DNA of 39,017 bases, taken from assembly GCA_900617105.1 (NCBI GenBank), contig UYFQ01000619.1, forward strand, positions 1 through 39,017, in the 5' to 3' direction. Made by a program: the position numbers and the translations under genes. Source of the DNA: Hydrurus foetidus. Lineage: Eukaryota. Each line of letters starts with the position of its first letter. Positions within the stretch are counted from its first letter, which is position 1. Below are positions 1 to 39,017 of this stretch, one piece after another. Under the pieces are notes generated by a model. That model was not told where the DNA came from. It did no database searches and worked only from the letters and a program-made list of their open reading frames with translations.

Positions 1-2907
1 CCATAGGATTAGAATGCCATTGAAAGATGTCAGTATATTGATTATCTCTTTCCTGATTGTCTTTGATAGTACGTGTGCGTTTCCACAAGAAATGGAATGG
101 TGTTATAGATACCGAAGGATCAGTTCTATTATAGTGCGGAACACGTCTGTGAAAGACGTAATATTGTTCGGCTAGAAGTATCGACGCAATAATTGCGCGA
201 AGAGGAATGGTACATGCGGAGTATTCATTATTTACATTTTGAAGTAAACATCTCTGATTGTTTTTTATATCATTATCTGTAATTTTATTTGAATAATCTT
301 TATTATGACAAGAATTACCTAACCGTTGCGTCTTTAATATACGCTGATTATTCGGGTCGATTCGAATTCTCATTAGTGTATTAGCTTTCTCACCATGCGT
401 TGTATATGTAGACTGAGATGGATTGCCCCAACTGAAGAACGCTTGAACACGATGCTCAGTGGGTGTAGTGGCTTGGTTTGGTACCTCTTCCAAGGTCTTT
501 AATTTCTTAATTTGATTTTGAGAATATCCGCCAGCATATCTGCCATGAGCATTGCCAGACATAGGTCCCACAGAATCAAGTTGAATTTGAGTTAATTTGA
601 AACTTGGGTTAGGATATACGGGATTAGCCGGTTGTGTTTTGGCCGATGATACCAGATAATTATCACGACGAGGAGGTGTAGGAGGTCGAAAGTCTTTCGG
701 CATAATTTCATGCTTATACTGACATTCCTGGGCCGACTTAGGGCACACATCTATATTGAACTTAAAACAAAAGCCTCCGGCAGCTAATCTCTTTTTGTCA
801 CTATTTCGACTGTCAACTTTTGGTGGTTGAGTCTTGGCATTCTTTTGACTGGCTGACTTATTGGGGTCATAATTGTTATTAGGTTTATACTTGTTTTGAA
901 GAGGAGGATTTGGAGGAGGAGCACCAGAATTTGAAAGAGTATTTTGATAGAGAATATGAGGTTCGGTACTACTGGAAGTCATATTTGAGGTATCGAAACT
1001 TGCAACACGAGATATTGTATTTTCGTATATGAGATCGTATGTACGGAGAAGTTTCTCTATGATCAGACTATAAGATTCATTACTGGACGCACTGGAAACG
1101 AAGCAGTGCGTCCAGTCACCTCCTTTCATTACTAGTCCATATGCTGCTGCAATGCTTAGTGCCATCTTGATGGAACACGATGATACATTTCCGCAGTATA
1201 CGGCGTCGGGGTCGAAGTCCACGAGTGGTATCATCATATCTCCCCGTCCCACTAAACGGGCCTTTTTCGTACCGTCGGTTTTTATACTAAAAAGCCACAT
1301 CATTGGTACCAGGTGTTGGTCAATGTATGGTACTACATGTAAACATGAGTTCTTCTCAAATTTCTTTAGTTCAGTATCTATTGCGTTTTTCCATTCAGGT
1401 ATAGCCATAGCTTTCCAGAATGATTTTGGCACATTGAGTTGATCGAAATTGATGAAGAGTTTTTCGTGATGACTTGCTTCAATCAATGAGAGAAAATGTT
1501 CGTGATTTCTAACATGAGTAGAGTACCAGTAGACAGCATCGTCATTTTCAATGTTTTGAATCGGTGTATTAATACCAATGTCATTATCATCGATGTCGGA
1601 TTTGTTATTTGTATCTCTAATTGGTGTTGGATCAAACGGTATATTCTGTTTTGTTGATTTGATATTAGTCGATCCAGATTTATTAACAATTTTGTTATTG
1701 TTAATCACATTTGGATGTATTTTCGCTGGAATAGGATTTTCAGGAGTTCGATTCTGAATAATGCAAGGTATTACAGGTACAGGGTGTATTGGAATAGCTG
1801 GAGTTGCTAGTTGTTGTTCAGAATCTTTTTCAACTACCTTGTTAGCTGGTAGGACTGCAGAGATATCGTTATTGATATTCTGGTGTAAATTAGAAAAGTC
1901 AAGATCGGATGGGTACTCGTCCGTGTAATTATAATTATTGTCTTTGTCGAAAATGACGTCCTTACTTGTCCTAATTTTGCCGAAGATTCCGGTTGGTAGT
2001 ATTTCGATGACCTTAAAACAAGGCTCGAGCGTTCTCGATAAATCGTAACCAACGAATCTGGCTTTGTATGCACGAGGAAAACCGATTTTTCCTTTCCTAT
2101 CTTCAAGCGCGATGTGAACCCAACATAAGCTCCAAAAGGCCTTGAGGTTCTTGAGGATTACATGCTTTCCAGTGATGAGATGATACGGTGATGTCTTGAT
2201 TGCTGAATGGTAATTGAATGCATGGGTGATGCATGTATACTCAAAGGCAAGATCCCAAACTTCTGTGGTACTGTCATCCCTAAAGGTTGCATGGTGATGT
2301 TGCACTTCATCGATAAGACGCCTACTGCACGTTCTGCGATTCCATTTGCATGTTTGTCGCGAGGTGGTGTTGGCTCAAGTCGATATCCGAAGTTGTGAAG
2401 GCATTGAAGGAATTCAGCTGACCGATAAGATTTCTCTGCATCGGCTCTGATGAATCGGTCTACGCCTGGAAGCGAGGGCTTCCACTCAGGATGTGATTGG
2501 AAGAGGGTGGAGAAGCTTTTAACAAGTTCTGCAGCTCCCCGGTCTTTCGTGAAGCATGGATAACTTCGTCTTGTAGATAAGTCCGTGATAATATCGCAGT
2601 ACTTATAACCGGCCTGTGACCGGTGTGTATGTGTATACGCGTCAAGTGAGAATTGACTGCCGTAGCAAGGAGATGGCAAACGGTGTATACGAAGATGGTC
2701 CGTAGAGGTCTGTCGCATCGTGCCCTGTACGCATGCTGCGCATATTGGTCTTGGTGTAGATGCATCCAAGTTGGAGTAGTGTGCTCCAATGGTGTGCTGT
2801 CGGTGCCAGGCCATACCCTCTTCGCCAGGGTGTCCTAGTACGCGATGCACGTGGTCGTAAATCGAAAGCTCCTTTACACTCGTGACCAAGAGTTGAGCCG
2901 GTTGCAC
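1..2907 (-). pseudogene. pol: Copia A integrase-RT(N-terminal), fused in frame at ~1116 to the gag C-terminal half of a related Copia
   Basis: Integrase 2907-2258, one-base frameshift at ~2258 (KF/WDLAF), then a frame open to the window edge: SPYHLITGK, RFVGYD, TSKDVIFD, PKSFWKAM..EWKNAIDTEL, KARLVGRG, MKGGD, then WTHCF...CFKFNIDVCPKSAQECQYKH. Absent from the ORF track because there is no stop in the window. Confidence 0.8.
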
Positions 2908-5642
2908 TCAGTTGGAGTCCAGCAAGTAGAGGCCTTCCTCTACCTTGCCACTCATAACTGGGTGAGCTGTCTTTGAAATTGTCTGAAGGTGTGGGATGAC
3001 ATCTATCGCATTGAAGAACTTGCAGTCCTTAGAGGTGAAGATGCCCACAAATCCCTTTGCACACGCTTGAGACACTGAGAGCAGTGTGGTATCATTCATT
3101 TGATCGATGACAATAGTCTTGAGCATGAATGGTGGGAGTAGTCCCATCTCAGTAGGCTGGGCAGTCTCCCCGAAAGCTGCTGAGACACTGCATGATGTAG
3201 GTCTAAGGTCACGGAGACTGCTGCGCAATCCAGTACCAGATGTAGATGCACCACTGTCAATGACTGTCTTGTGACTTGTCTTCTTGAATGACATGAATTT
3301 GCTGTCTTTGTCTGTAACTGTAAGTAAGTTGAGACTCTTCTTCTCAGCCAGTGCTCTTGCTTTTGCACGACGTGTGGCAGACACTGAATCTCTTGATGGT
3401 GATTTGGCTGGCGGAGTGCGCATTCGATATGGCTCAGGGGTTGCCAGATCTGCCATTGGAGGATGCAAAATATCTTGTGTAGATTGCTGAGAGTCGAGTG
3501 ACATGGGAGGATGCTCCAGTTGCAATGGCTGCTGCTCTTCCTCCTTGATTGGATATTGGACTGGTGCAATCATACGAGGTACACCAGCAGTCTTAAGTGC
3601 TGGAACAATATCATCATTAACAAGAGGAGGGTCTTGAAGCATTGGTGGAGCATGCATTGAGCTGGATGTTCCTGGTGTCTCCTTGAACTCATTGTCATCT
3701 GATGTTTTGATGATCTTCCTGCGTGCTGGACGCTTGGTATCAGTCTGGATTGACGCCCACAGACTGCGTTTATGACCCATCACGTATGGGTGATTGTATC
3801 GGGTCAGGTCTTCTTGGCATCTCCTGTGATGATCAGATGATGACCCCGGTGGAGTCATGTCTATGTCATCACCTTCTGATTCATCGTCACTGTATTCATC
3901 GTCATCATCATCATCATCATTGTCATCATCATTTTCTTCAGTTTGGTCAGTCGTCTCACTGAGCAGGTCTTCTCTGTTGATGGCACTCATACGTGAATAT
4001 GATGTCGTGATTGGGCTTGTCTGCAATGCATAAGACTGTGGTGATGGAGGCATTGGTTTGATGTTGTTGATGATTGCAGAGAAAGCATCGTGGAAGACTA
4101 TCTGATCCAAGAACTGTGCGTTGGATCGATATGTATTCAAAGTGAATACCACATTTGCTCTTGTCTGGGATTCGTCAGCTTGCATTTGCACTGCATCACG
4201 AAGTAGTTGAGCGCAGAATGACATGAAGTCGTAGATAATAGCCAAAGAGAGAATACGTAGAAGTCGCCATGGTATGTCAGGATGCTCCATGATGTATCTG
4301 ATAGCAACAAAGTACTTTTCCACGTTTCTCATATTTGATTGGTAGAACCCATAGTCATCGGAATGATAGAATTTGTCGGAGAGAGGGTTGAAGTTCATAT
4401 AACTAAAATTTTCGGAGCCCTCCCTGTCTGGAATCAACACGTCGGCGTTCAGGAACCTGTTTCCAATTTTGTAAAGCATTCGCATAAGTCGTTTGTCTGC
4501 TGTACGAACATCTTCACGGATTTTCACGGATCTCGAGATGGTTGGACTCTCTGAAAGCCATGTGAATGCCACCAAGATGTGTACCATCCTTGGTTCAGCT
4601 GCTGTCAGGTCCTGGAAGCTGACAACAATCCCGGAAAGAGGATCAGTAGGAGATCCATCGTAGTCGCTGGGAGATGAACAGGCGAATCTGTTATACTTCT
4701 CGGCCGAGTTGAGCATTGTGAACAGGTGACGTCTGATCTCACGAAGTCTTGGAAAGGGCTCAAGATGATAGAATTCTGGGAACTCTGCAATGGATGTCGT
4801 TGATTGTTCTTTGAAGCGAAGAACATTGAACCGATCGATGTGGTTGCTCGACCCATCGCCATTGAAGTACTGAGGATCTCCTGTTGTCCAGCCGTCAACA
4901 TCAGCAGATTGTAAAGTCCTGATGGTTGTAAGTTGGTTTAGCGGATATCCAGCTGGGTTCTTTGCCGTTGCAACTCCTTTGGGATAGCCAACAAGTGATC
5001 GATGGGAATCTGACACGATAATTGGTTTCTTGAAAGGAAACTTCGGTGGAGTCTTCTGATCTTTTTTGAGAGGAGGTGGGTTCTTATTGGGCTTCTTGTC
5101 AGATGGTGCTCCCTTGTTTGGCGGCGCTGCTGCATGTGAATACTTGCATGATGAACCGTTGGTACATAGGCCAGCGATGTGATGTCTGCACAGCTCCAAG
5201 GTTGGAGTAAGGGAAGCCATCTTGTGAGCTACCGCTGGGGCAGGATCAAGAAGCACAAGGTATTTGATGGTGTCGTCGTAGGATGCCTTTGATGTTTTTG
5301 ATGAGGCCATGATTGATAAGACGCTGAATCTTGCATCATGCTCCAGCTTTTCTTGTAGATGATAAAGTTTTTGATCATCAGTGACGGTGGTGTCGGAACA
5401 AAAGGTGGTGTCGGAACAACCTCCTGATTTTGAAGGGCTAATTCCACCTCGTCTAGAAAATCACTGTTTGGATTTTCTAAAGGAGGAATTGCTCCTGTCC
5501 TAGATCTTGTAACTCGACCAGTGACGATGGGTTGAGCTGCTTCGATCAGAGTTCTGAACGGATGTTGAAGGAGGTCGGCAAGAGCCGGCGGCGAGTCTGT
5601 GTTGGACAGCTCGAACTCGTCTTCAGATCCATTATCACTCAT
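2908..5642 (-). pseudogene. gag: Copia A gag-protease region (ORF 5642-5229 plus ORF 5310-2908) with CCCH zinc finger and an unassigned domain
   Basis: CRHHIAGLCTNGSSCKYSH (C-x7-C-x5-C-x3-H); aspartic protease DSG motif. A frame break near 5230-5310 and a short gag suggest an internal deletion. Confidence 0.7.
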
Positions 5643-5718
5643 GATTGCAGGGTTCTGAAAGTTGAGGAAGGAAATTCAGAATCCTGGAATCCACGGCAAT
5701 CGTTTAATCACTATAAAC

Positions 5719-5729
5719 AATCGCTACCA
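5719..5729 (-). promoter_or_regulatory. tRNA-type primer binding site of Copia A (TGGTAGCGATT, probably tRNA-iMet)
   Basis: TGG-starting sequence directly after LTR-terminal CA; resembles the iMet PBS TGGTAGCG. Confidence 0.7.
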
Positions 5730-6642
5730 TGTAAGACTAAATACAAGATGTCACCTTCTAGCGTTCGCAGCGAAGGTGGAGAAGCAGCTGCAGGCTACTG
5801 TCTCAATTCAGTGAGCTATCGAGTAGACGAAGCTGTGAAGTACAACGTATTAAATTCTGATTAGAGTTTACAGATAGCCACGCAAAAGAGCTATCAGAAC
5901 AGTTCATGACAGTGAAACTACCTTGAGACAAAGTTCACAGCGAGATGTGTTGTTCATAGCATGTGCTTGAGGAACGTTGCATGAATGCTTATAGTAACGA
6001 AGTGTTTTGGATCTACTGAAGAATTATGAAAGGCGAACGTTCATTTGCGTGAGGTCAGAGGGTTCGTACTAACTGATACATGGCGATAGTACAGGGGTAC
6101 GTATGCATGTATATGTGTATGCACGTACATGCGTGAGTACTAACTGCTATATGGCGATATTATAGAAGTACGTATGCATGTGTTCGTATAAGAACGTACA
6201 TGCGTAAGTACAGTGGTACTTACGTATGTACGCCTATACATCTATGTACTACGCTATTGGCGATCGTACATACGTACATATTAGATATGTACATACATGT
6301 GTAAGTACGTGTGTGTACGTATGCATATAATAATTTGTACTAACATGTGCACGTACGTATGTACGTGTATGCGTGACCATACAATTGTACGCTATGCTAC
6401 ATGCGTGCGTGCGTACGTACGTACATATTGACTATGTACGTACATGTGTAAGTACATGTGTGTACGTATGCATAAATGAGTATGCACTAACATGTGTAAG
6501 TACGTGTGTACGTGTGCATGTTATCATATCTGCATGTGTACTTACGTACGTACGTGCCGCATAACGTACATGTATATATTTGTAACTATATTTGCAACTA
6601 TATTACTACAGACATATCTTGATAGAATCAAGTGGTCTGACA
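5730..6642 (-). repeat. 5' LTR of Copia A (913 bp)
   Basis: Minus termini TGTCAGAC...GTCTTACA (7/8 inverted repeat). PBS follows immediately, and the outer end interrupts the Copia B integrase frame. Contains degenerate GTAC/ATGT-rich tandem duplications (~6065-6560). The partner LTR is not in the window. Confidence 0.75.
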
Positions 6643-6741
6643 GTTAGGTACTGTACAGACGGCGTAATCCCCGAATGCTGCGCGGAAGTCCAAGTTCCCG
6701 TCAACCCGCCGTCCTGAAAAGAGTTCCCTCGGGGACAGGCC
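6643..6741 (-). pseudogene. Copia B integrase fragment stranded between the Copia A and Gypsy insertions
   Basis: Removing the Gypsy element joins ...QQSGSRPGG to LSPRELFSGRRVDGNLDFRAAFGDYAVCTVPN, homologous to Copia C VSPREKLYGRKINVDKELKHGFGDYVQV. Confidence 0.9.
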
Positions 6742-6937
6742 TGTGGTCGTCTGGGAGACCTTGGTCCCAGTTCCGACCTAGACTACCCAGATTCCGTAGA
6801 CCTCTGGGTAGGACTCTGGGTAGGCTTCTAGGTTAGCCACATGCACTAATCCTATACCTTCTCCACTAAGTTTTCATAGTAAGCTAACCAGCATTCTCCC
6901 TCGCACCATCTTTAGCCTAGATTCCTTCTAGGCCACA
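6742..6937 (+). repeat. Gypsy 5' LTR
   Basis: Direct repeat of 11961-12156, termini TGTGG..CCACA. Confidence 0.97.
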
Positions 6938-7036
6938 GTGACGTCACTCAGCCGTTTAAATTCCCTCTTTCCGTCTTCTATAACCCTACCCCATTTGTCA
7001 TTTCCATCTCCTTGAGATAACTGCTCGAATCCCGCC

Positions 7037-8026
7037 GTGGAGGACTTCCAGAAAGTTCCTCTCCTCAGAGATCGTCTTTATCTTGAAGAGCTTCGTCTTA
7101 TCAACGAAGAACTCCAGTTTCGGAGAGATACAACTCCCGTAGAAGGAGGGGCAGCAGTCGTTTCGACTGACCAAAATCTCCCAACTTTTGTTGAAACTTC
7201 GATTCCTCAACCGAGAAGTCGTTCCAGAGTCGTAAGACCTGTGCTCCTTCGGGAAGACGCGAGTTCATCGCAATTTGCCACCTCTAATCTCCATTCTACT
7301 CCTTCCACACGCCAAACACAACCCCGATTCAATTCGGCGACTTCAGCTTTTAAGCCTAGGAGACCGACTTCCAAGTCGAGAACATCCTTCCCAGGGCCTC
7401 CTGCGACTTTAGTCAGCAGTGAAACAGGGTTTGCAACTCAAACCTTGCGGAATTTGTTGCTGGACAACGATTTCCTGACAGAATTCCCAGTTTCAGTTTC
7501 AGAAACTGCGCCGAAAAAAAACTCGCACTTTCGTTCGGAGTTAAACTCCAACTTAAGCCTAAGCTCTAAGCCTAGCGAAAAATACATCCGGGGATTATAT
7601 CCTGTTGAAGCACCTCCCGCTTCTAACGAGGTGCCGGAAGACATTTTTCCTTACGAAAAAGCTCCGAAAATAAATCCTACATTACGAGTAGGAAATCTCG
7701 ATAGAATTGCTCCTTTGACAAGGAGAAAGTCGAAGATAGCCCTCCTGCGTGCTGCAGCGACTCCGCTCTCAGCAGGGAGAACACCCTTGACCGGGCCAAA
7801 AGTCTTGAAACCCAATTTGAAATTGGTGACAAAATCACCCTCCATCATGGAAGACATAGTTGACCAGTTTGACTCAAGTCCTGGTGACTTTGGCGAAGAG
7901 TTAGGTGAGATAGTTGATTCTAACTATGCCGAACTCTCTGACAACGAACTCGTTGACGAATTTCTCGCCGAACCCGGTGATTTACAGCAATCATCGGAGA
8001 CAAATCCATCGCAAATACCACTTTAA
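7037..8026 (+). CDS. Extra 5' ORF of the Gypsy element, S/P/T-rich, probably disordered, function unknown
   Basis: 329 open codons (GTG start) upstream of gag, in a different frame from gag. Confidence 0.5.
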   Translation: MEDFQKVPLLRDRLYLEELRLINEELQFRRDTTPVEGGAAVVSTDQNLPTFVETSIPQPRSRSRVVRPVLLREDASSSQFATSNLHSTPSTRQTQPRFNSATSAFKPRRPTSKSRTSFPGPPATLVSSETGFATQTLRNLLLDNDFLTEFPVSVSETAPKKNSHFRSELNSNLSLSSKPSEKYIRGLYPVEAPPASNEVPEDIFPYEKAPKINPTLRVGNLDRIAPLTRRKSKIALLRAAATPLSAGRTPLTGPKVLKPNLKLVTKSPSIMEDIVDQFDSSPGDFGEELGEIVDSNYAELSDNELVDEFLAEPGDLQQSSETNPSQIPL

Positions 8027-8112
8027 GTGCTATAACTGATGTGACAACCCAAGTTTTACCTGTGCCTACTATTACTAGAGCACAACAACTTGAGAACCTT
8101 TTTAATACACGC

Positions 8113-8388
8113 ATGTCTGGTGGTATTAACTTGAATAGTGCACTTGTTGTACTCGACTCATTCGAAATTTCGGGTGAGTTAGCCTTGAAATTTCAAACTC
8201 AAGCGAATGCTTTTGCAAATAACTTTACTTTAAGTCAAGTAATAGTTTATCCTGCAACTGAGATCATACAATTTGCTTTTGCAAGTGATCCCAAATTTAC
8301 TATTCTTACGAAAGATAAATTTGCGACGTGGCTTGAACACGTTACAGTCGCTCAGGCTGCCCAAATTGTCACAAAGTACTATTGTTAG
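8113..8388 (+). pseudogene. Truncated putative gag N-terminus of the Gypsy element
   Basis: Helical-looking ORF (MSGGINLNSALVV...) that ends abruptly where the pol frame takes over; no zinc knuckle or protease follows. Confidence 0.45.
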
Positions 8389-11300
8389 TTCAAGAAAAAG
8401 ACTTGAATTACTGTATACTGTGAAAGGTATTTGTCCTGAATTTGACAGTTCGGAGAAGAATAAGAGATGCCCTCATTCTGGTGTAGGTACCTTGCCTGTT
8501 CACTCTTCAAACACAGACAGAGTCGCTAACTGTCTGGATGTTGAATGTGCATGTCAGTCTAGCGCCGCTGGGGCACAAACTATGCGCGACGACTGTAACT
8601 ATGTATCAACCCATAGTGGTGTTGCTTGTACTCGTACATACACCCTCGCACACATAAGTGAACAGCCAGATAGTACTGTGACAGCTACTAGAGTGGAAAC
8701 ACCTAGTGGTATCGTAATCTCTTGTGACGAGATAGATAATGAGAAAGCTGATACTTTTTCACCATTCGTTCCTGAACAGACTCAGTCAGATACCTTGCCT
8801 GTAAAGCTTGAGGAGTATTTATCGTTGATTACTTTTGAAGGCACACAAAGCCAGATAGAAGATATGAAACGCCTCTGTCGCAAGTATTCAGATATCTTCA
8901 GTGATAAACTGCCAGCTAAACCTGCGAAACTACCGCCATTTGAAATCAATGCAGATAAAAAATTATGGCACAGTCCTAAAAATAGGACTGCCGTTCGTCT
9001 ACAATCCGTAAGAAAAGAACGTGAAATTAAACGGTTCATCGATGAGATGTTACTGTCAGGGATCATCGAGAAATCGGATGCAGTGTACTATTCCCATCCT
9101 GTAATTGTACAAAAAACAGCGGAATTATTCAGATTTTGTATTGACTATCGACTTCTGAATAAGTGCACTGAGGCATCTAGTTGGCCTCTCCCGAATATTC
9201 GTGCCCTCCTCGAAAGAGTCGGCCATTACAAGCCAGATACATTCGGGGTTATGGATTTAACCTCAGGCTACCATCAAGCACCTATGGACGCTGCATCCAA
9301 AGTCTTGACTGCGTTTATTTGTTATTCTGGCGTATACCAATTCACCAGGCTCCCCTTCGGTCCTCGAAGAGCTCCATCTTACTTCCAAGAGATGATGACA
9401 ACTGTTGTCCTTAATGGACTCATTTACACTAAATGTGAGATGTACTTAGATGATTGTATCGTCTTTGCCCGAGGACACGATGAATTCCTGGAGAGACTAG
9501 AACGAGTCTTTCGACGTTTTCGTTGTTTTGGTCTATTCCTAAAAGCAAAAAAATGCAGATTTGGTATGAAACAAATCGACTATGTGGGTCGCCAAATCTC
9601 TTCTCAAGGCATTTCGATGTCGAAAGAAAAGATTGAGTCGGTATTAAATTTTCCGAAACCCAAATCACTAACTGCTTTACGCAGCTTTTTAGGATTGGCG
9701 AACTATTTCAGAAATTACGTACCGTTTCATTCAGATATAGTTAAACCTCTGCAACAAATGATTGATCCCAAAGGGAAAAAGAAATCTTCAATTCTTTGGA
9801 CCCCCGAAGCTGAAAAAGCTTTCGTTAAAATTCGAGAACAAGTTGCTCGTTGCCCATTGCTACACTTTATGGATGAAGAATCACCAGTAGAGTTATATAC
9901 TGACGCTTCCGATTATGGAATTGGAGGTGTACTTTTCCAAAGGGTAAATGATGACTTAAAACCTATTTCATTTGTCAGTAAGTCGCTAAGCGCAACACAA
10001 TGTAAATGGTCGACAATCCAAAAGGAATCTTACGCAATATATCATTGCTGTAAACAATTGGACTCTCTTATAAGAGATAGAAAATTTAAAATTTTTACTG
10101 ACCATAAGAATTTAACATTCTTAAGTCAAGACCCATCTACGATGGTGAACCGTTGGTCTATAGCGCTACAAGAATTAGACTACTCAATTGAATACATTGC
10201 TGGTTCAAATAACCATCTGGCTGATGCAATGTCACGCTTGTGCCCCAACCTAACTCCTGTTCCTACAGTGCCAGATAGTGTTCCTTCAGACATTGCTGAA
10301 GCAGTTGTATCAGCTTTACACGAAATTATACCCATGTCTGATTCACAACTTGAAAAAATAGAGATGTCTCATAACTCCATGGTGGGACATGGAGGAGTAC
10401 TACGAACCATTGAACACATAAAAGGGTTAGAAGAACAATGGCTTGACATGGAACATCATGTCAAAGACTTCATTCAAAACTGTGCCTGCTGCCAGAAGAT
10501 GAGTGTCATCAAAATTCCTGTGCATATTCACAGATATACAACGTCAACATACAGACCGTTCGATACCGTAAATATTGATTACGTTGGTCCATTACCGGAT
10601 AACGGTTATGTGTTAGTAATGATATGTTCATTCACTCGATGGACAGAACTTTACTGGTGTTCGAACAACACAGCACATTCGGCTTGCGAATGCCTTCTCC
10701 AATTTTTTGGCAGGTTTGGAGCACCAAGCATGATCAGGTCAGATCGTGGTCCTCATTTTATGAATGAGATTGTAAAAGAATTTTTAATTCGAACAAATAC
10801 TCCACACAACTTAACGTTGGCATATTCTAAACAAGAGAATGCAATAGTGGAAAGAATTAACAAAGAAGTAAATCGCCATTTAAGAGCATTTACTTTCGAT
10901 TCAGCAAGTCTAGAATCATATAAACTTTGCCTGCCTTTTGTGCAGAGAATCATAAACAGCGCGGTACACTCAAGTACTGGTGCTTCTCCAGCAAGCTTGC
11001 TGTTCGGAAATCAGCTTAATCTCAATAGAGGTATTCTGACTAAATTTCCAGATAATCCTGAGTTACCGATCTCAGCATCTAAAATTATAGCTAATATGCT
11101 ATTAATACAACAACAGCTCAACAACATGGCTGAAACTCACTTAAAGAGCGCTGACAAATTACATGTCGCTGTCAATGTAACTCCAGAAACAATTTTTGAA
11201 ATTGATTCTTATGTTCTTGCTCTTAACCCTAAAGGGCCAGAGACAAGATTACACTGTAAATGGCTTGGCCCATTCAAAGTAGTAACCTTTGATAAAAGTC

Positions 11301-11653
11301 AATACACTATACTGAACTTGATCACTCACAAAACCCGTGATGTTCATGCTAGTCAATTAAAGCCATTTAAATTTGATCCGACTAAAAGATCCCCGACTGA
11401 TACAGCACGTCGTGATTACATGGAATTCTTCATTGAAGACATTCTTTCTCATGTTGGAAATAAGTCTAAACCATCCACAATGAGATTCCATGTTAAGTGG
11501 TTGAATTACGACTCAACTCACAATACGTGGGAACCTTGGCAATCCCTACGCACAACAGATCAATTACATAAATATCTTCGTGATAACAACATGGTTAAAA
11601 CAATACCGAAACAATTTCGAGATAAACCTCCATTTGACATGGAGCACCCGTGA
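8273..11653 (+). CDS. pol: Gypsy pol: RT, RNase H, integrase, chromodomain (no protease motif found)
   Basis: RFCIDYR, MDLTSGYHQ, LPFG, YLDD; TDASDYGIG, TDHKNL; H-H-C-C, IDYVGP, SDRG, VERIN; C-terminal chromodomain FFIEDIL..FHVKWLNY..NTWEP. Confidence 0.95.
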   Translation: MLLQVIPNLLFLRKINLRRGLNTLQSLRLPKLSQSTIVSSRKRLELLYTVKGICPEFDSSEKNKRCPHSGVGTLPVHSSNTDRVANCLDVECACQSSAAGAQTMRDDCNYVSTHSGVACTRTYTLAHISEQPDSTVTATRVETPSGIVISCDEIDNEKADTFSPFVPEQTQSDTLPVKLEEYLSLITFEGTQSQIEDMKRLCRKYSDIFSDKLPAKPAKLPPFEINADKKLWHSPKNRTAVRLQSVRKEREIKRFIDEMLLSGIIEKSDAVYYSHPVIVQKTAELFRFCIDYRLLNKCTEASSWPLPNIRALLERVGHYKPDTFGVMDLTSGYHQAPMDAASKVLTAFICYSGVYQFTRLPFGPRRAPSYFQEMMTTVVLNGLIYTKCEMYLDDCIVFARGHDEFLERLERVFRRFRCFGLFLKAKKCRFGMKQIDYVGRQISSQGISMSKEKIESVLNFPKPKSLTALRSFLGLANYFRNYVPFHSDIVKPLQQMIDPKGKKKSSILWTPEAEKAFVKIREQVARCPLLHFMDEESPVELYTDASDYGIGGVLFQRVNDDLKPISFVSKSLSATQCKWSTIQKESYAIYHCCKQLDSLIRDRKFKIFTDHKNLTFLSQDPSTMVNRWSIALQELDYSIEYIAGSNNHLADAMSRLCPNLTPVPTVPDSVPSDIAEAVVSALHEIIPMSDSQLEKIEMSHNSMVGHGGVLRTIEHIKGLEEQWLDMEHHVKDFIQNCACCQKMSVIKIPVHIHRYTTSTYRPFDTVNIDYVGPLPDNGYVLVMICSFTRWTELYWCSNNTAHSACECLLQFFGRFGAPSMIRSDRGPHFMNEIVKEFLIRTNTPHNLTLAYSKQENAIVERINKEVNRHLRAFTFDSASLESYKLCLPFVQRIINSAVHSSTGASPASLLFGNQLNLNRGILTKFPDNPELPISASKIIANMLLIQQQLNNMAETHLKSADKLHVAVNVTPETIFEIDSYVLALNPKGPETRLHCKWLGPFKVVTFDKSQYTILNLITHKTRDVHASQLKPFKFDPTKRSPTDTARRDYMEFFIEDILSHVGNKSKPSTMRFHVKWLNYDSTHNTWEPWQSLRTTDQLHKYLRDNNMVKTIPKQFRDKPPFDMEHP

Positions 11654-11960
11654 ATTTTATCTATGAAGATTCCTCCTATTTTTTTTAATCAGTTCACAAC
11701 TGATTTTTTTTTTGGAGGTTTAGTCAGTAAGAATCTGACATAATCATTCACGGGTAGCCCACTCTACACCTTCTTTTTGACAAAATTGTTTTTATACTTC
11801 ATGTTTTATTTCAACTGCCCTTCCTTCTGAAGCGCTAGACTAGTTTCACAAAATTTAGTTTTAGGACCCTTCATTTCGAAGCGTTAGTCTAGATGCTCTT
11901 CTTAAAAGCGCTAGACTAGTCAAACATTTGCTAAATCTTTTTTGAAATAAGTAGGGGTAG

Positions 11961-12156
11961 TGTGGTCGTCTGGGGGACCTTGGTCCCAGTTCCGACCTAG
12001 ACTACCCAGATTCCGTAGACCTCTGGGTAGGACTCTGGGTAGGCTTCTAGGTTAGCCACATGCACTAATCCTATACCTTCTCCACTAAGTTTTCATAGTA
12101 AGCTAACCAGCATTCTCCCTCGCACCATCTTTAGCCTAGATTCCTTCTAGGCCACA
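11961..12156 (+). repeat. Gypsy 3' LTR
   Basis: Direct repeat of 6742-6937, preceded by PPT. Confidence 0.97.
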
Positions 12157-14469
12157 GGCCCCCTGGTCTTGATCCTGACTGCTGGCAGTTAATACGTGAT
12201 ACGCAGAATAGTGCAAGGTAGATTAGACATAGTTCATTCGGAGTGAATGGCAGTCTACCGTTGATATGGGCGCGTATTCGCTCCTTCACCATCTGGATGC
12301 GTCGCTCGATTCTCGCCACGTGACCTCCAGCTGCACTGACATCAACCTCGATTCCAAGTGCCATCAGCTCCACCCACATTTTGTCAATAGCCCCTTCCCC
12401 GTCCGACATGATGAGATGTACCAGGAAGTTCCTGGATTTCAGGACCGATATTATCTCATTCAGTGCAGGCTTTACCACTGCCGCTGCACGTGAGGTTTTC
12501 GCACTGTCAAGTCGAATGAGACTCACGGCGAGGGTCATGTCAAGTGGGGTTGATACAGCAATAAGTATTGCAGTGGTCTCCCCATGATATCTACACTCAG
12601 CACTTGTTGCTGTTGGGCTGACGCAGGTGTCAGGGAAATGTCCGCGACGGGCGATGATTTCTTGTGCTTCTTCCCACGCATGCTGGCGAGACACTTCCCC
12701 CAGATAGTATGGGCGTTCCTGAAATCGGCCTCCGACATTCTGAAGTTGTTCCCACCGCGAATCATCGCGATCGCCACCTCGACTGGCGGGTATCCCATAC
12801 GCGCTATCAGCTCCCTGGCTGCTGCTGCTGACGCTATCTCGCGTTTCGTGAACCTCATCATATTCTCTCTGACGGTGGCGACTAGCGCTTGCTCGACGGT
12901 GTTGCAATGCGGCTCGAGTTCTGCCATGCCGCTCGCATCGCACACGTAGAATCGTCCAGTTGATCCTGGCAGATCCTGCCTGCTGAAGCGGTATGTCGTC
13001 CTGCTGCCCGCTGGTTGGAGGACGAAGCACCCCGACGCATGGTGGTATTGGATGTTGGCTCCACTGTCAACTATCGCTGCAAACGATAAGATGTTGGCAG
13101 TTGCTCCTCTGCTGTAATAGACAGGGCCGATCTCGCCGAAGTCACCCTCTTCATCTACTCTAACTCCCTCAGCTCCGAGCTGGACTCCGTTAAGGAGGAT
13201 CGAATGCTGCGATTTCCTGATGCCTGTCAGGAGGCTCGGATTGCAGAAGATGTTGACGGACGCCTGGTCGTCCAGCAACACATGACTCCTCGTGAACAGT
13301 GCCACTTCGTTCGTCCTAACGAAGACCGCTTCGACGCTCTCGTCATCCTCGTCGATCTCGTCTTCTGCGCCTGTGAGCATAGCGTGTTCCCCGACCTTGC
13401 GTTCATCGCAGTCTTTCGCGTAGTGGCCAGTCTTTCCACATACGAAACATGTCACCGTCGAGGCTTTCTTCCTTGCGACAGGAGTCTTGCCTTTCGCGCC
13501 TTTTCCTGCGACTTTTTCCTTTGTTCCAGCCGGGGTGTCGGTCAGGAACGTGGAATGTTGCTCGGCGCCAAGGGGGACTCCGCCGCCGGCGTTCGTCCAA
13601 GATGACGCAACCCTGTATGCTCCGGCTAAGGTGGAAGGGTAGATGTTTGCTATGTTTTGTACGGCGCTGTTACGCATATATGTCAACATACCGGTATACC
13701 TTTTCGGGTCTAGCTTACTGAGGAAGTCGATGGCTCTCATCGGTTCTTCCACCTCAGCCATGCCTACACCCTTGTTGGTTAATACCTGATTGTCGAATCT
13801 CGTTTTGAAATCTCCGATTACCTCACGCTCACCCTGACTGAGGTAGTTATACCTCAGTGTCTGTTCGTGGACGTTCACTGCTCTCATTGAGTCGTCTTCT
13901 CCGTAGATATGCGTCAGGTGGCTCCTTCGGATGAACTCCCACAGTTGCACACTGTCCAATCTGAGGCGGCATGCCTCAAATCCTGGCTCCTCTCGAGCCT
14001 TGGATTTGGACCCAGCCGACATCCTTGACCACATTAGTGGAAAAAGCTTTTGTTCGTCGACTCTCTGGGTCTCCATTGCCTTGCAGCGTCCTTCGAACGC
14101 ATTGGCTCTCAATTTGTCGATGAGTGCCTCTGAGAACACGACAGGAGCCTGCTCGGGGAGCTGTGGCCCGATCTCGACATTTTCGAGTTCTATGGACCCG
14201 TCTTCGTCTTCCATCCCGTCTTCGTTTTCGATACCCGCTGTCGGAGCATCGGTCTCCACCGTCTGAAAGGTGGGGTTGTAATCCTCCTCACGAGGGTACG
14301 ATTGGACGTAGCTCTTGTTGGTGCTGAAGAACATGCCGGTCATACCGTACAGGCCGCATGCCTCGTTCTGCATTTCTTCCTTCCATTGCACAACGTTGTT
14401 GTGGCGTCCGATCTTCAGCATGCACTGCTCCGCACCTGATTTTGGTTCTTCTTGTTTCTTTGGCGGCAT
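12157..14469 (-). pseudogene. Copia B gag-protease-integrase polyprotein, frameshifted near 12580 and interrupted by Gypsy
   Basis: ORF 14469-12535 plus the integrase frame from ~12580 (ETTAILIAVSTPL...); protease catalytic motif degenerate. Confidence 0.85.
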
Positions 14470-14494
14470 CTCGATGCGCTGATTAGTTTAATTC

Positions 14495-14811
14495 TGTTGG
14501 GGATTCTCTGGATCCGGATGCTTTGCACTCGTGGCGACCGGTGACCCAAGGCCCGTAAAATAGACTTGTGTTGCGTAATTACTTGAGAATTAAACTTGTG
14601 CACCGGCATCAATCAAGACGGCAACGAAGCTTTACATTTCAAGGCAATTGCACATGGTCATCCGTGTTGAAGACAGATGAATGGGTGGCTACACTAGCCC
14701 ACACATCCAACGGTCCGCGGTCCTCACCACTGGGGTGCCCACCGCTGACCGTCGGGGTCCATGCATACACTATACAACTACAGCAGTGTCTTTTCTCCGG
14801 ATATTCCAACA
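14495..14811 (-). repeat. 5' LTR of Copia B (317 bp)
   Basis: 6-bp terminal inverted repeat TGTTGG..CCAACA; ends 25 nt before the gag ATG. The second LTR is not in the window. Confidence 0.7.
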
Positions 14812-14860
14812 GTGCGTATTACGTTTTATTTTACCAAAAAAGGTGTCGGAGACGGTATTT

Positions 14861-15813
14861 TCCACAGCTAGGACGAAAGAACGATGAACGAAACATGAAC
14901 GAACGAAAAAATATATATATATCGTTCACGAACGAAAAGTCCGTTCATGAAGGAAAACTCTAAGTCCTACTGCTATCGTTTGAACATTGTTGTTTACCTT
15001 TCGTTCGTTCATGTTCAAATATTTCGTTCAATGTTCGTTCGTTTAATGCACATTTTCCGGTAAAAAAAGATTATTTTAACAAAGATATAAGTTATTTAAT
15101 GAGCTACTCTATGGGAAGAAAATCAGGCCAGTTGAACTTATTGAAAAAAAAATGATAGGCCATGCTTTCATAGTTTTTTTGCCAGCGATCTGAGTTCCTG
15201 TCGAAAATGTGATTGCAGCGATAATTTTTTATTTTTATTTTTTTTCGACAAGCATTTTCGGGAGCAAAAAGCATGAGTATTTGTTCACGTTTACGATAAT
15301 TGATGTGATTGGGGATTGTTGTCGCAGAGAAGTACTTAAAAATGGATTGCATATGGAATTTTCTGTTCTGCATATGTAGATATATGAGAGAATGTAGGTA
15401 CGTATGCATCGATACGGTCTCTAAATATATGCGCATATGCCTATGGCACTACTCACGATGAAGACGAAGGAAAGTTAAATGGAAGTTGAACGAATCATCA
15501 ATGAGATATCAACAAAACTTGAACGAAATGAACGAAACATGAACGAAATAAACGAAACATGAACGAATGACGAACGGATTTTTTCACTGTCCGTTCGCGA
15601 ACGTCATTTTGAAACACTGCTCCTATCGTTCATCGTTCACGAACGAATTCGTTCATGTGTCGTTCATGTTTGATTCGTTCATGAACGATATTTACTTATT
15701 TCATTTATATCCTTCATCCTTTCGCGAACGAACGAAAACCCCGCTTTTTTTCGTTCATGTTCAATGTTCGTTCATCTTCTGACGAACGAATGTTCATTCG
15801 TCCTAGCTGTGGA
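14861..15813. mobile_element. Non-autonomous TIR element (MITE-like, ~950 bp)
   Basis: TIR TCCACAGCTAGGACGAA(A/T)GAAC at both ends; candidate 4-bp TSD ATTT (14857-14860, 15814-15817); many subterminal ATGAACGAA/GTTC motifs; no convincing ORF. Confidence 0.8.
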
Positions 15814-16148
15814 ATTTTCGTATTTTCCCGAAACTCTGCATTCGGAAATGCAGAGTTTCAAAAGACCGTTTCTGCCGAACGGACTCTAAATGAAGCACCT
15901 GCTGTCTTAGGCTCAGGCGAATCCTACCTACCATTTTTTCAAATCCTGCCTGAGATATCTGTCAGCGACGGTACGGGTAGGGGGGTGTGGGGGGAACGGG
16001 AAGGGTTCCCCCCAAGGGGGGTAGAAGGGGGGACGTGTCCCCCCTTTTAAAAAACGCTTTTTAAGGCTCTTCTAACGGTGTTCTATGACGATTCTGAGAG
16101 GCAAAACTGATTTAATTATCGCGAGAAATATACAGTGAGAAAGGCATT

Positions 16149-16716
16149 TTATTTGTTATACTGCAACATCACAGAACCTTCAGTATAATCTTCCAAAGAT
16201 TGCCTCATCTGACCAATTGTGAATGAATTCTTCAACATAGAAAACACCCTTTCAGCTGATGCTGGAGACGGTGTCATTGTCATGCAGTATCGAGTAAAGT
16301 TAGCTAAGTTAGGTAGTAGCTCGTGGTAAAGGCTCCAAAAATTAGTACATCTTTCCATTTGGGTAGCGAAAATATTCTCTGATGGTAATACTTCAAATTC
16401 GTTCACCAACCGCTTATATAAATACCACTCCCCTCCCATCTCTTCCACGTCAGAGACAGTGAAAAAGTTTAATACTTCAGCTGCTCTCTTGAATTGAAGC
16501 AAAGTATCAGGCCTCCCTATAGATTGTCTCATTGTCACTGGGTTGCATATCTGCATGTCTTATACAACTCAATATCTGAGGCCAACTTGCCCATGATAGT
16601 GCCATGGTAGTAATCGATAGCACCTTTCAAAATTGTCTTTGCCTGCACTTCAAGATCCTTAAAAAGTGCATCCCCTGTAAGCTCCTCAAATGTCTCGCAT
16701 CCGTTCAAAAGCGTAC
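16149..16716 (-). pseudogene. hAT transposase C-terminal remnant (dimerisation domain), frameshifted near 16545
   Basis: FW..Y.ELLPNL..F......PSPASAERVFS..K matches the hAT dimerisation motif; truncated at the foldback element. Confidence 0.8.
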
Positions 16717-16901
16717 TTACTACTCTTATCCTACGAATCGCTACTGTGCTCGTCACGCAGAGACAGCTCTCCAATCGTGACACATGGGCGGACGACTTCG
16801 AGAAGACATAGAAATAGAGAAGCAGCAGACAGCAGTGTCACGATTGGAGGGCTGTCAATGCATGACGAGCACAGTAGCGATTCGTAGGGTAAGAGTAGTA
16901 A
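16717..16901. mobile_element. Small foldback/Stowaway-like MITE
   Basis: ~67-bp inverted arms 16717-16783 and 16835-16901 with few mismatches; TA dinucleotides at the termini. Confidence 0.7.
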
Positions 16902-16995
16902 CGGGCGTCATCGACTGGTGCGCTTTTTCGTGGAGTTAGGCTGACTCCTGTACTGATATCGGGACGATTACTTCCAGTAACAATCGCATCTCATC

Positions 16996-18238
16996 ATGCA
17001 GCATGGATCAAAGAGGGCACCACCAATTGTTAGTCTGAACAAAAAGATGTATTTTAAGAGAGAAGCTGACGGAGATGCAATCAGTAACTTAATTTGCCTC
17101 GCGAAGGAAACAGAGACCAAGCGAGATGAGGAATCGTTGAAGAAAAAGGAAAGGAAGGAGAAGCGGAAAAGAATAGCAGAGGGCGATCTGCCATCTGATG
17201 CGGACATTTATCCTTACAGCGTAGCTGATGACGATCATTGTGAAACGCCTGTTGAAGCCTACAGTGATATTTCATTTTTACTGCATCAAGTGGCAGAGAG
17301 TGTTGGTAAGAGCAATGAATCCTTGAAGATTTTCGATCCATATCATTGTGAAGGCTCTGTGATTGCAAGGCTCGGATCCATTGGATTCAAAAATGTCTAC
17401 AACGAAAAAGAAGACTTCTACGCTTCTATTCTCAATGAGGAGATTCCCGAATACGATGTCCTGGTTACAAATCCTCCCTACAGCGGTGATCACATGAGGA
17501 AGTTATTGAAATTCTGTGCAGAAACAAAGAAACCGTGGCTTCTTTTGCTTCCGAATTATGTCTACACTAAGGACTACTACACCCCGACTTTGCTCGGTCA
17601 GAAGCCCTTTTACGTTGCACCAAAAAAGCGATACCTATACTCTACCCCAAAGGTAGGTACTGTGCTGAATATTAAGAGTGAAGCGTTGTTGCTACTATAA
17701 TTTGTAACGTCTCAAACAAATTGGTGGGACTTTTCAACGTAATGACAAGCATTTTTATTCCTCAGGGACGGAGGCAGGAAAAAAGCGCCAAATACACTGC
17801 TCCATTCCCAACCTTTTGGTACTGCAATCTTCAGAGGTATTGTATCGCTGATAATCATTCCCAACTGTCAAGAGGCGCTTCGTAAACATCGCAGTATGTA
17901 ACTTCTAAGTAAATTAATTGCAGTCTTCAAGAAAGTGCATTAGCGGGAGCTTTGGTTGGCGCCAAAAAAAAAGGGGACAATCGAGGGGTCTTGGTTTGCC
18001 GGGACACCTCTTACCTACCTTTGGACGTGAGTGGCGAAACTTTTATCATGGGTGATGCATTTCTTTGCTGCTTTCATCGTGCAGTGGTTACCGTAACGCG
18101 TTCATTACTGCTGTTCTTTATCTCGAAATCCAGATACTGCCAGAGGAGGATTCCCGAAAGAAGAGGGAGAAGAATGCGAAGAAGAGAGATAAGCACAAGG
18201 CGCGAAAGAAAGCCAAAATTCCAGGAGAGGGAAGTTAG
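16996..18238 (+). CDS. Putative N6-adenine methyltransferase (NPPY), 4 exons: 16996-17652, 17766-17836, 17924-18026, 18134-18238
   Basis: Motifs DDHCETP, IFDPYHCEG, DVLVTNPPYS; in-phase GT-AG introns; lysine/arginine-rich termini suggest nuclear localisation. Confidence 0.8.
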
Positions 18239-18523
18239 AAGGCATAATTGGCTGTAGACTGAATACAATGCAAACTTGTTTGCACGTATCATCGACAACC
18301 CAAGTTCGGAGGATTTCTGAAAGATGTTAAGTTCAAAAGAGTGACCATTTAATTTTAATTGGCAAATTTTCATCATGCTACATCAAAAGCGGAAAAATTG
18401 TAGTTCGTCAGTCATTGCCTTCCGCAGCATTACTGGTACTCCGAAGTTAAATGAGGCCGCGAGACGAACGGTGTGGTGTATTTTACATATTGTGGCGCTT
18501 TTTCTACCGCGAAACTTAGAGAC

Positions 18524-19215
18524 TTACTGTATTTTCTTCCAAGAGTTGCCATCAGGCCACTGGCGTTTAATGATAATAGTAGTCGTCGTTAGCTCATTTG
18601 TTACTGCAATTGGGTCTTGAATGCAAATCGCAATAAGAAGTTAGATCACCTTAATGGCATTAGCAGTCTCGTCGAAAACGCCGAGCAAATTTGGTGGGCC
18701 GCCTTTGGGACTGAAATCAACGAAAATTGTGCCTGGGAAATCTTCCTTCGCCATTATTATAAAGGGTTTGGAGCCGTCAAGGTTGTCGGAGCCTTGGAGT
18801 GTGACAATCTTTCCTTTGTTCGTGATTTTCCTCTTTTATATGATATGGAGGAAAAAATCCAGTGGAACGAATTGAGACAAATCAGATCAGCTGTAGGTGT
18901 CGGTGGTATGTGATGGAGTTTGTGTGAGTGCAGAAAGTAGGTTCAGGGAAAACTCACGAGGCATCCAGGATGGTTGGGGTCGTTGTATAGCCCGTCAAAT
19001 ATCGAATTGGTTTCAGCTGCGGAGGCGAAAGAATTTGGGCTGAAGGAAAATATTTGATCCGGTAGCCCTGTTAGGCCCACAGCAACGATGGCTGCAGCGG
19101 CTATTCTTTTCGTTGTCAGGCTCATTACTTTGGCATTGAAGTTAAATGATGATATCAGACCGATACTGATCAAAACTAGGATGCAGACGAAGAAGAGGCT
19201 CTTGCCGCCGAACAT
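18524..19215 (-). CDS. Conserved algal hypothetical protein with bipartite plastid and probable thylakoid targeting; 3 exons
   Basis: Signal peptide ..GLISS|FNF, second hydrophobic signal ending ASA, then YNDPNHPGC | intron | ..VDFSPKGGP..AIK | intron | WPDGNSWKKIQ*. Confidence 0.75.
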
Positions 19216-19493
19216 TCTCGACAAAAGTTTGGAGTCGGAAAGGTGAAGAGTGTGTTGTTGAGGATGTTGGCGGGAAGGGAACGAAGGAAGAGTCATCGAG
19301 AACGAGAACGATGCGCTACTGTACAGTCATCGGAGTCTTGCGAAGCACACACGCACTAAAAGCTACAGTAAAAGCTAAAAGCTAAAAGCGCCAAGAAGTT
19401 GTTGCCCCACAACACCACACAACCCACAACCGACATCCCACAACCCACAACACCTTCCGTATAGAACCGGGAACCTACAACCTACAACCTACT

Positions 19494-19581
19494 TGGGATC
19501 TGGGATCTGGGATCTGGGATCTGGGATCTGGGATCTGGGATCTGGGATCTGGGATCTGGGATCTGGGATCTGGGATCTGGG
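19494..19581. repeat. Heptamer tandem repeat (TGGGATC)n, ~12 copies
   Basis: Directly visible; a few units carry an extra G. Nearby short (AAAAGCT)n and CACAAC repeats. Confidence 0.9.
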
Positions 19582-19869
19582 AATCCCATTCAAAAATTTC
19601 AACAGCAAACAGCGGAGGGCTGTCCGGCTGTGTCATCAGATCTGAATGTACAGTACCAGCGGTAGACAAAACTTGACCCATGGTCAGAACCTGACCCACA
19701 GAATCTTCAAATCGATCCGTTGATGGAACAATGTTTTCAAATGATTTGGTCTCCTTTTTGAATAATGCTTGTACTTCTCTTCATATCGTTGTGTCTTACA
19801 ACTTAACAATCGAAGTTGCAACTAGTGCTTTTGGGTCATTTCTGTCTCGTTTCTCTTTTGGGCTCTAAA

Positions 19870-21840
19870 ATGTCAGCGTTTGATGACCCAACTTTGGCGG
19901 TTCAAACTTTAAAGTTAACACGATATCAGGATCTATCAGAGTGGCACTTATGTGCATCTGAACAGAAAGAACTGTGCAAGAACTTAATTGACAGCGGACT
20001 TTCCGTCAATGCATGGTCTTCTCGACATTCTATGAATTATTCTTCAGTGAAACGTCACATGAGGAAGTATCGATTATGGCAATCTAGTGGAATAGACACA
20101 TTTCACAATTCTGGAGGAGGGCGACCACCCATCATAGATGATACTGGAATCATTAACATTAGGAAAAACTTGAGAGAGAATCTGGCTTCACAGAGTTGCC
20201 AACAGTCGATGATTACACAGTTTCATTTACGCGTCGAAACAGAAGCAGCAGAGACTAGAAAAAGACGAGGAGTAGCTGGATCAGACATAAGAGTCTCGAA
20301 GAAAACCATTCAAAGATTCAAAAGTCAGAACAGTTTTGTCGAGTCGAAATGTCAATTCAAAACTCACGCGAGGATATTTGCTGAAAGTGATCCGAGGAAC
20401 CTCTTTTCATTTGCCGTAATGAATCAAGCCTTTCTATCGGAGCGTGATGCGGCGATGTGCTTTAACTGGGACGCAACGCAGTACTGTGTTGATGCTGAAG
20501 GTCACACATCAATTGTGAAATGTGAGGGAGAAGATCGGCAACGTAGTGCAACATCTCTAAGCGCTGGAGGACTTGGATTTGCGATCAAGTACTATCACTT
20601 CCATAATGCCTGTGGGGATGTAGCACCGGCTGTCTTCATTATTGCTGACGACAGCATGAGCGAGACTGAGTTATTCGTTGAAGAAGTCACTGGTCTAAGT
20701 CACACGCAGCTTGTTGATGCAACTGGCTTCTTGGTCTTCACAAAAACTCGGAACTGCAATGCAGAGTTCTACCGCTGGTACGCACTCACGGTGGTCGCCC
20801 CCTTCGTCATCAAGTGCAGGGAGTCCTACAATAGTCAAAACATTGACAAAACTCCGATGCGAGCTTTCGTTGTCTGCGATGGTGAGCCTTCACAGATTCA
20901 AGTCTTTCAGGAGCACCGCATCTTGGAAATAATGGCTGAGGCGCTCATCGATTTCGGCAAGTCACCTGCGTCATGCAGTGCTATCACCCAAGCCTCAGAT
21001 GACAGCGACTTCTTCAAGGCTTCAAAGAAAAAACTGGTCAGGATAAGAGAGACTGATTATATTAATCAAGGATTGGATGGAAGGATCAAGCAGATTGTAT
21101 CGGGGAGGGTTACTCTGGACGGGGAGTCCCGGTTCACGAGTGCAAAGAAGTTACTGATTTGCAACTCGCTACAGCAAGTGGTCTATTCTATCAAACATGT
21201 CATGACACCGGAGATTGTGAAGACTGGCTATAAGAGAATCGGTCAGTATCCAGTATCCTTCCTGACGTCGATGAGTCGGTGTTCACGGGTCATATCCGCC
21301 AGAGACATGGAGCATATGCAAGAGGCGCTACCTGCTATGGTGGAAATTTTCAGGACGAAGGGCATTTTGACTGAGGAGCAAATGGATGCAGCGGGAATAC
21401 TGAGCGTGAATGATGAGGCATCAAACAACCGACCTAAAGATGATCGACCACTCCATCAGCAGAGATCCGTCATTATGAACTCGGTGGACTGCATCGCTCA
21501 GTACCGATCCTATGTGAACTATCGGACAGCCGAGCCGGCTAGACGAGCAGCGGCTGCAGAGTTGCGTGAAGTATCAAGAGCTGTGAGGGAGCGGAAGGCT
21601 GAGGATGTCAAGGCTCGAAGAGAATTAAAGGACGCGGAGAAATTGCGACGATCCAATCTGACTGCGGACGAATTGAAAGCTGAGAATAAGGCCAAGAGGG
21701 CGGCTTCCAAAGCCGCCAAAACTCAACAACAGCAACAACCAGTCATTACAACTCCAGAGGAAAGCGACGATGACGATGGGCTGTTCAATGAAATGGAAAT
21801 TGAGGATATAAGTGGCAACTCGAATACCGTGACAGTTTAG
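19870..21840 (+). CDS. Intact DDD transposase (DD39D)
   Basis: N-terminal HTH-like region with GGRP; catalytic motifs FNWDATQ, VVCDG, TQASD..FFK (compare pogo QPLD..F); lies between the TIRs. Confidence 0.8.
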   Translation: MSAFDDPTLAVQTLKLTRYQDLSEWHLCASEQKELCKNLIDSGLSVNAWSSRHSMNYSSVKRHMRKYRLWQSSGIDTFHNSGGGRPPIIDDTGIINIRKNLRENLASQSCQQSMITQFHLRVETEAAETRKRRGVAGSDIRVSKKTIQRFKSQNSFVESKCQFKTHARIFAESDPRNLFSFAVMNQAFLSERDAAMCFNWDATQYCVDAEGHTSIVKCEGEDRQRSATSLSAGGLGFAIKYYHFHNACGDVAPAVFIIADDSMSETELFVEEVTGLSHTQLVDATGFLVFTKTRNCNAEFYRWYALTVVAPFVIKCRESYNSQNIDKTPMRAFVVCDGEPSQIQVFQEHRILEIMAEALIDFGKSPASCSAITQASDDSDFFKASKKKLVRIRETDYINQGLDGRIKQIVSGRVTLDGESRFTSAKKLLICNSLQQVVYSIKHVMTPEIVKTGYKRIGQYPVSFLTSMSRCSRVISARDMEHMQEALPAMVEIFRTKGILTEEQMDAAGILSVNDEASNNRPKDDRPLHQQRSVIMNSVDCIAQYRSYVNYRTAEPARRAAAAELREVSRAVRERKAEDVKARRELKDAEKLRRSNLTADELKAENKAKRAASKAAKTQQQQQPVITTPEESDDDDGLFNEMEIEDISGNSNTVTV

Positions 21841-22217
21841 CAAATATGTTTGTGCCTGACACAATTTGAAGGATTCTGTTATCATATCCGCGGCGTCACC
21901 TCTAAAATGATGTCGGATCCTATCTGGCATCATGCGGAATTTTGCGGAAGCCTCCATTGATTTTTTTAAGTACCCTGTGGTGAAATGTTTTTCGAAATCA
22001 GTAAGTAAATGGCATCGTAAATATCAGGATATTGATGGCTATTTACGCAACTACCATTTCAACGGAGATGATCAGCACGAATGCTCGCTGATGTGGAACC
22101 GGCAGTAATTTTCCTGAGGCTGGATCGTGCTTACTTCGCTATGTTCTGACCATAATGGTCATTGACATTCGTGGATGCGACGGATCGATTTGAAGATTCT
22201 GTGGGTCAGGTTCTGAC

Positions 22218-22570
22218 TGTAGTAATATCAGTATTATGTAGACTAGATATTCCGTATACGAATTGTGATGCTATTATCTGTATTTCATATTTGAACCACA
22301 CGTACGGTGTTGCACCACAGCAGTACCGTACTACATACGATATGACGTATTTGATCTAGGATAGCCATCAACCTGTTGCGACAACTACTGACTACACTCG
22401 ACCACCACTGCGTTGCAGCAGTGCTAATTAACCCAAACTCGTAGCCGACAGCGAAACTTCTCTTCTGAGTCCAGACAGAGCGAGTGAAGCCGCATCGGAG
22501 AGTGCAGTGGGGAGCTTGTGACCAACCGTATGGGACATACGGCACACCTTTAAGTCCACATTTCACAACA
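22218..22570 (+). repeat. Copia C 5' LTR
   Basis: TGTAGT..ACAACA; direct repeat of 28154-28506. Confidence 0.97.
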
Positions 22571-22607
22571 TAATTAGCACTCATCGTTGCAACAAGAAGT
22601 TGCAACG

Positions 22608-23826
22608 ATGAAAGGCCGTGGAAGTCCCCACCACAGGGACGTGGACGAGGTTATTTCGCGGGTCGTGGTGGGAGAGGATCTCCAGCGACACCAACCACAA
22701 CCGTGGAAACATTCCGACGATCGGAGCATATTTGGATCTACCACCTGGGAAGGACATTGCCCATGGAGCGGTTACCAAATGGATGGCAAAACTAAAGGAG
22801 TACGCTATGACAACATTCAAATCAAGAGTTAGTATGATATTTGGTGCAGATGGAACCTTAGGAGATTACCCAGTCTACGCACTGCCAGACCAACCACAGG
22901 ATGGCGCAACAGTTTATGACAGAAAGATATGGGAACTGTCGATGGTAGACCACAATAAAAACATCAAAACTCTAGATGAGGACAAAGGAAATCTATACGG
23001 TGCAATGTTAGGACAGATGTCCGAAAGCTCTAAAACTAGAGTAGCTGAAGTGCAGCTAGGAGTCGAAGCAGAGAATGAGTTCGAGCCGAGGAAATTGCTG
23101 CAAGCAATTCTCGCAACTCATATCGGAGATTCTACGCTGGGAGTAGCTCATCAGATGTACGTCATTACACAGAGATACAACGATCTAGTTATGGGAGGGC
23201 ATGAAAATCTGAGCATGTACTATACGAACACGAAGTCAGCACTCACTGCTATACAGCAGGCATATGAGATGGCTGGTCGTGGAGGAATTGACGACATATA
23301 TATGGAGAGTCAGATGGCAGTGAAATTTATTCTGGGACTGAACAACGCCTATAGCGAGTTCAAATCCTTCTTCACTAATGGACTAAAGCCCTGGCCAGAT
23401 TGTCTTGAGACAGCGTATCAAGAAGCTGCCAAATACAACCCTAAGAGAGCAGCCACCAACTCACCAGCAGCTATGGAGCGTGCGAATGCATTCGCAATGA
23501 CCGGAAGAGGAGGCAGAGGTAGCAGAGGAGGATACCCTGGAGGACATAATGGAAAGAGTGCACCCAATGCAAAGTGGGTGAAGGACGGAGCAGACTCACC
23601 GGAGGAAGCAACGAGAGAGAAAGGATCACCTGTGGGAGCCTACACTGCCAACAAATCCCCACCAGCGGGGTACAGACGAGGTCCGTGTAATAACTGTGGA
23701 AAGTACGGGCATCTTGCCCGGGAATGCAGAGCTGAGGCAGCAGACACTGTCGCTCAGTACTGGGGCGAGGAAGGAGGCAAGAGCCCAGGAGGAAAACCGA
23801 CTGCACCACCTGGGAAGGGAAAGTAA
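22608..23826 (+). CDS. gag: Copia C gag (likely start ATG 22608; two apparent 1-nt deletions in the first ~100 nt)
   Basis: CCHC knuckle CNNCGKYGHLAREC, GQMSE..K, FILGL, RGG repeats; own stop codon at 23824-23826. Confidence 0.85.
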
Positions 23827-23899
23827 GTCACTTATATGATTATTTACATGATGACATAGCTAGTAATGTGAATAACCAAGTGACTGTTGATGTGAATAA

Positions 23900-26800
23900 A
23901 ATGTTAAGCACGTACGAATATCTAAATATGTACAAATTAAATTCATAGATGACGAAGCTCCAGTGTCGGAGACCCCAGCAGTAGATAGCAACATATTTAG
24001 CATAGATATCACGAATGATTCTGATGTATTTGCTGACAATCAATTGCTTCTTGACACATGTGCTGGTGAATCTGTATTTAGAACTGCTACACTGTTCTAT
24101 GACATTGTGCCTGCTGTTACACCCATGATAGTTAATGGAGTAAATAGTAGAGGAGAGCCGATGGTTATCAGAGAGTGCGGGACGACGGACTTTGGATTAG
24201 TATACTTTGACCCTAATTGTATAGCTAACATCTTGTCTTTTGCTAATATGGTAAATAATTGTTACTCTATGAAGTATAGTAGTGGGAGCGATTTTTACAG
24301 TTTGCAGATTAAAAGAGGCGGATGTTGCTACTATTTCAACAGAGATGAAAAATATAATATATATATATGTAATTTAGACACTATGGTAAGTAAGCCTAAG
24401 TTAATGTTAGTTACGACAGTTACAGATAAGATGAAGAAATATACAGTTAGACAGGTAAAACAAGCTGAGTTAGCTAGAGAATATCAGAGGAAATTAGGAT
24501 ACGCTAGTCCAGGACAGTTAATTAAGCTGATAGGACAAGGTAAACTAGTTAACAGTAATATTACAGCACAAGATGTAGTTAGATCTTTGGATATCTGGGG
24601 TCCTGACTTAGGCTCCCTAAAGGGAAAAACGCCAAGCCATCAGGCACAGGTTGAAGAGGAGCAACCACTGTTAGATAATATACAAGAGAGAGATCAGATT
24701 ATGTACATAGACATTATGTTTGTTAACGGCAATCCATTTTTAATTGCCGTTGTTAAGCCATTAGAATATACTATGGTAAATAAGTTAAATAACAGAGCCA
24801 ATCTTACACTGTGGACTAGCTTAGAGAGCGATATTAGACATATAACTAAGTATGAATTCAGTTTGAACTTAGTGAGAGTTGATGAAGAAGGTGCTATCAA
24901 TTTTAAATGGTTTGAGACTAAGTTAGCTACTATAGGTACGGCATTAGATACGACAGGTGCAAGAGAGGCAGTTACCGTAGTTGAGCGTAAGATCAGACAG
25001 ATTCAAGAGAGAGTCAGAGCAGTTATCAATACACTACCATTTAGATTAGCTGAGATGTTAGAAGGATGGTTGGTAAGATATGCTGTTAACCGTATAGTAT
25101 TAGTTCCAGCAAGGAATATCGTAGACTACGTCAGTCCCAGAGAGAAACTATACGGTAGAAAGATAAATGTAGATAAAGAATTGAAACATGGTTTTGGTGA
25201 CTATGTGCAAGTGCATTCTGATAATATTGATAACAGTAATAAAGCCAGAACTTCAGGTGCTATCGCTCTGATGAGTGCAGGTAATCTAGAAGGATCTTGG
25301 TGTTACATGCTACTCAGTAATGAACAGATAATTAAACGCACTAAAGCCACATCACTACCCATGCCTGATGAAGTGATTACTTGCCTTAATGGATTATCTG
25401 ATAAGAGATACATTAATAAGGGTAATAACACTAATCAACCTGTATTTGAACAGAATAGGCGTGTGATTGATGATGATGGACTTGATTATGATGATGATAA
25501 AATTTATAATAATAATATGAGAAGATTTAGTAATTCACACGTACCACATTCAGATGAAATGTATGATGACTCATATGATGTTGAACCACAAGTGATGCAT
25601 GCACTGCCTGATGTGCCAGTGATGAATGAAGAAAATGATTTTAATGATATGCCTGATAATGATGCTATGATAGATGATTATGCAGTGCAGCTAGAGACTG
25701 ATGATGCTGAATTTGAACCTGTTGAACATGACGATGTTGAATGGAATATGATGCACCTGATGTAAACAGCACGTACGTTGATGACAATGTACTTACATAT
25801 GATGAAACCATTGATGCCATTGAAGATACGTACACAGTAGATGACGTACTTACAGATGAACTACCTGAGATAGAACAGCCTGCTTTGAGACGTAGCGCTA
25901 GAAATCACCAGCCAGGTAGATGGGCATCCAACAGAGGAAAAAGGAACATAGGATGTTGTATACCTGAAGTGTTGCATCGCCTTGATTGTTCATATGCTTT
26001 TAACATGACTGTTAAAGACGGTATCGATAAGTTAGGTGATATAGCTGTCGATTCCATTAGAAAAGAAATGCAACAGATGTGTGAGAAGGATGTGTGGGAA
26101 GGAGTGTTGATCATTCACTTACACCTACACAACGTAACAACATCATAACCAGTAGTATGTTTTTAAAAGATAAGTATACTGCTGAAGGTAAATTTGATAA
26201 GTTAAAATCAAGATTAGTTGCAGGAGGTCACTTACAGGATAGAGATATTTACGATAATGGCTCATCACCTACTGTTAGTACTACTAGTGTGTTTATTATT
26301 GCTTCAATTGCTGCGAAAGAGAATAGATCATTAGCTACGATAGATTTTCCAGGAGCATTTTTAAATAGCGATATGCCACTTGAGGGTAGTCACACGGTGT
26401 TTATGAGATTGAATAAATATTTGACTGATGTTTTAATTTCCATTGATAAATCATATATGAAATATGTTAATGATAAGGGTACATGCATTGTTAAATTGAA
26501 GAAAGCATTGTATGGATGTGTTGAATCTGCAAAATTGTGGTATGATAAAATTTCACATGACTTGTCTGTATTAGGCTATACTGCTAATGCTTATGACATG
26601 TGTGTGTTTAATAGAACTGAAAATAATAAATCACAAACCACATTGATAATCCACGTTGATGACATGATGATATCGTGTTGTAATGACAAATATGTTGATA
26701 TGGTAATTTATGAAATTGAAAAACTATATCCCGGACTAACGAAACATCGAGGAAAAGTACTTAATTATATAGGTATGACTTTTAATTTCGAGTCAGCCGG

Positions 26801-27609
26801 GGAAGTTAGGATAACCATGGAGGGATTTGTCAAGGAGCTGCTAGAAGACTGTAAAAAGATTCTAGGGGTGGCACCGACACCGGCCAAGTCGGAATTATTT
26901 TCCGTTAAACCGGATACTTCTGACCCACTACTAACCACTTCTGCTCGTGAGTATTTCCATTCAATACAGCGAAGCTGCTATACCTTAGCAAAAGGGCAAG
27001 ACCAGATATCTTGACGCCGGTAGCGTTCTTGACTAAGCGGGTGACAAAGCCTCAAGTGGAAGACATGAAGAAACTGGAACGTACTATACAGTACATACGG
27101 GATACTAAAGACTTAGGCCTCACCCTAAGAGTCGAAGACCCCATCACCATCACCTGTTATGTCGACGCTTCCTTCGGCGTACATAGCGACATGAAGAGCC
27201 ACACTGGAAGCGCCATCACATTAGGGAAAGGCGTAGTGTATGCTAAGAGTTCAACTCAAAAGCTAACCACGAAGTCGAGTACCGAAGCAGAGCTAGTAGG
27301 ACTGAGTGACTCAGCCAACCAAGTGCTGTGGACCAGACTATTCCTCATAGACCAAGGATATCAAGACAGGAGCGCCATCATTTTTCAAGACAATAAATCT
27401 ACCATCCAACTTATCAACAACGGTCGCTCCAACAGCGAACGTACGCGACACATCAATATCCGGTACTTCTTCCTACATGACCGGGTAAAAGAAAAGAAAT
27501 AACCATCATTTATAAATCAACCAACGACATGTTAGCAGATATGCTAACTAAACCACTTCAAGGAGAGCAGTTCAGAGCTTTCCGAGATAAACTACTCGGA
27601 ATCACCTGA
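23900..27609 (+). pseudogene. pol: Copia C pol (protease, integrase, RT, RNase H), with frameshifts near 25740, 26110, 26965 and 27500
   Basis: LLLDTCAGES; IDIMFVNG, VERKIR; KSRLVAGG, IDFPGAFL, KALYG, HVDD; YVDASF, SSTEAE, QDNKS, ADMLTKPL. Confidence 0.92.
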
Positions 27610-28153
27610 GTATTCCACTCCATCAAATTTCTTCTACCTACGCTTTGCCAACCCATTTCTGCTACCTTGGCCAACATCAACCCTATGTATTATATGAATC
27701 TGTTTTTATGAATCTGCAATTCCATCGAATTCCTTCTGCCCTACAACATCAACCTCCAAGACCTGAACACTCAAGACACCTACACTCGAGCCTACACCAC
27801 ACATGGTCGAGACACATCAACTGAAGACACATCAAGACGAAGACTCCAGAACCAACATTCCTACGATAAACTACTTCTAACCGCCAACTTTGCCAAAAGC
27901 AAACTTCCTTCTATAACCGACAATTCCAACCGCCAACTATTTCTACCGCCTACAAATTCCTACAGCCAACTTCCACTACATTCTTTTCCGACTGAGATCG
28001 ATTTTCAAGACACCGACGTAACATTCCGGAGCCATTGATGAAACTTTATTTATGATTAATATTGAATGAACATGTATGAATTAATTTAATGCCTTTGAAA
28101 TAATAATTGAATAAACTTGTTTGAATTGAATACGATAACACATCATAGGGGTG

Positions 28154-28506
28154 TGTAGTAATATCAGTATTATGTAGACTAGATATTCCGTATACGAATT
28201 GTGATGCTATTATCTGTATTTCATATTTGAACCACACGTACGGTGTTGCACCACAGCAGTACCGTACTACATACGATATGACGTATTTGATCTAGGATAG
28301 CCATCAACCTGTTGCGACAACTACTGACTACACTCGACCACCACTGCGTTGCAGCAGTGCTAATTAACCCAAACTCGTAGCCGACAGCGAAACTTCTCTT
28401 CTGAGTCCAGACAGAGCGAGTGAAGCCGCATCGGAGAGTGCAGTGGGGAGCTTGTGACCAACCGTATAGGATATACGGCACACCTTTAAGTCCACATTTC
28501 ACAACA
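28154..28506 (+). repeat. Copia C 3' LTR
   Basis: Direct repeat of 22218-22570. Confidence 0.97.
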
Positions 28507-28704
28507 CTGACCATGGGTCAAGTTTTGTCTACCGCTGGAGTATCGGTTATGATTCTTATTTCATGCACGATACACGATACTAGTAGGGTGGTAGCTCCAC
28601 TAGCTGCTCTGTCACAAGTCGTAGTGTCCGCAAATTGGGAACGGATAGTCTGAGCAACTCAGGAGGGAAGACGAAGACATCTATATTGTGTGAGGCAACA
28701 AAAG

Positions 28705-31700
28705 ATGGCAGACGTCAAGAAAGGAAACCACGCCAAACATGATGAAAACAGAGAGCGAACGAGACAGCTCGTAGTTGAAGATGTTTTCTTATATATCACG
28801 TGCACGAAAGATCCGCTAATGTACACGTACGAAGTGGGCAACTCTTCCGATAATGCAGTCAAACTTTCGCTAGATTTTGCCCGTTCCGTAAATTTCACAG
28901 CTGTTGATGAAAGCGGCTCACCGATGGCTGCGGCAAATCTTGCAGCGATCATTGGTCCCTACAGTAGGAGAGTAATGGGCTCGATGATACAGGGAGACAT
29001 TAGAATTGCATCCAGACTAGCTGTAGATTGTTATTATGAGCTTGTTGAAGTAGACGAAGAAGAGATGAAGTTGGCAGCTGAAGAACACGAGGCAAAAGTA
29101 TCCGAACAACTCGTTCAAGAAGACTCGGGTCACTACATTGATAAGACCTTTCTTCCATGCAGGTGCCCACAGACTTCTGATCTATCATAGAAAACAGAGA
29201 TACTGAATCATAATTGCCATCAAAAACATTTTATACAGCGAATCTCTTTACGTTGTCAACAAATGTGCTGGAGAGGAGCAGAGTGAAGAAGCTGAAGAAG
29301 TCACGTCAAAGAAGCCTATAGTGTGGACACGTCCCGAAGATTTTATGATTGGTGCGACAGAAAACGTTTATCGAGTTACTACATGAGAATAGAACCCACT
29401 AATACTATTTGCCATCACTGAAGTTATCATATTCTGACTCATCAGTTGCAGAATGCATCATGACTTTCTGTCCTTCCTACACTCACTTGCATTGCAATAG
29501 AACTCCTCAATTCTGTTGTTTACGAATAACTCTTATTCCTTAGGAAAGTACGATGTGTTTCTGGGGGGTATCGACCCAGGGGATATTTGTCAAGGGAGTC
29601 TGGGAGACTGTTGGTTTCTCTGTTGTCTAGCCTGTCTTGGAGAATTTCCCGCTCTTGTTGAGGTGCGGATTTTCTGATAGCTGTGTGTGTGACAATTATG
29701 ATTAAAATGACGCGCAAAACTTATTGAAAATATAGTATTATGAAGCTCAAGTAACAAAAAAAACTGGAGAAATCACTAGATAATACTAGTAATCTGTAGT
29801 CTATTTAAGAGCCCTTAGTATCATTTTGCTATTCTCAGATACGATACATATTTTTTGCGGTTACCTGTGAATTGTACTCTTCGACATTTATTGGACTGAC
29901 AAATTAGACGAAATCAAGCTGCTGCTTTTTTTAGATGAAGTAAAGTACAGAGAAAGTGTCTTACTATTTTGCCTATAAGATAGATATTACTGATCAAATA
30001 ATCGTATTTATGTGTTCAATTTATGAGGGGTCATTTCGAAGAGCTGCTGTGCACGTGATGACACCAACACCTCTTGCAATCATTATCTCTCCTTTACCTT
30101 GTGTTACTATTTATATCATCGCCCGCAGGTGAATACTCACTTACTAACTGTTCTCTACATTATGTGGCTACCTCTCGATGTCAGAATTTATTCGCTAACG
30201 GCAGTCGTAAATTAAACGGAAACGGTAAATACGAAATCGGTATGTACAACTGCGGAATGTTAGAAAAAATAGTAGTGGATGATTTCTTCCCGTGTCGACC
30301 AAATGGTGGACCAGTCTACGCGAGGGGACACGACAATGAGTTGTGGGTTCTATTGCTTGAGAAGGCGTATGCTAAGCTGTGTGGGAGTTACGCAGCCTTG
30401 AAGAGCGGCTGGGCGTATGAGGCCATGATTGATTTGCTCGGCGCTCCTTTCACGTCTATTCGATTTGAAGATGAGGACGCTAAGGAAATGATTGCGAATG
30501 GATCTCTATGGGAATTGATACTGTCCTACGATGAAATGGGCCATATTCAAACAGCATCCACGCCAGGTGAGGACAAACTAACAGAAGGAGGAAACAGAAA
30601 AGCAAAAGACAATTCCACAGGTCTAGTCTCCGGTCACGCATACGCACTGCTACGTGCCAGAGAAGTTTCCACTGGAGCAAAGCTTGTTGAGATTCGCAAT
30701 CCCTGGGGACAGGGGGGTATGGAGTGGAACGGAGACTGGTCGGATAAGTCCCCCTTGTGGACGGATGGAATCATCGTAAGTACTGCACCGTACGTCTCGT
30801 AGCGCCTTATTCTTTAGTATTGCGTTTGTTTCTCACAGCAACATCAACTACACGACTGTTCGCTCATCCTATCACAATTGTTCGTCTGTGTCTGGTTTAG
30901 TTGTCCAACGCACTGAACGTCCTCGCTCGATGCAGGTTGCTCTCCTGAACAACCTCTCTCCATGATTTTTGCAATGTATCAGAACCGTTTTATTGTGTTG
31001 TTTTTATTATCTGATTATCGTTCGTAATCTTATTCGTGTTTTGGGAGTGCAAGTGTGTGTGGGTGTGGGTGTGGGTGGGTGGGGAATCGTCTACAGATCT
31101 GTGATGAAATCCTTGTCCTTTTTGATTTTCACGACCACCCGTACTCCGGCAACTCTAATCTCATTTCTAATCTATCTCTATATCTTTCAGAACGAAATCG
31201 ATGCAAGGTTGAAGGATGATGACGGAGCATTCTGGATGAGTTTTGAAGATTTCTTGACCCACTTTTTCTCCATCAACGTTTGCATGGTCGGACAGCCTTT
31301 GCATTCAACAGATGGCAGGAGGAAACCTTGGTTTGAGTCGAGAGAAAGATTCGACTACTCAATGATCATTGAAGATGGTGCAAATGAAGTGTGTGCAAAT
31401 TCGTTTTTACTGACATTACATGAAGACGCAGAGACGATGTATGTGAGTGTGCATCAAGAAGACATAAGGCACGTCAACACAACATCATACATCGACTTCG
31501 GTGTCGTAGTCCTCAAGGTAATTAATCTGAACTACCATCAAATAGTATACATACACATACAAACATTGGACTCCACTTGATCATTAGATGGTATTTCCAT
31601 TATTTTGCTGCAGGTGTGCCCGGACAGTGCATCAGGATACAAGCTGATATCCTCCACAGGCAATTCCTGCGACAGGCAGAACCAATCAGTGGCGCTCAAA

Positions 31701-32374
31701 TTGGAAGCTGGAGAATACCTAATCTTACCGACTAGTACCGGTTGCAAACTCATGAACGTACGTACAACAAGTACTATTTTCTATCGTTGTACGTTTATCT
31801 CAAAATTGTCTTGAATCTTCGTAATGTTATTGAGGTATAGTTAGTGAACTCACAGAAAAACCAATTTTTTGTACGTACAGAAACCCGGACAAACGCACAA
31901 AGCGGGTGTAGTAGTGCATTCATCCGCTCCACACACGATGGTGAAGAAACCGTATAATGAAGATGCGTATGACAATGCCGTCGAACTTCCGATCATGATG
32001 TTCGGAACTGCAAAAGAAATCATGCCAGGTAACACACACACACGCACACACACACACACACATACACATTCAAACGCAAAATCCTAAAATTACCGCCGTT
32101 CTCAAAATGAAATTGAACCACAGGAAAAATAACAATGTACACGCGCAAAGCTGGCTTTAACGGAGTGTCCTATGTCATCAAGAACACACACACGGAGACA
32201 CTCAAATTCACGATGGACTGTTCTAAAGGCAAGAATATTGTGTCACATCGCGGCACACTCTCATACACCGCTGTGCTTGAACCTGGTCAGGAAGAAGTAG
32301 TGCACCACATCATGCCTGACGACACTATGAAGGGGTGGCAGTCGGGACATTCAGCAGAATTGGAATGGTGCTGA
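28705..32374 (+). CDS. Calpain-family cysteine protease (multi-exon, ~8 exons)
   Basis: Catalytic triad motifs QGSLGDCW (~29590-29615), GHAY, IRNPWG; LLEKAYAK, FWMSFEDF; domain III; GT-AG introns. Confidence 0.92.
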
Positions 32375-33503
32375 TCTTCATCGGAGTGTTCTGATGAATT
32401 GAATTCGTTCTTTTTCTTTTTGAAAAAGAACCATCCGATCTGGTCGTACGTACGTGATCCTTACCGTACATCATACAACATACATCAAGATATGTACATA
32501 GTAAATGCATCACAACATATACATCATAGTATGTACATCATGTTATATACATCACATCACACGTCAATAAATGCATCATTAAGTTTCAGTAACATTATAC
32601 CGCACAGTCCGGCCGTAAAGTACGGCTGTCAGTCCTCACCGCTGACAGTCACCTTTACGTCAGCTAAACTGCACGTCATCATATACACCCATCAAATAAT
32701 CTGAATTACTATCAAATTTATTTTTAGTGATATCCTCATGTCGTGTTGAGATTTTTCAAATTTACGGTATCGGTGAAATTCCATTATTTTGCGGAAGTCT
32801 TTGAATTGCGATAGAACGGTGTACTTATCGCAAACTTCATTTTTATTTCCATTTTTGATAATTGTGATGCTCTAGTGCATAGAAGTGAGAAGAGTTAACT
32901 GTGTTCAGTAGTGTAGGTAGAGTAGATATCGATACATCAATCCTATCACGACTGACAGTGGCGGACAGAAACGCAGACGAACACACATACAGAAGAATAT
33001 TCTAGGATTCACTCAAGTAACTTTTCCTACCTTTCCTTCACCATTTATTCAATTTTTTCACTTTTATGGAGAAACGAGGGTCATCCGGTGTCAACAAAAA
33101 AAGAATGTTCTGAGTTGGGTCAACTAAAATGTTGTTCGTTATTTACACATTAGAAACATTCATTCAGTGACACATCAGTTCACAGATTGCGAGCTACTTT
33201 CTATACGGATTCGAGGTAATATGAATTCCTTGAAAGAGAACTAGAACTTAAAATTCCACTAAATGTCGGACTAACAAATAAAAAAGTTCGTGGACCTAGA
33301 TTCTGAAATCCGTGCGTTTCGACAGATATTAATTTATTTTCATTTTCTTCATCTGCTGTGCTATGTATCTAAATTGACCAGATACATTAGTCAAGAGCAT
33401 CTAACTGGAGTGGTTTAGTTTAGATGTCTCATTCGTCAGACGTGCAATAGATCGGTAGATCACGTACGATGTTCTTTCATCTCTTACTTTATTCAGTTGT
33501 TGG

Positions 33504-36500
33504 TTATTGAGGTTTCAGGATGTACGGTACCGTGACCATGAACAAAGTCTGCCATATGCACAGACCCATACGAGGGAGAATACCTAAAGAATAAAACATT
33601 TGAAATTTGAAATTGGAGAAGTCGATAGACAAAATGAGTGAGAAGTGTAGTGAAAATAAAAGAATATCTCTCACAGACACGATATGCTGATGCAGAACAG
33701 ATGATCATTTAACACTTAATTACATACGATGATTTACAAAAGGTGCCAAATCGCGTAGTACTGCATGGCATTGCGTTACAGACATTATCTAGTATAAAAT
33801 GAACACAAAACAAAACAATTTAATCCGCTTAGTTCCCGTCAAATGTGTTTCAAGATAATTACAGACATGGCCACTTGGTCACGGCAATAATCATATTTAT
33901 GTTTACCTTGAAAAAGCCCTTTGACTCCTGACTCCTTGACTATGTGTTTGCACGTCTGCACGATGTTCATGGATGGTAGACCTCTAGCCGCAGCGGCTTG
34001 AGCCTAGCAACAGATAGTCGTAGAATCGAATAGAGATCAAGATGTCAGCTAGGATGGCGTAAACAATCAGTTCAAAATGGATGTAATTAGATACAAAGAA
34101 ACGGTATAATGGACTCCAACAATTTAATTGAAGTTCCAGGAATCATGTGTGTTGCTGAACTGTGGGTCAGATTCCGTGTCTGTACTGTAACGTACTTTGT
34201 GTACGTACCTCTATTCTCATGACTTCGAAGGGCTGGTTCCAAGTAGACAACGCACCGCCTGGAAGTGTTTACGGTACGTGCGTGTTAGTATTTGTGATGT
34301 GTTTGTGTGTGATGGAGAGAGAATGTGATGTGTATGTGTGTGCGAGAGAGAATGTGATGTGTATGTGTGATGGAGAGAGAATGTGATGTGTGTGCGAGAA
34401 AGAGAATGTGATGTGTATGTGTGTGCGAGAGAGAGAGAGAGAGAGAGAGTGTGTGTGTGAGAGTTGCATCGTTGTTAACACGAAATCAGCGTGGAGATGA
34501 ATAGAACTATAAGCCCTACCACATCGTAAGTACGTACCTAATATTCCTGCCACCGCTTCTTCAGCTGCGCTTAGTCTAACTTGTTTCGTGTTCTGTACTC
34601 CGTTGCTGCCTACGTATCTGGACTTCAACAGCTCTCTCGTGAGATCTGTGAACCCTTGACGGGACGCCCAGTTGCTGCCTGCAGATGTGATAAAATGTTA
34701 ATGCGTATATGCATTGAACTAGTGTACTATACATTTGAATGATGTTATTATTGGTATTTGACTAGATGCGTATTAAATGAATTATTTGCATATCATTTTC
34801 TGTTCATGTCGGTGTAGATAGAGATGTGTTACACATAGTCACGTCTGTGCTAAGTTCCTCACTCTTGTCTTGTATAATCACACCTCAGACAACACAGCAA
34901 GCGCAACGCATTCGTTTAAGTGGTAGAGTTAGCATCCTATATACTTCTTCATCCTACGCGACTAGTAATTTTGAATGGACTACTTTATCGAATCTGTCTG
35001 ACTGTTGGTGAACTGCCAAATATAACGGGTAAGGGCCATTTCGGAAGCATGGAAATAATTTACTGCTTCACTCCGCATAATACAGAAAGTGGTCAATTCG
35101 ACAACTCTTGATCATCTATGTATACCTGGAACAGAAGGAAATGATACATCATGCACGGATTCAAGGTTGAGACAAAATGGTGATTCTCACAGTGCCCAGA
35201 GTCAATATCTGTCTCCAGTCCATATTTAGGACATTCTTCATCCTATTCCGGTAATACACAAAATTTGCTAGTTACCTTGTCTGAGCATCAGCGCCGTTCC
35301 ACCTCTGTAAAAGCCTCCTATGCCCTTTGACGCGTACGTGTCGGATATACACTGCATGGTAGATATCGATTTGTCGCCTACGGGATATTGAAAATGCAGA
35401 GAGGTCAGAGTACAGAATGTTGAAAATACAGAATAAAGAATTTTCGAAATACAGAATATTAGAAGTATTATCAGTTATCAATAAAAGTTGATTCCATCGA
35501 TTGCTTTAGATTAAAGTGTAAGGAGTATTCCTTTTGATTAATTTGATATGGGAAATCAATTTGATTACAGAATGTTCCTCAAATATAACAGAATGTTCTC
35601 AACGTCATGAATAATGATACTGGTAGAGAAATCAAATCACAGCTAATACATGCAGTAAATTGTAAGTCTCAAATACACGAGGATATCTAATCGGACAGCG
35701 TCCTAAAACGAGCAAGCAGGTGAAAAGTCAACAGAGTCAAGTGATGAAATGACATATCATGTCATACAATATCATAATAAAAAAATGATTTTATCATTGT
35801 TCAATCTTCACCTGTGACAGAGGCAGTGACGAGGAAGGTGCATGGGCCGAGCACGCTGACTTGAGCCACACCTCCTCCGAACCCACCTATCAGTCCAGAT
35901 GAAATGTCCGACAGCCCAGCGTTCTTGCAAACATTGATTATCGTTTCTTTAGAAAATAACAATATTCCTCCTGTGTTGTGTAGGGTAGAGAGAAAGTAGA
36001 GAAGAGCAGATTAGGCGTCAGAATCGGGATTCTAAATTATGTGTTTTGCTGCGATGAACATCTATTCGGTGTATCTAAAAATAAAGAAAGTCTTTTGAGT
36101 GGTAGAAAGAAATACCTTTTATGAAAGACTCCACTAACTTGGGCTGCCAGCCAGACCAGAACGCCTGTATTCCTCCCTTGCTGTATATTGTGCGGAAGGA
36201 CTGCATGGTAGTCTCCCCTCTATAAGTCCCCATGTGTGTTTTCCAGACCTCGAAAGGCATCCCGAAAGACATCGCCTCAGCGCTCTGAGTTATGATGTAG
36301 CGATAATAGAAATGTCATCAGGATTTGTGAGGTACTAAAACGATCATGTAAGAGATGGTCATGTGCAATTGGTTATGCTGCTGACTCATCCTACTGATAC
36401 ATGTTTAAAAATCAGTCACAGATCAGTAGGATGCGTTCGACGAGCTCTTAGGAATAGAAAATAAAACTGAGCTCGCATGAAAAAGATTTAACAGTGTGAA

Positions 36501-36783
36501 GTAGCTGATGTTGTAAGCACTCAAATTGATTATGTATACGAGGATCCAGATGTTATCTCAGCCAAGATTGTTATATATGTGTTCTGTGACGTCGATACAA
36601 GTTAAGCGCGATGAAAGTGATTCATCTGCGGTACTTAGTAGACCTAAACATGACGAAAGGTCTAGTACTACGAAAATCACAATTTGCGAATGTCTATGAT
36701 TGCTCATCGTCTATGGCAAGTACCTGTAAGAGTCCGCCATATACTAGATCCTTTGGATCGAAAGATGTTGCAGTTGGCGACAT
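33504..36783 (-). CDS. Mitochondrial carrier (SLC25) protein, YHM2-like citrate/oxoglutarate carrier; multi-exon
   Basis: Spliced peptides MSPTATSFDPKDLVYGGLLQ, GMPFEVWKT, GIGGFYRGGTALMLRQG-SNWASRQGF, STWNQPFEVMRIE, GLFQ-GILPRMGLCIWQTLFMV; Px[DE]xx[KR] signatures. Confidence 0.85.
34285..34462. repeat. Intronic compound minisatellite/microsatellite (AATGTGATGTGTATGTGTG/GA)
   Basis: Directly visible tandem units inside the carrier gene intron. Confidence 0.85.
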
Positions 36784-37569
36784 TATTGCCCAAGATTGCT
36801 GTAGCTCAACGAAAAGTGATCTGAACCTCTTTGAGAAAGGACTCAGTTGCTGCTTTTGCAATTACGAACTCGCCGTTGAAGGAGCTCGAAGATGTTCTTG
36901 ATGACACAGATAGCACTTCGGAGTTTGCACGCCCACAGTCGCAAATGGAATGTCCTGTCTAGTAATAGACTTCAAGTTTAGTTGAGTGCAATTATTCTAT
37001 GCTACGATGAGGTGGGTCTTGAAGAACGACGTTGAAATTTTCTGTTACTCTTTCGATGTCACGACGTCTTCGCTGAAAAAAATGTGGAGAAGAAGGAGGA
37101 GTTGGAAGAAAGAGAAAGAGTGCTCCCTCTCTCGAAATTATTACAGTACGGTACATTTCAATTTTTGAAAACGACTGATCCCCAAAGGGATGATATCATC
37201 TTGAATGTCGATAGGAAACAGTCTGGTCGAACTGATGGAAGAAGTTCAATAAGATGAAGTGAGTACACGCCAGTGAAATGAGGGGAAAAGAAGCAGCGCA
37301 AAAATAGCACCGGTCGCGGTTATCGGCCGATGAGCCAATACTGCATCTCGAAGACATTCAATTTAAGTAAGTAGCTCTGTAGTAAGTATCAAGTCGCGAT
37401 CAGTATCACAGCATCAGATGATTATTATAAAAGATACACGATTTTAAAAGTCGTTCAAAAGACGATAATACCTAAACAAAAAGCATGAATAGTGAGCCCC
37501 CTAAACGTATTGGAGCCCCCGAATAGTGATACATTACATTTGTATGTCATACGACATAATAGATTCTAC

Positions 37570-37955
37570 TAAATTTGACTTCAGGTTGGTCGCTAGATAG
37601 GACATTGCATTGCACTTGTGGGCTTGTAAGTTCTGAGGCATGAGTTGTGTCTTCTAGAACACCTCATAGCTCCTGCAATCGCGAGTTCTTGATGGCAGCA
37701 GCAACAACAACAACAAAGTTGTAATTGAAAGAGTTTGGCCTCACTTTTCGTTCAACTGCAACGATCTCGACTACAATGTCGCCCACTGCAATATATTTCG
37801 ATCCAGAGGACACCATACGTAACAAGCTGTTGAATGCGCTTGCCAAAGACGATGAGAAATCATAGACATTCGCAAATTGTGATGTCTCGTAGTAAAAGAA
37901 CTTTCGTCATGTTTTGGTCGGTGAAGTAACACAGATGGACTCCGTTCACAGCGAT
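37570..37955 (+). pseudogene. Diverged inverted duplicate of the carrier gene 5' region (36600-36985)
   Basis: Shared blocks, e.g. AATGTCGCC.ACTGCAA, TTTCGATCCA, ATCATAGACATTCGCAAATTGTGAT, CTTTCGTCATGTTT. Confidence 0.8.
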
Positions 37956-38188
37956 AAAAGCCGGATGATCAGAATGCAAGTATTCCTCACGTTCTTGTTG
38001 CGCCTACGGTTGTGTGCGATACAGCTCTGACTTTTAGTGGGGATGAATGAGTGTATAGTTGACGAGTACACACGAAACAAAACGATATGAGGCCATTAAA
38101 AGGCTGTTGAGCTCTGAGCAAGAGTAGAGACAATTCTGTGGCTGCTGCATCACAGAAATTCCAGTACCGATTAGGTGCAGGGAATCGA

Positions 38189-38834
38189 TCAGTTGTTCTT
38201 AAAGAATTTCATCGCCAGCCAGTTTATGTAGACAACAATGTACGTTGGCAACAAAAGAAGAGGAAATAGGTAGCAGAAATAGAAGTCTGCCTTGATGAAG
38301 TCCAAAATGAACACCCCGGTATCAGGCATAAGTTTTGATATAAAGGCAGCGTAGACGAAAGAGACCCCAAAGAAGATTGAAACAAAGATGAGCGTGTATG
38401 CGACGCACAGATTGGGTTGCATTGACATTTTACCGAAGTGACGTAATCCCAAGTTTTCGAATAGCATCTCCAGGTTGTCATCCTCAGGCACCATGATCGA
38501 GTCGGAGAACCTAACCGATGGCCACGATGTGAAAGGAATCCAAATGCCCAGCTTGTAAGCAAAGAGCGAAGATGAAGGTTGTCGGGCGATGAAAAGTGAA
38601 TTGTGCATGAAGTAGTCGCTTGTAACGTTAGGGATGTCAGCTGGAGTCTGGAGTATAAGCTCTTTGATCTTTGATTTGTTGAGAGAATTCGTGACGTCAA
38701 CATAGAGTTGGGCATGCATATTTTCCTTCTCTACGAAATGTTAGCATTAAATTTAAGCAGTTTATCGGAAACTATCCAAAGAGTTCTCCAGGTTCTCAGG
38801 AATTCGAGGGCAATGGGGTTATTGGCTCACCCAT
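38189..38834 (-). CDS. PIG-Y family (GPI-GlcNAc transferase subunit) domain protein with possible ~100-aa N-terminal extension
   Basis: C-terminal two-TM domain ISKLMP.TG..ILDFIK.D.YFC.L.P....NWLAMKFFKNN. Putative micro-exon ATGG (38834-38831) and intron 38830-38731 (GTGAG..GCTAAC..TAG). Confidence 0.7.
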
Positions 38835-39017
38835 AGTTTATAATTCTTATGTTGTATGATTGTTAATCTTATGTCATTCGATTATTAGCTTCTTCCATTG
38901 TCTTTTAGTACAACCCTTTTTAATGATTCAAGATGATTTGTAAAGCAACTATATCAATTCCTGTCATTAACGTCTATGGATTCTCTAGATTTACAACATC
39001 TCTATACTGCAGAGATT

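Follow-up and report, generated by a model that had tools for sequence, protein, structure and literature searches.

How does a Copia retrotransposon start reverse transcription when no tRNA site follows its 5' LTR? This question is raised by Copia C, an element in the 39,017-nucleotide stretch of Hydrurus foetidus DNA that was analysed here (hereafter the window). A sequence-only reading of the window had noticed that the 11 nt directly after the 5' LTR of this element lack a TGG and are the exact reverse complement of 22420–22430, inside the LTR itself, and had proposed that the element is self-primed.

We concluded that a full-length LTR retrotransposon of the Copia superfamily, inserted recently, occupies 22218–28506 (+). 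It has two direct LTRs of 353 bp (TG...CA), a TSD and a polypurine tract (PPT), as expected of a Copia element. The 5' LTR boundary, said earlier to be fixed by the second LTR and the TSD, is indeed secure, as the two 353-bp LTRs differ by 2 mismatches and CTGAC stands on both sides. The features of the element are as follows.

22213–22217 (no strand): left TSD, CTGAC, seen in the sequence
22218–22570 (+): 5' LTR, 353 bp, TG...CA; differs from the 3' LTR only at 22532 and 22536
22420–22430 (+): predicted self-primer, taken to be RNA nt 1–11, with the A of CA as predicted +1 (start inferred); exact complement of the PBS
22431–22570 (+): R-U5 region looped out by the primer/PBS helix; inner stems predicted in the fold of 22420–22640
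22571–22581 (+): PBS position, TAATTAGCACT, without TGG, seen in the sequence
22581–22611 (+): 13-bp hairpin directly 3' of the PBS, perfectly paired, whose 3' arm contains the gag ATG (22608)
22608–23826 (+): gag, encoding a CCHC zinc knuckle; in the window copy a single frameshift close to the 5' end
23900–27609 (+): pol (PR-IN-RT-RH), a separate ORF; four frameshifts in the window copy
28145–28153 (+): polypurine tract ATAGGGGTG adjoining the 3' LTR; a similar G-rich tract occurs in relatives
28154–28506 (+): 3' LTR, direct repeat of the 5' LTR, with a second copy of the primer sequence at 28356–28366
28507–28511 (no strand): right TSD, CTGAC, seen in the sequence

The domain order gag (zf-CCHC), PR, IN, RT, RH is that of Copia, and the RT matched Pfam RVT_2 (E = 2e-20). 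PR, IN and RH were recognised by motifs and not by Pfam models; no Pfam integrase or pre-integrase model matched the PR-IN region, and the pol profile matched no solved structure. A search of the element for a chromodomain gave no match, and the Ty3/gypsy order PR-RT-RH-IN was also not found. The acidic motifs of RNase H were conserved across 64 aligned relatives (alignment A2). Compared with intact relatives the window copy carries five frameshifts, in which decay and long-read error look alike. The flanking genes (calpain, PIG-Y) are eukaryotic, and the analysis took the host to be probably a stramenopile-like protist of fresh water.

The PBS TAATTAGCACT at 22571–22581 occurs once in the window, and its reverse complement occurs only at 22420 and, in the 3' LTR, at 28356. 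The match between PBS and LTR ends at 11 nt on both sides. Results showed that none of 5000 dinucleotide shuffles of the LTR reached this length (mean 4.2 nt, maximum 10), which confirms the exact complementarity noticed earlier and agrees with the rough chance estimate of about 1e-4 that had accompanied it. ARAGORN found no tRNA genes in the window. Copia C carries the sequence mark of a self-primed element: its PBS adjoins the 5' LTR and is complementary to that LTR, and a site for a tRNA 3' end is absent.

The same DNA holds further retrotransposons, one of which shows a comparable arrangement.

14495–14811 (−): inferred 5' LTR of Copia B, 317 bp, TGTTGG...CCAACA, with a 6-bp terminal inverted repeat; predicted self-primer at 14596–14587
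14485–14494 (−): PBS of Copia B, GAATTAAACT, 10 nt, which pairs with its own LTR and not with that of Copia C

Because Copia B has a single LTR, the LTR boundary was inferred from the 6-bp terminal inverted repeat. Its PBS matched its own LTR over 10 nt, a length reached in 0 of 1000 shuffles, and the cross matches with Copia C were 4 and 6 nt. Copia B lies at 14811–12134 and 6735–6643 (−) and is a distant member of the lineage, 27–34% identical in PR-IN, truncated and split by a Gypsy insertion. A young Gypsy chromovirus occupies 6742–12156 (196-bp LTRs with 1 mismatch, 4-bp TSD GGCC); its 5' LTR is followed by neither a TGG nor an own-LTR complement (at most 4 nt), only by the palindrome GTGACGTCAC. 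Copia A, at 5730 and downstream (−), encodes a CCCH finger and an SH3 domain and has a canonical TGG PBS directly after its CA end; judged by this site, it is a putatively tRNA-primed control within the same DNA. Short diverged tandem repeats (71-nt, 147-nt spacing) lie at 6066–6528, beside the truncated end of Copia B. The window also contains an ORF of 677 aa at 19807–21837 (+) that is transposase-like but has no Pfam match, and a hAT dimerisation-domain fragment at 16152–16559 (−).

Close relatives of Copia C were abundant (51 gag clusters and 107 long pol clusters), and DNA of the element was found in freshwater and sediment sequencing runs. An RT-motif pattern retrieved 130 loci, 122 from metagenomes and 8 from genome collections, most of which were too short. 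In 34 of them a terminal or direct repeat made the PPT-LTR-PBS arrangement readable, and 31 remained after L028, L076 and L124 were dropped as redundant. The RT identity of the relatives to Copia C was 34–57% (29 aligned). An RT DNA pattern had 0 matches in viral contigs, and no relative was retrieved from viral, metagenome or genome contigs when pol, the gag alignment or the pol alignment served as the query. For the most part the relatives are short-read contigs in which the two LTRs have collapsed into one, and 4 of the 31 were joined through the terminal repeat; both arms lie on one natural contig stretch in 27 of 31, and a second LTR copy fixes the LTR end in L039, L055 and L130. The eight genome-collection loci (L123–L130) are bacterial-MAG contigs with this eukaryote-type RT motif and likely reflect binning contamination.

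We examined these relatives with a blind rule, in which the LTR start was taken from the PPT, candidate LTR ends were taken from the terminal inverted repeat, and the longest perfect complement of the PBS was then sought in the element's own LTR. The rule was satisfied by 24 of 30 distant relatives, with matches of 9–17 nt (each p ≤ 0.017 against 300 shuffles), and failed in six; L045, which had no PPT match, was unscorable. The remaining 7 loci gave matches of 10–17 nt only with hand-placed LTR ends, and these matches are weaker and partly circular because the repeat was seen before the ends were placed. Nine further long loci included a match in L128 (16 nt) and in L129 (10 nt), an ambiguous case in L022, and six loci without upstream DNA. 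A TGG was absent from the first 8 nt of the PBS in all 32 elements. The PBS start was semi-conserved, mostly (T/C)AAT (T/C in 28, A in 27, A in 26 and T in 25 of 32). Predicted primer lengths clustered at 9–11 and 14–17 nt in the 31 loci plus the window element.

The PBS of Copia C contains the palindrome TAATTA, and the PBS of many relatives is AT-rich, such that complementarity might arise by chance in AT-rich, partly palindromic sequence. Several controls addressed this. Across 25 elements, the match to the own LTR averaged 11.9 nt, vs 4.8 nt for the LTRs of other elements; cross pairs of at least 9 nt numbered 4 of 600, all between elements that share the first 9 PBS letters, and the 25 elements had 23 distinct PBS 9-mers. 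With the PBS slid 20–60 nt downstream, 0 of 32 elements gave a match at any of the five offsets used. The match was reproduced by none of the shuffle, cross-LTR and slid-position controls, and we regard the chance explanation as refuted, its probability being close to nil.

The sequence-only reading had called for a check of PBS/LTR covariation across family members, and the relatives provided it: pairing was kept across distant relatives while the letters changed. Sister pairs with support in the tree altered both arms together. L006 and L078 differed by one compensated change (support 100/99), and several paired-arm changes were found in each of the pairs L001/L004, L008/L074 and L019/L048. 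Four runs yielded 444 contigs of close relatives, in which every one of the 21 positions that varied in at least 5% was inside the loop and none was in the arms; taken alone, this difference between arm and loop is not significant (0/22 vs 21/140 positions, Fisher p = 0.08). The contigs from all four runs diverged just past the PBS. We concluded that, at the level of sequence, the signature of self-priming in this broad and divergent protist Copia lineage is real and well controlled.

A different primer might nevertheless be suggested by the PBS of Copia C itself, which resembles the complement of the tRNA-Ile anticodon arm. That is, a host half-tRNA-Ile(AAU) could act as primer, as predicted for the plant Copia lineage Bianca, and the LTR complement could be incidental or a vestige. 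Among 68 viral loci ARAGORN identified 27 tRNA-Ile(aat) genes whose anticodon arm pairs with the window PBS, with 10 Watson-Crick pairs in the best variant and, by inspection, 8 pairs plus one G-U in the commonest arm (13/27). These 27 genes with an AAT anticodon (L131–L198) lie in viral contigs, several from giant-virus bins. The length of the match is partly built in, because the search pattern demanded 8 of its letters, and the genes compared came from viral contigs and not from the host; the match also works only if the primer ends at nt 36 and 2 nt are left between it and the LTR end. Bianca is further similar in having separate gag and pol ORFs (55% of Bianca elements), and 1/2 tRNA-Ile is given as the primer in 92% of 260 elements (PMC6317226). 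Unlike Bianca, however, the relatives of Copia C keep the own-LTR match and not the tRNA-Ile match: all 24 relatives that passed the blind rule matched these tRNA-Ile genes over at most 6 nt, vs 9–17 nt for their own LTR. Tested on tRNA-Ile, the PBS did not keep complementarity to a tRNA 5' half, which elements of the Bianca, Osser and Bryco type do keep. Priming by half-tRNA-Ile would leave both the covariation and the CA start described below unexplained, and we judge it very improbable.

In self-priming, the LTR arm would mark the 5' end of the RNA. Of 31 relatives, 17 have an arm that starts precisely at C|A, an initiator-like context (background 0.055, p = 5e-14), and 23 have a CA inside a 4-nt window. 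Position −2 was T in 18 of 25 relatives; the window element has G there. Most predicted primers end in a semi-conserved ATT(A/G). The CA start with T at −2 resembles the oomycete initiator TCATTCT, an INR that is apparently also present in a diatom (PMC3599244).

We folded the predicted RNA over 22420–22640. In this fold (z = −4.56) the primer/PBS helix closes a structured loop and is followed by the 13-bp hairpin. The predicted probability of the helix depended on where the RNA starts: it was 0.89–0.92 for starts at 22417–22420, 0.82 at 22412, and 0.04–0.53 for four starts farther upstream (22218–22400). It fell below 0.5 in 6 of 32 elements. When the fold was checked against the three-duplex 'pretzel' (U5-IR and leader stems) that Tf1 self-priming requires (PMC10085805), a U5 stem was predicted, but the leader is predicted to fold into a hairpin of its own. 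No Rfam ribozyme matched in the window or in 19 loci, and a ribozyme as the source of the primer was rejected on this ground.

The hairpin at 22581–22611, overlooked in the first reading, pairs perfectly over 13 bp, so that the start codon of gag is buried in it. The sequences of close relatives part just past the PBS, yet some loose contig ends suggest that a hairpin is kept in them. Its presence bears on another explanation, in which the helix between the RNA 5' end and the PBS is purely structural (serving packaging, dimerisation, translation control or masking of a site) and priming is left to some other primer or to the gag-proximal hairpin. Fungal GalEa gives a precedent: it has no tRNA PBS, and its LTR is followed directly by a hairpin and by CTAATTAGT or CTGATCAGT (PMC5445492), close to the TAATTAG in the PBS of Copia C; the semi-conserved PBS start of the relatives and the strong hairpin of Copia C would also fit. 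The hairpin is weak or absent in most relatives, however (−0.4 to −12.7 vs −18.7 kcal/mol in the window), and is thus not general to the lineage; no tRNA site remains either. In every scored case the helix starts at PBS position 1 and is perfectly Watson-Crick, which is needed for a priming register but not for mere structure. The GalEa authors, in the account given in PMC5445492, found no LTR complement, and such a complement is present in the lineage of Copia C. A purely structural helix is therefore unlikely in our view, if less so than a tRNA-Ile primer.

We consider it highly probable that Copia C primes reverse transcription with the predicted first 11 nt of its own RNA and not with a tRNA, in the manner of Tf1. 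Tf1 RNA pairs with the PBS through its first 11 bases and is cut by RNase H between bases 11 and 12 (PMC7175516). By analogy, transcription of Copia C would start at A22420, and nt 1–11 would pair with the PBS, enclosing a loop of about 140 nt. The RNase H of the element would then cut after nt 11, just 3' of ATT(A/G), and the freed 3'-OH would be extended by RT into U5. When LTR elements replicate, the primer is copied into the PBS as the plus strand is made. The same step here would write the self-primer back into the PBS, such that any change arising in the primer would reach the PBS as well and the arms would stay perfectly Watson-Crick while their letters drift. The lineage as a whole likely works like Tf1. 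The self-priming inference of the sequence-only reading was well supported by the comparison, given the own-LTR complement at PBS position 1, the changing letters and the CA start; its accompanying claim, that self-priming is known only from Gypsy elements, was wrong. Neumann et al. (2019) predicted self-priming for 89% of 203 Ty1/copia TAR elements and cited an earlier proposal for Houba and Osr-1 (PMC6317226).

Copia C resembles Tf1/Tf2 of Schizosaccharomyces pombe in that 11 nt at the predicted RNA 5' end are complementary to a PBS adjoining the 5' LTR, in the lack of a tRNA site and in the presence of RNase H. It differs from the Tf1/sushi group (Ty3/gypsy chromoviruses) in its Copia domain order, its RVT_2 RT, the lack of a chromodomain and predicted primers of 9–17 nt across the lineage. 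The element falls outside Tf1/sushi, and its likeness to Tf1 plausibly reflects convergence.

Canonical plant Copia elements do match Pfam integrase models in the PR-IN region, unlike the lineage of Copia C, which suggests distance from plant Copia. The plant TAR elements (Houba, Osr-1) are a close parallel, as they too belong to the Copia superfamily, have a 5-bp TSD and have a PBS complementary to their own 5' LTR, predicted by a similar criterion (PMC6317226). TAR, however, is a plant lineage in which most elements (79%) are described as having one gag-pol ORF, whereas gag and pol are separate in Copia C and its closest relatives; some farther relatives are fused, which makes this a weak feature against TAR. 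The lineage is probably separate from TAR.

The integrase N-terminus of Copia C lacks HHCC, in which it may resemble diatom Copia. By description, the diatom CoDi elements (CoDiI, CoDiII, CoDi6; Maumus et al. 2009, PMC2806351) are likewise divergent protist Copia with TG...CA LTRs of similar size, and the main text of that paper mentions neither a tRNA nor a primer-binding site. Fungal GalEa, with its Conserved Hairpin Site, is also a Copia without a tRNA PBS and shares a TAATTAG core just after the LTR and the KSRLV RT motif (PMC5445492). Unlike in Copia C, the GalEa site is reported to pair 12–41 bp downstream, with no LTR complement found; GalEa further has a single ORF, HHCC and QTDD, vs HVDD in Copia C (PMC5445492).

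Self-priming in Copia was thus already known as a prediction, from TAR (PMC6317226), and the protist lineage is a new instance within the literature searched, where subscription journals were thinly covered and no report of self-priming in diatom or other protist Copia was found. With confidence only a little above even, we favour a broader account, in which self-priming without a tRNA arose in a large and deeply diverged lineage of Copia from aquatic protists, separately from its origins in Tf1/sushi and in TAR. Its variable primers (9–11 and 14–17 nt) would run from the initiator A to the ATT(A/G) cut site, regeneration of the PBS from the primer would drive co-evolution of the arms, and the lineage may link to the PBS-less fungal GalEa.

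Only for the Gypsy-type Tf1 has self-priming been demonstrated by experiment; for Copia it had been predicted in a single plant lineage. A large lineage of protist Copia in which compensatory variants occur naturally would show that tRNA primers have been given up repeatedly. It would offer ready primer/PBS pairs for testing what a Copia RT and RNase H need in primer length, ATT(A/G) end and flanking stems, and transcription start sites that are predicted from DNA alone. It would also explain why annotation tools that seek a tRNA PBS overlook such elements.
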